Assembly: GCA_023248155.1 (NCBI GenBank)
Contig: JAHFFE010000002.1
Location: 256,864-320,863, forward strand
DNA length: 64,000 bases
Reading direction: 5' to 3'
From: Candidatus Omnitrophota bacterium
GTDB taxonomy: Bacteria; Omnitrophota; Gorgyraeia; 1-14-0-20-64-10
In this document: in pieces, positions 1-64,000 of the stretch
Layout of the letters: every line of letters starts with the position of its first letter
Numbering within the stretch: the first letter of the stretch is position 1
Notes under the pieces: model-generated
What the model saw: only the letters and a program-made list of their open reading frames with translations
What the model was told of the DNA's origin: nothing
Database searches by the model: none
Made by a program: the position numbers and the translations under genes

Positions 1-491
1 GCGGCCTCTACAAATCAAAGACGACGCTGATTTTCATCAACCAGCTGCGCGAAAAAATCGGCGTGATGTACGGCAATCCGGAAACCACGCCCGGCGGCCG
101 TGCGCTGAAATTTTACGCGTCGGTGCGGCTGGATATCCGCCGCATCGAGCATATCAAACAGGGCGATGTCGTGACCGGCAGCCGCGTGCGCGTGCGCGTG
201 GTCAAGAACAAGGTGGCGCCGCCGTTCCGGCAGGCCGAGTTTGAACTGCTGCACGAAGAAGGCATCTCGAAGATCGGTGATCTAATCGAGATAGGAACGG
301 CTACCGGTGTTTTGCAGAAATCCGGAACCTGGCTGACCTACGGCGAGGTAAAGCTCGGGCAGGGCAAAGACAACGCCCGCAATTACCTGAAGGAAAATCC
401 CAGCTTGCTGTCGGAGCTGGAAGTAAAGGTTCGGGAAAAATTCAGCGCCGGCAATCAGCCGATAGCGACGGCTCCCAGTTCGTCGGGCTGA
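1..491 (+). CDS. recA: Recombinase RecA, C-terminal part (5' end lies upstream of the window)
   Basis: The frame is open from position 3. The translation reads ...[38 protein letters not shown]..., the conserved RecA C-terminal region. The stop codon is at 489-491. Confidence 0.9.
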
Positions 492-540
492 GCCTGATTG
501 GTTAAAACGGATTTGATATAAATCCGGTTACAAAAAGAGA

Positions 541-581
541 CAGCGTGTCGTGGCAGAAGTACCGCCCGGCACGCTGTTTTA
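541..581 (+). terminator. Possible intrinsic terminator after recA
   Basis: A 7-bp stem (cagcgtg / cacgctg) encloses a long loop and is followed by tttt. Weak. Confidence 0.3.
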
Positions 582-605
582 CTCCGGGGAATAAAGGATA
601 AAAGA

Positions 606-2063
606 ATGAGAAAACAAAAAATTCTTTCGATCTGCGCGCTCGTCTTATCGGGCGCGTTGGTTTTTTTTGCGGTTCCGCTGCGCGCCGAAGACGTCATGGT
701 TGTGCCCAGCCTGGCTGAACAATTGCAGAACCAGTTTACCGATGTGGCCAAAAAAGTCGGCCCGGCGGTTGTTTCGATTTCAACCGAAGTAGTACAGCGC
801 GTCCCGATGCGGCAGTATCCGTTCGGCGAATCGGTCGAGGGCGGCAATCCCGATGAGTTGTTCGACCAGTTTTTGCGCGACTTTTTTGGCGAGGCGCCGT
901 CGCGCGAGTTCAAACAGCGCGGTTTGGGAACCGGCGTGATCATCAATTCCAACGGGTATGTGTTGACGAATGAACATGTGGTGCATGGCGCCACGAGCAT
1001 GACCGTGACATTGCCCGACGGCCGCAAATTTGAGGGAACGCTCAAGGCCGCCGATTTTCGTTCCGATCTGGCGGTCATCAAGATCGATGCCAAAGAACTT
1101 CCGGCCGTTGAACTGGGTGATTCGTCGCAGGTGCAATCCGGGCAGTGGGCGATTGCCGTGGGCAATCCGTTTGGGTTCGCCGTCGGCGGAACCGAGCCGA
1201 GCATCACGGTGGGCGTCGTTTCGGCGGTGCACCGCTCCATCCGTATCGGCGGGCCTGACCGCGATTATTCCGACTTGATCCAGACCGACGCGGCGATCAA
1301 TCCGGGCAACAGCGGCGGGCCGCTGGTCGACTTGAATGGAAAAGTGATTGGAATCAATGTGGCGATTTTTTCGACAACCGGCGGGTATCAGGGGATCGGT
1401 TTTGCGATTCCATCCGATACCGTGAAATCGGTCATTGAGAATTTAATCCAGGGCCGCGCCGTCAGTTACGGCTGGATGGGCTTGAATGTGCAGGAAATCA
1501 CCGCCGATCTGCAGCAGCATTTCGGTCTTCAATCCGACGCCGGCGTGATTATCGCCCAGGTGATGCCCGGTTCTCCGGCGCGCAAGGCCGGTCTGAAAGA
1601 CGGCGACGTGATTACCGAATGGAACGGCGAGCCGATCCGCAATGTGCCAGATCTGCTGGCGCGGGTTTCCAAAGCGCGCGTCGGACAAAATGTACAACTT
1701 AAAATAATCCGGGAAGGCCGGACGATCGATGTAACGGCCGAAGTCGGGCCCCGGCCGCTGCAGCAGGAAATGCCTTCTCCGAAGGGCGGTCTTGTTTGGC
1801 GCGGGTTGCGCGTGACCGCGTTAACGCCGGAATTGGCGCGCCAATACCAGTGGGGGCCGCAGCAGCTCGGCGGCGTGGTCGTGATTGACGTCGAGGAAAA
1901 TTCGCCGGCCCAGCGCGCCGGTCTGCAGGTCGGCGATCTGATTCTGGAACTCGACCGCCAGCCGGTCGCGTCAGTGGAGGAGTTTCAATCGCTGGCCGGG
2001 AAGAAAAACAAAGAGGATCTGTTGGTCAAGACCTCGCGCGGATTTTTTGTTTTGCGTGAATGA
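606..2063 (+). CDS. Periplasmic trypsin-like serine protease of the HtrA/DegP/DegQ family with two PDZ domains
   Basis: N-terminal signal peptide. Catalytic motifs HVV...DLAVIKI...GNSGGPL are present. Two C-terminal PDZ-like segments. RBS aaagga lies upstream of the ATG at 606. Confidence 0.85.
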   Translation: MRKQKILSICALVLSGALVFFAVPLRAEDVMVVPSLAEQLQNQFTDVAKKVGPAVVSISTEVVQRVPMRQYPFGESVEGGNPDELFDQFLRDFFGEAPSREFKQRGLGTGVIINSNGYVLTNEHVVHGATSMTVTLPDGRKFEGTLKAADFRSDLAVIKIDAKELPAVELGDSSQVQSGQWAIAVGNPFGFAVGGTEPSITVGVVSAVHRSIRIGGPDRDYSDLIQTDAAINPGNSGGPLVDLNGKVIGINVAIFSTTGGYQGIGFAIPSDTVKSVIENLIQGRAVSYGWMGLNVQEITADLQQHFGLQSDAGVIIAQVMPGSPARKAGLKDGDVITEWNGEPIRNVPDLLARVSKARVGQNVQLKIIREGRTIDVTAEVGPRPLQQEMPSPKGGLVWRGLRVTALTPELARQYQWGPQQLGGVVVIDVEENSPAQRAGLQVGDLILELDRQPVASVEEFQSLAGKKNKEDLLVKTSRGFFVLRE

Positions 2064-2548
2064 TGGACACGCTCGAAGAGGATATTAAGCAGGCACGCTT
2101 CAAGGCGTTTAATCTTCTGAAATTCCGTTTGCGCAGTGAGAAAGAATTGCGTCAGCGGCTGGCCGAAAAAGGGTTTTCAGACACGGTGCTCGACCGGCTC
2201 ATGGAAGATTTAAAGGCCAAAGGGTTTCTGGACGACGCGAAACTGGCACGGCTGATGGCCGCGCAGAAAGTCGCGTTTAAGCCGGTGGGCCGGCGGTTGA
2301 TGCTCGCGCAATTAAAAGCCAAAGGGATTGACGCGTCGCTGGCGCAAAACGCGATTGAGACCGAAACGGCCGGGCAGGATGAAGCCGCCGTGGTTCGCGA
2401 ACTGGCCCGGAAGAAATTTTCCAGTATGAAAGGCCTTGAGCCGGCGGCCGCCGAACGGCGGTTGATCGGTTTTCTGGCGCGGCGCGGATTTCCGGCCAGC
2501 GTGGTTTACCGCGTGGCGCGCGAATTAATTAAAGAGGGAATCGAGTGA
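2060..2548 (+). CDS. recX: RecA regulator RecX
   Basis: 162-aa helical-repeat protein (…FNLLKFRLRSEKELRQRLAEKGF…) positioned between recA and alaS as in the canonical recA-recX-alaS order. The start overlaps the htrA stop. Confidence 0.7.
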   Translation: MMDTLEEDIKQARFKAFNLLKFRLRSEKELRQRLAEKGFSDTVLDRLMEDLKAKGFLDDAKLARLMAAQKVAFKPVGRRLMLAQLKAKGIDASLAQNAIETETAGQDEAAVVRELARKKFSSMKGLEPAAAERRLIGFLARRGFPASVVYRVARELIKEGIE

Positions 2549-5115
2549 CAGGATCGGAATTAAGAAAAAAGTTTCTGGAATTTTTCCGGAGCAAACAGCA
2601 TACGGTGGTTGCCAGCGATTCGCTGGTGCCGGCCAATGATCCGTCGCTGCTGTTCACCGGCGCGGGCATGAACCAGTTCAAGGATAATTTTCTGGGAGTG
2701 AAGCGCGATTTAAAGCGGGCGGCCAGCTGCCAGAAATGCGTTCGCACCGGCGATGTCGACGAAGTCGGCAAGACCGCGTCGCACCTGACCTTTTTTGAAA
2801 TGCTGGGTAATTTTTCGTTCGGCGATTATTTCAAGCCGGAGGCGATCGCCTGGGGCTGGGAGTTTTTGACGAAAGAACTGAAAATTCCGGCCGCAAAATT
2901 ATGCATCTCGGTTTATGAGTCGGACGAAGAAGCGGCCGCGATCTGGGTCGAAAAGATCGGCCTGGCTCCGGATCGGATTTTCCGCTTCGGCGCGAAAGAT
3001 AATTTCTGGCCGTCGAACGCGCCGGCCGACGGACCCAACGGTCCGTGCGGTCCCTGTTCCGAAATCTATTTCGATTATGGCCGGTCGCTGCCGGGCAAGA
3101 TTTGTCCCGACGAAAAGAAATGCAACCCGGCCTGCAAGTGCGGCCGGTTCGTCGAGGTTTGGAATTTGGTTTTCACGCAGTTTGACCGCCAGCCCGATGG
3201 GTCATTGCCGCCGCTGCCGGCCAAGAACATTGATACCGGCATGGGGCTCGAGCGATTGACTGCCGTCATGCAGGACAAGATGGCCGTTTTTGAGACCGAT
3301 TTGTTCGAGCCGATTGTGGCCGAGGTTCGTAAACTGGCTTCCGGTTCCGGCGATCTGCCAAAGCCGATCCTGTATGTGATCGCCGATCATGCGCGCGCGC
3401 TGACCTTTTTAATCGGCGACGGCGTGATTCCGTCCAACGAGAAGCGCGGATATGTGGTGCGCAAACTGTTGCGCAAAGCGGTGGGCGCCGGGCGGACGGT
3501 CGGGATTAATAAACCGTTTCTGCACAAACTAATTCCGGCGGTAATTCAAATTATGAAAGATGCTTATCCGGAACTGGAGAGCCGCCAGAACGCGATTGCG
3601 CAGACCATTTTGTCGGAAGAGGAACGGTTCATTCAGACGCTGGAACAAAAGATGCCGTTGCTGGAAGAAGAGATCCGTTCGTTAAAAGAAAAAGTTCTTC
3701 CGGCCGACCGCGCCGCTCGTTTCTACGATACGAACGGGCTTCCGTATGAATTGATTGCCGAGAGATGCCGTCAGGAAAATGTGAAGCCGCCCTCCGAGGC
3801 CGAATTTGAGAAGGCGCTGGAGGAATTGCAGGTCAAATCAAGAAGCGCCAGCGGGTTCAGTAAAGATATTTTTGCGAAGGATAAGCTGGCCGAACTGCTG
3901 GCCTCAGTGCCGCCAACCCGGTTTTTGGGATATGAAGTAAAACAGAATAAGGCATCGAAAATTCTTTGTTTGGTGGAGAATGAAAAGAAGGTCGATGTGG
4001 TTTTGGATGCCACGCCTTTTTACGGCGAATCGGGCGGGCAGGTGGGCGACACTGGTTTAATCAAAACGCCGGATGCCGAATTAAAAGTGACCGATACGCA
4101 ATGGGTCGGCAAAGTGCTGGTTCATCGCGCGGAACTGGTCCGCGGAAAAATCCGGGAAGGTGATTTGGTTTCTGCCGAGGTAGACCAAGGACAGCGGCAG
4201 AAGACTGCGCGAAATCATACGGCCACGCATCTGCTGCATGCGGCGCTGCGCAAGGTTTTGGGAGAGCATGTGATCCAGGCCGGATCGCTGGTCGCCCCGG
4301 ACCGTTTGCGGTTTGATTTTTCTCACTCGAAAGCATTGACCGCTTCCGAAAAACAGACTGTCGAAGAAATGGTGAATGGCTGGGTGAAATCGGGTTTTCC
4401 GGTTTCGGTCCAGCAGATGCCGGTCGAGCAGGCGAAAAAATCAGGCGCCATGGCGCTGTTCGGCGAGAAATATGCGGCCGATGTGCGCGTCGTCTCGGTC
4501 GGCGGCGTTTCAAAAGAACTGTGCGGCGGTACGCACTTGTCGAACAGCGATGAAATCGGACTGGTCGCGATTGTCGGCGAGGGATCAGTGGCCGCCGGCA
4601 TGCGGCGCATTGAAGCGCTGACCGGAGAACAGGCGCAGGCCTTTTTGAAAGCCGAAACGGTGCGGCAGGGCGAAGAAAAAAAGCGGCTGGCCCAGCATGC
4701 AAAAGAAAAAGAGCAGGAAGCCAAAATTCAGAAAGAAAAAGTAAAAGAAGCACAGGACCAGGTCGGCAAATTGAAGAAGGAACGAATCGGACCGTTTGAT
4801 CTGTTCGCGATCCGGTTCGATCAGCCGATGGATCATTCTGTTCTGCGTCCGGTGGCCGATTCGATCCGGAAATCGGAACCGGAAGCGGTGATCTTTTTAA
4901 CCGATTCGCAGGGGTTTTGTCTGGCCGTCGTCGGTCCTCAAGCCCAGAAGCAGGGGGTTTCCGCCGGACAGTTGATTAAATTGGGAACGCAGATCGCCGG
5001 CGGTTCCGGCGGCGGCAAGGCCGATATCGCGCAGGGCCGGCTTAAAGAGCCGTCCAAAGTTGCCGAACTATTTGAGCGGATGAAGCAAACCCTTCTAGAA
5101 GGAGTGAAAACCTAG
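2545..5115 (+). CDS. alaS: Alanine--tRNA ligase
   Basis: 856 aa. Class II motifs are present, FTGAGMNQFKDNFLG and HTATHLLHAALRKVLGEHVIQAGS, plus a C-terminal DHHA1-like region. Overlaps the recX stop by 4 nt. Confidence 0.95.
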   Translation: MTGSELRKKFLEFFRSKQHTVVASDSLVPANDPSLLFTGAGMNQFKDNFLGVKRDLKRAASCQKCVRTGDVDEVGKTASHLTFFEMLGNFSFGDYFKPEAIAWGWEFLTKELKIPAAKLCISVYESDEEAAAIWVEKIGLAPDRIFRFGAKDNFWPSNAPADGPNGPCGPCSEIYFDYGRSLPGKICPDEKKCNPACKCGRFVEVWNLVFTQFDRQPDGSLPPLPAKNIDTGMGLERLTAVMQDKMAVFETDLFEPIVAEVRKLASGSGDLPKPILYVIADHARALTFLIGDGVIPSNEKRGYVVRKLLRKAVGAGRTVGINKPFLHKLIPAVIQIMKDAYPELESRQNAIAQTILSEEERFIQTLEQKMPLLEEEIRSLKEKVLPADRAARFYDTNGLPYELIAERCRQENVKPPSEAEFEKALEELQVKSRSASGFSKDIFAKDKLAELLASVPPTRFLGYEVKQNKASKILCLVENEKKVDVVLDATPFYGESGGQVGDTGLIKTPDAELKVTDTQWVGKVLVHRAELVRGKIREGDLVSAEVDQGQRQKTARNHTATHLLHAALRKVLGEHVIQAGSLVAPDRLRFDFSHSKALTASEKQTVEEMVNGWVKSGFPVSVQQMPVEQAKKSGAMALFGEKYAADVRVVSVGGVSKELCGGTHLSNSDEIGLVAIVGEGSVAAGMRRIEALTGEQAQAFLKAETVRQGEEKKRLAQHAKEKEQEAKIQKEKVKEAQDQVGKLKKERIGPFDLFAIRFDQPMDHSVLRPVADSIRKSEPEAVIFLTDSQGFCLAVVGPQAQKQGVSAGQLIKLGTQIAGGSGGGKADIAQGRLKEPSKVAELFERMKQTLLEGVKT

Positions 5116-5117
5116 TC

Positions 5118-6356
5118 GTGCGTATTATTCGAGTCAACAGCAGGGAATGGAACAAGCTGGTTCAGCGTGGATTTCTGCGCCGCGTTCGTGTGGAAGAATC
5201 GGTCCGCAAGATTGTCAATTCGGTCCGCTCCGACGGCGATGCGGCCGTGCTGCGCTACACGCGCAAATTCGACAACGTTAAACTGACGCCGCGTACGCTG
5301 AAGGTCAGCGAGGCCGAAATTTCGGCGGCGTTTCAGAACATCGAGCCGAAACTGGTCGCTTCGCTGAAAAAGGTGATCGAGAACATCAACCGGTTTTACA
5401 AGCATTCGGTGAAGAAACCGTGGCGCACGCGTGATGAAAACGGCGTGGTGCTCGGTGAGATCCCGGTTCCGCTCGACCGCGTCGGCGTTTATGTGCCGTC
5501 GGGTACGGCGCCGCTGGTCTCCACCGTTTACATGACCGTGATGCCGGCCAAACTTGCCGGCGTGAAAGAAATTATTCTAGCCACGCCGCCGAAACCGGAC
5601 GGTTCGGTCGATCCGCATATTCTGGCGCTGGCGAACCTGTTGAAGGTGTCGGCCGTTTATAAAATGGGCGGCGCGCAGGCGATCGCCGCGATGGCGTTCG
5701 GCACAAAGACGGTTCCCAAAGTCGACAAGATCGTCGGACCGGGCAACGCGTATGTGACCGAAGCGAAGCGGCAGGTGTTCGGCTATGTCGACATCGACAT
5801 GACGGCCGGCCCGACCGAAATTGCCGTGATCGCCAATCATACGGCCAATCCGGACTATGTGGCGCACGACCTGGCGGCGGAAGGCGAACATCACCAGGGG
5901 CTGTCGATTTTAATCACCACTTCGAAGACACTGGCGAACATCGTTCGTCAGAAAGTGTCGCACGGATATATTGTGATGGCCAAGAATCTCGACGAAGCGG
6001 CTGAGATCGCCAATGCGATTGCGCCCGAACATCTCGAGATTCAGGTGAAGCGGCCCGAGCCGGTGCTGCGCAAGATTCGGCATGCCGGCGCGGTATTTAT
6101 CGGTGATTATTCGCCGGCGTCGGTGGGCGATTACGCAGCCGGTCCCAGCCATGTGCTTCCGACGGGCGGCACGGCCCGCTTTTTCTCGGGACTGGGCACG
6201 CGGGAATTTATAAAAACATTGCACCTGATCAGCTATACGAAGAAGGCGCTCGAGAACGACCGCGATATGATCGAACGGTTGGCCAAGATTGAAGGATTGA
6301 TCAAACATTGGGAATCGGTGCGCGTGCGGTTTGACAAAGACGACCAGGGGAAATAA
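5118..6356 (+). CDS. hisD: Histidinol dehydrogenase
   Basis: 412 aa with the HisD conserved region (…GPGNAYVTEAKRQVFG…IDMTAGPTEIAVIA…). GTG start lies 2 nt after the alaS stop. Confidence 0.9.
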   Translation: MRIIRVNSREWNKLVQRGFLRRVRVEESVRKIVNSVRSDGDAAVLRYTRKFDNVKLTPRTLKVSEAEISAAFQNIEPKLVASLKKVIENINRFYKHSVKKPWRTRDENGVVLGEIPVPLDRVGVYVPSGTAPLVSTVYMTVMPAKLAGVKEIILATPPKPDGSVDPHILALANLLKVSAVYKMGGAQAIAAMAFGTKTVPKVDKIVGPGNAYVTEAKRQVFGYVDIDMTAGPTEIAVIANHTANPDYVAHDLAAEGEHHQGLSILITTSKTLANIVRQKVSHGYIVMAKNLDEAAEIANAIAPEHLEIQVKRPEPVLRKIRHAGAVFIGDYSPASVGDYAAGPSHVLPTGGTARFFSGLGTREFIKTLHLISYTKKALENDRDMIERLAKIEGLIKHWESVRVRFDKDDQGK

Positions 6357-6363
6357 TAAACCA

Positions 6364-7002
6364 ATGAAATCACGCAAAGCAAAAATCATCCGGGACACGA
6401 GCGAAGTTCGCATTCAGGGGACCATCAACCTGGACGGGACGGGGAAATATTCCGTTTCGACCGGCATCCGGTTTTTGGATCATATGCTGGAACTGTTCGC
6501 CAAGCATGGTTTATTCGATATCACGCTGCGTGCCAAGGGCGATATGGACATCGATCTGCACCACACCAACGAAGATGTCGGGTTGGCGCTCGGCGAAGCG
6601 TTTAAGAAAGCGCTGGGCGACAAAAAAGGAATCCGCCGGATGGGCGCCTGCTATGTTCCGATGGATGAGACGCTCTCGCGCGTGCGCGCCGTCGTCGACA
6701 TCAGCGGACGGCCGCACATGGATTTCGGCTGGGCGGCAGGCCAGAAAGAGGCGCTCTACACGCACGGCCGTACCAAAGCGCTGCGCCGCGTTCCGTACGA
6801 TCTGGCCGACACCAAACATTTCCTGGAAAGTTTTTCCGCGAAAAGCGGTGTCACGCTGCATGTCGATGTGTTGAAGGCCGGCGGCGATATCCATCACTTG
6901 CTGGAGTCGGTCTTTAAGGCCTGGGCCCGCGCGATGCGGCAGGCCGTCGAAGTCGATTCCCGCGGGCGCGGAATTCTTCCCTCGACGAAGGGCAAACTGT
7001 AA
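6364..7002 (+). CDS. hisB: Imidazoleglycerol-phosphate dehydratase
   Basis: MKSRKAKIIRDTSEVRIQGTINLDGTGKYSVSTGIRFLDHML… is a typical IGPD N-terminus. ATG at 6364. The track ORF begins at 6331, inside hisD. Confidence 0.9.
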   Translation: MKSRKAKIIRDTSEVRIQGTINLDGTGKYSVSTGIRFLDHMLELFAKHGLFDITLRAKGDMDIDLHHTNEDVGLALGEAFKKALGDKKGIRRMGACYVPMDETLSRVRAVVDISGRPHMDFGWAAGQKEALYTHGRTKALRRVPYDLADTKHFLESFSAKSGVTLHVDVLKAGGDIHHLLESVFKAWARAMRQAVEVDSRGRGILPSTKGKL

Positions 7003-7006
7003 TCGG

Positions 7007-7624
7007 ATGATTGTTATTGTCGATTATGGAATGGGGAATCTTTCCTCGGTCCGCAAAGCGTTTCAGTTTCTGAAGGTTCCGGCAAAAATTAGTTCGGACC
7101 CGAAGCAGGTGGCACGCGCGCAGGCGCTGGTGCTGCCGGGCGTTGGCGCGTTCGGCGAGGCAATGACCGAATTGCGAAAACGGAAACTGATCGAACCGCT
7201 GCGCGAAGCGGTGAATGCAGGGAAGCCGTTTCTGGGGATCTGCCTGGGTCTGCAGCTGTTGTTCGAATCGAGCGAGGAATCGCCGCGCGTGAAAGGGCTG
7301 GCGCTTTTGCCGGGCCGCGTGAAGCGGTTTTCGCGCGCGAGCGGTTTGAAAATACCGCAGATGGGCTGGAACCAGATCGAGAAATCATCGGCGCGGGATC
7401 CGCTGCTGAAGGGAATTCCGGACAACTCCTTTTTTTATTTTGTGCACGGCTATTACGCCGTTCCGTCAAAGCGTTCACAGGTTTTGGCGTCGACGCGCTA
7501 CAGCGAACGGTTTCCATCGATTGTTTCGAATGGGAAAAATTTATGGGCGACGCAGTTCCACCCGGAGAAAAGCCAGAAATGGGGTTTGAAATTGCTGCGT
7601 AATTTCGGGGAGATCGCGCGATGA
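7007..7624 (+). CDS. hisH: Imidazole glycerol phosphate synthase, glutamine amidotransferase subunit
   Basis: MIVIVDYGMGNLSSV…GICLGLQLL…HPEKS are class-I GATase motifs. Confidence 0.9.
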   Translation: MIVIVDYGMGNLSSVRKAFQFLKVPAKISSDPKQVARAQALVLPGVGAFGEAMTELRKRKLIEPLREAVNAGKPFLGICLGLQLLFESSEESPRVKGLALLPGRVKRFSRASGLKIPQMGWNQIEKSSARDPLLKGIPDNSFFYFVHGYYAVPSKRSQVLASTRYSERFPSIVSNGKNLWATQFHPEKSQKWGLKLLRNFGEIAR

Positions 7625-8376
7625 TCGTTATTCCGGCCATTGATATGCGCGGCGGAAAAGTGGTCCGCCTGATTCAGGGTGATTTCTCGAAACAGATCAC
7701 CTACGGCGATGATCCCGTCGCGGTGGCGCGGCAATGGGCTGAGGCCGGCGCGCAGCGCCTGCACTTGGTTGATCTCGACGGCGCAAAAACAGGAACGCCG
7801 CATCATCTGCAGCAGGTCTCCGAGATCGCGAAAGCGGTGAAGGTTCCGGTGCAGATCGGCGGAGGGATCCGCAGTTTCGAAACGATCGACGATTATTTGA
7901 AAGCCGGCGTGGCCTCCGTGATTTTGGGAACTAAAGCCTGCATGGACAAGCCGTTCATGGATGAGGTGGCGAAAAGGTATTCAGGATATATCGCGGCAGC
8001 CGTTGACGTGAAAGAGGGCCGCGTTTCCGTGGAAGGCTGGGCGGCGCAGGGCGGGCTGTTGGCCGATCAGGCGGTGGAACAATTGTTAGAGCAGGGCGTC
8101 GGCACGATCATTTACACCGAGATCGCGCGCGACGGCATGATGAACGGTCCGGCGATTGAGCGGTACAAGCAGCTGCTGGGCCTGATCAAGAAACGGGCGC
8201 GGCTGATCGCATCGGGCGGCATTCATTCTCTGGACGATTTATTGAAACTGAAAGAACTGGAACCGGAAGGATTATGGGGCGCGATCACCGGCCGCGCGCT
8301 GTACGACGGAAAAATTAACCTGAAAGAAGCCATTCAAAAATGTTCGCCAAGCGGATCATTCCCTGCCTCGACATAA
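7621..8376 (+). CDS. hisA: ProFAR isomerase
   Basis: [22 protein letters not shown]… is the HisA N-terminus. Overlaps the hisH stop. Confidence 0.9.
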
Positions 8377-9107
8377 AAAACGGGCGGGTCGTTAAAGGGA
8401 TCCGGTTTCTGAAACTGAAAGACGCCGGAGATCCGGTCGAGACGGCGCGCCGCTACGAACAGCAGGGCGCCGATGAGCTGGTTTTTCTCGATATTACGGC
8501 GTCGGCGCATGGGCGCAAGACGCGCGCGCAGCTGGCCAAACGCGTTTCGGAAGTATTGTTCATTCCGTTTACGGTCGGCGGCGGCATTAGTTCCGTTGAA
8601 GAGATGCGCGCGCTGTTGTCGCAGGGGTGCGACAAGATTTCGATCAATTCGTCCGCCGTGAAACGGCCGGCGTTGATTACCGAAGGTGCGCGCCGTTTCG
8701 GAAGCCAGTGCATCGTGGTGGCGATTGATGCCCGCAAAAAAGGAAAGCGCTGGGAAGTGTTCGTGCATGGCGGCCGCACGCCGACCGGCAAAGATGCGGT
8801 GGCCTGGGCGAAGGAAGCCGAGAAGCGCGGCGCCGGCGAGATTCTGCTGACTTCGATGGATCAGGACGGCATGAAGAACGGCTATGATCTTGAATTAACG
8901 CGCGCCGTGTCGCGCGCCGTGAATATTCCGGTGATCGCCTCGGGCGGCGCCGGGAATTTAAAGCATCTGGCCGACGCGTTTACGAAAGCGCGCGCCGACG
9001 CGGTGCTGGCGGCATCGATTTTTCATTTCGGAACGTTTACCGTTCCGCAGGCAAAACGGTATTTGAAGCGGCGGGGGATTCCCGTCCGAATTGAGGAGCG
9101 AGCATGA
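8340..9107 (+). CDS. hisF: Imidazole glycerol phosphate synthase, cyclase subunit
   Basis: [20 protein letters not shown]… is the HisF N-terminus. Overlaps the hisA 3' end by 37 nt. Confidence 0.9.
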
Positions 9108-9493
9108 AAAAAACATGGGTGGATGAAATCAAATTCGATTCCAACGGACTGGTGCCGGCGATCATTCAGGATTTCAAGACGGGCCAGGTATTGATGGTTG
9201 CTTACATGAACCGTGAAGCGGTGTTAAAAACACTTTCGACGAAGAAAGCGCACTTCTATTCGCGGTCGCGGCAGAAGCTATGGCTCAAAGGCGAAAGCTC
9301 CGGCCATGTCCAGAAAGTAAAATCAATTTCATTTGATTGCGACGGCGATGCGATTCTCGTGAAGGCCCAGCAGATCGGCGGCGCCTGCCACACCGGTTAT
9401 CGCACCTGTTTTTACCGCGTGCTCGATTCAAAAAAGAAATGGAAAGAAACAGGCAAAAAACTGTTTGATCCGGACAAGGTCTATAAAAAATAG
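9104..9493 (+). CDS. hisI: Phosphoribosyl-AMP cyclohydrolase (monofunctional HisI, no HisE domain)
   Basis: 129 aa. …[30 protein letters not shown]…CDGDAILV… is a PRA-CH domain only. Confidence 0.85.
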
Positions 9494-9497
9494 AACA

Positions 9498-10985
9498 ATG
9501 AAAGCGGCAAAAGTTTACCCATCAGCGGAACAGTTCGCAAAGTTGGCGAAGAAAGGGAATCTGGTCCCGGTTTGGACCGAGATCCCGGCCGACTTCGATA
9601 CGCCGCTGTCCGCTTATTTAAAACTGGAAGGAACCGGCCCGGCTTATTTATTGGAATCGGTAGAGCAGGGCGAGAAACTGGGCCGTTATTCATTTTTGGG
9701 CTCTTCGCCGCGATGGATTCTGGAATCAAAGGGCCGGCAGATGTCGCTGCGCGAAGGAAAGAAAATCCGGCGTTGGACGACCGCTTCCGATCCGCTGCGT
9801 GAACTGGAACTGTTGCTGGGCCGTTACCGTGCCGTTGAGACCGAAGGATTGCCCCGGTTTTCGGGAGGCGTGGTCGGTTATGCCGGTTATGAAATGGTCC
9901 GTTTTCTGGAACCGGTCGGTGCGGCGAAAAAAGACAAATTGGGCGTGCCCGACAGCATCTGGATGCTGAGCGATTCGGTGGTGGTTTTCGATCATGTCGA
10001 GCGCCGCATGAAACTGGTGGTCAACGCGTTGATTTCCGATGATCCCGCGCGTGCTTATCGCCAGGCGGTTCAAACGCTCAACCGGCTCACGCTGAAAATG
10101 AAAACGCCGCTGCGGTCTTCGGCTGCGCGCAAACCGGCGGCTGCTTCAAAGAAAGTCGCATCCAATTTAAGCAAGGCCGCTTTCGTGAAAGCGGTACGCG
10201 AAGCGAAGAAGGCGATTTCGGCCGGCGAGATTATTCAGGTGGTTTTGTCGCAGCGGTTTTCGCGGCGGGCATCGGTTCCGGCGTTCGATATTTACCGCGC
10301 GCTGCGGTCGATCAATCCGTCGCCTTATATGTTTTATCTGAACCTGGGCTCGTTCGCGCTGGCCGGAACTTCTCCTGAAATTCTGGTCCGGTGCGAAGAG
10401 GGTGTTGTGGAAACGCGCCCGATTGCCGGCACGCGCCGCCGCGGCAAAACAGCCGCCGCCGATTTGCAGATTGAACAGGGACTTAAGCGCGACCCGAAAG
10501 AACGGGCCGAGCATTTGATGCTGGCTGATCTGGGCCGCAATGACATCGGCCGCGTCTGCGAATATGGTTCGGTGAAACTGAGCGATTGGATGTCGGTCGA
10601 GCGCTACTCGCATGTGATGCATCTGGTCAGCAGTGTCGTCGGGAAATTGCGCAAAGGATTCACGGCGTTTGATGTTTTGCGCGCCGCGTTCCCGGCCGGC
10701 ACCGTGTCGGGCGCTCCGAAAGTGCGCGCGATGCAGATCATCAACGAATTGGAACCGGACGCGCGCGGGCCGTACGCCGGCGCCGTCGGCTACATTGGAT
10801 TTTCCGGAAACCTCGACACCTGCATTACGATTCGCACGGTGCTGGTGAAAAATAAAATCGCATCGGTGCAGGCAGGCGCCGGCATCGTGGCCGATTCCAA
10901 GCCGGAGCGGGAATATCAGGAAACGTGCAACAAGGCGGCCGGCATGCTGCGCGCCATTGATCTGGCGCAACGGGGACAATCGTAA
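9498..10985 (+). CDS. trpE: Anthranilate synthase component I
   Basis: The ATG at 9498 gives MKAAKVYPS…. The C-terminal chorismate-binding region (…GAVGYIGFSGNLDTCITIRT…) is present. Begins 4 nt after hisI, fusing the his and trp gene strings. Confidence 0.9.
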   Translation: MKAAKVYPSAEQFAKLAKKGNLVPVWTEIPADFDTPLSAYLKLEGTGPAYLLESVEQGEKLGRYSFLGSSPRWILESKGRQMSLREGKKIRRWTTASDPLRELELLLGRYRAVETEGLPRFSGGVVGYAGYEMVRFLEPVGAAKKDKLGVPDSIWMLSDSVVVFDHVERRMKLVVNALISDDPARAYRQAVQTLNRLTLKMKTPLRSSAARKPAAASKKVASNLSKAAFVKAVREAKKAISAGEIIQVVLSQRFSRRASVPAFDIYRALRSINPSPYMFYLNLGSFALAGTSPEILVRCEEGVVETRPIAGTRRRGKTAAADLQIEQGLKRDPKERAEHLMLADLGRNDIGRVCEYGSVKLSDWMSVERYSHVMHLVSSVVGKLRKGFTAFDVLRAAFPAGTVSGAPKVRAMQIINELEPDARGPYAGAVGYIGFSGNLDTCITIRTVLVKNKIASVQAGAGIVADSKPEREYQETCNKAAGMLRAIDLAQRGQS

Positions 10986-11561
10986 ATGGCCAAGCAAAAA
11001 ATCTTGATGATCGATAACTACGACTCGTTCACCTACAACCTCGTGCAGTATCTGGGCGAGTTGGGGCAGGAACTGCTCGTTTATCGCAACGACAAAATCA
11101 CGCTCGAGCAGATCAAGCGGTTGAAACCGCACCGCATCGTGATTTCGCCGGGGCCTGGTTCCCCCAAAGATGCCGGCGTGTCGCGGCAGGTGATCGAACA
11201 ATTGGGGTCGAAAATCCCATTATTGGGCGTCTGTCTGGGGCATCAGTGCATCGGCGAGGTGTTCGGCGGCGTCGTTGAGCGCAACTGGAGATTGATGCAC
11301 GGGAAAACCAGCATGATCCATCACAACAAGCAGGGCGTTTTTCGCGGATTACCTGATCCGTTTGAAGCGACGCGGTATCATTCGCTGGTGGTGCGCCGCA
11401 AAGGGTTTCCGTCCGTGTTGGAAATTACCGCTGAGACAAAAGAAAAAGAAATCATGGGCCTGCGCCATAAAACCTATCCGATTCATGGCGTGCAGTTTCA
11501 CCCGGAATCGATCCTCACAAAATCAGGCATGCAATTGTTAAAGAATTTCCTGAAAGTCTGA
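10986..11561 (+). CDS. trpG: Anthranilate synthase component II (glutamine amidotransferase)
   Basis: Class-I GATase motifs: [15 protein letters not shown]…HPESILT. Confidence 0.85.
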
Positions 11562-12577
11562 TGGCTTCCTCCCTTTTATTGACCGATCAGATCCGCAATG
11601 GCCGTGCGCTCACGGAAGAACAGGCCGAGGCCGCAGTCCGCGCGATCATGTCGGGATCGGTTCCCGCCGAAGAAATACGCGACTGGCTGATGGCCTTAAA
11701 AGCAAAAGGCGAAACCCTTTCTGAAATTGTCGGAAGCGTGCGCGCGCTGCGGGCCTGCGCGGTGCCGTTTCCATTGGGTGATGTTGCGGCAGTCGATACC
11801 TGCGGCACGGGCGGCGACGGACTCAAAACGATTAATCTCTCAACGCTGGCGGCATTAACGGCCGCCGCGGCCGGCGCGCCGGTGGTCAAGCATGGCAACC
11901 GGGCTGTTTCGTCAGCGACCGGTTCGGCCGATTTGCTTGAAGCGCTCGGTGTGGGTGTTGATATCGAACCGGAACGGATGCGCCTTTGTTTTGAGAAAAC
12001 CGGATTCGCATTTTTGTTCGCGCCGCGTTATCACCCGGCGATGAAAATTGTAGCGCCGGTCCGCAAAGAACTGGGTGTTCCGACGCTGTTTAATTTGCTG
12101 GGGCCTCTTTCGAACCCGGCCGGTGTTTTGTATCAGGTGGTCGGCGTGGCGAATCCGGCGAAAATGGATCTCTACGCGCAAGCGCTTCAGCGGCTCGGAA
12201 CACGCCGCGCCTGGGTGGTGCATGCCGCCGATGGTCAGGACGAGTTATCAGTCAGCGGATATACCGAGGTGATTGAAGTGACGCCCGATACGCAAAAACG
12301 GTTTCAGGTGGATCCGTCCGATTATGGATTTCATGTGCAGTCGCTGCGCCAGATTCAGGGCGGTTCTCCGTCGGAGAACGCGCAGATCGCGCTTCGAATG
12401 ATCGGCGGCGAGCAGGGTGCCGTGCGGAATGCGGTTCTGTTGAATGCCGGTGCCGCGCTATTAGTTTGCGGACGCGCTGCTTCTTTACAGCAGGGGATTG
12501 AGCAGGCCGCTGCGGCAATCGATTCGGGTGCGCTGTCCCGCCTGCTTGAGAATATTAAACGGGTGACCCATCTCTAA
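11561..12577 (+). CDS. trpD: Anthranilate phosphoribosyltransferase
   Basis: …DTCGTGGDGLKTINLST…NLLGPLSNPAG… are TrpD motifs. Confidence 0.9.
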   Translation: MASSLLLTDQIRNGRALTEEQAEAAVRAIMSGSVPAEEIRDWLMALKAKGETLSEIVGSVRALRACAVPFPLGDVAAVDTCGTGGDGLKTINLSTLAALTAAAAGAPVVKHGNRAVSSATGSADLLEALGVGVDIEPERMRLCFEKTGFAFLFAPRYHPAMKIVAPVRKELGVPTLFNLLGPLSNPAGVLYQVVGVANPAKMDLYAQALQRLGTRRAWVVHAADGQDELSVSGYTEVIEVTPDTQKRFQVDPSDYGFHVQSLRQIQGGSPSENAQIALRMIGGEQGAVRNAVLLNAGAALLVCGRAASLQQGIEQAAAAIDSGALSRLLENIKRVTHL

Positions 12578-12590
12578 ATTAGCGGAAATT

Positions 12591-13352
12591 TTGGATTATA
12601 AAAAAATCGAACTGGCCGATACAAAAAAAGCCCGGCCGCTGAATTTGCTCGAGCGGGAACTGAGGAGCCGCCCGCCGGTTCGTTCTTTTCGTGAGGCTGT
12701 TAACCGCCCCGGCTCTCTGCGGTTGATTGCCGAATTTAAACGGACATCGCCGTCAGCCGGTTCGATCCGCCCCGGAGCCGATCCGGTGGAAACGGCCATG
12801 CTTTATGAAAAGTCGGGTGCCGCTGCCGTTTCGGTGCTGACCGACCGGCAATTTTTTTCCGGATCGATCGACGACTTGAAAGCGATCCGCGCGAAAATTA
12901 ATCTGCCGGTTCTGCGCAAAGAATTTATCATCGATGAATATCAATTGGTTGAGGCCTCGGCCGCCGGCGCCGACGCGATTTTGTTGATTGTCGCCGCGCT
13001 GGATCAGCCGCTGTTGAAACGGCTGCATCAGTTGACCGTTGATCTGGGGTTGGACCCGCTGATCGAGGTGCATCAGGAATCGGAACTGGATCGCGCGCTG
13101 GAAGTCGGCGCGCAGTTAATCGGCGTGAATAACCGCGACCTGGCCACTCTGAAAACCGATTTGAAAACCACCGAGCGTTTAATGCGGAAAATTCCGGCCG
13201 GCCCTGTGAAGATTAGTGAGAGCGGCATCCATTCGCGCGACGATGCGCGGTTCGTGCGCGATGCCGGAGCGCAGGCGATCTTAGTCGGCGAATCCATTTT
13301 ATCCGCGCCGGATATGGCGGCCAAAATCAAGGAACTGACCCATGTGGGTTAA
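12591..13352 (+). CDS. trpC: Indole-3-glycerol phosphate synthase
   Basis: …IAEFKRTSPSAGSIR…VLTDRQFFSGSIDDL…IGVNNRDLATL… is the IGPS signature. The TTG start at 12591 is the first start codon in frame; the exact start is uncertain. Confidence 0.8.
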   Translation: MDYKKIELADTKKARPLNLLERELRSRPPVRSFREAVNRPGSLRLIAEFKRTSPSAGSIRPGADPVETAMLYEKSGAAAVSVLTDRQFFSGSIDDLKAIRAKINLPVLRKEFIIDEYQLVEASAAGADAILLIVAALDQPLLKRLHQLTVDLGLDPLIEVHQESELDRALEVGAQLIGVNNRDLATLKTDLKTTERLMRKIPAGPVKISESGIHSRDDARFVRDAGAQAILVGESILSAPDMAAKIKELTHVG

Positions 13353-13965
13353 AATCTGCGGCATCACCAACCGTGACGACGCGCTGGCGGCGGTCGAGGC
13401 CGGAGCCGACGCCATTGGATTCGTGCTGGTGCCAACCAGTTCCCGCGCGATGACGCGCCATGCAATCGAAGAAATCCTTAAAGTGCTTCCGCCGATGGTG
13501 CTGACCGTCGGCGTAACGGCCAACGAGAATACCGATTATCTGCACGGACTTCTGCGCGTCTGTTCGTTGGGCGCCGTCCAGTTCCATGGTGAGGAGCCGC
13601 CCGAAACAGTACTGGCGCTGAAAGAGTCGGCGAAACTGATCAAGGCGATCCGCGTGAAAGACGCTCATTCGCTGGAAGCCATTCCGCTTTACCGCGGCGT
13701 CGACGCGATTCTGCTCGATACCTACGACACGCAGCGGATGGGCGGCACCGGTCAGCCGTTTGATTGGAACCTGGCGGTCCGCGCCAAGCAGTATGAAATT
13801 CCGCTGATCATCGCCGGAGGCCTTAATTCACGCAATGTGCAGGAAGTCATCAAGCGCGTCCAACCGCACGGCGTCGATGTCTCCAGCGGCGTCGAAGTTT
13901 CCCCCGGGAAAAAGTCTTTTTCCCTCATCCGCGAGTTTGTCCTCAAGGCCAAAAAAGCGGTATAA
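13342..13965 (+). CDS. trpF: Phosphoribosylanthranilate isomerase
   Basis: MWVKICGITNRDDALAAVEAGADAIGFV… is the PRAI N-terminus. Confidence 0.85.
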   Translation: MWVKICGITNRDDALAAVEAGADAIGFVLVPTSSRAMTRHAIEEILKVLPPMVLTVGVTANENTDYLHGLLRVCSLGAVQFHGEEPPETVLALKESAKLIKAIRVKDAHSLEAIPLYRGVDAILLDTYDTQRMGGTGQPFDWNLAVRAKQYEIPLIIAGGLNSRNVQEVIKRVQPHGVDVSSGVEVSPGKKSFSLIREFVLKAKKAV

Positions 13966-13972
13966 TGAAGGT

Positions 13973-14833
13973 ATGAGTACCTTCAAAACAGCATTTTTGC
14001 TGACGCTTTTAACCCTCTTTTTTATCGCCATCGGCGGCGCGCTGGGCGGCCGCCAAGGCATGCAGATGGCGTTTATCTTCGCGATGGCGACCAACCTGTT
14101 TGCCTACTGGTTTTCCGACAAGATTGTTTTGAAGATGTACCGCGCCCGTCCCGTGACCGAATCGGAAGCTCCCGAACTGGTGCGCACGGTCCGCCGGCTG
14201 GCACAATTGGGCGACATGCCGATGCCGAAAGTTTATATTATCCCGACGGAAACACCCAATGCGTTTGCGACGGGCCGCTCGCCGAACCACGCCGCTGTGG
14301 CAGCCACCGAAGGGATTTTAAAAATTCTGAATGCCGAGGAACTGGAAGGCGTATTGGCGCATGAACTTTCGCATGTGAAAAATCGCGATGTGTTAATCGG
14401 TACGATTGCCGCCGCGCTGGCCGGCGCTATTTATATGGTGATCAATATGGCGCGCTGGAGCATGATGTTCGGCGGCCGCAGCGACGACCGCGACCGGAAT
14501 TCCGGCCCCGCGCAGATAGTGGTTTTTCTAATCATTTCAATTATCGGACCGCTGCTGGCGGCGATGATCCAGATGGCGATCTCCCGTTCACGCGAATACC
14601 AGGCCGATGATTCCGGCGCGCGGCTTTGCCGCAAACCGCTGGCGCTGGCCTCGGCGCTGGAGAAGATTCATTCGATTTCCGCCCGTGTCCCGATGGGAAA
14701 TGCCAATCCGGCCACGGCGCATCTATTTATCATCAACCCGTTATCAGGCCGGGATTTGATGAACCTGTTCAGCACGCACCCTCCGGTCGAGCGCCGGGTG
14801 GAAGCGCTTCAGAAGCTGGCCCGCGAGCTATAA
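13973..14833 (+). CDS. htpX: Membrane zinc metalloprotease HtpX (M48 family)
   Basis: The ATG at 13973 gives [13 protein letters not shown]…, a polytopic membrane protein with the [15 protein letters not shown] motif. The track ORF starts at 13835, inside trpF. Confidence 0.85.
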
Positions 14834-14835
14834 CC

Positions 14836-16032
14836 ATGCCATCGCTACCCGATATGCAGGGCCATTTCGGCCCATTTGGGGGGAAGTTTGTTCCCGAAAC
14901 GCTGATGGGTTGTCTCACGGAGCTGGAAAAAGCTTACCGCGACGCCCGTCGTGATCCCGCGTTTCGCCGCGAGCTGACCCACTATTTAAATTCTTACGCG
15001 GGCCGCCCCACGCCGCTTTATCATGCTGAACGGTTGAGTAAAAAGATCGGGCGCGGGGTCCGTGTTTTCTTAAAGCGCGAAGATCTTTTGCATACCGGTG
15101 CCCATAAAATCAACAACACGATCGGGCAGGGCCTTCTGGCCAAGCGGATGGGCAAGCCGCGCGTGATTGCCGAAACCGGCGCCGGACAGCATGGCGTGGC
15201 AACGGCAACGGTGGCCGCGCTTTTGGGAATGCGCTGTGATGTGTATATGGGCGAACTCGACACCGTGCGCCAGCGTCTGAATGTGTTCCGTATGAAAATG
15301 CTGGGCGCGCGCGTGGTTCCGGTGACCAGCGGTTCCAAAACATTGAAAGATGCCTGCAATGAGGCGATCCGCGACTGGGTCACGAATGTCCGCGACACGC
15401 ATTATATTTTGGGATCGGTCGTCGGACCGCATCCGTATCCGATGATGGTGCGCGATTTTCAGTCGGTGATCGGCCGCGAGGCGCGACGGCAGATAAAAAC
15501 CGAGACCGGCCGTCTGCCGGATGTGGTGATGGCGTGCGTCGGCGGCGGCTCCAACGCGATGGGCAGTTTTTATCCGTTCTACCGCGACCGGTCGGTGAAA
15601 TTAATCGGCGTCGAGGCCGCGGGCAAGGGACTCAATACGCCTTATTACGCCGCCACGCTGGTGAAGGGGACCGTCGGTGTTTTGCACGGCGCCAAATCGT
15701 ATTTGCTGCAGGACAAGAACGGCCAGGTGATGGAAACCCATTCGATATCGGCCGGGCTGGATTATCCGGGTGTGGGCCCCGAACATTCGTATTACCGGCT
15801 TTCGGGCCGCGCGCAGTATGTCGCGGTGACCGATTCCGACGCGCTCGACGGTTTTAAATTGCTGGCCGAGACCGAAGGAATTTTGCCGGCGCTGGAAACT
15901 TCGCACGCGCTCGCTTATCTTTACAAGGCGCGCGCGCAGTTGAAGCGCGGATCGACCGTTGTCCTTTGTTTGTCGGGCCGCGGCGATAAAGATGTTGAAA
16001 CCATTTCGCGCGTACTGGAAAAATCGCGGTGA
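14836..16032 (+). CDS. trpB: Tryptophan synthase beta chain
   Basis: ATG at 14836 gives [24 protein letters not shown]…[16 protein letters not shown]…, the canonical TrpB. The track ORF starts at 14626, within htpX. Confidence 0.95.
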
Positions 16033-16823
16033 GCCGTATCTCCGGAATGTTCGCGCAGCTGCGGCGGCGCAAAGAAAAAGCATTAATCGTTTATCTGACG
16101 GTCGGTTTTCCGTCGATGAAGATGCTTCCTTCTTTGGTGAAGGCGGCCGTGGAAGGCGGCGCTGATTTAATCGAGCTGGGTGTTCCGTTCTCCGATCCTT
16201 TGGCCGATGGTCCGACGATCCAGATGGCCTCTCAGAAAGCGCTGGAGAACGGCATCACGGTGCCGAAAATTTTTGAGGCCGTAAAACAACTGCGCCGGTC
16301 CGGCATTAAAATTCCGCTGGTGCTGATGACTTATGCCAATCCGGTTTTTCAGTATGGGCTGGCACAGTTTTGTAAAAAAGCGGCCTCCGTTGGCGTTGAC
16401 GGTTTGATTATTCCTGATCTTCCTCCGGAAGAAGCGGGTGAGTTGCTGCCGTTGGCGCGGGCCGCCCGTCTTGATACGATTTTTTTGACTGCGCCGACCA
16501 GTTCTCCGGAACGGATCCGTAAAATTATTCGGGTATCGACCGGTTTTGTTTATTCGGTCAGTCTGACCGGCGTCACCGGAACGCGCAATGAACTGCCTTC
16601 CGATCTGGTGGCGCAGGCGCGGCGGATCAAAAAGTTATCCCGCGTTCCGGTTTGCGTCGGCTTTGGCATCTCACGGCCCGATCAGGTGCGCCATGTGGCG
16701 TCCGTCGCCGATGGTGTCATTGTCGGTTCCGCGCTGATCCAGACGATCTCTAAAGCGGGTTCTGCTAACGCGCCCCAAGCCGTGGTCCGGTTTTTGAAAG
16801 GATTGAAACAGGCGTGCCGGTAA
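16029..16823 (+). CDS. trpA: Tryptophan synthase alpha chain
   Basis: …[11 protein letters not shown]…[22 protein letters not shown]… is the TrpA signature. Confidence 0.9.
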
Positions 16824-17866
16824 AATCCAATTTGTGGGTGATGATCATGGCCGGTGGAAGCGGCGAACGGCTCTGGCCGTTGTCGCGCCGCAATAGCCCT
16901 AAGCAGACGCTGAAACTCGGCTATAAAAAATCATTGCTTCAAGCGACCGCGCAGCGGCTCAAACCGCTGGTTCCCGCCCGGAGGATGGTAGTTGTAACGA
17001 CGCGGCCGCAGGCGGCCGTGATCCGCAAACAGCTGCCGGAAATTTCATCCGCCCATTTTCTCGTCGAGCCGGCCGCGCGCAATACGGCGGCCGCAATCGC
17101 GCTGGGGACGGCGGCCATTTTGCGCGAAGATCCGGAAGCGGTCATTTTGGTGCTGCCGGCCGATCATGTGATCAGTCCCGATTCAAAATTTCATGCGGTG
17201 GTCCGCAGGGCGGCAGCGGTCGCCGCCCAGAAAGAAGGGCTGGTTTGTTTGGGCATCGCTCCGACTTATCCGGCCACCGGATACGGATACATCGAACCGA
17301 AGGGCGGCAAAGTTGCCCCGGGCGCTTACCGCGTGAAGCGGTTTATCGAGAAGCCGAATCTGTCAGCCGCCAAAAAACTGATCCGGAAAAAAGGGATGGC
17401 GTGGAACGGCGGCATTTTCTGCTGGAAAGGCCGCGTCGTCATGAATGAAATCAATCGCTATTTGCCGGCGTTGTCCCGCTTACAGGACGGAAAACAATTG
17501 GAATCTGTTTACAAGAAACTGCCCAGCGTTTCGATCGATGTGGGTGTGATGGAACGCGCGCGGAATGTTTGGATGATTCCAGCCGATTTTAAATGGAATG
17601 ATGTCGGCTCCTGGAGCAGTGTTGGAGCGCTGCATCTGTGTGATACGGCCGGTAATGTGGCTCTCGGCGCGCATCTCGGGATTGAAACAAGCGGAACGGT
17701 GATCATTACCGATGCGTCGCACCTGGTCGCGACGATCGGCGTGAAAGATTTGATCGTGGTGCGTACGTCCGATGCCACGCTGGTTTGCCACAAAGACCAC
17801 GCGCAGTCGGTCAAAAAAGTCGTGGCTGCGCTGGCCGCGCACCCTCACCGGAGGAAATTGCTGTGA
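16814..17866 (+). CDS. Mannose-1-phosphate guanylyltransferase (nucleotidyltransferase domain only, no isomerase domain)
   Basis: …VMIMAGGSGERLWPLSRRNSPKQ… is the ManC/GMPP N-terminal signature. Alternative starts lie at 16838 and 16841. Confidence 0.8.
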   Translation: MPVKSNLWVMIMAGGSGERLWPLSRRNSPKQTLKLGYKKSLLQATAQRLKPLVPARRMVVVTTRPQAAVIRKQLPEISSAHFLVEPAARNTAAAIALGTAAILREDPEAVILVLPADHVISPDSKFHAVVRRAAAVAAQKEGLVCLGIAPTYPATGYGYIEPKGGKVAPGAYRVKRFIEKPNLSAAKKLIRKKGMAWNGGIFCWKGRVVMNEINRYLPALSRLQDGKQLESVYKKLPSVSIDVGVMERARNVWMIPADFKWNDVGSWSSVGALHLCDTAGNVALGAHLGIETSGTVIITDASHLVATIGVKDLIVVRTSDATLVCHKDHAQSVKKVVAALAAHPHRRKLL

Positions 17867-18576
17867 CCCCATTACCGATTTTGGTGGCGCCGTCGATCCT
17901 GGCGGCTGATTTCGGCCATCTGGCCGATGAAACGAAACGGATGGAATTAGCCGGCGCCGACTGGATTCATGTCGATGTGATGGACGGGCATTTTGTTCCG
18001 AATTTAACGCTGGGGCCGCAGGTGGTGCAGTCGCTGCGCCCCGCGACGACGCTGACGATCGATGTCCATCTGATGATCGACAATCCTCAGCAGTATATTC
18101 CGGAATTTATTAAGGCCGGCGCCAACCGCGTCACTTTTCACGCGGAGGCTGTTTCCGATCCGCTTGCCGTGGTGCGGCAAATCCATTCGCTGGGCGCATT
18201 GGCCGGCATCGCGCTGCGTCCGCAAACGGCGTTGGAACTGCTTAAACCGGCGCTGACTGAACTGGACCTGGCGCTGATGATGACCGTCAATCCCGGGTTC
18301 GGCGGCCAGGTGTTCATGCCCGAAGTCCTTCCCAAAATTGAGACGCTGCGCAGAATTTTCTCAGGGCATATTCAGGTCGATGGAGGCATTAATCACGCGA
18401 CGGCGGCTTCCACTGCCGCGGCCGGGGCCGATGTAATGGTCGCCGGCACTTATATATTCCGGGCTGTTGATCCGAAGCAGGCCGTTTTATCACTGCGCGG
18501 GAAAGCGCCCGCGCCGGAAATGAAGAAATCATCCGATTCATCCACTCAATCCAATAACAAGGGGTATACGGCGTGA
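17863..18576 (+). CDS. rpe: Ribulose-phosphate 3-epimerase
   Basis: The GTG at 17863 is preceded by ggagga and gives VTPLPILVAPSILAADFGHLADE…MTVNPGFGGQ…. The protein has an unusual ~25-aa Ser/Thr-rich C-terminal tail. The track ORF starts earlier, at 17785. Confidence 0.85.
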   Translation: MTPLPILVAPSILAADFGHLADETKRMELAGADWIHVDVMDGHFVPNLTLGPQVVQSLRPATTLTIDVHLMIDNPQQYIPEFIKAGANRVTFHAEAVSDPLAVVRQIHSLGALAGIALRPQTALELLKPALTELDLALMMTVNPGFGGQVFMPEVLPKIETLRRIFSGHIQVDGGINHATAASTAAAGADVMVAGTYIFRAVDPKQAVLSLRGKAPAPEMKKSSDSSTQSNNKGYTA

Positions 18577-20021
18577 AACAGGTGATTGATGTTCAGATAA
18601 AATTCGGGACTGATGGCTGGCGTTCGCTGGTGGCGGAAGATTTTACGTTCGCCAATGTGCGTGCCGTCACGCAGGCGATCGCCCAGTATCTGATCGCGCA
18701 TCCGGCCAAGGGCCGCGCGCGCAAAGTGTTGGTTGGCTATGACACCCGTCCGCTCGGCGATAAATTCGCCGTCGCTGTCGCAGAAGTATTTGCCGGGAAT
18801 GGATTCCAGGTATTGTTAACCGAAACACCGATGCCGACGCCGGCCGTCAGTTTTTCGATCCGCGAATTCAAACTGCAGGGCGGCATCGTGGTAACGGCCA
18901 GCCATAATCCGTTTACCTACAACGGCATCAAATTCAAACCGTATTACGCGGGCCCGTCGGAACCGGAAATGACTTCCTGGATCGAACAGCGGTTATTCAC
19001 AAAACCGGTTCGCCGTATTCCGCTGGAGCAGGCGCTGGCTTCCGGCAAGATCAAGAAAATCGATCTGGCACAAATTTATTTGAAATTTTTGCGCGGCTAT
19101 GCCGACTGGAACCGCATTCGCAACCGGCAGTTTACGGTGGCCTATGAATCGATGCACGGCGCGGGGCAGGATCTGCTGCAGCGCGTGGTGGCCGGAACGA
19201 AAATCAAGGTGATCGCGGTCGAGCATCCAAAATATGTTCCGAGTTCTCACCGGCCGGAACCGGTGGGCGAACATTTGAAAGCGTTATCGCGCACTGTGCG
19301 TGAAAAGAAATGCGATGTTGGAATGGCCACCGACGGTGATGCCGACCGGCTCGGGTTGGTCGGCCCCGACGGGCAGTTTGTCAGCGCGCAGGAGACGATG
19401 GCGCTGCTGCTCTGGCATTTATTGGAAGACCGCCGCTGGAAAGGCAGGGTGGTTTCAACGGTTTCCAGTACGAATATGCTGGACGCGATGACCGCGCATT
19501 ACGGTGCGGAGTTCATCCGAACGCCGGTCGGGTTCAAGCATATCGCGCGCTTGATTCGCGAAGGCGGCGTATTGTTCGGCGGCGAAGAATCGGGCGGATT
19601 CGGGTTCAAGGGGTGCGTGCCGGAACGCGACGGACTGCTGGCCGGCCTGCTGATTCTTGAAATGATCGCGTACCGCAAACAAAGCCTCTCGGTCATTCTC
19701 AAAGCAATGCGCCGGCGGTTCGGGCATTGGTATTTCCACCGCGCCGACATTGAACTGGAAAAGACACTGCCGTCCGCTGTACTGCAGAATTGGGCAAAAT
19801 CGGGCGGCGCGCGAAAACTATCCGACGGTAAATTGAATCCCTGCGTAAATGTGGTTACCGCCGACGGCGTAAAAGTGATTTTCAAGGATAAAAGCTGGCT
19901 GCTGTTCCGTCCCTCGGGCACCGAACCGCTGCTGCGCGTTTACGGCGAAGCGCGATCTTCCGCGCAATTAAAACGGCTGCTGTCGATCGGACAGAAGGCC
20001 GGACTGGCGATGGTGAAATAA
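18573..20021 (+). CDS. Phosphoglucomutase/phosphomannomutase (alpha-D-phosphohexomutase family)
   Basis: Active-site loop TASHNPFTYNGIKFK, metal-binding DGDADR and GGEESGG motifs. Confidence 0.8.
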   Translation: MKQVIDVQIKFGTDGWRSLVAEDFTFANVRAVTQAIAQYLIAHPAKGRARKVLVGYDTRPLGDKFAVAVAEVFAGNGFQVLLTETPMPTPAVSFSIREFKLQGGIVVTASHNPFTYNGIKFKPYYAGPSEPEMTSWIEQRLFTKPVRRIPLEQALASGKIKKIDLAQIYLKFLRGYADWNRIRNRQFTVAYESMHGAGQDLLQRVVAGTKIKVIAVEHPKYVPSSHRPEPVGEHLKALSRTVREKKCDVGMATDGDADRLGLVGPDGQFVSAQETMALLLWHLLEDRRWKGRVVSTVSSTNMLDAMTAHYGAEFIRTPVGFKHIARLIREGGVLFGGEESGGFGFKGCVPERDGLLAGLLILEMIAYRKQSLSVILKAMRRRFGHWYFHRADIELEKTLPSAVLQNWAKSGGARKLSDGKLNPCVNVVTADGVKVIFKDKSWLLFRPSGTEPLLRVYGEARSSAQLKRLLSIGQKAGLAMVK

Positions 20022-20025
20022 CCGA

Positions 20026-21816
20026 GTGGATCAATCTCTTGTCCGCAATCTGTGCATCATCGCGCATATCGATCATGGCAAGTCAACGCTGGCCGACCGG
20101 TTGCTGCTGCGCACCGGCGCCATCACGCAGCGCGAGTTCCGCGAACAGCTGCTCGATGACATGGATCTGGAGCGGGAGCGCGGCATCACGATCAAAGCGT
20201 CGGCCGTCCGGATGCACTACACCGCCAAAGACGGGAAAACCTACCTGCTCAACCTGATCGATACGCCGGGCCATGTCGATTTTTCTTATGAAGTGGCCAA
20301 ATCGCTGCGCGCCTGTGAAGGGGCGCTGCTGCTCGTCGACGCGGCGCAGGGCGTGGAAGCGCAAACCGTCGCCAACTTATACCAGGCCAAGGAAGTCGGG
20401 CTGACCATCATTCCAGTCATCAATAAAATTGATTTGCCGACCGCGCAGACCGAACAGGTGAGAGAAGACCTCAAGCTCAGTCTGGATATTTCCTCCGAGC
20501 CGGTGCTGGCCAGCGCGAAGGAAGGCCTCGGCGTTGATGAACTGCTGGAACGGATCGTTCGCGATATTCCTCCGCCGGAAGGTTTGTTTGAAGATCCTCT
20601 GCAGGCGCTTGTGTTCGACTCGGCATTTGATGCCTACCGCGGCGTCGTGATCTATCTGCGCCTGTTCAACGGTTCGCTCAAGTCGGGCGACAAAATCAAA
20701 CTGATGAGTACGAAAGACGAATTCGAAGTGCAGGAAGTCGGCATCTTCGCGCCCAAAGCGCAGAAACGGGAACTGCTCTCCTGCGGTGAAGTCGGCTACA
20801 TCACCTGCAACATCAAAGATCCGCGCCAGGTCCGCGCCGGCGAGACGATCACGCATGTGCTTCGCCCCACCGACAAAGCGCTGCCCGGTTATCGTCCGGC
20901 GCGCCCGCTGGTTTTCTCGGGAATTTTTCCGGTGAACCCGGCCGATTTTGAACTGCTGCGCGACTGCATTCCCAAACTGCAGTTGTCCGACGCGTCGCTT
21001 GAAGCCCAAATCGAGAATTCCAGTTCGTTCGGCATGGGTTACCGCTGCGGATTTTTGGGTCTGCTGCATATGGAGATTGTGCAGGAACGGCTCGAACGGG
21101 AATTCGGTTTGAATTTAATTGCCACCACGCCCAGCGTCGTCTACCGCGTTGTTATGAATAACGGTGAAACGCTTGATGTGGAAAACCCCACCAAACTGCC
21201 GGATGCCGGATCTATCCGCGGAATGGAAGAGCCGTTCATCAAGGCGTTTCTGATTGCGCCGGCCTTGAGTATGGGCACCGTGATGCAGATGGCCACGGCC
21301 AAGCGCGGTATTTATATATCGACCGAATACCTCGGCAAAAACCGCGCGATGCTGGTCTATGAAATCCCGCTTTCGGAAGTGCTGGTTGATTTTCATGACA
21401 AACTCAAATCGGCTACCAAAGGTTACGGCTCGATGGATTATGAATTGATCGGATACCGGCCGGCTGATCTGGTGAAGCTGGACATTTTATTTAATGGTGA
21501 GCCATGCGAACCGCTGGCCACCATTGTTCCGCGCGAGCAGGCCTACCAAAAAGGCAAAGAGCTGGCCTCGAAACTGAAAGAGGTTATTCCGCAGCAGATG
21601 TTTGAAATCGCGATTCAGGCGGCGATCGGGGCGCGCGTGATCTCGCGTGAAACGGTTCGCGCGCAGGGAAAAAATGTGACGGCCAAATGCTATGGCGGCG
21701 ACATCAGCCGAAAACGAAAACTGCTGGAGAAGCAGAAAGAAGGAAAGAAACGGCTGAAGATGTTCGGCAAGGTGCAGCTGCCGCAGGAAGCATTCATGGC
21801 GGTGCTCAAAGTATGA
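20026..21816 (+). CDS. lepA: Elongation factor 4 (LepA)
   Basis: …NLCIIAHIDHGKSTLADRLL…DTPGHVDF… plus the LepA C-terminal domain. Confidence 0.95.
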   Translation: MDQSLVRNLCIIAHIDHGKSTLADRLLLRTGAITQREFREQLLDDMDLERERGITIKASAVRMHYTAKDGKTYLLNLIDTPGHVDFSYEVAKSLRACEGALLLVDAAQGVEAQTVANLYQAKEVGLTIIPVINKIDLPTAQTEQVREDLKLSLDISSEPVLASAKEGLGVDELLERIVRDIPPPEGLFEDPLQALVFDSAFDAYRGVVIYLRLFNGSLKSGDKIKLMSTKDEFEVQEVGIFAPKAQKRELLSCGEVGYITCNIKDPRQVRAGETITHVLRPTDKALPGYRPARPLVFSGIFPVNPADFELLRDCIPKLQLSDASLEAQIENSSSFGMGYRCGFLGLLHMEIVQERLEREFGLNLIATTPSVVYRVVMNNGETLDVENPTKLPDAGSIRGMEEPFIKAFLIAPALSMGTVMQMATAKRGIYISTEYLGKNRAMLVYEIPLSEVLVDFHDKLKSATKGYGSMDYELIGYRPADLVKLDILFNGEPCEPLATIVPREQAYQKGKELASKLKEVIPQQMFEIAIQAAIGARVISRETVRAQGKNVTAKCYGGDISRKRKLLEKQKEGKKRLKMFGKVQLPQEAFMAVLKV

Positions 21817-22379
21817 AGTCAACCTTCAGGGAATATGCCGAATCGCTGATAATCGCGCTTTTGCTGGCGCTGTTCGTGCGGACGTTTATCGTGCAGGCGT
21901 TTGTAATCCCCAGCGGGTCGATGCGCATGACGCTGGTGGAAGGCGACCGGATTCTCGTCGATAAAGTGACGTACGGCATCCGGATTCCGTTCACCGATAT
22001 TCAGCTGCCTGAAATCCGCCCGCCTCAGCGCGGTGATATCGTGGTGTTCCGCTCTCCGGAAGATCCGGGCCGCGATTTCATTAAGCGGCTGGTCGCCGTC
22101 GGGGGAGATACCGTCGAGATCCGCGATCTTCGGGTCCTGATCAACGGCAAGCCGCTGATTAATCCGCCGGTTTTCACGCGGATCAATTACTACAACCGCG
22201 GCGATTACGGCGTGCCGAACCGGCCGATTCAGGTTCCGCGGGGGCATTATTTCTTTTTGGGGGATAACTCGTCCAGTTCGCGCGATTCCCGGTATTGGGG
22301 ATTTTTGCCGGAGTCCAATATTATTGGGCGGGCATTCGTCATTTATTGGCCGGTGAAACGGATTCGTTTATTAAAATAA
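21813..22379 (+). CDS. lepB: Signal peptidase I
   Basis: The ATG at 21813 gives MKSTFREYAESLIIALLLALFVRTF…PSGSM…GDNSSSSRDSRYWGF…, with S26 boxes B-E. The track ORF begins at 21687, within lepA. Confidence 0.85.
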   Translation: MKSTFREYAESLIIALLLALFVRTFIVQAFVIPSGSMRMTLVEGDRILVDKVTYGIRIPFTDIQLPEIRPPQRGDIVVFRSPEDPGRDFIKRLVAVGGDTVEIRDLRVLINGKPLINPPVFTRINYYNRGDYGVPNRPIQVPRGHYFFLGDNSSSSRDSRYWGFLPESNIIGRAFVIYWPVKRIRLLK

Positions 22380-22395
22380 CAAGTATAATGAACTC

Positions 22396-22947
22396 ATGAG
22401 CCTGGCCAATAAACTTTCATTATTTCGCATTTTGCTGGTTCCCGCGTTTGGGGCCTGCCTGTTGTATTACCGGCCGGGTGAAAGTGAATGGCTGCGCTAT
22501 TTAGCCGCCGCTCTTTTTGTGATCGGCATCCTGACCGACGCCATCGACGGGTATGTGGCCCGCGCCGAGAAACAGGCCACCCGGCTGGGTGCCATTCTGG
22601 ATCCTGCCGCCGACAAACTTTTCCTGGTTACCGGCTACTTGTCTCTGGCGGTTATCCCGACGCTGCCGCCGTCAATGCGCATGCCGGCTTGGGCGCCGAT
22701 TGTGGTCATCAGCCGTGATCTGGTGATTGTCTGCGGATGGCTGATCATTCTTCTGGTTACCGGAAAATTGCAGACACCCCAGCCGTCGAAGCTGGGTAAA
22801 TTGACCACTGCGTTACAGATGACCGCGATCGTATTCAGTTTATTGCTCTGGCCGTTTTCGAAGCAGGTGCTTTGGGCCGCCATGGTTCTCACGGTTGTTT
22901 CCGGAATCGGGTATCTTCGGCTCGGCAACCGGTTGCTGCATCCGTAA
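22396..22947 (+). CDS. pgsA: CDP-diacylglycerol--glycerol-3-phosphate 3-phosphatidyltransferase (CDP-alcohol phosphatidyltransferase family)
   Basis: The motif DAIDGYVAR…G…DPAADK sits in a polytopic membrane protein. Confidence 0.75.
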   Translation: MSLANKLSLFRILLVPAFGACLLYYRPGESEWLRYLAAALFVIGILTDAIDGYVARAEKQATRLGAILDPAADKLFLVTGYLSLAVIPTLPPSMRMPAWAPIVVISRDLVIVCGWLIILLVTGKLQTPQPSKLGKLTTALQMTAIVFSLLLWPFSKQVLWAAMVLTVVSGIGYLRLGNRLLHP

Positions 22948-24309
22948 ATGCCCGCCGCCGACAAGCCACCTCCGCTGTTGGCGATCGTCGGACAGCCCAA
23001 CGTCGGAAAATCTTCGTTATTTAACCGTCTGATTCATCGCCATCAATCCCTCGTTGATTCCATGCCCGGACTTACGCGCGACCGGCTTTACGGACAGATC
23101 CGCTGGGAGGGTGTTTTTTTCCGCGTTGTCGATACCGGCGGTCTGCAATTTGCGAAAGAGGATTCCATGCAGCAGGCCATCGCCAAACAGGCGCAGCATG
23201 CGATGGCGGAAGCCGATCTGGTGCTGTTCGTCTGCGACGGGCGGCAGGGAGTCACTCCGCTTGACCGGCAAGTCGCCGGCTGGCTTCGCCGCGGCAAGAA
23301 ACCGGTTTTCCTCGTCATCAACAAAATGGATGAGAACCGCGATTTGGAGGACATCAATGAATTTTCCGAATTAGGGTGGGGCACCCCCTGGCCGATTTCG
23401 GCGCAGCATGGGCTGGGTATCGGCGATTTGCTGGCAGAGATCCTCGCCTATTTTAAAAAAGCCGGTATTTCAATGCCGAAAGATCCGATGACGGAGAAAG
23501 AGAAGCCGCTGCCCGGTGTTCCTGACCCGCTTCGCCTCGCGTTTATCGGCCGGCCCAACGTCGGGAAGTCCTCGCTGATGAACCGGATTCTCGACGAAGA
23601 ACGCGTGCTGGTCGACGACCAGCCGGGCACGACGCGCGATCCGGTGGAAGTGATGTTCCGGTTCCGGCAGAAAAACTATTGTTTGATCGATACGGCCGGC
23701 ATCCGTTCGCAAAAAACATTGAAAAGCAAAGTGGACGCCGTGTCGCGCATCAAAGCGCTGCAAACCGTCGAGCGGGCGCATGTCTGCGTCGGTGTCGTCG
23801 ACGCATCAGCCGGGTTGATCGCCGATGATTTGAAACTGTTTGATTTTGTGGCCACGGCCGGCCGGCCGCTTTGTCTGGTGGTCAATAAATGGGATCTGCT
23901 TCCGCGCACGGCGTTGCTCAACTCCGTTTCTAAAAAGATTGCCGAGCGCGCCCCGTTTTTGCGGTATGCGGCGGTGGTTGCCGCCTCCGCGCTGACAGGG
24001 TTTCGCGTCTCCAAAGTGTTGGATGAAGTTCAGACCGTGGCCGAATCGGCCTGGCGTACGCTGACCGTTTCGGAATGCGCTCGGATTCTCGAGAATATTG
24101 CCGGCGACAGTCACGCGCCGGCCGGCGTGCGCCACGCGCATTGGATTCGTCTCTATCAAGTTTCCGTCGGGCCGCCCACATTTCATGTGCTGGTACGCTC
24201 GAAACATGCGATGAAACCGGCCGAAACGGCTTATTTTGAATCGGTATTAACCCGCGAGGCCGGTTTTTACGGAACACCGGTCCGCGTACGTTACTTGGTG
24301 AAAAAATGA
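22948..24309 (+). CDS. der: Ribosome-associated GTPase Der/EngA (two GTPase domains plus KH-like domain)
   Basis: Two G1 motifs, GQPNVGKSSLFN and GRPNVGKSSLMN, with DTGG and DTAG G3 motifs. Confidence 0.9.
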   Translation: MPAADKPPPLLAIVGQPNVGKSSLFNRLIHRHQSLVDSMPGLTRDRLYGQIRWEGVFFRVVDTGGLQFAKEDSMQQAIAKQAQHAMAEADLVLFVCDGRQGVTPLDRQVAGWLRRGKKPVFLVINKMDENRDLEDINEFSELGWGTPWPISAQHGLGIGDLLAEILAYFKKAGISMPKDPMTEKEKPLPGVPDPLRLAFIGRPNVGKSSLMNRILDEERVLVDDQPGTTRDPVEVMFRFRQKNYCLIDTAGIRSQKTLKSKVDAVSRIKALQTVERAHVCVGVVDASAGLIADDLKLFDFVATAGRPLCLVVNKWDLLPRTALLNSVSKKIAERAPFLRYAAVVAASALTGFRVSKVLDEVQTVAESAWRTLTVSECARILENIAGDSHAPAGVRHAHWIRLYQVSVGPPTFHVLVRSKHAMKPAETAYFESVLTREAGFYGTPVRVRYLVKK

Positions 24310-24944
24310 TTGGACTAAGTTTTCTCTGTGTCGCTTATTTGATGGGAGCGATCCCGACCGGTCTGATCGCCGGAAAACTGAAGGGAATTGATGTCCGCAA
24401 GCAGGGCAGCGGCAATGTCGGCGCTACGAATGTATACCGCGTCGCGGGTAAACTGCCGGGCGCTCTGGTGCTGATCGTCGACATCGCCAAGGGATTTTTG
24501 CCGGTGACGCTGTTCATGAAATGGGCGATCGCGATGGGGATCGGCGGCGTTTCCCCGGATCTGTTCCGCATTCTGCTTGGCTGCGCGTCGGTGGCCGGGC
24601 ATATCTGGAATCCGTTCCTGCAGTTTAACGGCGGCAAAGGTGTGGCCACGGGCGCCGGTGTTTTATTCGGTCTCGATTTCCGCGTCGGCCTGGCCGCCGC
24701 CTTGATTTGGGCATTGGTCATGTTTTTAACGCGGTTCGTATCGGTTTCATCGATCGCGTCCGCTTTTTTCGCGCCGTTCGTCATGGCGCTGCTCGGTTTG
24801 CCAACCGTATGGGTTTTGGGCGGAATTTTTGTCGGCTTGGCGATTATTTACCGGCACAGGCCCAACATTCTGCGCCTGCTGCAGGGGCAGGAGCACCGGT
24901 TTGGCAAGCCGAAAGAGAAACCGCCGGTGTACCGTTCAAATTGA
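24306..24944 (+). CDS. plsY: Glycerol-3-phosphate acyltransferase PlsY
   Basis: …GSGNVGATNVYRVAGK… is the PlsY signature in a 5-TM protein. Confidence 0.9.
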   Translation: MIGLSFLCVAYLMGAIPTGLIAGKLKGIDVRKQGSGNVGATNVYRVAGKLPGALVLIVDIAKGFLPVTLFMKWAIAMGIGGVSPDLFRILLGCASVAGHIWNPFLQFNGGKGVATGAGVLFGLDFRVGLAAALIWALVMFLTRFVSVSSIASAFFAPFVMALLGLPTVWVLGGIFVGLAIIYRHRPNILRLLQGQEHRFGKPKEKPPVYRSN

Positions 24945-25007
24945 CCCCGTTATTCGCCCCGTGTTAGAATAAGAGATTACTCTTAACATCTTTAACAAGA
25001 AGAACTT

Positions 25008-26000
25008 ATGTCTAAAATTACAGTGATTGGCGATGGGGGATGGGGAACCTGCCTGGCGGTGCATTTGGCCAACCGCGGGCATGAAGTGGTTCTTTGGGGT
25101 GCTTTTCCGCAGTATATCGCCGAGATGCAGCGCAAGCGTGAAAATCCGAAATTTTTGCCCGGGGTTCCGTTTCCCAACTCGCTTGTTTTGACCGGACGGA
25201 TCGATCAGGCGTTTGACAAGACCGAAGTAATCTTAATCGCCGTTCCGTCGCAGTATCTCAAACGCGTTTTTCAGCAGCATGTTCAGTCGGCTCCCTGGAG
25301 TCGTGTTTTGGCGATCAGCGTAGTCAAGGGGATCGACGCCGACACGCTTCAGCGGATGTCACAAGTGATCCATTCGCTGGCGCCCGTTAAGGATTTGGTC
25401 GTTCTTTCCGGTCCGTCGATCTCATATGAAGTGGCGCGCGGCGTACCGACCACCGTTGTGGCTGCCGCTGAAGACGAAGCAATCGCCCGCAAAGCACAGG
25501 CGTTATTTGCGACCGAGCGGTTTCGCGTCTACACCTCAACCGATGTGACCGGAGTCGAGCTGGGTGGATCGCTGAAGAACGTGATTGCCATCGCCTGCGG
25601 CGCGGCGGACGGGCTTGGTTTTGGAACCAACACGAAAGCGGCGCTGACCACGCGCGGTTTAGCTGAAATTTCACGGCTAGGCATGGCGATGGGCGCCAAG
25701 GTTGAAACTTTTTATGGTTTAAGCGGTTTGGGTGATCTGGTCACCACCTGTTTTTCGGCGCACAGCCGCAACCGGCAGGTCGGCGAGAAACTGGGCAAGG
25801 GCGCGACGGTGGTTGAGATTACCGCCGGCATGGAACAGGTCGCCGAGGGTATGCCGACCGCCAAATCGGCCCATGCGCTTTCCAAGAAATACAGCGTCGA
25901 GACACCGATTATGACCGAGGTCTACCGCGTTTTGTACGAGGGGAAATCGCCCAACGACGCGGTGCGCGACCTGATGTTGCGCGAACCAAAAGCGGAATAA
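25008..26000 (+). CDS. gpsA: NAD(P)H-dependent glycerol-3-phosphate dehydrogenase
   Basis: MSKITVIGDGGWGTCLA… Rossmann N-terminus and GpsA C-terminal domain. First intergenic gap (63 nt) after a 24-kb gene string. Confidence 0.9.
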   Translation: MSKITVIGDGGWGTCLAVHLANRGHEVVLWGAFPQYIAEMQRKRENPKFLPGVPFPNSLVLTGRIDQAFDKTEVILIAVPSQYLKRVFQQHVQSAPWSRVLAISVVKGIDADTLQRMSQVIHSLAPVKDLVVLSGPSISYEVARGVPTTVVAAAEDEAIARKAQALFATERFRVYTSTDVTGVELGGSLKNVIAIACGAADGLGFGTNTKAALTTRGLAEISRLGMAMGAKVETFYGLSGLGDLVTTCFSAHSRNRQVGEKLGKGATVVEITAGMEQVAEGMPTAKSAHALSKKYSVETPIMTEVYRVLYEGKSPNDAVRDLMLREPKAE

Positions 26001-26012
26001 ATTCTTTTATGT

Positions 26013-26089
26013 CGGGGCGTAGCGTAGTTTGGTAGCGCGCTTGCATGGGGTGCAAGAGGTCCCCAGTTCAAATCTGGGCGCCCCGACCA
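26013..26089 (+). tRNA. tRNA-Pro (anticodon GGG), CCA encoded
   Basis: Hand-folded cloverleaf. Acceptor CGGGGCG/CGCCCCG. D-stem GCGT/GCGC. Anticodon stem CTTGC/GCAAG with loop AU-GGG-GU. T-stem CCCAG/CTGGG with TTCAAAT loop. A76-CCA at 26086-26089. Confidence 0.85.
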
Positions 26090-26107
26090 TTTTTTAGAGG
26101 TGAAGTG

Positions 26108-27415
26108 ATGGCAAACAATGAAAAAATCAATGTAGGGTTGTTCGGGCTGGGCACCGTCGGATCGGGCGTGGCGCATATGCTGTTGTCGCGCCGCGAATTC
26201 CTGGAACGGCGCACCGGCATTCCGTTCGCGCTGAAGAAAGTCTGCGTGCGCCGGCTGAAAAAACCGCGCCTGGTTCGGATCGACCCGAAACTGCTGACGA
26301 CGCGCGCCGACGAAATTTTAAACGATCCCGACATCGACATTGTCGTTGAGGTGATGGGCGGAATTCATCCGGCCAAGGAGATCGTGCTGCAGGCGATTGC
26401 GGCCGGTAAACCGGTCATTACCGCCAATAAAGCGCTGCTGGCGCACCACGGCGATGAAATTTTCACGGCGGCCGCGAATAAAGGCGTCGATGTCTATTTC
26501 GAATCGAGCGTCGCCGGCGGAATCCCGATCATCAAAAGTTTGCGCGAAGGCCTGGTCGGCAATGACATCGAGGCGCTCTACGGAATTCTCAACGGCACCA
26601 CGAACTTTATCCTGACCGAGATGTCGCGCGGCGAAGGCCGTTCGTTTGAATCGGCGCTGAAAGAAGCGCAGGAACGCGGCTACGCCGAAGAGAATCCATC
26701 GCTCGACCTCAAGGGCATCGATACGGCCCATAAAATTTCGGTGCTGGCACTGCTGGCGTTTGGAAAAATGGTCCGGCCCGACCAGATTTACGTCGAAGGC
26801 ATTCAGCAGATCACCGCCAATGATGTGCGGTACGCGCATGATTTCGGTTACACGATCAAATTGTTGGGCATCGCCAAGCGCGAAGGCGAGCAGCTGGAAA
26901 TCCGCGTCCATCCGACGCTGCTGCCGAATAACCATTTGCTGTCCAGCGTTAACGGCGTTTACAACGGCGTTTTCGTCAAGGGCGATTTAGTCGGCGAGCA
27001 GCTGCTTTACGGCCAGGGCGCCGGCCGTTTCGCGACGACCAGCGCCGTTATTTCAGATCTGGTGGACCTGGGGCGCAATTTAATCCGGCAGACGCCGCAG
27101 CGGATTCCGCTGCCGCTGCCGTCCAAGCGGATCCGCCGCGTGCGCAAGATCGGCGAGATGGAAGGCCGCTACTATTTCCGTTTTTCGTGCATCGACCGTC
27201 CCGGCGTTCTGGCGACGATCGCGCGCATTCTGGGCAGTCACCGCATCTCCATCGCCAGCGTGGTCCAGAAAGACCGCCGCCGCGAGCATATCGTTCCGGT
27301 CGTCATGATGACGCACGACGCGAAAGAAAAAGATGTGCAGGCCGCGTTGGCTGAAATCAACGCGCTTCAGGCAGTCCGCCGCAAGTCGGTTTCAATCCGG
27401 ATCGATCGCGCCTAA
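26108..27415 (+). CDS. hom: Homoserine dehydrogenase (with C-terminal ACT domain)
   Basis: The ATG at 26108 is preceded by agagg and gives MANNEKINVGLFGLGTVGSGV…. The track ORF start at 26045 lies inside the tRNA and is rejected. Confidence 0.9.
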   Translation: MANNEKINVGLFGLGTVGSGVAHMLLSRREFLERRTGIPFALKKVCVRRLKKPRLVRIDPKLLTTRADEILNDPDIDIVVEVMGGIHPAKEIVLQAIAAGKPVITANKALLAHHGDEIFTAAANKGVDVYFESSVAGGIPIIKSLREGLVGNDIEALYGILNGTTNFILTEMSRGEGRSFESALKEAQERGYAEENPSLDLKGIDTAHKISVLALLAFGKMVRPDQIYVEGIQQITANDVRYAHDFGYTIKLLGIAKREGEQLEIRVHPTLLPNNHLLSSVNGVYNGVFVKGDLVGEQLLYGQGAGRFATTSAVISDLVDLGRNLIRQTPQRIPLPLPSKRIRRVRKIGEMEGRYYFRFSCIDRPGVLATIARILGSHRISIASVVQKDRRREHIVPVVMMTHDAKEKDVQAALAEINALQAVRRKSVSIRIDRA

Positions 27416-28477
27416 GTGAACAATAAAGCCTGGCCCGGATTGATCGAGGCCTACCGCCGCTTTCTGCCGGTTTCTTCCAAAACGCCCGTCGTATCGCTGA
27501 TGGAAGGCAACACGCCGCTGATTCCGGCGCGCGCGCTGGAAAAAGAGATCGGCAACGGTTGCCGCGTTTATCTCAAATACGAAGGGTTGAACCCGACCGG
27601 TTCGTTCAAAGACCGCGGCATGACAATGGCCGTTTCCAAAGCGAAGGAAGACGGCCGCAAGGCGATCATCTGCGCCTCGACGGGAAACACCTCAGCGTCG
27701 GCGGCTGCTTATGCCGCGCGCGCCGGACTGCGCTGCGTGGTGGTTATCCCGGAAGGGGCGATCGCGCTGGGCAAATTGGCGCAGGCGCTTATTCACGGCG
27801 CGCAGGTGATCGCCGTGCGCGGATCGTTCGATGTCGCGCTGTCGCTGGTGCGGAAGATCGCGCGCGAGCGGCCGATCGCGCTGGTCAACTCGGTCAACCC
27901 GTACCGCATTGAAGGGCAGAAAACCGCGGCGTTTGAAATCTGCGATCAGCTCGGCCGCGCGCCCGATTATCAGGCGATTCCCGTCGGGAACGCCGGCAAC
28001 ATCACCGCTTATTGGAAGGGCTATCGCGAATATCGCGCCGGTAAAAAAATCAGCCGGCTGCCGCGTATGCTCGGGTTCCAGGCCGCGGGCGCTGCTCCGC
28101 TGGTGAAGAACAAACCGGTCGAAAAACCGGAAACAATTGCCACTGCGATCCGGATCGGCAACCCGGCCAGCTGGGCCGGGGCGATCGCCGCGCGCGACGA
28201 GTCGGACGGCCTCATTGGTGCCGTGACCGACAAAGAAATCCTCAACGCGTATCAGTTCCTTGCCGAGAAGGAAGGTGTTTTCGCCGAACCGGCTTCGGCC
28301 GCGTCGGTGGCCGGTGTTTTAAAACTGGCCCGCAAGCGGTACTTCCGCCGCGGTTCCACGATTGTCTGCATTCTGACCGGGCACGGGCTTAAAGATCCCG
28401 AACGGGCGGTAAAAACCGTTCGCGCGCCCGTCGTGCTTCCTCCCGATTTGCGCGCCATTCTGCGCGTGATAAAATAA
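27416..28477 (+). CDS. thrC: Threonine synthase
   Basis: …FKDRGMT…[18 protein letters not shown]… is the PLP-lysine region. Confidence 0.9.
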
Positions 28478-28490
28478 CAAGATTATTCCG

Positions 28491-29702
28491 ATGAAAACGA
28501 TACTTTTAATTTGTGACGGCATGGCCGATGATCCGGTGGAGCAGCTGGGTGGAAAAACTCCGCTGGAAACTGCAAAAACTCCGCAGATGGACCGGCTTGC
28601 CCGCGAAGGCCGGCTGGGACTGGCCCGCACGATCCCGCAAGGCATGACCGCTTCGCGTGAAGTGGCCGCGATGGGGTTGATGGGGTACGATCCAAAAAAA
28701 TATTATCCGGGCCGCGGGCCGCTGGAAGCCGCTTATTGGGGCGTTCCGGTTCAGGCCGGCGATCTTATTTTTCGCTGTAATCTGGTCACCACCGACGGAG
28801 AACTGCTGATTGACGATCTGGCCGGGCGCATCAGTTCGGAAGAATCGAATCCGCTCATGGAATTGATCCGAAAAGAACTTACTTCCGGCGGCGTTCAGTT
28901 TTTTACGGGCCGGCAATATCGCCACGCGGCCATTTTTCGCGCGCCTGAAGACACGGCGGCGTTGCTCAAGACCGTCTGCCGGCCGGCTTATGAAATGGGC
29001 GGCCAGCCGCTTGAGAAAAATTGGCCCAAAGGCCCCGGCGCGCAGCGGCTGAAAGATCTGATGCTGCGCTCGCGCGATTTGCTGGCTGCCAATGAAGTGA
29101 ACCAGGTTCGCGTCGATCTGAAAGAAAATCCGGCCAACATGATCTGGCTATGGGGGCAGGGCGTTCCGCATGAAATTCCGTCGATGAAAGAACGCTGGAA
29201 TGTCAAAGGCGCCGTGATCTCCGGTTCCGACAGCATCAAGGGCGCCGGACGCGCGGCCGGTTTGCATGTGGAAGAACTTCCGCTGTCGTCGGGAAATCTG
29301 GAGAGCGACCATTTGCAGCGCGCCGAAGCGGCGATCCGCGCCTTGGCCGGAAACGATCTTGTTTTTGTGCATGCCGAAGCGGCGCATGCCGGTATTTATC
29401 CCGACGATCTGCGACAGAAAATTTCGGCGATTGAACTGTTTGACCGCATTGTCGTCGGACCGGTCGTTGAAAAAGCGCGGGCATTGGGTCCGGTGCGCGT
29501 GATGGTCGGGACCGATCATCCGGTGTTAATTGAAAAGCGGGTCTGCACCGACCAGCCGGTTCCTTTGGTGGTCTGGGGCGATGGAATTCCGTCCGGGTCG
29601 GCCGAGCAATTTACCGAACCGCAGGCGAAGTCCGGCGGGTGGATGGTCGAAACCCCGCATGATTTAATGCCGCGCCTGCTGGCCGGCGAAACGATCGTCT
29701 AG
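28491..29702 (+). CDS. Cofactor-independent phosphoglycerate mutase-like protein, archaeal ApgM family (alkaline-phosphatase superfamily); candidate alternative homoserine kinase
   Basis: MKTILLICDGMADDPVEQLGGKTPLETAKTPQMDRLAREG… is the ApgM/COG3635-type N-terminus. The gene is embedded in hom-thrC-X-lysC, where thrB is expected, and no canonical GHMP thrB is present. Confidence 0.75.
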   Translation: MKTILLICDGMADDPVEQLGGKTPLETAKTPQMDRLAREGRLGLARTIPQGMTASREVAAMGLMGYDPKKYYPGRGPLEAAYWGVPVQAGDLIFRCNLVTTDGELLIDDLAGRISSEESNPLMELIRKELTSGGVQFFTGRQYRHAAIFRAPEDTAALLKTVCRPAYEMGGQPLEKNWPKGPGAQRLKDLMLRSRDLLAANEVNQVRVDLKENPANMIWLWGQGVPHEIPSMKERWNVKGAVISGSDSIKGAGRAAGLHVEELPLSSGNLESDHLQRAEAAIRALAGNDLVFVHAEAAHAGIYPDDLRQKISAIELFDRIVVGPVVEKARALGPVRVMVGTDHPVLIEKRVCTDQPVPLVVWGDGIPSGSAEQFTEPQAKSGGWMVETPHDLMPRLLAGETIV

Positions 29703-29981
29703 AACCGGTCTCCTAAATCCCCGTGGCCGCGCTTAAGCAGAATGACGAGCCAGACAAGGCGCGAGGAGGCCGGCGTAGTCAAAGCACTACGGCAACGACG
29801 AGTAACGAAGTATGGCGATGTTAGAATGTTAAGCCCGAAGGGTTTCGGCGGCAGGCCGCCGTCTCCTGCGGCGCTCTTCCTCGACGGATTACTGTGAATA
29901 CGCCGTCGTCATCGCTTCTTGGATACGGCAGGCCTGGCGCACGAAACGCGGTTCACGCGGATTTAGGAGACCGGTTCTAAC
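29702..29981 (+). promoter_or_regulatory. Highly structured 5' leader of lysC with SD-sequestering long-range helix (riboswitch-like)
   Basis: The 19-nt segment GAACCGGTCTCCTAAATCC at 29702-29720 is the exact reverse complement of 29959-29977. The latter contains the lysC Shine-Dalgarno AGGAGA 5-10 nt before the ATG. Several internal GC-rich hairpins lie in between. Confidence 0.5.
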
Positions 29982-31244
29982 ATGGCTCTGATTGTTCAGA
30001 AATACGGCGGTTCTTCGGTGGCCAACGCGGAACGGATCAAACGGGTGGCCCAGCGGATTTCCAAAACAAGGAAAGCCGGCCACTCGGTCGTCGTCGTTGT
30101 CTCGGCGATGGCCGATACCACCGACGATTTGCTGTCGCTCTCCGCGGAAGTATCGCGGCATCCGCCCGAGCGCGAAATGGATATGCTGCTGGCCACCGGC
30201 GAACAGGTTTCCTGCGCGCTGCTGGCAATGGCGATCGACCAATTGGGTGTAAAAGCGGTTTCATTTACCGGCGCGCAGGTCGGCATCATTACGAACCGCG
30301 CGCATACCAAGGCGCGCATTCAGGAAATCAGCGCGCAGAAAATCAAGCAGGCGATCTCGAAAGGGTTCGTCGTGATCGTGGCCGGTTTTCAGGGCATGAC
30401 TCCCGACGGAGAAATCACCACGCTCGGCCGAGGCGGTTCCGACTTGACGGCCGTCGCGCTGGCGTACGCGGTTAAAGCGAAAATCTGTGAAATTTATACC
30501 GATGTCGAAGGCGTCTACACGGCCGATCCGCGATTGGTGCCGACGGCGCGCAAATTAAAAACGATCAGTTACGACGAGATGCTCGAGCTGGCCAGCCTGG
30601 GAGCCCAGGTGATGCAGGCCCGTTCGATGGAAGTGGCGAAAAAATACGGTGTTCCGCTGCATATCCGGTCGAGTTTATCGAACCGGACCGGAACGATTAT
30701 TTCCAAGGAGGTTAGGGCGATGGAAGATGTGGTGGTCAGCGGCGTTTCGCTGCAAAAGGATGAAGCCAAAATCACGATTTGCGATGTTCCGGACCGTCCC
30801 GGCATTGCCGCCGCCATTTTTACCCGGATTTCCGACGCGCACATTAACGTCGATGTGATCGTGCAGAATGTCGGGCGCACCGGCCTCAACGACGTGTCAT
30901 TCACGGTGCCGCGCACCGAATTGTCGCGCGCGCTGCGCGTGGTCCGCCGCGTTGCCGCAGAACTGAAGGCCGGCCGCGTACTGCACGACGACAGCATCGC
31001 GAAACTATCGGTGGTGGGCGTTGGTATGCGCGCCCATTCCGGTATTGCCGCGCGAATGTTCCAGGCGCTGGCGAACGAATCGATCAACATCGACATGATC
31101 TCTACCAGCGAGATCAAGATCTCCTGCATCATCCGCAGGGATCAGGCGCAAAAGGCGATCCGGACCGTGCATGACGCGTTCGGGCTGGATAAATTAGGAA
31201 TCAAACCGGAAATGGTGAAAGTGAGTAAACCGAGGCGCTCCTAA
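29982..31244 (+). CDS. lysC: Aspartate kinase with C-terminal ACT domains
   Basis: MALIVQKYGGSSVANAERIKRVAQRI…VVVVSAMADTTD… is the aspartokinase signature. ACT regulatory domains are present. Confidence 0.9.
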   Translation: MALIVQKYGGSSVANAERIKRVAQRISKTRKAGHSVVVVVSAMADTTDDLLSLSAEVSRHPPEREMDMLLATGEQVSCALLAMAIDQLGVKAVSFTGAQVGIITNRAHTKARIQEISAQKIKQAISKGFVVIVAGFQGMTPDGEITTLGRGGSDLTAVALAYAVKAKICEIYTDVEGVYTADPRLVPTARKLKTISYDEMLELASLGAQVMQARSMEVAKKYGVPLHIRSSLSNRTGTIISKEVRAMEDVVVSGVSLQKDEAKITICDVPDRPGIAAAIFTRISDAHINVDVIVQNVGRTGLNDVSFTVPRTELSRALRVVRRVAAELKAGRVLHDDSIAKLSVVGVGMRAHSGIAARMFQALANESINIDMISTSEIKISCIIRRDQAQKAIRTVHDAFGLDKLGIKPEMVKVSKPRRS

Positions 31245-32815
31245 TGTCTCAAAAAATCTTTTTATACGATACGACGATGCGCGACGGCGCGCAGACCGAG
31301 GGAATCTCTCTGTCCGTCAGCGACAAGATGCAAATCTTGGCCAAGCTCGATGAGCTGGCGATCCCATACATCGAAGGCGGCTGGCCGATGGCCAGTCCCA
31401 AGGAGATGGAATTTTTCCTGAAGGCCAAAAAGGAACTTAAGCTCAAGCACTCGGTATTGACGGCGTTCGGTTCCACGCGCAAGGCCAACATGGCCGTCGG
31501 GAAAGATCCGCAGGTTAAATCGCTGCTTGATTCCGGGGCGCAGGTCGCCACGATTTTCGGCAAGACCTGGGACCTGCACGTGAAAGAGGTGTTCCGCGTT
31601 CCGCTTGAGGAAAATCTCAAGATGATCCACGAGACGGTTGCCTATCTCAAAAAGCAGGGCGTGGAAGTGATGTACGATGCCGAGCATTTCTTCGACGGCT
31701 ACCGCGCCAATCCCGAGTTTGCGCTGAAAACTCTCGAGGCCGCCGCCGACGCGGGCGCTTCGACCATCATCTTGTGCGATACCAACGGCGGTTCTTTGCC
31801 GCACTATGTTTACGAGACGGTAAAATTGGTCCGCGCGCGGATCGCCGTGCAGTTGGGCATCCATTGCCACAATGATTCCGAATTGGCCGTGGCCAATTCG
31901 ATCGCGGCTGTTGAAGCCGGCGTCGCGCAAATCCAGGGCACCATCAACGGCTACGGCGAACGGTGCGGCAACGCGAACCTCTCGTCGATCATTCCGGTGC
32001 TTCAGTTAAAGATGGACCGTCCGGTCGTTCCGTCCGACCGCCTCAAGCATTTGACCGAGGTCTCTCATTTTGTCGCCGAGATCTGCAACATGCGCACCAA
32101 CGATCATCAGCCGTTCGTCGGCGCGTCGGCATTTGCGCACAAGGGCGGTGTCCATATCAACGCGGTGCTTAAAAATACACTGACCTACGAACATATTGAT
32201 CCGGCGCTCGTCGGCAACGAACAGCGGCTGCTGATTTCCGAAATGGGCGGCAAGACCACCATCCAGGCCCGCGCGAAAAAATTGAAGATCGATCCCGATG
32301 CCGATCCCGAAAAGGCGAAGGCTTTTCTGGCCACCGTGCGCGAGCGCGAGAATGCCGGGTTCCATTACGAGGTGGCCGAGGGTTCTCTGGAACTGCTGCT
32401 GCGCAAGGCCTACGACAAATTCAAAAGCTCGTTTGATCTGGAGAAATTCAGCGTGTTGGTCGAGAAAACTCCGAAAGAGCTGACCTCGCAGGCGACGATC
32501 AAACTGAAGGTCGACGGAAAAACACAGTTGACCGTCGGCGAAGGCGATGGTCCCGTCAACGCGCTCGATCAGGCGCTGCGCAGCGCGCTGCAGAAATTTT
32601 ATCCGCAAGTCGGGGAAATGCACCTGGTCGACTTCAAAGTCCGCGTGCTTGAATCGGACCAGGGCGGGACCGCCGCGCGCGTGCGCGTGCTGATCCAGTC
32701 GCAGGATGAAGACGACAGCTGGTGGACCATCGGCGTCAGCGAGAACATCATTGAAGCCAGCTGGCAGGCGCTCGTTGATTCGGTCGAGTACAAACTGCTG
32801 AAAGACAAAAAATAA
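31244..32815 (+). CDS. (R)-citramalate synthase / 2-isopropylmalate synthase family, long form with regulatory domain; likely CimA
   Basis: MSQKIFLYDTTMRDGAQTEGISLS… DRE-TIM barrel with HxH motif (…LGIHCHNDSELAVANS…) and a ~150-aa C-terminal LeuA-dimer-like domain. Start overlaps the lysC stop. Confidence 0.75.
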   Translation: MSQKIFLYDTTMRDGAQTEGISLSVSDKMQILAKLDELAIPYIEGGWPMASPKEMEFFLKAKKELKLKHSVLTAFGSTRKANMAVGKDPQVKSLLDSGAQVATIFGKTWDLHVKEVFRVPLEENLKMIHETVAYLKKQGVEVMYDAEHFFDGYRANPEFALKTLEAAADAGASTIILCDTNGGSLPHYVYETVKLVRARIAVQLGIHCHNDSELAVANSIAAVEAGVAQIQGTINGYGERCGNANLSSIIPVLQLKMDRPVVPSDRLKHLTEVSHFVAEICNMRTNDHQPFVGASAFAHKGGVHINAVLKNTLTYEHIDPALVGNEQRLLISEMGGKTTIQARAKKLKIDPDADPEKAKAFLATVRERENAGFHYEVAEGSLELLLRKAYDKFKSSFDLEKFSVLVEKTPKELTSQATIKLKVDGKTQLTVGEGDGPVNALDQALRSALQKFYPQVGEMHLVDFKVRVLESDQGGTAARVRVLIQSQDEDDSWWTIGVSENIIEASWQALVDSVEYKLLKDKK

Positions 32816-32829
32816 CCGGGGTCCGTCCT

Positions 32830-35562
32830 ATGCCGCTTCCGTCGGTTTATTCGCCGGCCGAGGTTGAAAGCCGCTGGTATTCGGAGTGGGAATCAAAAGG
32901 CTATTTCAAGCCGCGCTCCGATTCCACAAAGCCGCCATTCACGATTGTTATTCCTCCGCCCAATGTCACCGGCATTCTGCATATGGGCCATGCGCTCAAC
33001 GATACGCTGCAGGATGTTCTGGTCCGCTGGAAACGGATGCAGGGCCATCCCGCGCTTTGGGTGCCCGGCACCGATCATGCCGGCATCGCCACGCAGAATG
33101 TCGTCGAGCGGCAGCTCGCGCAGGAAAAACTGACGCGCCAGCAGCTGGGCCGCGAAAAATTCGTCGAGCGGGTCTGGGCCTGGAAAGAAAAATCGGGCTC
33201 GACCATCGTCAAGCAGCTGCGCCGGCTGGGCGCTTCGTGCGACTGGAGCCGCGAGCGGTTCACGATGGATGAGGGCCTCTCCAAAGCGGTCCAAACCACT
33301 TTTATCGAACTGTACAAAGCAGGCCTTCTTTACCGCGGTTATTATTTGGTCAACTGGTGCCCGCGCTGCCAGACTGCGCTCTCCGACGAAGAAGTTGTTC
33401 ACGAAAACTTAAAAGGGAACCTCTGGCATATCCGTTATCCGGCGCAGGGTTCTCCGGATGAAGGGATTATCGTCGCCACGACGCGGCCCGAAACATTGTT
33501 GGGCGATACGGCTGTGGCGGTTCATCCAAGTGATGACCGGTATACAGCACTGCACGGAAAAATGCTGGTGTTGCCGCTGCTCAACCGCCCGGTTCCGGTG
33601 GTTGCCGATCCGTTCGTCGACCGTGAATTCGGGACCGGTGCCGTGAAAGTAACTCCGGCGCATGACCTCAATGACTATCAGCTGGGACAGCGGCACAATC
33701 TCTCAGCGATCCGCGTGATTGGTTCTGACGGCGTCATGATCGCGCAGGCAGGGCCGTATGCCGGGCTCGACCGGTTTGCGGCCCGTAAAAAAATCGTCGC
33801 CGATCTTGAAGCGGCCGGATTATTAATCAAAACGGAACCGTATGCCCATTCGGTCGGTCATTGTTATCGCTGTAAAACGGTCATCGAACCGTCGCTCTCG
33901 CCGCAATGGTTTGTAAAAATGGAACCGTTGGCGAAACTGGGCATTGAAGCGATTGAAAAAGACGGCCTGCGGTTTATTCCCGAGCGCTGGAATAAAGTTT
34001 ATCTCGATTGGCTGCATAATATCCGCGACTGGTGCGTCTCACGGCAGATTTGGTGGGGCCACCGTATTCCGGCCTGGTACTGCCAAACCTGTTATCCGGC
34101 CTATTTAAAGCAGCGCGAAACCACGCCGCTTTCATCGGGTACGCTGTTCGACGAGAAAAAAGCCGGCATTGTGGTTTCACCGCGAAAACCGGCGGCTTGT
34201 CCGAATTGTTCGGGTTCCAATCTGGTTCAGGACGAAGATGTGCTCGATACCTGGTTCTCGTCGTGGCTTTGGCCGTTTTCCACGCTGGGCTGGCCCGATA
34301 AAACGAAAGACCTCGAATCGTTTTATCCCACATCAGCGTTGGTAACGGGGCAGGACATTATTTTTTTCTGGGTGGCCCGCATGGTGATGGCCGGCAAATT
34401 CTTCATGAAGAAAATTCCGTTCAAGGATGTTTATATCCACGGTATTATTCGCGTCGAGGGCGGCAAGAAAATGTCGAAGAGTCTGGGCAACATCATTGAC
34501 CCGATTGAGGTGATCGACCGGCTCGGCACCGACGCGCTCCGTTTCTCGATCGCGCAGATGACTTCGGAAGGGCAGGACCTCTATCTGTCCGAGAATAAAT
34601 TTCTGATCGGCCGCAACTTCGCCAACAAACTCTGGAACGCCTCCCGCCTGATTTTAGACAGGCCGGGCGTTTCGGAACTTAAAGAAATTCATTTCAACGA
34701 AGCGGCGCTGACGATTCCGGATCAATGGATACTCAGTCGCTTGCAGCGGCTCACCACCGATGTGACACGCGCGCTCGAGCAATACCGATTTAACGAAACG
34801 GCCAGATTACTGTATCAATTTGTCTGGAACGATTTTTGCGACTGGTACCTGGAGATCGCCAAGATTCAGCGCGAAGAAGGGGATCCGGCTGTTGCCGCCA
34901 ACACGAATGCGGTGCTGGTTTATGTTCTGGAACGGACACTGCGTCTGCTGCACCCGCTGATGCCGTTCATTACCGAAGAACTTTGGCATCATCTGGGTTA
35001 TCGCGGAATAGAAGCGGCTCCATCAATCAGTCTGGCCGCCTGGCCCGTTCCCGATGAGAAATGGATTAATGCCGGGGCAGAACAGTCGTTTGAACGGCTG
35101 CAGGCCGTTGTGTCGCATGGGCGAACGATCCGTGCCACGTTCCGTGTTCCGCCGGCGCAAAAACTGGAAATGCTGATCAAAGGTTCCAAAGGTTTGGAAT
35201 TGATCGGCCGCTATGAAAAAGCGGTCCAGCGATTGGCCGGTCTGGAAACGATCCGCTGCGGCGCCGATATAAAGCGTCCGGCCGGAGCGGTTTCATCGCC
35301 GGTTTCCGCGCAGGGAAAATTTGATCTGTGGGAAGTGATCGTGCCGCTGGCCGGCCTCGTTGATCTGGTGGTTGAACGTCAGCGGATCCAGAAAGAAATG
35401 GAAAGCCTGGAGACGCGCATCGGCTCCAAAAAAAGCCGGCTCGATGATGCGACATTCCGTTCCCGCGCGCCGGCTGATGTGGTGGAAGAGGAAGAAACGC
35501 TGTTGGGCGAACTTCAGGGAGAACTGCTGAAGTGGAGCGAGAGCCTCAAACAACTGCAGTGA
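32830..35562 (+). CDS. valS: Valine--tRNA ligase
   Basis: 910 aa with HIGH (PPPNVTGILHMGHAL) and KMSKS (GGKKMSKSLGN) motifs and a C-terminal coiled coil. Confidence 0.95.
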   Translation: MPLPSVYSPAEVESRWYSEWESKGYFKPRSDSTKPPFTIVIPPPNVTGILHMGHALNDTLQDVLVRWKRMQGHPALWVPGTDHAGIATQNVVERQLAQEKLTRQQLGREKFVERVWAWKEKSGSTIVKQLRRLGASCDWSRERFTMDEGLSKAVQTTFIELYKAGLLYRGYYLVNWCPRCQTALSDEEVVHENLKGNLWHIRYPAQGSPDEGIIVATTRPETLLGDTAVAVHPSDDRYTALHGKMLVLPLLNRPVPVVADPFVDREFGTGAVKVTPAHDLNDYQLGQRHNLSAIRVIGSDGVMIAQAGPYAGLDRFAARKKIVADLEAAGLLIKTEPYAHSVGHCYRCKTVIEPSLSPQWFVKMEPLAKLGIEAIEKDGLRFIPERWNKVYLDWLHNIRDWCVSRQIWWGHRIPAWYCQTCYPAYLKQRETTPLSSGTLFDEKKAGIVVSPRKPAACPNCSGSNLVQDEDVLDTWFSSWLWPFSTLGWPDKTKDLESFYPTSALVTGQDIIFFWVARMVMAGKFFMKKIPFKDVYIHGIIRVEGGKKMSKSLGNIIDPIEVIDRLGTDALRFSIAQMTSEGQDLYLSENKFLIGRNFANKLWNASRLILDRPGVSELKEIHFNEAALTIPDQWILSRLQRLTTDVTRALEQYRFNETARLLYQFVWNDFCDWYLEIAKIQREEGDPAVAANTNAVLVYVLERTLRLLHPLMPFITEELWHHLGYRGIEAAPSISLAAWPVPDEKWINAGAEQSFERLQAVVSHGRTIRATFRVPPAQKLEMLIKGSKGLELIGRYEKAVQRLAGLETIRCGADIKRPAGAVSSPVSAQGKFDLWEVIVPLAGLVDLVVERQRIQKEMESLETRIGSKKSRLDDATFRSRAPADVVEEEETLLGELQGELLKWSESLKQLQ

Positions 35563-36458
35563 ACGGATTATCACGCGCGGCAATCCTGCCGGTCATTCAG
35601 GCCGCGCTGAAGGAAGATATTGGCGCCCGCGACCTGACCGTCTCGGCATTAATTCCGCGCGACCAACAGGCCAAAGCCGAAATCGTTGCGCATCGCGAAG
35701 GAGTTATTGCCGGCCTTCCCGTCGCCGAAATGGTTTTCAATACAGTCGATCCTAAAATTCGTTTCAAGCCGCTCGTCAAAGAAGGCGAGCGGGTGTATGC
35801 CGATAAAGTAATCGCCTTTATGGAAGGCTCCGCGCGCGGCATTCTCTCGGCCGAGCGGACCGCGTTAAATTTCCTGGGACATTTGTCCGGCATCGCCACG
35901 GTGACCGCTCTGTTCACCGAAAAAATCCGCGGCGCGCCGGCCAAAATCCTCGACACGCGCAAAACCACTCCGGGCCTGCGTTTGTTTGAAAAATATGCGG
36001 TGGCAGTCGGCGGCGGCGTCAATCACCGGATGGGTCTTTTCGACGGAGTTTTGATCAAGGAAAACCACCTGCGTATGGTTTCACACCGCACCGCCGGCGT
36101 GTTCGGCCATTTGTCGGCGGTCGAGGAATCGGTCCGCGTCGCGCGCCGGCAGTCGCTCAAGAATACTGCCATTGAGATTGAAGTCACCACGCTCGATGAA
36201 TTCCGCAAAGCGCTGGCTGCTTCGGCCGACATCATCCTGCTCGATAACATGCGCTTGAACGATATTGAAGAAGCGGTTCGGATCCGCAACGCGTTGTTCC
36301 GGTCGCGCAAGGAGAAACGGATTTTGCTTGAAGTTTCAGGGGGCATTACGCTTTCGAATGTGCGGGCAGTGGCGTTGTCGGGCGTTGACCGGATTTCAGT
36401 CGGCGCACTCACGCATTCGGCGCCGTCGCTGGATCTTTCACTCGAAATCGTCGGATAA
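35532..36458 (+). CDS. nadC: Nicotinate-nucleotide pyrophosphorylase (quinolinate phosphoribosyltransferase)
   Basis: …AALKEDIGARDLTVSALIP… and the type II PRTase C-terminal barrel. The true start may be the GTG at 35559, which overlaps the valS stop. Confidence 0.85.
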   Translation: MEREPQTTAVNGLSRAAILPVIQAALKEDIGARDLTVSALIPRDQQAKAEIVAHREGVIAGLPVAEMVFNTVDPKIRFKPLVKEGERVYADKVIAFMEGSARGILSAERTALNFLGHLSGIATVTALFTEKIRGAPAKILDTRKTTPGLRLFEKYAVAVGGGVNHRMGLFDGVLIKENHLRMVSHRTAGVFGHLSAVEESVRVARRQSLKNTAIEIEVTTLDEFRKALAASADIILLDNMRLNDIEEAVRIRNALFRSRKEKRILLEVSGGITLSNVRAVALSGVDRISVGALTHSAPSLDLSLEIVG

Positions 36459-36473
36459 CAAGGGAGGAATCGA

Positions 36474-36764
36474 ATGGTTCAATTATCGATTTTTCTGATC
36501 TGCGTGGTTCTGGTGATTGTCGGGTCGCTCAGCTTGGTTTCGTCGATGTCGGTCGATGGCAGGTACCGGTCGGTTCTAGCCTGTCTCTTTTCCTGCGTCC
36601 CGATTGGCGTGGCAGTCTGGCTGTTTTATTCCTCCGGACTGAAGATCGGCGATCTTCCTCGGCTGCTGCAGGAAACCGCGCGTGAAATAGAACGCGTAGT
36701 GCGAATCATCAAAGACGGAATAGCCAACCGCAACGATTTCGACAAACTGACAAAGGGAATGTAA
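36474..36764 (+). CDS. Hypothetical small membrane protein (2 TM)
   Basis: 96-aa ORF with a hydrophobic N-terminal half, same strand as its neighbours, tightly packed before uvrB. Confidence 0.45.
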   Translation: MVQLSIFLICVVLVIVGSLSLVSSMSVDGRYRSVLACLFSCVPIGVAVWLFYSSGLKIGDLPRLLQETAREIERVVRIIKDGIANRNDFDKLTKGM

Positions 36765-36774
36765 TCGGGCAGTA

Positions 36775-38829
36775 ATGGCGGCATTCAAACTTGTCAGTGA
36801 GATGACCCCGAAAGGGGACCAGCCCGAGGCCATCCGCCAGCTGGCGGCCGGTCTGCGCGCGAAAAAACAGTTCCAGACGCTGTTGGGCGCCACCGGCACC
36901 GGGAAAACGTTCACGATGGCGCATGTCATCGAGCAGATCCAGAAGCCGACGCTGGTGATTTCGCATAACAAGACGCTGGCCGCCCAGTTGTACAGCGAGC
37001 TGAAATCTTTTTTTCCTGACAACGCCGTCGAGTTTTTTGTCAGTTATTACGATTATTACCAGCCCGAAGCGTACATCCCGCAGACCGACACCTACATCGA
37101 AAAAGATTCCTCGATCAACGACCGGCTCGACCGCCTGCGGCTGGCCGCCACCACATCGCTGCAATCGCGCTCCGATGTGATTTTAGTGGCGTCGGTTTCC
37201 TGCATTTACAACCTTGGCGATCCGGAAGATTACAAAGGGCTACTTCTTTTTCTCGAGAAGGGACAGGCCATCCCTCGCCGTGACCTGCTACGCCGCCTGG
37301 TTGAGATGCTTTATGAACGCAACGAGGTCGAGTTCGCGCGCGGCAAGTTCCGCGTGCGCGGCGAAACGATCGAAATTTTTCCGGCCTATGAAGAACGGGC
37401 TGTGCGTCTCTCGCTGTTCGGCGATCAGATTGAGAAAATTGCAATCATCGATCCGGTGACCGGTAATGTGCTTCAGCCGCTCGACAAATATGCGCTTTAT
37501 CCGGCCAAACATTTCATCACCAGTCAGGACCGCATTGATCGTGCCGTCGGCAATATCGAGCAGGAACTGCAGTCGCGGCTTGAGGATCTCAAATCGCGCG
37601 GCAAACTGCTCGAGGCGCAGCGCCTTGAATCGCGCACGCATTACGACATCGAGATGATGAAAGAAGTCGGCTACTGCCATGGCATCGAAAATTATTCGCG
37701 CGCGCTGTCCAGCCGGCCCGAGGGTTCCCGGCCCTGGTGCCTGCTCGATTATTTTCCGGAAGATTTCCTGATGGTGATCGACGAATCGCACGCGACGATC
37801 CCGCAGGTGCGCGGCATGTACGCGGGCGACCGCGCGCGCAAGCAGGTGCTGGTTGATTTCGGGTTCCGTTTGCCGTCTTGCCTCGATAACCGCCCGCTGC
37901 AATTCAACGAATTTGAAGCGATGATGCGCCAGGCGGTTTTTGTTTCGGCAACGCCAGGCCCCTACGAACTTAAGGCCTGCGCCGGCAAAGTGGTCCAGCA
38001 GGTGATCCGTCCGACCGGACTGATCGACCCGGAGGTGATCATCCGTCCGATCAAGGGTCAGGTCGACGATTTAATTGAAGAGGTTAAACAGCGTGCCGCG
38101 CTGGGCCAGCGTACGCTGATTACCACGCTGACCAAGCGGATGGCCGAAGACCTTTCGTCCTATTTAAAGCAGAACGGCATCCGCGTCACCTACATTCACG
38201 CCGATCTCGACGCGTTTGAGCGCGTCGATGTGCTGCGCAATTTGCGGCTGGGCAATTTCGACTGCGTGGTCGGCATCAACCTATTGCGCGAGGGGCTCGA
38301 TCTGCCGGAAGTTTCACTGGTTTGCGTACTCGACGCCGACAAGGAAGGGTTCCTCCGTTCGGCCACGACGCTGATCCAGATTGCCGGCCGTGCCGCACGG
38401 CACTTAAACGGCCGCGTGATTTTGTACGCGGATCACCGGACCGATTCGATGAATCATATGATCAACGAAACCGAGCGCCGCCGCAAAATCCAGTTGGAGT
38501 ATAATCAAGCCAACGGCATCACACCGCAGTCGGTTAAGAAGGCGATTCGTGAAGGAATTGAAACGGCTGCCAAAGAAGATCCCGAAACGGTAGCCCGATC
38601 GGCCGCCGGTTTGAGTGAAGAGCAGTTTGATCTCGAGCAGGTGATCGCCGATATCGAGCAGGAAATGGAATCGGCCGCGCGCAACCTGCAGTTTGAGCGC
38701 GCCGCGGCATTGCGTGATCAGGCGGCTGCGCTGCGCGAGAAGGGTATTCAGGGATTGTCGTCGCCGGTTCCCCGGCCGTCGAAAAGATCGAAAAAAGATC
38801 GTTCCAACACCAGGAGATCTACGCCATAA
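36775..38829 (+). CDS. uvrB: Excinuclease ABC subunit B
   Basis: …QFQTLLGATGTGKTFTMAHVI… Walker A, helicase motifs and the C-terminal UvrB/UvrC interaction motif. Confidence 0.95.
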   Translation: MAAFKLVSEMTPKGDQPEAIRQLAAGLRAKKQFQTLLGATGTGKTFTMAHVIEQIQKPTLVISHNKTLAAQLYSELKSFFPDNAVEFFVSYYDYYQPEAYIPQTDTYIEKDSSINDRLDRLRLAATTSLQSRSDVILVASVSCIYNLGDPEDYKGLLLFLEKGQAIPRRDLLRRLVEMLYERNEVEFARGKFRVRGETIEIFPAYEERAVRLSLFGDQIEKIAIIDPVTGNVLQPLDKYALYPAKHFITSQDRIDRAVGNIEQELQSRLEDLKSRGKLLEAQRLESRTHYDIEMMKEVGYCHGIENYSRALSSRPEGSRPWCLLDYFPEDFLMVIDESHATIPQVRGMYAGDRARKQVLVDFGFRLPSCLDNRPLQFNEFEAMMRQAVFVSATPGPYELKACAGKVVQQVIRPTGLIDPEVIIRPIKGQVDDLIEEVKQRAALGQRTLITTLTKRMAEDLSSYLKQNGIRVTYIHADLDAFERVDVLRNLRLGNFDCVVGINLLREGLDLPEVSLVCVLDADKEGFLRSATTLIQIAGRAARHLNGRVILYADHRTDSMNHMINETERRRKIQLEYNQANGITPQSVKKAIREGIETAAKEDPETVARSAAGLSEEQFDLEQVIADIEQEMESAARNLQFERAAALRDQAAALREKGIQGLSSPVPRPSKRSKKDRSNTRRSTP

Positions 38830-39383
38830 TGCGCGTTCAGCCGATGACTGCTACAAAATGGATTGAGCTTTTTTTCGGATGCGTGGTCCCGACGGTACTG
38901 GTCGTCCCGTTTTTTTTGACTATTCTTGAATTGGGCCTTTACCGGTTCAGCCAGCCGCAATGGTCGGTACGTGAGCTTTTGCCGGCGATGGCATTCAGCC
39001 TGATTCCTATTGTCGCCGTCGCCTCGATCTGGCTGCTGGTACTGCTCGGTCCGCGGCAGGTGAACCGCCTTTTTCCTCTGCGCCTAATCACGCTGCTATT
39101 CGGCGTTCTAGGTCTTCTGCTGGTGTTCGCTTTTTTCATTCCTCTTTTTCAGCCGGTCATTCGCGGCTACTGGAAAGAAAGTTTCGCGCTGTTTTTGAAA
39201 CCGTACTCGTTCGCGCTGCGCACGATTGTGCGCGGCGATGACTGGCGGCTTTTGTTTTTCGGAACGCTGGGCCCGCTTATTGTCGGCCTGCGCGCGTTTC
39301 CGGTCTTAATCCGGGGAACCCAACCGGTACAGGAGGAACATTTTCCATGGCGGCTCTGGAAGAGGCCGTTTTATACGCCTTAA
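38829..39383 (+). CDS. Hypothetical polytopic membrane protein
   Basis: 184 aa with about 5 predicted TM helices. No recognisable motif. Confidence 0.45.
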   Translation: MRVQPMTATKWIELFFGCVVPTVLVVPFFLTILELGLYRFSQPQWSVRELLPAMAFSLIPIVAVASIWLLVLLGPRQVNRLFPLRLITLLFGVLGLLLVFAFFIPLFQPVIRGYWKESFALFLKPYSFALRTIVRGDDWRLLFFGTLGPLIVGLRAFPVLIRGTQPVQEEHFPWRLWKRPFYTP

Positions 39384-40315
39384 AAGCAAAACCCGGTGAA
39401 TTTGTATCGGGCGAAGAACTCAGCCGTCTTTCCGGCGTTTCGCGCACGGCTATCTGGAAAGAGATTGAGAAGCTGCGCGCCGAGGGCTATAAAATTTCCG
39501 CGCGGCCGCGCCAGGGTTATAAACTGACGGCGGTTCCCGACCGGCTTACCGCGCAGGAACTTCGCTGGAATTTAAAAACCCGCGTCGTCGGCTGCCGGGT
39601 TCACGCCTATGAATCAACCGATTCCACGATGGATTTATCGCATCGGTTGGCCGCCTCCGGCGAACCGGAAGGTTCCGTTGTGATTACCGAATCGCAAAAC
39701 AAAGGCCGCGGCCGGATGGGCAGGGTATGGGCTTCTCCCCGCGGTACCGGCCTTTATTTTTCTGTTTTATTCCGCCCCGCGCTGCCGGTTTCGCGCGTTC
39801 CTCATCTGACGTTGGTCGCCGCGGTGGCTGTCGCCGAAGCGGTTGCCGATTCGACCGGCCTGCGCCCCGATTTGAAATGGCCTAACGATCTGCTCATCGA
39901 CGGTAAAAAAATCTGCGGCATCCTCACCGAACTCAATGCCGAGGTTAACCGCGTCAATTATGTGGTGGTCGGCGTCGGCATGAACGTTAACACGGCCAAG
40001 TCCGATCTTCCGGCGCATGCTACTTCGCTGAAAGCGCAGGCCGGAGAAAAAATAGACCGCATTGCTCTGGCGAGAGCTCTCTTTCAACGCATTGACGCGC
40101 GGTACCACCAATTCCTGGGCGGCGGATGGGAACCGATCCTCGAGGCGTGGCGCTCGCACGCGCGGTTTTTGGGAAGCCGCGTGCGCGTAGCGCTGGAAGG
40201 GCGCGTGATCGACGGGCATGCGCTTGACATCGATTCCGACGGGGCGCTGCTGGTGCGCGCCGATACTGGCATCGTTGAATCGGTCTCAGCCGGCGAGGTT
40301 TTGCTGGTAAGATGA
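39347..40315 (+). CDS. birA: Bifunctional biotin--[acetyl-CoA-carboxylase] ligase / biotin operon repressor
   Basis: N-terminal HTH (…LSRLSGVSRTAIWKEIEKLRAEGY…), BPL catalytic motif …GRGRMGRVW…, and a C-terminal SH3-like domain. Confidence 0.85.
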   Translation: MAALEEAVLYALKAKPGEFVSGEELSRLSGVSRTAIWKEIEKLRAEGYKISARPRQGYKLTAVPDRLTAQELRWNLKTRVVGCRVHAYESTDSTMDLSHRLAASGEPEGSVVITESQNKGRGRMGRVWASPRGTGLYFSVLFRPALPVSRVPHLTLVAAVAVAEAVADSTGLRPDLKWPNDLLIDGKKICGILTELNAEVNRVNYVVVGVGMNVNTAKSDLPAHATSLKAQAGEKIDRIALARALFQRIDARYHQFLGGGWEPILEAWRSHARFLGSRVRVALEGRVIDGHALDIDSDGALLVRADTGIVESVSAGEVLLVR

Positions 40316-41634
40316 AAAAAATAACAGCGGCATTTATTTGTTTTTTTGCGGGAGCGGCTTTTTTTCTATGTGCTCCAGGCTCTGCGATTTATGCCAGACA
40401 AGAACAGCACCCGGTCGTGGTGCTTCGCGCCGAAGGGACGATTGATCCGGCGCTGGCCCGTTATCTGGCGCGCGGCCTGGATGAAGCCCGTCAGCGGCAG
40501 GCTTCAGTTGTTATTCTGCGGATCAATACCGAAGGCGGGTTGGATCGTTCCATCCGCCGCATGATTCAAACCATTCTTGATTCTCCGGTTCCGGTAGTGG
40601 TCTATGTTTCGCCGGAAGGCGCCCGGGCCGCTTCCACCGGCGCTTTTATCGCGGCGGCCGCGCATGGTTCGGCCATGGCCCCCGGCACCATGATTGGCGC
40701 CGCGTGCGCGGCCGACCCCGCCGATGAATCCGACGACAAATTATCAATGGCCCGCCTGAAGCTGACCAATGATGCAGCGGCTTATCTGCGGTCGGTCGCC
40801 CAGGATCATGGGCGTAATATTGAATGGGTTGAAACGGCGGTTCGCCAGGGCCGCGTTATTACCGCGCAAGAAGCGTTTAAACAAAATGCCGTCGATTATC
40901 TGGCTCCCGACCTTGAAGATCTTTTGGGCCAGATCAACGGCCGCGAAGTAAAAACTGTTTTTGGGGCCGTGACCATCGACACCGAAGATCAACCCCGCCT
41001 TTTCTTGGGTATTTCGCATGTCGAGAATTTTCTGCACCGGATCATGCGGCCCAACCTGGCTTACGCGCTGCTGTTGTTCGGCATTTATGCCATCGTTTTC
41101 GAGCTGTCCACCGCGGGCTTCGGCTTACCGGGCGTTGCCGGGGCCGTCGCGCTGGTGCTGTCGCTGGTGATGCTTGAAACGCTGGCGGTCTATTGGCTCG
41201 GCCTGGGATTGATCGCGTTTTCCATGGCGCTTTTTATCACCGATATCAAATTGGCGGGGCGCGGTGTTTTCTCATTGGCCGGCCTGATTCTGTTTGTGAT
41301 CGGCTCACTCTTTCTTTTTCCGGGCGCCGATGTGACCGGCGTCTATCTTTCGCCGCCGCTGGTCATTGGGGCCTCAGCGTTTACCGCTTTGTTTTTTCTG
41401 TTCGTGGTCGGCGCGGGTATTCGTTCGCTTAAAAACCGCGCCATTGCCGGACTCATGGCGCTGGTCGGGCAGGAAGGCAGCGTCGAAACCGACTTAAACC
41501 CGCAGGGGATTGTGCGCGTGCATGGCGAGCAGTGGCAGGCCCGCTCCACGCAGCCGCTCTGGAAAGGCTCGCGTGTGAAAATCATCCGCGCTGATGGACT
41601 GGTACTCTGGGTTGAGCCGATTCTGGACAAATGA
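40312..41634 (+). CDS. NfeD-like membrane-bound ClpP-class serine protease
   Basis: Signal sequence, ClpP/crotonase-like domain (…VVILRINTEGGLDRSIRRM…), a 4-5 TM block, and a C-terminal OB-fold segment. Confidence 0.7.
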   Translation: MKKITAAFICFFAGAAFFLCAPGSAIYARQEQHPVVVLRAEGTIDPALARYLARGLDEARQRQASVVILRINTEGGLDRSIRRMIQTILDSPVPVVVYVSPEGARAASTGAFIAAAAHGSAMAPGTMIGAACAADPADESDDKLSMARLKLTNDAAAYLRSVAQDHGRNIEWVETAVRQGRVITAQEAFKQNAVDYLAPDLEDLLGQINGREVKTVFGAVTIDTEDQPRLFLGISHVENFLHRIMRPNLAYALLLFGIYAIVFELSTAGFGLPGVAGAVALVLSLVMLETLAVYWLGLGLIAFSMALFITDIKLAGRGVFSLAGLILFVIGSLFLFPGADVTGVYLSPPLVIGASAFTALFFLFVVGAGIRSLKNRAIAGLMALVGQEGSVETDLNPQGIVRVHGEQWQARSTQPLWKGSRVKIIRADGLVLWVEPILDK

Positions 41635-41638
41635 TCCC

Positions 41639-42061
41639 ATGATAAAAACTAAAATCAAACGGATATTGATGATGAAAGAGGATCCGCATTTTTTGGCGCT
41701 CTCGCTGGGTGTTGGCATCGCGCTGGGCATCCTGCCGGGCATCGGCGCGATTGTCGCCGGGATACTGGCTCCGTTTCTCGGCTTGAATCTTCCGCTGATG
41801 GTTGCCGGCGCGTTACTGAGCAATCCGATTACCAGTCCTCTGGTCTATGGCGCCAGTTACTGGATCGGCTGCCGTCTCTGTCAGATCACTTTTCTTGAAC
41901 AGTTCAAACTGGCGCAGATTTTGTTGAAAACGCTGGCAGGTAATGTAGTTCTTGCGTTGGCGATGGGCCTGGCCGGTTATTTGTTTTTATTTCTGTTCTT
42001 GCTTTCCATGCGCTCGTTAATCCGCCATCGTCCTCGCCCCGATAGAAAGAAACCACTATGA
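41639..42061 (+). CDS. Hypothetical membrane protein, DUF2062-like
   Basis: The ATG at 41639 gives MIKTKIKRILMMKEDPHFLALSLGVGIALGILPGIGAIVAG…. The track ORF starts at 41594, inside nfeD. Confidence 0.5.
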   Translation: MIKTKIKRILMMKEDPHFLALSLGVGIALGILPGIGAIVAGILAPFLGLNLPLMVAGALLSNPITSPLVYGASYWIGCRLCQITFLEQFKLAQILLKTLAGNVVLALAMGLAGYLFLFLFLLSMRSLIRHRPRPDRKKPL

Positions 42062-42798
42062 CATCGCTATTACTTGTTCTTGACGCCGGCAACACCAGCA
42101 TTACGCTGGGACTCTTCCGCGGTGAAAAATTAATTCGCCGAGGGCATATTCCCACTGCCGGTACTCGTCATGCAAAAGAAATATCGCGGTTTATTTCCGG
42201 CCTGCCGGTGGAAACGGCGATTCTCTCCAGTGTGGTTCCTTCCGCCACGCGGTCGCTCAAAAAAACGTTCCGCGCTCTGTGCATTTCTCTTTTTGTCACC
42301 GGCGAGAATATCAAAATACCGGTCGTCAATAAATACCGTATTCCGTCCCAGGTGGGGCAAGACCGGCTCGTCAATGCGGTGGCCGCCTGCGAGCGGTATG
42401 GCGCGCCGGCCATCATCGCCGATTTTGGCACCGGTCTTACGATCGACCTAGTCTCAGCCCGCCGCGAATATTTAGGCGGCCTGATTATCCCCGGCATTAA
42501 CCTGGCGCTGGAAGCGCTCACGCACCGCGCGGCACTGCTTCCTAAAATAACACTGGCGCCGCCCAAAGAATTTTTAGGCCGCGATACAAAATCCAGCATG
42601 CGCAGCGGCATTTTTTACGGGTATGGCGCGATCTGCGACGGCATCGTTGCCCGGCTCAAAAAGCAGGCTCCGCGGGCCAGGGTAGTCGCCACGGGCGGCC
42701 AGGCCCGGCTCATTAAACCGTTCTGCAAATCAATCCAGATCGTTGACCCCGACCTGACGCTCTACGGCTTGTTCTACACTTACCAAGCATCATTTTGA
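42058..42798 (+). CDS. coaX: Type III pantothenate kinase
   Basis: MTSLLLVLDAGNTSITLGLF… is the CoaX N-terminus, with …ADFGTGLTIDLVS… also present. Confidence 0.85.
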   Translation: MTSLLLVLDAGNTSITLGLFRGEKLIRRGHIPTAGTRHAKEISRFISGLPVETAILSSVVPSATRSLKKTFRALCISLFVTGENIKIPVVNKYRIPSQVGQDRLVNAVAACERYGAPAIIADFGTGLTIDLVSARREYLGGLIIPGINLALEALTHRAALLPKITLAPPKEFLGRDTKSSMRSGIFYGYGAICDGIVARLKKQAPRARVVATGGQARLIKPFCKSIQIVDPDLTLYGLFYTYQASF

Positions 42799-42857
42799 CT
42801 TGATATTTCACTAACCACCAGCCATACTTCCTATATAAGCCGTATTTTTCAACCTGG

Positions 42858-42884
42858 CCGGAACTGTTTTTCCGGTTTTGTTTT
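42858..42884 (+). terminator. Intrinsic terminator after coaX
   Basis: Hairpin ccggaa-ctgttt-ttccgg followed by ttttgtttt. Confidence 0.6.
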
Positions 42885-42921
42885 GGGGGATTTCTAGACT
42901 GTTTTTTAAAGGATAAACAGT

Positions 42922-45900
42922 ATGCTTGAACGCAAAAAATTAAGACACCTTAAAACAATCCTTTGCCTGACGCTGGCCATCGTTATGGCGTTGCCGCCGC
43001 CCTTTCTTTTTGCAGCTTCTTCCAATACAAATCATCTTCGTATGGCCCAGATTCAAGATAGTCGTTCCAACCCCATTCGTACCGGTCTGGAAGAATCTCT
43101 GCGCGGCGCGCTGGAGGAAAATACAGGCGAAAATAGAGCCGAACATCCGGACGTTTCCCTCAACCCGGTTTCTTTCTACATTGAAGCTTTCGGAGAAAGC
43201 ATTAGTGCTGCGAAGAGTTCTCTGGGCGCTCCTACGTCTGTTAGCTGGGCTGGCTTTTTGAGGAATGAACTGCCCTCTGTTGAATGGCAATTTGAACATC
43301 TAATAAGACCTATCCAAAATAACCTCCCCGCTTTTCTGCGTTTTTTGAAATCAAGCGATGCCGTCACTTCTGATTTGTTGGCGGAAGCTCGTTCGGAGAT
43401 CGCGAAGGAAGTGGGGCTGCCTTCCGATCAGATTTTCTTTATCCGGCCAAATGACTATTTGGTGTGGGGTTTGTTTTACGGCCTGAATGATTTCGAAGGA
43501 CCGTCCGGAGAACTGCGGCCCCATTTGGGTACTCGGGGCTTTCATGTGGCTGTTCCCGATGCGTCAGGGCAGCCAGTCAGGCTATTGTTTATTCGAAATG
43601 ATCTGAATGATTTCAATGGATTAGCAACGCTTGCTCACGAAGTGGCGCACTCTCGGCAGGATGTTAACGCTTTGGACTTGTATCATCGGAATGAGTTGGG
43701 GCGCAGTATCATCGAAGGCCTTCAGCAAGATCAGGAATATCAGATTTTATTATCTTTAGCTCAGAGGGAAACCGCTTTTGGACAGAGAGTTGCCCAAGTC
43801 ATTCAGGATGAATTTCGGGAAACCGCCTCTACTAGCGAACAGCGGATTCCCAAGGACCTTTCAATGCAATTGGGATCATTATTGTGGGACATTGATTATC
43901 AACAGGAGCACCTGTTTGTTAGAAGTCTGAGGGACCGGATGGTGGAAGCGGCGGGAGAAGCAGCGGCAGAAGCAGCGCTTCAAGAAGTTTACCAGAGAGG
44001 TAACTTGACCGCGGTTAGCTCAGCGCTTGTTGGATCTTCGCGCTACGAGCTGACGTCGTCTATTCTCGATCAGTTTCGGCAACTGCAGGCGCGTAATGAG
44101 CGGTTCTATCAACATGTTGGATTAAGCCTGGCCTCCCACTTTGGACTTGGTTCCAGGGAATACACGCCGCGTGAAACAGAATTGCTTCTGGAATTTTTTG
44201 AAACATTGGTTGATCTACTGTCGAAGAATATAGCTTTCCAAAAGGAAGAAAACGACCCCTTTTCGCTTTCAGAAGATGTTATTGATCTGGCAGAAGCGTA
44301 TCTGCAAGGGGGAATTTCCAGAGAAGAAGCTCCAGGGAACATCGCTAATCTTTTCGACAACTTTGAACCCGATACCTCTGAATCCGGTTTGGAAGAAGCA
44401 GAGGCGCGGGTTCAGAAGATTCTGCAGATTCTTCGGGAAGGGAATGCAAAAGAAGAGGGAGGGGTTCTGCTTAATCTCGACAGACTTCTTACGCCCGAGC
44501 CCCATCCGGCGTTGGTTCAGCAGGCAAAACTTGTAGTGACAGAGTTCGTCCAAAACTTATCCACAACCGACTTGGATATGAGGCGAGTTTCAGTAAGAGG
44601 GTTACAGCGTCTCATGCCACACGCTGCTTTTCGAGATGCGATGGTTGGAACCGGTCTGGTCCAAGCTGCGATAGAGCATCCGTCCTATCATCTGATGGGC
44701 TATCCTAGCTCAGATTTGACAGGAACCTTGTCTCCGTTAATTCCGGATGAGCGTTTTAGAAATGAGTTCTCTGAGGGAGTTCTTCGATTGCTTCTGCTGA
44801 TGGCCTCTTCCGAAAAATCATTGCTTCGTGATGATGCGAAAAAGCTTCTGTCCGCCATCAGTGCCGACCCAGGGTTTTACCCTGTTTTGGTTGTTCAGAT
44901 TCCAACATTAGTTGACTGGACCATTTACGGTGATCAAAACAACATCTTCTTGCGTAGCGACAGTTATGAGCTCCTTGAGGCCATGGCCAAAGCCGACCAT
45001 CGCCTTTACTGGCCCGAGCTTTTAGCTCAAGTGCCGTATATTCTTGCGGCTCTGCCTCGGAGTCCTGTCTATGCAAGCGATTTGCTTAGAGACATTCTTA
45101 AGCAAATGGATTTAGCTCAAAATCCGGATCTCCAAAATGTATTAATTCGGGGAACCCCCTTACTCATAAAGCTTGCCTACGGTTTTGCCCAATCATCAGT
45201 TGTAAGAGATATTCTTCTCGATTTATCCAGGGCGGATAATCCTTTGTTCGATACGGCTCTTGCTTTGGAAGTGACAGGGCGGTTGTCTAAACTGGGGGAT
45301 TCAAATTTGGAAATTCGGTCTGAAGCCAGCTTTAGTCTGAATCGGATGGTGGGAAAAGGAGATTTTTCTCCGGTGCTGGCGGCTCATATCCCGGAGCTTG
45401 TTTCTCAGCTTAGTTCCCCAGAATGGGATGCCCGTTATCATGCAGGCAAAATTCTCTCTGAAATGGCTCTTAATCCGGCAAGAGTCTTTCATTCAGCATT
45501 GGCGCTGCAGATTCCGAATTTGTTTGAGCCCCTGGGTCATCAAAGCGACGTAGTCGCCGCGGCGACAAACAGCGTAGTCGCCGCTTTTCTGCAGGGCGGG
45601 GTCGCTCCGGGTGTTCTGGCGCTGCATTATTTAGTTCATTTCCCGCAATTGGCGGAACGCGGCGAAGCGCTGCTGCGCGCCCTATATCTCAAGGGGTTTT
45701 ATGCGGCACCGGTCTATGAACAAGCTGCTCGTTCAGTGCTTCAAAGCAATGGTTCAAGCCGTTGGCATGTGGAAAGTAATCAAGGAGGTCTTGTGTTGGT
45801 AGAAAGTTATGGCCGGCCGTTGGACATTCCGGCGGACGAGCGTGTTCCCCTCACTGATCCCGATGGAGATTCTATCGCGGACGCGAAACTGGAAATAGCT

Positions 45901-47436
45901 GAGGAAAATGATGAGTCATCCTACGGCGGCATAGCCGACCAGTTTTACCGAGTGGCGACATTAACTCGCGATGGAGAGAGACAAGGGCTTCTGCTTTATC
46001 AACCGGCACTGACAGCGTGGGAGAGTGCCACTACTCAGCAGAGGCAGCAGAAAGGCGCTGTTTTTGTGGGTATGTCACCGTACGCAGGGCAGGTCTTCTT
46101 CCTGATGCCGTGGGGAGAACTGCTGCAAATATGGGTGAACACCCAGGAGCTTCTGAATGATCAAGACCGCCGCGTTCGAGAAGCGCAAGCTTATTTTAAA
46201 GAACATCAGGATCTTTCGAGGTTAATGACGAATCTGACTGGCAATGACGATGATAAATACTTTATCTTTCAAAGTCTGATCGTAGAAATGCCGTTGGAAG
46301 GGGCATTTCTGGATGAAGAAAGCGGTCTTCCCATGAGTGTGGTAGCGGAGTTGACGTCCAAGGGCGTTGACAGAGAAGAGATAAGGCCCTTTGTGAATCA
46401 TGCCTTGGCGATATGGCTGGAGGAAGTCCAACAGGAAGGCGACCTCCGGTCGCTCTATGAGATGCTCTTTCATCTGATTTACTTCAAGATTTTGCCCGGT
46501 GAAATATCCGGATATCGCGATGTGATTCAGGTTCGACAGGGAGAGTTCAATGGCATGCAGGCAGAACAGATGTTAAACGAAGCCATTGCGCCCGATCTTC
46601 CTCCGGCCATTAGTGCGGGGATCACGAAAGAGGTTGCAGAAGGTGGCAGCGTTGGGCTTCGGCGTGGGGGTGTCTTCGATGTCCACGCCAAAACCACCTG
46701 GCAACTTTTGGCTGATTTAGAGACACGCGGCCGTGTCCAGACTCCGACAGCGCCCTCCCTCTCGTTGGGAGAAGAAGGGTGGACTCTTAAACTGCTGGGA
46801 GAACTTCAAAAAGGAACAATAGGTATTTATCTCAACAGCGATGCCCAGCCCTTGTCGCCAGATCGGTTTGGCGATGAATTTCCGGATGGAATCAGCCATC
46901 TTGTGATTAAGCCTGTGCCTTCTTCCGGCATGGAGGAAGAAACTGTTACCGTTACGCAAAATGGGCCGGTCATTACCACCACGGCCACGGCGCTGCGCAT
47001 CGAATGGAACAATTTCCCCAGGGTCACTATTTCTTCGACGATAACCGAGCCTAAGCGCGTATTGATTGTAACGCCGGATGGTTTAACCAAACTTTCGTTG
47101 GCGGCGGTCTTTGCCGGCCCCGACGGGAAGAGCCCGTTGATCATCGAAGCGCTGGCAGTCGATGATGCGCAGAAAGGTCGCGTCGAATCGGCTTTGCGCG
47201 AATTGGGTTTGACCAATATCCGCGTCCATAGCGTTAAATCAGAGTTTGGCGGGAATACCGGCGAGGGGATCGCTACTCTTGAGATGTTGCACTGGCAGCA
47301 GAACCAGCAAACTCTTGTAGTCACCGCTCTCACCGAGCTGGCAGATATTGCGCAGTTCCTGGGTGTTCCCGGCGCGGAATTGGAACTCTTTGGTGTTGAA
47401 GCGGCTGCCCAGAATAGCCAGTCGGTTTGGTCGTAA
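42922..47436 (+). CDS. Giant (1504 aa) secreted hypothetical protein with HEXXH motif and HEAT-like repeats
   Basis: N-terminal signal peptide MLERKKLRHLKTILCLTLAIVMALPPPFLFAASS. LATLAHEVAHSRQD motif near residue 240. Repeated helical HEAT/PBS-lyase-like units (…SPEWDARYHAGKILSEMA…). RBS aagga upstream. GC is clearly below that of neighbouring genes. Confidence 0.7.
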   Translation: MLERKKLRHLKTILCLTLAIVMALPPPFLFAASSNTNHLRMAQIQDSRSNPIRTGLEESLRGALEENTGENRAEHPDVSLNPVSFYIEAFGESISAAKSSLGAPTSVSWAGFLRNELPSVEWQFEHLIRPIQNNLPAFLRFLKSSDAVTSDLLAEARSEIAKEVGLPSDQIFFIRPNDYLVWGLFYGLNDFEGPSGELRPHLGTRGFHVAVPDASGQPVRLLFIRNDLNDFNGLATLAHEVAHSRQDVNALDLYHRNELGRSIIEGLQQDQEYQILLSLAQRETAFGQRVAQVIQDEFRETASTSEQRIPKDLSMQLGSLLWDIDYQQEHLFVRSLRDRMVEAAGEAAAEAALQEVYQRGNLTAVSSALVGSSRYELTSSILDQFRQLQARNERFYQHVGLSLASHFGLGSREYTPRETELLLEFFETLVDLLSKNIAFQKEENDPFSLSEDVIDLAEAYLQGGISREEAPGNIANLFDNFEPDTSESGLEEAEARVQKILQILREGNAKEEGGVLLNLDRLLTPEPHPALVQQAKLVVTEFVQNLSTTDLDMRRVSVRGLQRLMPHAAFRDAMVGTGLVQAAIEHPSYHLMGYPSSDLTGTLSPLIPDERFRNEFSEGVLRLLLLMASSEKSLLRDDAKKLLSAISADPGFYPVLVVQIPTLVDWTIYGDQNNIFLRSDSYELLEAMAKADHRLYWPELLAQVPYILAALPRSPVYASDLLRDILKQMDLAQNPDLQNVLIRGTPLLIKLAYGFAQSSVVRDILLDLSRADNPLFDTALALEVTGRLSKLGDSNLEIRSEASFSLNRMVGKGDFSPVLAAHIPELVSQLSSPEWDARYHAGKILSEMALNPARVFHSALALQIPNLFEPLGHQSDVVAAATNSVVAAFLQGGVAPGVLALHYLVHFPQLAERGEALLRALYLKGFYAAPVYEQAARSVLQSNGSSRWHVESNQGGLVLVESYGRPLDIPADERVPLTDPDGDSIADAKLEIAEENDESSYGGIADQFYRVATLTRDGERQGLLLYQPALTAWESATTQQRQQKGAVFVGMSPYAGQVFFLMPWGELLQIWVNTQELLNDQDRRVREAQAYFKEHQDLSRLMTNLTGNDDDKYFIFQSLIVEMPLEGAFLDEESGLPMSVVAELTSKGVDREEIRPFVNHALAIWLEEVQQEGDLRSLYEMLFHLIYFKILPGEISGYRDVIQVRQGEFNGMQAEQMLNEAIAPDLPPAISAGITKEVAEGGSVGLRRGGVFDVHAKTTWQLLADLETRGRVQTPTAPSLSLGEEGWTLKLLGELQKGTIGIYLNSDAQPLSPDRFGDEFPDGISHLVIKPVPSSGMEEETVTVTQNGPVITTTATALRIEWNNFPRVTISSTITEPKRVLIVTPDGLTKLSLAAVFAGPDGKSPLIIEALAVDDAQKGRVESALRELGLTNIRVHSVKSEFGGNTGEGIATLEMLHWQQNQQTLVVTALTELADIAQFLGVPGAELELFGVEAAAQNSQSVWS

Positions 47437-47468
47437 AAAAGAAACGGTCAGGGATTATAATAACGTTC

Positions 47469-49643
47469 ATGCGTTGTTTTAAGAAATTCTCTCCGCTGTT
47501 ACTAACATTCCTTATCGTAACTTCCGGTTGTTCTAAGCCGAAGGAACCCCCGCAGTCATTTTTCTCCGAAATGGATCATCTGTCTGAAACGGGCAATTAC
47601 ACCCAGCTGGTCAAAGCGGCGCAGACGATGGCAAAAAAACATCCCGATTCCGGCCGTCTGCAGCGCATTATAGGAAACGCCGAATTCTCCCAAACTCATT
47701 TTTCCGAAGCGGCCGATGCGTTGCAATCGGCGGTTGATCGCGGGTATGGCGGCGCTGAAACGCGCCGGATGCTGGGTCTCTCTTATTTTTATACCGGCGA
47801 TTTCGACGAAGCGGCCGCGCAATTAGAAGCGGTCTTGCGTCAGCAATCGCTGGACACCGAGGCGATGCGGCATCTGGGCTATCTCTATTATTACCTTGGC
47901 CAGGGCGCGAAAGCGGTGGCGGTGTTCGAAAAGCTCCGAGATGAAAACCCGCAAGACCTCGAATCGCTGATCGCGCTTGATGGATTATTGGCGCTCACTA
48001 AAAAATGGCAGGCCGCGCAAATGATCTGGTATTCCGAGCCGTCGTCAGGCTTGCAATTTTGTTATCCGGGCGGCTGGCTGCGCGAAGACAAAGAAAAATT
48101 AATTTCATCGGGCAAAACAATTTCCCGCTTGTTTTACCAGCCGCTGGTTTCTTCGGGCGGCCGCTTTTCAGGCATCTCGATGATGCTGGTCTCGGTCGAT
48201 AATGCCCGCCATGTTCCCTCTGAAAATCTTTTGAAAGGCCCCTGGCGGATGAGTGGCCAAACAGCCGAAGGTGAAAATATTTACTCCAATCTCTCGGGCA
48301 ACGCGGATTCTCCAAAGACTCAGGCGGTTTCGCGCGAGCCGGAAGAAATCACCCGCTGGCTCAGCCGGCAGGGGACCCGCATGATATCCAGCAGTTATAA
48401 TCTGGCATTCAAAGAGAGAAAAATTTCTTCGTGGGTCGGCGTGCGCGGCCAGGCCCGATATTGTCTTGGAGAAGAATTGGGTGAAGACGAGTCCGGCCGC
48501 CTGATTTACGGAAACAGCGCCGGCATTTACGATCCCGGCGCCGATCACTTTTTTCTGCTGATGGTGTATGGGCCGTCCGACAGAAAAGAAGACACGGCCG
48601 CTCTGTTTCGCGCGGTTTTTCAGACGGCGTTGTTTGGCGGGGTGGCCGGCATTCCGCCGGCGCCGGGTGAATGGCTGCCTGAAAAAGAGTATATCGCCCG
48701 CACCCAGGGTTTCCTGCAGAACGACGCTTCCGCCCGCGCGCTCACCGAGGCCAAAGAGGGAATAAAAGCCTATCCCAATTCCGGCGAAATGTTTTTCTGG
48801 GCCGGCAAATCGCACGCCGCTCTCTGGGATATGGAAGAAGCCGCCAAGGCCTACGAGCAGGCGAAAGAAAAAGGGTTTTCTTCCGCCGAATTGGAATTCG
48901 CGCTGGGCCAGTCGCGGTTGATGCTGGGCCAGTATGCCGAAGCCGAGAAAGCGTTTCTTCGCGGGTTGCAAATCGATTCGGCCAATGTTGAGGTGTTGAT
49001 GGGGCTTGCCAAAACCAGCTTCTGGCAAAACCAGATGGACCGGTCGATTGAACTATTTGAAAAAATCCCGAAAGATTCCGCCCGATTTGAAGAAGCCGCT
49101 TATTATGCCGGCGCGGTTCGCGCGCTGCAGGGGATCCCGGGCCCGGTGCAGTGGTACTCGTCTCAAAACGGAAGTTCTTTTTGTTATCCCGCCAACTGGG
49201 AGGCGCATGAATCAACCGAGCCGGACGGAAAGAATCAAATCATTTTTTACGACCGTTCCTGGTACCAGGCAGGCAGTCTTCCGGAAAGTATCCTTTTATA
49301 CGAGTGGCAGGACAGCGCTTCTCATCGCACCCAGAAAATCCGCGTAAAATCTCCGCCCGAGCAGATCCTCAACGAATTTTTCACCGACTATTGGGAAAAA
49401 CTGCCCGATCCGCTCAAAACCATTAAGTCGGTCAGCCCCATATTAAGGAAGGGCAGCGACCGTTTCTTGTGGGCCGAAGGTTCCTATACCGAAAACTCAA
49501 TCCGTAAAACCGTCCGCTGGCTGGCCTGCTACAATCCCGAAAAAGACCGCCTCCATCTGCTTGAATTTCATTCCGCCGGAACTTCTCTCGGCAAATGGTC
49601 GCTTTTTGCCGATGTCTGCCTGAATACCGCCCATTTCGAATAA
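47469..49643 (+). CDS. TPR-repeat lipoprotein with internal two-module duplication
   Basis: The ATG at 47469 gives MRCFKKFSPLLLTFLIVTSGCSKP, a lipobox. Two TPR blocks are each followed by a similar W-Y-S-x6-F-C-Y-P-x2-W module. Confidence 0.7.
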   Translation: MRCFKKFSPLLLTFLIVTSGCSKPKEPPQSFFSEMDHLSETGNYTQLVKAAQTMAKKHPDSGRLQRIIGNAEFSQTHFSEAADALQSAVDRGYGGAETRRMLGLSYFYTGDFDEAAAQLEAVLRQQSLDTEAMRHLGYLYYYLGQGAKAVAVFEKLRDENPQDLESLIALDGLLALTKKWQAAQMIWYSEPSSGLQFCYPGGWLREDKEKLISSGKTISRLFYQPLVSSGGRFSGISMMLVSVDNARHVPSENLLKGPWRMSGQTAEGENIYSNLSGNADSPKTQAVSREPEEITRWLSRQGTRMISSSYNLAFKERKISSWVGVRGQARYCLGEELGEDESGRLIYGNSAGIYDPGADHFFLLMVYGPSDRKEDTAALFRAVFQTALFGGVAGIPPAPGEWLPEKEYIARTQGFLQNDASARALTEAKEGIKAYPNSGEMFFWAGKSHAALWDMEEAAKAYEQAKEKGFSSAELEFALGQSRLMLGQYAEAEKAFLRGLQIDSANVEVLMGLAKTSFWQNQMDRSIELFEKIPKDSARFEEAAYYAGAVRALQGIPGPVQWYSSQNGSSFCYPANWEAHESTEPDGKNQIIFYDRSWYQAGSLPESILLYEWQDSASHRTQKIRVKSPPEQILNEFFTDYWEKLPDPLKTIKSVSPILRKGSDRFLWAEGSYTENSIRKTVRWLACYNPEKDRLHLLEFHSAGTSLGKWSLFADVCLNTAHFE

Positions 49644-49646
49644 TAG

Positions 49647-49674
49647 TTGACAACCAGTTCCCGCGTGGTACTAT
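49647..49674 (+). promoter_or_regulatory. Sigma70-type promoter of the groES-groEL-groES operon
   Basis: TTGACA (49647-49652), a 16-nt spacer, then TACTAT (49669-49674). Located ~70 nt upstream of groES and immediately before the CIRCE-like element. Confidence 0.5.
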
Positions 49675-49684
49675 ATCCCTGCGA

Positions 49685-49711
49685 TTAGCACTCTGCACCA
49701 GAGACCGCTAA
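49685..49711 (+). promoter_or_regulatory. CIRCE-like (HrcA operator) inverted repeat
   Basis: TTAGCACTC-N9-GACCGCTAA, compared with the consensus TTAGCACTC-N9-GAGTGCTAA. The left half is perfect and the right half matches 7 of 9. Confidence 0.55.
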
Positions 49712-49743
49712 TAAGTACTGCATAAATCAACCGAGGAGATGTA

Positions 49744-50043
49744 ATGGCGATTCAACCGTTGAATGACCGTATTTTAATCAAGCTGGAAGATCAGGAAGAC
49801 AAATCATCCGGCGGCATTATTTTGCCGGACTCCGCCCAGGAGAAACCGCATATGGGCAAGGTGGTTTCGGTAGGCAAGGGCAAAGTTTTGGAAGACGGCA
49901 CCGTCCGTCCGCTGGAAGTTAAAACGGGCGATACCATTTTGTTCGGCCGCTACACCGGAACCGAAGTTGTCTTCGACGACAAGGAATATACGATCCTCCG
50001 CGAAGACGATGTTCTGGCTATTGTCAGAGAACACCGTAAGTAA
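49744..50043 (+). CDS. groES: Co-chaperonin GroES (copy 1)
   Basis: [35 protein letters not shown]…, a 99-aa Cpn10. RBS gaggag. Confidence 0.9.
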
Positions 50044-50066
50044 TTACCCCACTATTAAAGGAGTAA

Positions 50067-51713
<1,647 letters not shown>

Positions 51714-51716
51714 TCC

Positions 51717-52007
51717 ATGATGAATCTAAAGCCTCTCGGCGATAAAGTAATCGTGGAAGTGCTCGGCTCGGCCGAAAAGACCAAGAGCGGACTCTACCTG
51801 CCGGATACCGCGCAGGAAAAACCGCAGGAGGCCAAGGTATTAGCGGTCGGTTCAGGGCGCGTTCTGCCCAACGGCAAAGTGGTTCCGCCGGATCTCAAGG
51901 CGGGCGACATTGTTCTGTTCGGCAAGTACTCCGGCAACGAGGTCACACTCGACGGCAAGGAGTATTTGATCATCGGTCAGGACGATGTTTTGGCTGTTAT
52001 CAAGTGA
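51717..52007 (+). CDS. Second Cpn10/GroES paralog downstream of groEL
   Basis: MMNLKPLGDKVIVEVLGSAEKTKSGLYLPDTAQEKPQEAKVLAVGSGRVL… is a full-length Cpn10 fold sequence. Start is 4 nt after the groEL stop. Confidence 0.85.
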   Translation: MMNLKPLGDKVIVEVLGSAEKTKSGLYLPDTAQEKPQEAKVLAVGSGRVLPNGKVVPPDLKAGDIVLFGKYSGNEVTLDGKEYLIIGQDDVLAVIK

Positions 52008-52015
52008 AATAGATA

Positions 52016-52047
52016 GTCATCCCCGAATCGTTTTTGTCGGGGATCTA
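52016..52047 (+). repeat. Hairpin repeat R, copy 1 (gtcATCCCCGAatcgtttttgTCGGGGATct)
   Basis: An 8-bp stem ATCCCCGA/TCGGGGAT with a 10-nt loop. A near-identical copy lies at 58035-58067, matching at 29 of 32 positions. Confidence 0.7.
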
Positions 52048-52061
52048 AAATCGTAAACAGT

Positions 52062-52093
52062 CGGCCGGGGAAAACTCCCGGCCGTTTTGTTTT
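52062..52093 (+). terminator. Intrinsic terminator of the groESL operon
   Basis: Hairpin cggccggg-gaaaact-cccggccg followed by ttttgtttt. Confidence 0.75.
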
Positions 52094-52119
52094 GAGGGAG
52101 AGTTAAAACTAAAAATCTC

Positions 52120-53268
52120 ATGAGGACTGGAAGAAACGACCCGTGTCTATGTGGCAGCGGAAAAAAATACAAGAAATGTTGTCTTGAGCGAATCTCTGTG
52201 CCGACTGTTCCTATTGAGATTTTAATGGAGTTAAGGGATCGTGAGCAAAAGTTGCGAACATGGAAACAGCAATATGGAGATGTTCGCCCTCCGATAGCGT
52301 TTGATTTTAAAGGAAAAAAACTTGTTGTATCAGGCAGTCGGGTGCATTACGCAAATGTTGATCAGTGGAGATTTATACCAGATTTTTTGATGAATTATTT
52401 ACCTGTGACTCTGGGAAAAGAATGGGGAGATGCAGAATTAAAGAAACCATTCCAAGAACAGCACCCGATTGTCCAATGGCGGACCAAAACCCTGGAATAT
52501 ATGGGAAAACAAAAAAAAGAAGAAAACGGTTCTTACTCTGCTGTTGCCAGTGGATTTATGGCTGCATTCTTATCGCTCGCTTGGGATATTTATGTAGTCC
52601 AAGACAATGGTCGATTAGATAGTTCTTTATTAGAGCGATTAAAACACAAGGAGCAATTTCAAGGTGCTCGTCACGAGTTGTTTGCTGAAGCTACCTGTCT
52701 TCGTGCAGGCTATTCTATTGTTCATGAAAACGAGAAAGATGGTAGAACAAGGCACGCTGAATTCAGCGCAACACATAAAGAAACCGGTCAAAAAATCTCT
52801 GTTGAAGCAAAAAGCAGGCATCGTCCAGGAGTGCTTGGATATCCAGGTGTGCCAAAAGCGGAAGACAAAATGAGTTTAAGATTTGGTCAGCTTCTTAACG
52901 ATGCTATTAATAAACAGCCGCCTTACCCGCTCGTTGTTTTTATAGACACTAATCTTCCCGCCAGTATTGCCGACAGAGTGTATGCCCCGGCCTCCATCAA
53001 TCCGTTTAGTCCGTCACGAGTCATAAATCAATTATTAGAGCAAACAAACAAAAATCATGGGGGCACAGATCCCTGCAACCTCGTAGTATTTACAAATCAT
53101 CCGCATCATTACAGCAAGGATGAGGAGTTAGATCCGAAAAGTCACAATTTGTCGATCATGGCTCAAATTCCTCAGAAAAAACCAACACATCCGCTCAGTA
53201 TATTGAAAATTCATGAGGCCGCTTGTCTTTATGGGTGTGTTCCAAATGAATTTCCACAGATAAAATAA
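52120..53268 (+). CDS. SEC-C metal-binding-motif protein, possible PD-(D/E)xK-like core (AT-rich islet)
   Basis: N-terminus MRTGRNDPCLCGSGKKYKKCC is a SEC-C zinc-binding motif. The central region …HAEFSATHKETGQKISVEAKS… fits the hhE-x15-ExK pattern of restriction-endonuclease-like folds (speculative). GC is ~43%. Confidence 0.65.
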   Translation: MRTGRNDPCLCGSGKKYKKCCLERISVPTVPIEILMELRDREQKLRTWKQQYGDVRPPIAFDFKGKKLVVSGSRVHYANVDQWRFIPDFLMNYLPVTLGKEWGDAELKKPFQEQHPIVQWRTKTLEYMGKQKKEENGSYSAVASGFMAAFLSLAWDIYVVQDNGRLDSSLLERLKHKEQFQGARHELFAEATCLRAGYSIVHENEKDGRTRHAEFSATHKETGQKISVEAKSRHRPGVLGYPGVPKAEDKMSLRFGQLLNDAINKQPPYPLVVFIDTNLPASIADRVYAPASINPFSPSRVINQLLEQTNKNHGGTDPCNLVVFTNHPHHYSKDEELDPKSHNLSIMAQIPQKKPTHPLSILKIHEAACLYGCVPNEFPQIK

Positions 53269-53285
53269 CGCAAAAAGTTTGGCGA

Positions 53286-53348
53286 ATAGCGGTACCGGGT
53301 ACCGCGGGGACAGGTTAAAATAGATCCGGCACTTTTGGAAACGGTACC
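53286..53348. repeat. Intergenic repeat pair: Y-type repeat (ATAgCGGTACCGGGTACCGCGGGGACA) plus inverted X-type repeat
   Basis: 53286-53312 matches the Y repeats at 54121-54147 and 54156-54182. The reverse complement of 53326-53348 is GGTACCgTTTCCAAAAGTGCCGG, which matches the X repeats. Confidence 0.7.
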
Positions 53349-53395
53349 TAACAGTAACTAGGTGACGTGGGAATCAAACTATTGAGAGGGTTAAG

Positions 53396-54073
53396 GTGAA
53401 GTTTTTGAGAGGTTTCTTGTTAATAGTCCTTCTAGTGGCTTCGCAGGGGTGTGCTTTGGGAGTACTGGCTAATGGGCCAAAGGGTTTGAACGCGATCAAG
53501 CATATGACGGAGATAGTCTCTGACCCTCCAGGAGCTCGAATTGAGATTAATAATCGATATATTGGCAATACGCCACTTACAGTAGAAATTCCTCGCGGAT
53601 ACACTTGGATGAAAGATGATTATTTCAGTCCAAAGCGCATAACAGGTTTCGAAGCAGTGAAGATCACGGCTTATCCGGAGCCTCCGACGGAAGGAGTTTA
53701 CTATGTTCAAACAAAGATTCTCGATTCAAATGAACCGACTCCTTACAATCTCTCCTTTACCATGTGGCTAGAACCTGCTTTTGTTCGTCAAGAAAGAGAG
53801 CATAGAGTACAAGAGGAAGATCGTCAGAGAAAAACCTATGAGGCTTTAAATAGCTGGATAGGCCACACAAAGACAGAACTTCTAGAGCAATGGGGTCCTC
53901 CTACCCAAGTTATTACGAACAAGGAGCAAGATGTCCTTGCATATGATAATTCGGTTCAAATGACTGTGCCTGTGGGATCGGCTGGCCAGCGGTTAATTGT
54001 GAAATCAGGGAAGTATGTAATGTTTTGGATAGATGCCAAGGAAAAAATTTATAAAGTCACATGGAAGGATTAA
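53396..54073 (+). CDS. PEGA-domain lipoprotein
   Basis: GTG start with RBS aagg. Lipobox LLVASQGC. …SDPPGARIEINNRYIGNTPLTVEIPRG… matches the PEGA domain pattern. AT-rich. Confidence 0.65.
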   Translation: MKFLRGFLLIVLLVASQGCALGVLANGPKGLNAIKHMTEIVSDPPGARIEINNRYIGNTPLTVEIPRGYTWMKDDYFSPKRITGFEAVKITAYPEPPTEGVYYVQTKILDSNEPTPYNLSFTMWLEPAFVRQEREHRVQEEDRQRKTYEALNSWIGHTKTELLEQWGPPTQVITNKEQDVLAYDNSVQMTVPVGSAGQRLIVKSGKYVMFWIDAKEKIYKVTWKD

Positions 54074-54081
54074 TCATGAAG

Positions 54082-54218
54082 AGTACCATTTCCAAAAGTG
54101 CCGGGTCTGAGCTTGTGTGGATAACGGTACCGGATACCGTGGGGACAGCGTGAGCATAACGGTACCGGGTACCGCGGGGACACCCGTAGGGTACCATTTC
54201 CAAAAGTGCCGGGTCTGA
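54082..54218 (+). repeat. Nested direct-repeat block X-Y-Y-X filling the intergenic region
   Basis: X1 spans 54082-54110 and X2 spans 54190-54218 (aGTACCATTTCCAAAAGTGCCGGGTCTGA, 28 of 29 identical). Y2 spans 54121-54147 and Y3 spans 54156-54182 (ATAACGGTACCGGrTACCGyGGGGACA). Spacers are 7-10 nt. Confidence 0.8.
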
Positions 54219-54239
54219 TTGATTAGCAGGGGTGGTGTT

Positions 54240-54566
54240 ATGATGCTTAAGACCAAAATTTTTAGCGCGGGTTTTTTGGGCGGGTTAATTCTGGCCCTTT
54301 TTCTGAATCTTCTGCCTTATTGGAAAACAAAAGGGGCTTTGGCGTGGGATGGTGCTGAGTATGCCGGATTTCCATTCCATTTCTATGAGCGATGGGCAGG
54401 TGAGATGCTGCCAGGGGCAACGACCAATTTAACAGCCCATTTTCTTATGGTGAATTTATTGGGTGACATAGGTGTTGGAGTCGCATTCGCGATAATTTTA
54501 GGTGTTTTGTGTGTCATGGCGCGTAATCGTGCCGGGTTCAATAAAGCATTGGGCGGGGACAGGTAG
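54240..54566 (+). CDS. Hypothetical small membrane protein (3 TM)
   Basis: The ATG at 54240 gives MMLKTKIFSAGFLGGLILALFLNLL…. The track ORF starts at TTG 54219, inside repeat X2. Confidence 0.5.
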   Translation: MMLKTKIFSAGFLGGLILALFLNLLPYWKTKGALAWDGAEYAGFPFHFYERWAGEMLPGATTNLTAHFLMVNLLGDIGVGVAFAIILGVLCVMARNRAGFNKALGGDR

Positions 54567-54584
54567 TAAAGTCCCCGTTTTTTT
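54554..54584 (+). terminator. Intrinsic terminator
   Basis: cggggac-aggtagtaaa-gtccccg followed by ttttttt. The stop codon lies in the loop. Confidence 0.75.
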
Positions 54585-54625
54585 CTGGCCACGATATTGC
54601 TGAATCAGCATAAATATTATTTGGG

Positions 54626-55075
54626 GTGATGCTCGACTCCGATCTGGCAGAGTTGTATGGTGTTCCCACGAAAGTTCTAAACCAAGCGGTAAAGAGAAAC
54701 GAGGAGCGATTTCCCGAAGGTTTTATGTTCCAATTGAATCAAGCAGAGTATAAATCTCTAAGGTCACAATTTGTGACCTTAGAGAAAGGGCGTGGAAAAT
54801 ATCCAAAATACCTCCCCCTGGTATTTACCGAACAGGGAGTCGCGATGCTCTCCAGTGTATTGCGCAGCAAGCGAGCAATTCAGGTGAACATTGCCATCAT
54901 GAAAACCTTCGTGAAGCTCCGGGAATTGTTATCAACCCACAGGGATCTTGCTGAAAAGCTGGCCACGCTGGAAAGCAAGTACGACTCGCAATTTAAGGTG
55001 GTTTTTGAAGCAATCCGCCAGTTAATGCTTCCTCCCGAAACGCCCCGCCGCAAAATAGGATTCCATTCGGATTAA
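54626..55075 (+). CDS. ORF6N/KilA-N-type DNA-binding domain protein (phage antirepressor-like)
   Basis: [37 protein letters not shown]…[31 protein letters not shown]… matches the ORF6N domain consensus. Shorter than typical at the N-terminus; a stop lies 15 nt upstream in frame. Confidence 0.8.
54756..54784 (+). other. 29-bp perfect palindrome inside the ORF6N coding sequence (ctctaaGGTCACAAtTTGTGACCttagag)
   Basis: 14-bp perfectly complementary arms around a single central T. The 17-bp core GGTCACAATTTGTGACC is identical to the terminator hairpin at 55080-55112. Encodes [10 protein letters not shown]. Confidence 0.8.
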
Positions 55076-55079
55076 ATTG

Positions 55080-55114
55080 AAACTTGAGGTCACAATTTGT
55101 GACCTCAAGTTTTT
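55080..55114 (+). terminator. Intrinsic terminator of the ORF6N gene (second copy of the GGTCACAATTTGTGACC palindrome)
   Basis: gaaacttgaGGTCACAAtTTGTGACCtcaagttt, a 14-16-bp stem followed by ttttt, 5 nt after the stop codon. Confidence 0.75.
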
Positions 55115-55119
55115 AGCAA

Positions 55120-55162
55120 GGTACCATTTGCGGTGATGCCGGGTTAAAATAAACCCAATCAG
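55120..55162 (+). repeat. Upstream motif C (GGTACCATTTgCGGtGaTGCCGGGTTAaAATAaaCCCAatCAg) abutting the next start codon
   Basis: Shares GGTACCATTTcC…GTGCCGGGT with the X repeats and shares …TGCCGGGTTA-AATA--CCCA-CA with motif D at 55986-56029. Ends 1 nt before the ATG at 55163. Confidence 0.7.
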
Positions 55163-55978
55163 ATGACCCGATTCGTTCACCGATCTCTCGCCGCTGGGCT
55201 GTTGGTGCTGAGCCTTTTCACGGGTTCGGCAAGCGCGCGAGATTTTCTGTTTACAGAAGCAGAATCGGATTGCTTTGCCCAGATGATTTTCATGAATGAA
55301 TGTTCGGGCAGAGAAGAAAAGTTGCTTTACTGGTCGCCCGATGAGGCGTTTCCATCGCTTGGGATCGGGCATTTTATCTGGTACCCCGAAAATGCCTCGG
55401 GCTCTTACCTGGAAACATTCCCGGCATTTCTTGGTTTTGCTAAAGAGATCCATCTGATGATCCCGCCCTGGATTGTCGCACTGCCAAACAAACACTGCCC
55501 CTGGCAGTCGCGCGAGGAGTTTCTGCGAGATCTTCCCAGCGACCGCGTACGCGAGTTGCGGGCTTTCCTGAGCAACACGAAAAGCGAGCAGGCGCAGTTT
55601 ATCGGCCGCCGTTTTATGCGGGTTTTTCCTCGGATTCTTGACGATCTCAACGAGTCGGATCGTGAAGCTACTCAACAGAAATACGATCTTTTGATGCGGC
55701 GTCGCGAGGCGACTTTTGCCATGATCGACTATGTCAATTTTAAAGGGGAAGGACTGCGCGCGGATGCCCGTTATGACGGGATGGGGTGGGGTCTTGCCCA
55801 TGTTCTTATTGAGATGAATATTCCGGACGATCCCGAGAAAGCCCTCGATGAATTTATCCTGGCGGCGGAACGGGTGCTTGAAAGGCGAGTGAGCCGCTCT
55901 CCGAGGCCGGAAATCGAAGCGAAATGGCTGCCCGGCTGGAAAAATCGCGTTAGAAGCTACTCGAGAATCAAGTGTTGA
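55163..55978 (+). CDS. Hypothetical secreted protein
   Basis: Signal peptide MTRFVHRSLAAGLLVLSLFTGSASA. No recognisable domain. High GC (~65%), unlike the preceding AT-rich genes. Confidence 0.6.
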   Translation: MTRFVHRSLAAGLLVLSLFTGSASARDFLFTEAESDCFAQMIFMNECSGREEKLLYWSPDEAFPSLGIGHFIWYPENASGSYLETFPAFLGFAKEIHLMIPPWIVALPNKHCPWQSREEFLRDLPSDRVRELRAFLSNTKSEQAQFIGRRFMRVFPRILDDLNESDREATQQKYDLLMRRREATFAMIDYVNFKGEGLRADARYDGMGWGLAHVLIEMNIPDDPEKALDEFILAAERVLERRVSRSPRPEIEAKWLPGWKNRVRSYSRIKC

Positions 55979-55985
55979 TCAGCAG

Positions 55986-56029
55986 GGTACCATTTCCGGC
56001 GGTGCCGGGTTAGAATAGGCCCAGCAAGG
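55986..56029 (+). repeat. Upstream motif D (GGTACCATTTCCGGCGGTGCCGGGTTAGAATAGGCCCAGCAAGG)
   Basis: Paralogous to motif C. Ends 3 nt before the GTG at 56033 and 12 nt before the ATG at 56042. Confidence 0.7.
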
Positions 56030-56041
56030 GGGGTGTCTTCG

Positions 56042-56410
56042 ATGCATGAAAAGAAACACCAAAAAGTAGCGCCCGTTTCAATTTTTGTAAAGAGAATGAC
56101 GATCTATGTAGGCGTCGTTCTTTCGCTGATGGTCTGCGCTTTGTTTATTGGCGTTGCCGGATACCATTGGTTGGCGGGCCTGAGCTGGGTTGATTCTCTT
56201 TTAAATGCCTCGATGATCCTGGGCGGAATGGGGCCTGTTAATGTTCTGCCTAATGCCGCTTCGAAGGTGTTCGCCTCAGCGTTCGCTCTTTTTAGCGGAA
56301 TATTTTTTATCGCGATGATGGGGATCCTTTTTGTGCCGATTATGCACCGGGTGCTTCACAAATTTCATGCCGAGGAGAAAGATTTTCAGCAAAAATCAAA
56401 AAGAGAATAA
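56042..56410 (+). CDS. Hypothetical membrane protein (3 TM)
   Basis: MHEKKHQKVAPVSIFVKRMTIYVGVVLSLMVCALFIGVAGY…. An alternative GTG start lies at 56033. Confidence 0.5.
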   Translation: MHEKKHQKVAPVSIFVKRMTIYVGVVLSLMVCALFIGVAGYHWLAGLSWVDSLLNASMILGGMGPVNVLPNAASKVFASAFALFSGIFFIAMMGILFVPIMHRVLHKFHAEEKDFQQKSKRE

Positions 56411-56420
56411 AGGAGCATTC

Positions 56421-56714
56421 GTGGCGCAAATAACCGTAGTCGCAAAGGCAAAAGCCAAACCGGGATCTGAAAAAGAGCTGCAGCGGGCGCTGGAAGCGGT
56501 GGTCGCGCCGACCCGTCAGGAAAAGGGCTGTTTATCGTATGTTCTGCATCAGGGCGCAGAAGACCCCGCCTTGTTTGTATTCATTGAACAATGGGAATCC
56601 CGCGAGGCGCTTAAAGAGCATTTCAACAAGCCGTATGTTCAAGCCTTGTTTATGAATCTGCCCGCGTTAATTGCCGGCGCTCCGGAAATCCTGACGCTTT
56701 CTGAGGTATCTTGA
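56421..56714 (+). CDS. Antibiotic-biosynthesis-monooxygenase (ABM) domain protein
   Basis: GTG at 56421 preceded by aggag. MAQITVVAKAKAKPGSEKELQRALEAVVAPTRQEKGCLSYVLHQ…FVFIEQWESREALKEHF… is a ferredoxin-like ABM fold signature, ~97 aa. The track ORF starts at 56331, inside the upstream gene. Confidence 0.7.
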   Translation: MAQITVVAKAKAKPGSEKELQRALEAVVAPTRQEKGCLSYVLHQGAEDPALFVFIEQWESREALKEHFNKPYVQALFMNLPALIAGAPEILTLSEVS

Positions 56715-56854
56715 CCGAAAAAATCGGTTTGTGGTACATTACCTTATGGCGTACTTGGTACCATCCTCAGCACTAAAAACTCTCGCAATACCGGAAAATT
56801 CCGCGCCATCTTTTTCTGTCCAACCATCTTATTATTCAAGGGAGATTCTGTCTC

Positions 56855-58015
56855 ATGGGTGAATATATTGGAGTCGGCCGCAAGGCGCGCCGCTGTTACG
56901 GGTTTGATGAAATCGCCCTGGTTCCGGGCAACGTAACGATCAATCCGAACGAGGTTGATGTTTCCTGGAAATTGGGCAAGCAGCAGTACCGCGTGCCGAT
57001 TATTGCCAGCGCGATGGATGGCGTGGTCGATGTGAAGGTGGCCATCGCGTTCGGCAAGCATGGCGGTTTGGGTGTGTTGAACCTGGAAGGGGTGCAGACC
57101 CGCTACGAAGAGCCGGAAGAATTGTTGTCGAAGGTGCGCGCCGCTACTCCCGAAGAAGCAACCGAACTTTTGCAGAAAATTTACCGCGAACCGGTGAAAG
57201 AGAAACTGGTTTCCAAGCGGATTGAAGAAATTAAAGCGGCCGGCGTTTCAGCCGCGGTCTCAGCGATTCCGCAGCGGGCCGCGCGGTTCGGGCCGCTCGC
57301 GCAGGAAGCCGGCGTTGATGTATTCGTCGTGCAGTCGACGGTCTCCACGGTAAAACATATTTCCACAGAATATGAATCACTCGATATCAAGAAATTGTGC
57401 AAGACGATGAAGGCGCCGGTCATCGCCGGCAACTGTGTGACTTATCAGGTGGCGCTGGAATTAATGCAGTGCGGCGTCTCCGGCGTGCTGGTGGGCATCG
57501 GGCCGGGTGCGGCCTGCACCACGCGCGGCGTGCTGGGCATTGGCGTTCCGCAGGTTTCGGCCACGGTTGACTGCGCGGCTGCCCGCGACGCGTACTACAA
57601 GAAAACCAAACGGTATGTGGCGATCATTACCGACGGCGGCATGCGCACCGGCGGCGATGTCTGCAAGGCGTTTGCCTGCGGTTCCGACGCGGTCATGATC
57701 GGGTCGCCGTTCGCGCGCGCGAAAGAAGCGCCGGGCGGCGGATATCACTGGGGCATGGCGACACCGCACGCGAACCTGCCGCGCGGCACGCGCATTCAGG
57801 TGGGTGTCACCGGTACGCTCGATGAAATTTTATACGGACCGGCCCGCACCGACGACGGCACCCAGAATTTGATGGGCGCTCTGTCGACGGCGATGGGTTC
57901 GGTCGGCGCCAAAACCATCAAGGAATTCCAGAAGACGGAAATCATCATCGCGCCGTCCATTCAGACTGAAGGGAAACTGGCCCAGCGGACGCAGCGCGTC
58001 GGCATGGGGAAGTGA
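56855..58015 (+). CDS. IMP dehydrogenase-related protein (GuaB-like TIM barrel without CBS pair)
   Basis: 386 aa. MGEYIGVGRKARRCYGFDEIALVPGNVTINPNEVDVSWKLG…IIASAMDGVV…GIGPGAACTTRGVLGIGVPQ… is IMPDH-family, comparable to the 'GuaB3' type. Confidence 0.75.
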   Translation: MGEYIGVGRKARRCYGFDEIALVPGNVTINPNEVDVSWKLGKQQYRVPIIASAMDGVVDVKVAIAFGKHGGLGVLNLEGVQTRYEEPEELLSKVRAATPEEATELLQKIYREPVKEKLVSKRIEEIKAAGVSAAVSAIPQRAARFGPLAQEAGVDVFVVQSTVSTVKHISTEYESLDIKKLCKTMKAPVIAGNCVTYQVALELMQCGVSGVLVGIGPGAACTTRGVLGIGVPQVSATVDCAAARDAYYKKTKRYVAIITDGGMRTGGDVCKAFACGSDAVMIGSPFARAKEAPGGGYHWGMATPHANLPRGTRIQVGVTGTLDEILYGPARTDDGTQNLMGALSTAMGSVGAKTIKEFQKTEIIIAPSIQTEGKLAQRTQRVGMGK

Positions 58016-58067
58016 CATTCGGTTGCAACCGAATGTCATCCCCGAATTGCTTTTGTCGGGGATCTTA
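58013..58067 (+). repeat. 26-bp perfect palindrome plus hairpin repeat R copy 2
   Basis: 58013-58038 is TGACATTCGGTT-GC-AACCGAATGTCA, starting at the stop codon. 58035-58067 is gtcATCCCCGAattgcttttgTCGGGGATctta, which matches 52016-52047. Confidence 0.7.
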
Positions 58068-58069
58068 GA

Positions 58070-59173
58070 ATGACTACAAAGGTTTCTGTCTTTGGTTTAA
58101 CGCTCGATGAATTGACCGCCTGGATGGTCGAGCATGGCCAGCCGGTTTACCGCGCCCGCCAGATTTTTCAGGCGATCTATCACCGGCCGCTGACCGGGTT
58201 CTCCGATTTAAAAGAAATTCCGCAACCGCTGCGCGAGCAGCTGGCCGCCTCATTTTCATTTGCTACGATTAATACGCTTGAGCATCAGCTTTCCGTCGAC
58301 GGCACGCAAAAATGGCTGCTGGGGCTCGACGATCAGCAGACGATTGAAACGGTAATGATCCCGGCCCCTGTTTTAAAAAGCCGCACCGGTGCCGACAAAG
58401 AAGAAACCTCTTCGCGCAGAACGGTTTGCGCTTCCACGCAGGTCGGTTGCGCGTTCGGCTGCGCGTTTTGCGCCAGCGGATTAAAAGGCCTCAAGCGCAA
58501 TTTAACCACCGGCGAAATTGTTCAGCAAATTCTGCTGGTTGAGCAGGGGCTCGGCAAAGAACGGGTCTCGAACATTGTCTTCATGGGCATGGGCGAGCCG
58601 CTGGCCAATTACGATAATCTGATCAAGGCGATCCGCATCATTAACTCCGAGCAGGGGCTTAAAATCGGCGCGCGCAAGATTACGATTTCCACAGTCGGTC
58701 TGGTTCCGATGATTGAGCGGTTAGCCAAAGAAGGGCTGCAGTTGGAACTGGCGATTTCATTGCACGCGTCGAATGACCGGCTGCGCGAGCAGATTATGCC
58801 GGTCAACCGCAAATATAAAATGGAAGAGTTGATTGCCGCCTGCCGCGCCTATGCGGGCGCGACGAAGCGGATGCTTACCTTTGAATATATCCTGATTGAC
58901 GGATTGAACGACGGCATCGCGCAGGCCAAGGAACTGGCCGAGTTGCTGAAAGGCCTGCTTTGCAAGGTGAACCTGATTCCGTGCCATCCGATTCCGGGTA
59001 CGCCCTGGGGCCGGCCGCCGCAACTGCGGATGATCGCATTTGAGCGGCAGCTGCGCAACAGCGGCGTGCAATGCACGCTGCGCCGGTCGCGCGGGCTTGA
59101 TATCGACGGCGCTTGCGGCCAGCTTCGTCTGCGAAAAGAAGGTTCCGCCGGCGCACCCGCGGAGGTAAAATAG
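58070..59173 (+). CDS. rlmN: 23S rRNA/tRNA adenine-C2 methyltransferase (radical SAM)
   Basis: …[20 protein letters not shown]… is a CxxxCxxC radical-SAM motif in the RlmN context (…[12 protein letters not shown]…). Confidence 0.9.
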
Positions 59174-59177
59174 AAGA

Positions 59178-60725
59178 ATGTCAGCCCCGCAGGAAACCGT
59201 TCTCGTTTTAGATTTCGGATCTCAGTACGCGCAGTTGATCGCGCGGCGTGTGCGCGAGCTCAATGTGTTCTGTAAAATCGTTCCGTTTAAAATTTCCCCC
59301 GAAGAGATCCGCCGCGAAAATCCCAAAGGAATTATTCTTTCCGGCGGGCCGGCCTCGGTCTGGGCCGAAGCGTCGCCCAAGCCGCACGCCGATCTATTTA
59401 AAACGGAAATCCCGACGCTCGGCATCTGCTACGGCATGCAGTTAATGGGGCAGATGATGGGCGGCGATGTATCCCGGGCATCGCACCGCGAATTCGGCAA
59501 AGCCGATTTCTTCGTCGATCAGCCGCAGGGGCTGCTGAACGGTTTGCCCAACTCGATTATTTCCTGGATGAGCCACGGCGATTATGTGACCAAACTTCCG
59601 TCGGGGTTTCAGGCGATCGGTCATACCGAGAACACGGCGATCGCCGCGATGGCCAACGCGCCCGCCAAAAAATACGCGCTGCAGTTTCATCCCGAAGTGG
59701 CGCATACGGCGATGGGTAAAGATATCCTGAAGAACTTTTTGTATGCGATCTGCGGCTGTAAAGGCGAGTGGACCTCGCAGTCGTTCGTCGAAACCAGCGT
59801 GGCCGAAATTCGCGCGCAGGTGGGTGAGAATAAAGTGGTCCTCGGGCTTTCCGGTGGTGTCGATTCGTCGGCGGCGGCGCTGCTGCTGCACAAGGCGATC
59901 GGCAAGAACCTGATTCCGATCTTTGTGGATACCGGCATGCTGCGCAAGAATGAGCGCGCGCAGGTGATTGAGATGTTTGAAAAGCATTTCGGCATTCCGC
60001 TCTGCGTGGTCGACGGTGAAAAACAATTTTTGCATGAGTTGGCCGGCGTGGTTGAACCGGAGAAGAAACGAAAAATCATCGGACGGTTGTTTGTGGAATG
60101 TTTCGATGCCGAAGCGAAGAAACATCCCGACGCGAAATTTCTGGCGCAGGGAACGTTGTACCCCGATGTGATCGAATCGCAGTCGGCGTTCGGCGGGCCA
60201 TCGGCCGTTATCAAGACGCACCACAACGTGGGTGGGCTTCCGGAGCGGATGAATTTGAAACTGGTCGAGCCGCTGCGGTTTTTATTTAAAGATGAAGTGC
60301 GCGAAATCGGCAAGGTGCTGGGCCTGCCCGAGAAAATGTTGCAGCGGCACCCATTCCCGGGGCCGGGGCTGGCGATACGAATTTTGGGTGAGGTCACCAA
60401 AGAACGGCTGGACCTGTTGCGCGAAGCCGACGCGCGCTTTATTGAAGAACTCGAGAAGAGCGGGCAATATTCCAAAACCTGGCAGGCGTTCGCAGTGCTG
60501 CTGCCGGTAAAAACGGTCGGCGTGATGGGCGACGAGCGGACCTACGAGCATGTGGCCGCGCTGCGCGCGGTGACCAGTACCGACGGCATGACGGCCGACT
60601 GGGCGCGCCTGCCGCCGGAACTGCTCGAGAAAGTTTCAAACCGGATCATTAACGAAGTACGCGGCATCAACCGGGTGGCGTATGACATTACCAGCAAGCC
60701 GCCCGGCACAATCGAGTGGGAATAA
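59178..60725 (+). CDS. guaA: GMP synthase (glutamine-hydrolysing)
   Basis: N-terminal class-I GATase (…GICYGMQLM…) and ATP-PPase P-loop SGGVDSS, with the C-terminal dimerisation domain …IEWE. Confidence 0.95.
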
Positions 60726-60741
60726 AATGGAGGGATTAACA

Positions 60742-60996
60742 ATGATGGGTGCACACGGTCTCGCTATGTCATTATTGCCCGCGGCAGTTGGTTACTGGGT
60801 ACTGATCGCTTCAGGAAAAGAAAAAGATGATGTTAAGAAGCTGGGCAAATGGCTGGGTATCGCGATCATCGCGCTGAGCGTTCTGGGAACCGCTTGTAAA
60901 GTTTATTATTGCGCGATGGGAAAAATGGGTATGTGCCAGTCGAAGATGGCTTGTCCGATGGCGGGTAAGCCGGCTCCGATGGCTCCGCAAGGTTAA
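60742..60996 (+). CDS. Hypothetical small membrane protein with Met/Cys-rich C-terminus
   Basis: The ATG at 60742 is preceded by ggaggg and gives MMGAHGLAMSLLPAAVGYWVLIAS…KVYYCAMGKMGMCQSKMACPMAGKPAPMAPQG. Confidence 0.5.
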   Translation: MMGAHGLAMSLLPAAVGYWVLIASGKEKDDVKKLGKWLGIAIIALSVLGTACKVYYCAMGKMGMCQSKMACPMAGKPAPMAPQG

Positions 60997-61004
60997 CCAA
61001 ATCA

Positions 61005-61037
61005 GGGCCGGGTCTTTTATAGGCTCGGCCCTTTTTT
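61005..61037 (+). terminator. Intrinsic terminator
   Basis: gggccg, a 15-nt loop, then cggccc followed by ttttttat. Confidence 0.6.
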
Positions 61038-61054
61038 ATCGGGTCTGTTGAGTT

Positions 61055-64000
61055 ATGGGAAATTCCGCTTCTGCTGATTTTGTTCATCTGCATGTGCACA
61101 GCCAGTATTCATTGCTGGATGGCGCCTCCCGTCTTGCCGATTTAGTCGCCGCCGCGAAGAAAAATAATATGCCGGCCGTGGCGCTGACGGACCATGGCAA
61201 CATGTACGGCGCGATTGATTTTTACCGCGAAGCCGAGAAAGCCGGCGTCAAACCGATCATCGGCATGGAAGCCTATATCGCGCCGGAATCCCGCTTAACT
61301 AAGGAAGCGAAGGGAATCGACGAAGCGTCGTTCCATTTAATTCTGCTGGCCAAGGACATCGACGGTTACCGCAATTTAATGAAGCTCTCCTCGATTGCCA
61401 GCCTTGAAGGATTTTATTACCGGCCGCGCATCGATAAAGAAGTGCTGGCAAAACATTCCAAAGGGTTAATTTGCCTTTCGAGCTGTCTGCAGGGTGAAGT
61501 CAGTTATTGGTTGAACCGCGACGATCCGGCCAAGGCGCGCAAGGCGGCCGGCGAATTCTCGGGACTTTTCCCGAAGGGCGATTATTACCTCGAAATCCAG
61601 GACCATGGCATTAAAGATCAGCGCAAAATTATTCCGGCCATGCTCGAGCTGGGCAAAGAAATGGATATTAAGGTCGTCGCCACGAACGACCTGCATTATC
61701 TTGAGAAAGGGCAGGCGCGCGCGCATGAAACGCTGCTCTGCATTCAAACCCAGACGACGCTCGACGATCCGAAACGGTTCAAGTTCGAGACCGATGAATT
61801 TTATTTCAAGTCGGCCGATGAAATGAAGCGCGTGTTCGGCGAGATTGAGAGCGCGTTGTTGAATACGCGCGAGATCGCCGAGAAATCAAACATCAAGCTG
61901 GAATTCGGGAAATATCATCTGCCGCATTTCACGCCGCCCGAAGGGAAGACCGAACCGGAGTACCTCGATGAACTGGTCAAGGAAGGGCTGGCCAAGCGGT
62001 ATCCGCGCGCCGATAAAAAAGTGCATGACCGGCTCGCGCATGAGCTCGGTGTTATTTCCAAGACCGGATTTATCAGTTACTTCCTGATCGTCTGGGATTT
62101 TATCCGTTATGCCCGATCGAAACAGATTCCGGTGGGGCCGGGCCGCGGTTCGGCCGCCGGTTCGGTGGTCAGTTATTGTTTGGGCATTACCGACTTGGAC
62201 CCGATTGAGCATGACCTGATCTTCGAGCGGTTTTTAAACCCCGACCGCATTTCGATGCCCGATATCGACATCGACTTTTGCTATGAGCGCCGCGGCGAAG
62301 TGATCGATTATGTTTCCAATAAATACGGCAAGGGGAATGTCGCGCAGATCATTACGTTCGGAACGATGCAGGCCAAAGCCGTCGTGCGTGATGTGGCGCG
62401 CGCGATGGGTTTTTCGTACCCCGAGGCCGACAAGATCGCCAAGATGATTCCGTTCGAACTGAACATGACGCTGAAAAAAGCGATGGAGATGGTGCCCGAC
62501 CTGCGCAAGATGTGCGAGACCGACGGGCGCGTCAAGCAATTGATTGAAACTTCACAGGTGCTGGAAGGGCTCACGCGCCACGCTTCAACGCACGCGGCCG
62601 GCGTCGTGATTGCCGACGGCGACCTGACCGATTATGTGCCGCTGGTCAAAACTTCGGAAGGGCTGATCTCGACCGGTTACTCGATGGATGCCGTTGAGAA
62701 AATCGGCCTGTTGAAGATGGACTTTTTGGGCTTGCGCACACTGACAGTGCTCGACGAGGCGGCTAAGCTGATCCGCCAGACGCGTGATATCCCGTTCGAT
62801 CAGGAAAAGATCCCGCTGGAAGACGCGAAAACTTACGCGATGCTCGGCAAGGCCGAATGCACGGGCGTTTTTCAGTTGGAATCGAGCGGCATGCGCGACC
62901 TGGTGCGGCGGCTCAAGCCGGACCGGTTTGAGGATTTGGTCGCGCTGGTGGCGCTGTTCCGCCCGGGACCTCTCGGCTCCGGCATGGTCGACGACTTTAT
63001 CCGCCGCCGGCATGGGCAGGTGAAGGTGGCCTATGACCATCCGAAACTGGAACCATCGCTGAAAGATACCTACGGCGTTTACATTTATCAGGAACAGGTA
63101 ATGCGGATCGCCAACGAGCTGGCCGGGTTTACGCTTGGACAAGCCGATATGCTGCGGCGCGCGATGGGTAAGAAGACGCCCGAGGTGATGGAAAAAGCGC
63201 GCGGTGATTTCGTGAACGGCTGCGTGAAAAACGGCGTCGACCGGCAGACCGCCGAAATGATTTTCGACAAGATTGAATATTTTGCAGGGTACGCGTTCAA
63301 CCGGTCGCACAGCGCGGCCTACGCGCTGATTTCGTACCGGACTGCCTATTTAAAAGCCAATTATCCGGTCGAGTTCATGACGGCATTGCTGACCAGTGAG
63401 CGCGAAAACACCGACAAGATCGCCGAGTATATCGAGGAATCGCGCCGCATGAACATCGCGATGCTGCCGCCCGATGTAAATGCCAGCTTCGCGAAATTTA
63501 CCGTTGAGGATGGCGGCATCCGCTACGGTCTGCTGGCGATCAAGAATGTGGGCGAGAAGGCGATCGAATCGATTATTCAGGTGCGAAAAGAGCAGGGGCC
63601 ATACAAATCATTAGTCGATTTCTGCGAGCGCGTCGATACGCGCACGGCCAACAAGAAAGTGATCGAATCACTGATCAAGGTCGGCGCGTTTGATTCATTG
63701 AAACCGCACCGCGCGCAGCTGCTGGCCGCTCTGGAGCAGTCTATGGAGGTCAGTTCCAAGCGGCAGAAGGAAAAAGTCGACGGCCAGCTTTCATTTTTCG
63801 ATGTGTTCGGCGGCGCGGCCGCCTCGAAGGCCGAAACGGCCGCTCCGACGGTTGAGGATTGGACCGAGGAACAGCGGCTCGGTTTTGAAAAAGCGCTGCT
63901 CGGTTTTTATTTGTCGGGGCACCCGCTTTCGGCGTCGGAACCGGTGATCCGTTTGTTCAGTAAAACCACAACGGCCGATCTAATGCAGGGACGCGACGGC
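61055..64000 (+). CDS. dnaE: DNA polymerase III alpha subunit, N-terminal ~980 aa (runs off the 3' end of the window)
   Basis: MGNSASADFVHLHVHSQYSLLDGA… PHP domain. …GRGSAAGSVVSYCLGITDLDP… and the …FNRSHSAAYAL… polymerase core. No stop codon before the window end. Confidence 0.95.
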   Translation, partial: MGNSASADFVHLHVHSQYSLLDGASRLADLVAAAKKNNMPAVALTDHGNMYGAIDFYREAEKAGVKPIIGMEAYIAPESRLTKEAKGIDEASFHLILLAKDIDGYRNLMKLSSIASLEGFYYRPRIDKEVLAKHSKGLICLSSCLQGEVSYWLNRDDPAKARKAAGEFSGLFPKGDYYLEIQDHGIKDQRKIIPAMLELGKEMDIKVVATNDLHYLEKGQARAHETLLCIQTQTTLDDPKRFKFETDEFYFKSADEMKRVFGEIESALLNTREIAEKSNIKLEFGKYHLPHFTPPEGKTEPEYLDELVKEGLAKRYPRADKKVHDRLAHELGVISKTGFISYFLIVWDFIRYARSKQIPVGPGRGSAAGSVVSYCLGITDLDPIEHDLIFERFLNPDRISMPDIDIDFCYERRGEVIDYVSNKYGKGNVAQIITFGTMQAKAVVRDVARAMGFSYPEADKIAKMIPFELNMTLKKAMEMVPDLRKMCETDGRVKQLIETSQVLEGLTRHASTHAAGVVIADGDLTDYVPLVKTSEGLISTGYSMDAVEKIGLLKMDFLGLRTLTVLDEAAKLIRQTRDIPFDQEKIPLEDAKTYAMLGKAECTGVFQLESSGMRDLVRRLKPDRFEDLVALVALFRPGPLGSGMVDDFIRRRHGQVKVAYDHPKLEPSLKDTYGVYIYQEQVMRIANELAGFTLGQADMLRRAMGKKTPEVMEKARGDFVNGCVKNGVDRQTAEMIFDKIEYFAGYAFNRSHSAAYALISYRTAYLKANYPVEFMTALLTSERENTDKIAEYIEESRRMNIAMLPPDVNASFAKFTVEDGGIRYGLLAIKNVGEKAIESIIQVRKEQGPYKSLVDFCERVDTRTANKKVIESLIKVGAFDSLKPHRAQLLAALEQSMEVSSKRQKEKVDGQLSFFDVFGGAAASKAETAAPTVEDWTEEQRLGFEKALLGFYLSGHPLSASEPVIRLFSKTTTADLMQGRDG

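What the first reader, a model, noticed from the sequence alone, without database searches (positions are those of the whole stretch)
54756..55114. Two 29-bp perfect palindromes sharing an identical 17-bp core, one inside the ORF6N CDS and one as its terminator
ctctaaGGTCACAAtTTGTGACCttagag lies at 54756-54784, inside the reading frame, where it encodes [10 protein letters not shown]. acttgaGGTCACAAtTTGTGACCtcaagt lies at 55082-55110 and is followed by TTTTT. Each has 14 of 14 perfectly complementary arms. The outer 6 bp differ between the copies but remain self-complementary in each, a pattern of compensatory change that argues for selection on hairpin or cruciform structure or on a dimeric protein-binding site. 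An identical 17-mer twice within 330 bp is not a chance event. Possible roles are autoregulatory operator sites for the ORF6N protein, an RNA processing or attenuation hairpin within the mRNA, or recombination sites.
Basis: seen in the sequence. Interest (0 to 1): 0.6.

Follow-up and report, generated by a model that had tools for sequence, protein, structure and literature searches.

The report
Binding-site palindrome inside ORF6N gene
The two palindromes are copies of a DNA element carried inside the coding sequence of nearly every ORF6N-family gene examined, and it changes in step with the protein's own predicted DNA-reading helix, so it is most likely that protein's binding site written into its own gene.

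Summary
The palindromes are 54755-54785 (15-bp arms) and 55080-55112 (16-bp arms). They share a 19-mer and are the two longest perfect hairpin repeats in the window.

The internal copy is a family trait. 81 of 82 homologous ORF6N genes from many phyla carry a palindrome at the same codons (LRSQ[F/I]VT). So do distant 35-52% identical homologs, including one that reads it in another frame.

Synonymous sites are pinned (Arg AGR 62/63, Gln CAA 73/75). 11 of 14 pairs show two-sided changes. G:T pairs are no commoner than A:C mismatches, so the constraint acts on DNA.

Two residues of the predicted HTH recognition helix track two base pairs:
- Helix position 6: Q with A:T, E with G:C, R/K with C:G at bp 4.
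- Helix position 2: K with G:C, R with A at bp 7. This holds for the synonymous AGG/AGA choice (p=9e-11).

Best explanation: the palindrome is the ORF6N dimer's cognate site, probably for autoregulation. Copy 2 is a free-standing cognate-type copy in a terminator-like position. Binding and its effect are untested. I found no prior description.

The parts
54626..55075 (+). ORF6N-domain gene, 149 codons from GTG 54626 (148 from ATG 54629). N-terminally truncated relative to the 165-185 aa homologs.
   Evidence: Pfam PF10543, 105 bits, matching profile positions 12-86 of 86. 100% identical protein P0001, and thousands of homologs at 60-82% identity. PADLOC PDC-S05 E=1e-50. PHROG anti-repressor families.
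54755..54785 (.). Palindrome 1 (internal). 15-bp perfect arms, centre T at 54770. Encodes [10 protein letters not shown].
   Evidence: A homologous palindrome is present in 81/82 homologs, with covariation. Core GG..CA matches the K16/Q20 code.
55080..55112 (.). Palindrome 2 (free-standing). 16-bp perfect arms, centre T at 55096, 5 nt after the stop codon. Same GGTCACAA core, with outer arms of the 'NLRSQFVTSS' type seen inside other ORF6N genes. Terminator-like.
   Evidence: RNA hairpin -23.3 kcal/mol. Not called by the terminator scan. Outer arms are identical, apart from one base pair, to the internal palindrome of L034.
54635..54700 (+). Predicted helix-turn-helix (residues D4-N25). The recognition helix is T15-R24. 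K16 (54671-54673) is helix position 2 and Q20 (54683-54685) is helix position 6.
   Evidence: AlphaFold model of homolog P0009: helices 26-33 and 37-46, which correspond to window residues 4-11 and 15-24. These two residues covary with base pairs 7 and 4/5 of the palindrome.
54869..55027 (+). C-terminal long helices (window residues about 82-134). Presumed coiled-coil dimerisation region.
   Evidence: The model shows helices 104-126, 128-140 and 143-156 in P0009 numbering. Dimerisation is inferred, not shown.
54593..54625 (+). Degenerate 5' region. It aligns to the N-terminal coding or promoter region of close homologs and contains an in-frame TAA at 54611-54613.
   Evidence: Translation, upstream regions of L142 and L143, DNA alignment.

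Best explanation
The palindrome is the cognate, dyad-symmetric DNA recognition site of the ORF6N protein, embedded in the codons of that protein's own DNA-binding domain.

Proposed mechanism: the protein, presumably a dimer through its C-terminal helices, places one helix-turn-helix on each half-site. Recognition-helix position 6 (Q20 in the window) reads base pair 4/5 from the dyad centre, and position 2 (K16) reads base pair 7. Binding about 200 nt inside the gene probably blocks or slows transcription, which would give negative autoregulation. In 17-22% of loci, extra copies sit just upstream of the start codon. In a few loci, including this window, an extra copy lies after the stop codon. 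These may allow cooperative binding or looping.

Because the site lies inside the gene, protein and site are inherited together when this stand-alone gene moves between genomes.

The outer arm positions (bp 8-16) are not tracked by any protein residue yet stay complementary. I attribute that to hairpin-templated correction (template switching) or to a requirement for hairpin or cruciform formation.

Copy 2 in the window is a free-standing copy of the cognate type. By position and shape it probably also terminates transcription.

Shown computationally: conservation, DNA-level complementarity, and protein-nucleotide covariation. Inferred: dimer binding, the regulatory outcome, and termination.
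For: 1. The palindrome sits at the same codons in 81/82 homologs from many phyla. Positions 2-13 from the centre are 90-100% Watson-Crick.

2. On the formal pair count, 92% of cells are paired against 74% in shuffles, 211 cells have a change on both sides against 71, and 0/500 shuffles reach the observed values.

3. Synonymous sites are pinned against each gene's own codon usage: Arg AGR 62/63 against 22% elsewhere, Gln CAA 73/75 against 43%, Val GTG 53/53, Phe TTT 36/36, Ile ATT 30/30 (p from 1e-10 to 1e-38).

4. G:T pairs are not favoured over A:C mismatches (12 against 14 by direct count; G:U about 1% of inner cells). This points to DNA.

5. Helix position 6 against bp 4: Q with A:T 52, E with G:C 9, R/K with C:G 14, and 3 exceptions. 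MI is 1.03 bits against a null maximum of 0.50. The association is replicated on 120 other proteins using the encoded motif as proxy.

6. Helix position 2 against bp 7: K with G:C in 41/41, R with A in 21/24. All 9 independent closest pairs that differ at one also differ at the other. Joint parsimony changes are 13 against 22 expected.

7. The association holds for the synonymous Arg codon choice: K gives AGG 39, AGA 0; R gives AGG 2, AGA 13 (p=9e-11). It also holds when the encoded peptide is identical (p=3e-6). The direction is opposite to what GC bias would give.

8. At least six of eight distant homologs obey the same code; L086 fits on one arm only. L087 reads the palindrome in a different frame.

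9. The two residues are positions 2 and 6 of the second helix of a predicted HTH, which are classical base-contacting positions (established knowledge of HTH proteins).

10. Family palindromes cluster in and next to ORF6N genes: 215 internal, 35 upstream with a sharp peak just before the start codon, often in arrays of 2-3, and 9 downstream. The upstream density is 1.3/kb against 0.03/kb in control flanks.

11. No conserved neighbouring gene could supply another reader.
Against: - No binding experiment exists.
- The structure model is of low confidence (pLDDT 62.6) and fold matches are weak (E >= 0.1), so the HTH assignment rests on the secondary-structure pattern.
- Upstream free-standing copies are not class-matched to the adjacent protein. 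R-type proteins have G:C upstream copies in 8/9, and E and R/K proteins have matching bp 4 in only 4/12.
- Most loci, including the closest relatives L142 and L143, have no copy in the promoter region. Any autoregulation would then have to work from inside the gene.
- Perfect complementarity out to 13-19 bp is more than a dimer site needs, and it is not explained by protein reading.
- The bp 4 classes may be few subfamilies, so that correlation may rest on few independent events. The bp 7 correlation does not have this weakness.
- The window's own gene is 5'-truncated and may be non-functional.
Confidence: 0.62

Rival explanations
1. The functional form is a nucleic-acid structure rather than a duplex protein site. 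This could be an RNA hairpin in the mRNA affecting stability, RNase III processing or translation near the Shine-Dalgarno sequence, or a DNA hairpin or cruciform recognised by its shape.
For: Both copies fold into very stable hairpins: -22 and -23 kcal/mol as RNA (z about -6), and -14 to -16 kcal/mol as DNA. Complementarity is maintained at outer positions that no protein residue tracks. Upstream copies end 0-60 nt before the ribosome-binding site. Copy 2 is hairpin plus T-run.
Against: G:U pairs make up only about 1% of inner cells and are no commoner than A:C mismatches, unlike typical RNA stems. The sequence, not only the pairing, is conserved in non-coding copies. Base identity covaries with residues of a predicted alpha-helix, which implies major-groove reading of B-form DNA. 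There is no Rfam match.
Confidence: 0.15
2. The palindrome has no function. It is a self-perpetuating quasi-palindrome kept perfect by replication template switching, and the protein merely tolerates it in a surface loop.
For: Template switching is documented to perfect and conserve inverted repeats in bacteria (PMC5941160, PMC8794818). Intermediates with one mismatch are rare, and pair states are scattered across the protein tree. The encoded peptide lies in a low-confidence, insertion-tolerant loop. Both copies are still perfect in a gene with a damaged 5' end.
Against: This cannot explain why bp 4/5 and bp 7 track recognition-helix residues, including at a synonymous site. It also cannot explain the positional clustering of extra copies just upstream of start codons, or retention in about 95% of a family that spans many phyla.
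Confidence: 0.07
3. The palindromes are recombination or mobility sites. They would be targets of a recombinase or hotspots for hairpin-mediated rearrangement that move, invert or delete parts of the ORF6N gene.
For: - Tandem in-frame duplications of the motif occur in many homologs.
- An array of five palindromes accompanies a truncated gene in L209, and a downstream palindrome accompanies a fragmented gene in L245.
- Tyrosine integrases are adjacent in 3 of 8 plasmid loci.
- The gene is a stand-alone, widely transferred unit at 60-80% identity across phyla.
- Two copies of a palindrome are at once direct and inverted repeats of each other.
Against: No recombinase is enriched next to the 80 chromosomal loci. 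The palindrome is in the middle of the gene, not at the ends of the unit. Paralogs within one genome are divergent rather than recent copies. No inverted or excised variants were seen. This reading does not explain the helix covariation.
Confidence: 0.08
4. This is a coincidence of coding constraints for copy 1, plus an ordinary intrinsic terminator for copy 2 that happens to share the core.
For: The amino-acid motif LRSQFVT is itself conserved. Copy 2 is in terminator position. Free-standing copies of the same 19-mer look like terminators in AT-rich phage contigs.
Against: Synonymous sites are pinned far beyond codon usage. The amino acids change in compensatory fashion. One homolog keeps the palindrome in another frame. 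The 17-mer is expected 0.01 times per window. 88% of the 126 occurrences of the 19-mer in metagenome contigs are in or next to ORF6N genes.
Confidence: 0.01

Closest known systems
parS inside the spo0J/parB gene (ParB-parS; from my own knowledge of Lin & Grossman 1998, not checked here)
   Same: A palindromic site bound by a DNA-binding protein lies inside that protein's own coding sequence, so site and protein travel together. Extra copies of the site occur nearby.
   Different: parS is conserved in sequence and, to my knowledge, is not known to co-vary with the protein or to force amino-acid changes. ParB works with ParA in partition, whereas ORF6N is a stand-alone gene with no partner. The ORF6N site lies within the codons of the DNA-binding domain itself.
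Internal operators acting with promoter operators (lac O2 in lacZ, gal OI in galE) and transcriptional roadblocks (from my own knowledge)
   Same: A dyad-symmetric operator inside a coding region, sometimes paired with promoter-proximal copies 200-400 bp away. The window's copies are 326 bp apart, and the upstream copies in homologs are 213-328 bp from the internal one.
   Different: Those operators lie in genes other than the repressor's own. Here the internal copy is the universal one and the promoter-proximal copies are the optional ones.
Restriction-modification controller (C) proteins and their C-box palindromes (from my own knowledge)
   Same: A small HTH dimer that autoregulates through palindromes beside its own gene. 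About 10% of ORF6N loci lie in restriction-modification contexts.
   Different: C-boxes are upstream of the gene, not inside the coding sequence. There is no sequence relationship.
Coding palindromes in Nematomorpha mitochondrial genes (PMC6649704) and Rickettsia palindromic elements in coding genes (the latter from my own knowledge)
   Same: Perfect inverted repeats embedded in frame in functional protein-coding genes, giving a compromise between DNA structure and protein sequence.
   Different: Those occur in many unrelated genes of one genome and have no assigned reader. The ORF6N palindrome is specific to one gene family across many phyla and covaries with that family's recognition helix.
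Quasi-palindrome correction by template switching (PMC5941160, PMC8794818)
   Same: It explains the perfect Watson-Crick arms, the rare intermediates, the apparently simultaneous two-sided changes and the variable outward extension of the arms.
   Different: It is a mutational process, not a function. It does not explain the protein-base covariation or the positional clustering.
PADLOC candidate defence system PDC-S05
   Same: The window protein and P0009 match three PDC-S05 profiles over their full length (E=1e-50 to 9e-57). A PDC-S05 representative reduced plating of T7 and T5 about 1000-fold in E. coli (bioRxiv 10.1101/2024.09.26.614923).
   Different: The tested representative is described as carrying a RhuM domain, so it may not be an ORF6N protein. 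That paper's passages on PDC-S05, the only parts I read, do not mention a palindrome. No defence assay exists for this gene.

Membership tests
ORF6N domain protein (Pfam PF10543) | Match to the Pfam profile above the gathering score | tested here: met
   105.1 bits against a cut-off of 27.8, E=2.3e-30. The match covers profile positions 12-86 of 86, so the N-terminal 11 positions are missing.
ORF6N domain protein (Pfam PF10543) | Full-length architecture of the stand-alone subfamily (about 165-185 aa: N-terminal strands, HTH, loop, C-terminal helices) | tested here: not met
   The window gene has 148-149 codons. About 22 N-terminal residues are absent and an in-frame stop lies just upstream.
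Dyad-symmetric operator of a dimeric HTH regulator | Inverted-repeat half-sites with conserved sequence across orthologs | tested here: met
   Consensus YTTRARRTCRCAA-W-TTGYGAYYTYAAR. Positions 2, 3, 6 and 9 are invariant or nearly so.
Dyad-symmetric operator of a dimeric HTH regulator | Specificity covariation between recognition-helix residues and operator base pairs | tested here: met
   Helix position 6 with bp 4/5 and helix position 2 with bp 7, including at a synonymous site and in a frame-shifted homolog.
Dyad-symmetric operator of a dimeric HTH regulator | Location overlapping or next to the regulated promoter | tested here: not met
   In the window the copies are inside the CDS and after the stop codon. 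Upstream copies exist in only 17-22% of homolog loci.
Dyad-symmetric operator of a dimeric HTH regulator | Demonstrated protein binding and a regulatory effect | not testable with these tools
   This needs a gel shift or footprint, ChIP, or a reporter assay.
Intrinsic (Rho-independent) terminator (copy 2) | Stable G+C-containing stem-loop just downstream of a stop codon | tested here: met
   The stem starts 5 nt after the stop codon. RNA folding energy is -23.3 kcal/mol, z=-5.8.
Intrinsic (Rho-independent) terminator (copy 2) | Run of at least 5 U within 8 nt immediately after the stem | tested here: inconclusive
   TTTTT is present, but three of the T pair with AAA in the full 16-bp stem. The scan did not call it on the + strand. 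Downstream copies in L121, L209 and L245 have no T-run.
Structured cis-regulatory RNA | Covariation with tolerance of G:U pairs on the transcribed strand, or membership of a described RNA family | tested here: not met
   G:U pairs are about 1% of inner cells and no commoner than A:C mismatches. No Rfam match at E<=5 apart from an unrelated weak hit.
REP/BIME or MITE-like dispersed palindromic repeats | Many copies dispersed through intergenic regions of one genome, often with a RAYT or transposase gene | tested here: not met
   Only 2 copies in 64 kb. Density is 0.03/kb in control flanks. 88% of the 126 occurrences of the 19-mer in metagenome contigs are in or beside ORF6N genes. No transposase enrichment.
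PADLOC PDC-S05 candidate defence system | Match to the PDC-S05 profile HMMs | tested here: met
   E=1.2e-50 for the window protein and 8.8e-57 for P0009. Anti-phage activity of this gene was not tested.

The most novel reading that the evidence does not exclude
ORF6N/PDC-S05 is a one-gene module whose self-encoded palindrome is more than an autoregulatory operator. The protein would use the same recognition code to act on matching palindromes in invading DNA. This would be consistent with the excess of free-standing copies of the 19-mer in phage contigs that lack ORF6N genes, and with the broad anti-phage effect reported for a PDC-S05 representative. The embedded site would then serve as the reference or titrating 'self' copy.
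Probability: 0.12. Interest if true: 0.9.

Novelty: new variant of a known kind. Interest (0 to 1): 0.75.

Why it matters
If the reading is right, ORF6N genes are compact protein-plus-site modules. The operator is written into the codons of the DNA-binding domain, and the nucleic-acid constraint overrides the protein sequence: amino acids change in compensatory pairs, and one homolog reads the element in another frame.

- The family is very large, with more than 8000 close relatives in the protein search, and it spans many phyla. It therefore offers a natural, readable table of recognition-helix residue against base pair (Q/A:T, E/G:C, R,K/C:G; K/G:C, R/A). That table can be tested directly by specificity swaps.
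- It gives a first mechanistic handle on a domain with almost no literature, and on a candidate single-gene phage-defence family (PDC-S05).
- It warns that amino-acid conservation of 'LRSQFVTS' in this family reflects a DNA constraint rather than a protein one.
- It is a clean case where selection on a binding site and template-switch symmetrisation of its flanks can be separated position by position.

Tried and rejected
1. Rfam scan of 54000-56000 at E<=5 found nothing relevant.
2. Literature searches for ORF6N, for the palindrome sequence and for PDC-S05 found no description of the element.
3. PDB sequence search found no homolog. The AlphaFold model has low confidence (pLDDT 62.6). Foldseek against PDB gave only weak winged-helix-type matches (SKI/Dachshund, MarR, RacA; E>=0.1). 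I use these only as consistent with a DNA-binding fold.
4. Neighbour-gene enrichment in 80 loci found no conserved partner; the flanks are housekeeping genes.
5. The empty-site approach, meant to define the boundaries of the inserted unit via homologs of the downstream 271-aa gene, failed because synteny is not conserved in relatives.
6. The RNA-level hypothesis was tested by comparing G:T with A:C mismatches and was not supported.
7. The idea that upstream copies are remnants of a disrupted older ORF6N gene was rejected, because no ORF6N-like coding sequence precedes them.
8. The REP- or MITE-like dispersed element idea was rejected on copy distribution.
9. I tested whether upstream free copies are class-matched to the adjacent protein. 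They are not, which stands as evidence against the simplest operator model.
10. Compositional confounding of the K/R with AGG/AGA association was considered and rejected, because GC bias predicts the opposite direction.
11. Protein-peptide covariation was considered as the source of the helix-palindrome association. It was rejected on three grounds: the synonymous-site result, the subset with an identical peptide, and the frame-shifted homolog L087.
Full report
**1. The observation**

The sequence is as described, with small corrections.
- Copy 1 is a perfect palindrome at 54755-54785 with 15-bp arms and a single central T.
- Copy 2 is at 55080-55112 with 16-bp arms.
- They share the 19-mer AGGTCACAATTTGTGACCT.

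The 17-mer core, allowing 2 mismatches, occurs nowhere else in the 64-kb window (0.01 expected). These are the two longest perfect hairpin-type repeats in the window; the next have arms of 13, 10 and 9 bp.

Copy 1 is in frame in an ORF6N-domain gene (54626-55075, PF10543, E=2e-30) and encodes [10 protein letters not shown]. Copy 2 begins 5 nt after the stop codon.

The gene is damaged at its 5' end. The Pfam match starts at profile position 12, homologs are about 22 residues longer at the N-terminus, and an in-frame TAA lies five codons upstream of the first possible start.

**2. The internal palindrome is a family trait**

The protein belongs to a very large, highly conserved family. At least 8000 proteins scored E<1e-5, with 60-82% identity across Chloroflexota, Omnitrophota, Verrucomicrobiota, Planctomycetota, Acidobacteriota, Nitrospirota, Proteobacteria, CPR phyla and others.

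I fetched 80 genomic loci chosen by protein similarity only and examined the DNA at the homologous codons.
- 56 of 82 genes have a perfect palindrome there with arms of 11-19 bp.
- When centred on the dyad, 81 of 82 have at least 9 of 14 Watson-Crick pairs (79 have at least 11), and positions 2-13 from the centre are 90-100% paired.

The variants are compensatory and change the protein:

| Left arm / right arm | Encoded residues |
|---|---|
| GGTCACAA / TTGTGACC | R-S-Q-x-V-T |
| GGTCGCAA / TTGCGACC | V to A |
| GATCACAA / TTGTGATC | T to I |
| AATCACAA / TTGTGATT | R to K, T to I |
| GGTGCCAA / TTGGCACC | S to C, V to G |
| GGTTCCAA / TTGGAACC | S to F, V to G |

Distant homologs (35-52% identity, some 299 aa long, from Legionella, Bacteroides, Sulfuricurvum, Butyrivibrio and Treponema) keep it as well. 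Treponema has GGTCGAAA/TTTCGACC (Q to K and V to S). One Legionella gene keeps AGGTGGTCGCAAACTGCGACCACCT but reads it in another frame, as EVVANCDHL.

A formal count on an ungapped 79-sequence alignment gives:

| Measure | Observed | Shuffled |
|---|---|---|
| Cells paired | 92% | 74% |
| Cells changed on both sides | 211 | 71 |
| Covariation score | 0.50 | 0.18 |

No shuffle out of 500 reached the observed values, and slid controls gave 24-45% pairing.

On a neighbour-joining tree of the rest of the protein, the pair states are almost randomly scattered; for example, bp 7 needs 30 changes against 29.9 when shuffled. So the two-sided changes happened many times, although the tree is poorly resolved.

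**3. The constraint is on nucleotides, and on DNA**

Within the motif, synonymous choices are nearly fixed against each gene's own usage, even in genes of 58-65% G+C.

| Codon choice | In the motif | Elsewhere in the same genes | p |
|---|---|---|---|
| Arg AGR | 62/63 | 22% | 3e-38 |
| Gln CAA | 73/75 | 43% | 1e-22 |
| Ser TCA | 53/63 | 13% | 5e-32 |
| Val GTG | 53/53 | 29% | 2e-27 |
| Thr ACC | 53/57 | 35% | 2e-18 |
| Phe TTT | 36/36 | 53% | 3.5e-10 |
| Ile ATT | 30/30 | 37% | 2.5e-13 |

G:T pairs are not favoured over A:C mismatches (12 against 14 at positions 2-13). G:U makes up about 1% of inner cells. This is unlike RNA stems and argues for strict DNA complementarity. No Rfam family matches.

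The AlphaFold model of a full-length homolog is of low confidence overall (pLDDT 62.6). It places the palindrome-encoded residues in a coil of low and falling confidence between a helix and a strand, with pLDDT below 50 from residue 72. Many homologs have insertions or in-frame tandem duplications of the motif at that spot. The protein evidently tolerates what the DNA dictates.

**4. Where other copies lie**

I scanned 244 loci (1.48 Mb) for palindromes with the family's CA-N3-TG centre and at least 11 of 12 pairs.

| Location | Count |
|---|---|
| At the internal site | 215 |
| 60-450 nt upstream of the internal site | 35 |
| 60-450 nt downstream of the internal site | 9 |
| More than 450 nt from the internal site | 20 |
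| In loci with no ORF6N gene | 29 |

- The upstream copies show a sharp peak 250-300 nt before the internal site. That places them about 15-90 nt before the start codon, often in arrays of two or three.
- In the unbiased 80-locus set, relaxed upstream sites occur in 17 of 77 genes, at 1.3/kb against 0.03/kb in control flanks.
- Of 47 distinct near-perfect palindromes of any sequence in the upstream zone, 37 are strictly of this family. They keep the same sequence profile as the coding copies, although they are non-coding.
99 occurrences are internal to ORF6N genes, 12 adjacent and 15 free.
- In viral contigs, 13 of 43 occurrences are internal, 3 adjacent and 27 free. Many of the free ones look like terminators in AT-rich DNA. 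Two composition-matched control palindromes gave 1 and 7 hits.
- The window's arrangement (internal plus just downstream) is rare but not unique: L121, L209 and L245 also have it.
- L209 carries five family palindromes within about 330 nt around a truncated gene.

There is no conserved neighbouring gene; the flanks are housekeeping genes, with a few restriction-modification methylases. The family is nearly absent from phage records (5 of 50,697) and rare on plasmids (25 of 72,556).

**5. The decisive evidence: the palindrome tracks the protein's recognition helix**

I asked whether any residue outside the motif is associated with the palindrome variant.

*Helix position 6 and bp 4.* One alignment column stands out: the residue x in LNxAVKRN, which is Q20 in the window and Q42 in P0009.

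| Residue | bp 4 | Core | Genes |
|---|---|---|---|
| Q | A:T | TCACAA | 52 |
| E | G:C | TCGCAA | 9 |
| R or K | C:G | T(T/G)CCAA | 14 |
| exceptions | | | 3 |

MI is 1.03 bits against a permutation maximum of 0.50. The same residue splits at bp 5: K goes with T:A and R with G:C. The association is reproduced in the 120 best database proteins, using the encoded motif as proxy: Q/S..V 95, E/S..A 10, R,K/(Y,F,C)..G 7.

*Helix position 2 and bp 7.* A second residue four positions earlier (K16 in the window, K38 in P0009) tracks bp 7.
- K goes with G:C in 41 of 41 genes.
- R goes with A on the left arm in 21 of 24 genes.

This second association is phylogenetically well replicated.
- Among 25 independent closest pairs, 9 differ at bp 7, and all 9 differ at the residue in the same direction. 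None is discordant.
- Joint parsimony changes are 13, against 22.4 expected if the two characters were independent (minimum 18 in 300 shuffles).

It also holds for a synonymous choice.

| Helix position 2 | Arg codon AGG | Arg codon AGA |
|---|---|---|
| K | 39 | 0 |
| R | 2 | 13 |

Fisher p=9.5e-11. It still holds when the encoded peptide is identical (R...T; p=2.6e-6).

- GC bias would predict the opposite pairing.
- The coupling is therefore between an amino acid and a nucleotide, not between two amino acids.
- At least six of eight distant homologs conform (L086 on one arm only), including L087, where the palindrome is translated in another frame.

In the model, the two residues are positions 2 and 6 of the second helix of a helix-turn-helix (helices 26-33 and 37-46). 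By established knowledge of HTH proteins, these are classical base-contacting positions. The pairings Gln-A, Glu-C and Arg/Lys-G follow the usual direct-readout preferences. A spacing of four residues against three base pairs fits a helix lying in the major groove.

No residue tracks positions 8-13.

**6. Interpretation**

The best-supported explanation is that the palindrome is the cognate dyad-symmetric DNA site of the ORF6N protein, written into the codons of its own DNA-binding domain.

What binding achieves is inferred.
- A site about 200 nt into the gene would act as a transcriptional roadblock, giving negative autoregulation.
- Upstream or downstream copies would add cooperative binding or looping.
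- Embedding the site guarantees co-transfer of protein and site for a stand-alone gene that moves widely.

The outer arms stay complementary without being read by the protein. This fits hairpin-templated correction by template switching, which is documented to perfect and conserve inverted repeats (PMC5941160, PMC8794818). A hairpin or cruciform requirement is the alternative.

In the window, both copies have the GG...CA core that matches the protein's K16/Q20, so copy 2 is a cognate-type site. Its outer arms are of the 'NLRSQFVTSS' type found inside other ORF6N genes; they are identical to the L034 internal copy apart from one base pair. It therefore looks like a free-standing derivative of a coding copy.

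It forms a -23 kcal/mol RNA hairpin followed by U's and probably terminates transcription. However, the scan tool did not call it, and equivalent copies elsewhere lack a T-run.

**7. What does not fit**

- Upstream free copies are not matched to the adjacent protein's class. R-type proteins have G:C at bp 7 in 8 of 9 upstream copies. E and R/K proteins have a matching bp 4 in only 4 of 12. Possible reasons are that Arg tolerates G, that paralogs cross-regulate, or that some copies are relics.
- Two E-subfamily proteins that now carry Q (L063, L183) have A:T-type upstream copies while the internal copy remains G:C. This is suggestive, but n=2.
- Most loci have no promoter-proximal copy.
- The structure model is weak, there is no solved relative, and nothing has been tested at the bench.
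- The window's gene may be decaying.

**8. Comparison with what is known, and novelty**

The nearest precedents are:
- parS within spo0J/parB;
- internal operators such as lac O2 and gal OI;
- C-protein/C-box autoregulation in restriction-modification systems;
- coding palindromes in Nematomorpha mitochondria (PMC6649704);
- quasi-palindrome correction.

None combines a family-wide site inside the DNA-binding domain's own codons with residue-to-base covariation.

The protein matches PADLOC's candidate defence family PDC-S05. One PDC-S05 representative protected E. coli against T7, T5 and T4 (bioRxiv 10.1101/2024.09.26.614923). That representative is described as RhuM-type, so the link is only a lead.

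I found no prior description of the palindrome. I class it as a new variant of a known kind, namely a self-embedded operator. Interest is 0.75.

Noticed in passing
window 53335-53348 (-), 54082-54095, 54190-54203, 55120-55133, 55986-55999: A second, unrelated local repeat, GGTACCATTTSCRR, extends to about 31 nt (AGGGTACCATTTCCAAAAGTGCCGGGTCTGA) in two copies. It occurs five times within 2.7 kb and nowhere else in the window (0.14 expected). Three of the four +-strand copies lie 29-47 nt upstream of a start codon (54219, 55163, 56033). It could be a shared promoter or regulator-binding motif for this gene cluster. One copy lies directly 3' of palindrome 2.
   Followed up: partly
window 54115-54182: A tandem pair, GTG..ATAACGGTACCGGRTACCGYGGGGACA (88% identical, 35-nt spacing), sits between two copies of the GGTACC repeat in the intergenic region 54074-54218.
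   Followed up: no
window 54593-54625: The ORF6N gene's 5' end is degenerate, with about 22 N-terminal codons missing and an in-frame TAA at 54611-54613. Both palindromes are nevertheless still perfect. A separate 6-bp-arm palindrome, GCTGA-A-TCAGC (about 54599-54609), lies in this region.
   Followed up: partly
window 58013-58038: A 13-bp-arm perfect palindrome, TGACATTCGGTTGCAACCGAATGTCA, overlaps the stop codon of the IMPDH-like gene (56855-58015). It is the third longest in the window, is unrelated in sequence to the ORF6N element, and has no T-run.
   Followed up: no
L209 600-1100 (- strand): An array of five family palindromes with different cores (AAGTCACAG, AAATCACAA, GTGATCACAA, AGATCGCGA, GAGGTCACAA) lies within about 330 nt. 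It surrounds a truncated ORF6N fragment.
   Followed up: partly
L009, L011/L015, L016, L048, L051, L056, L068, L075, L082, L121, L158; proteins P0004, P0005, P0034, P0110: There are in-frame tandem duplications of the palindrome and its peptide (for example LRSQIVTTPSGRAHLRSQIVTSSS), sometimes of different classes within one gene. In P0004 the R-type helix goes with an LRYQFGT copy that sits next to an LRSQFVT copy.
   Followed up: partly
viral contigs L089-L131 (for example L090, L092, L094, L095, L099, L104, L109): 27 of 43 occurrences of the exact 19-mer in viral contigs are free-standing, with no ORF6N gene within several kb. Many are flanked by A-runs and T-runs like bidirectional terminators in AT-rich DNA. 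Two composition-matched control palindromes gave only 1 and 7 hits. This could be chance among terminators, or sites relevant to ORF6N proteins.
   Followed up: partly
L063 and L183: Two proteins with the E-subfamily helix signature (LN-Q-QV) now carry Q at helix position 6. Their internal palindrome is still G:C at bp 4, but their upstream free copy is A:T, the Q-type. This could be a specificity switch caught midway.
   Followed up: no
L142 and L143 upstream regions; window 54555-54584: In the window and its two closest relatives, the ORF6N unit begins directly after an intrinsic terminator of an unrelated upstream gene, with a different stem in each case. This could reflect a preference for insertion after terminators, or it could be ordinary gene packing.
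   Followed up: no
plasmid loci L082, L083, L087, L088: On plasmids, ORF6N genes sit next to tyrosine integrases (3 of 8 loci). In Treponema the gene lies between the methylase and specificity subunits of a type I restriction system, together with a winged-helix regulator.
   Followed up: no
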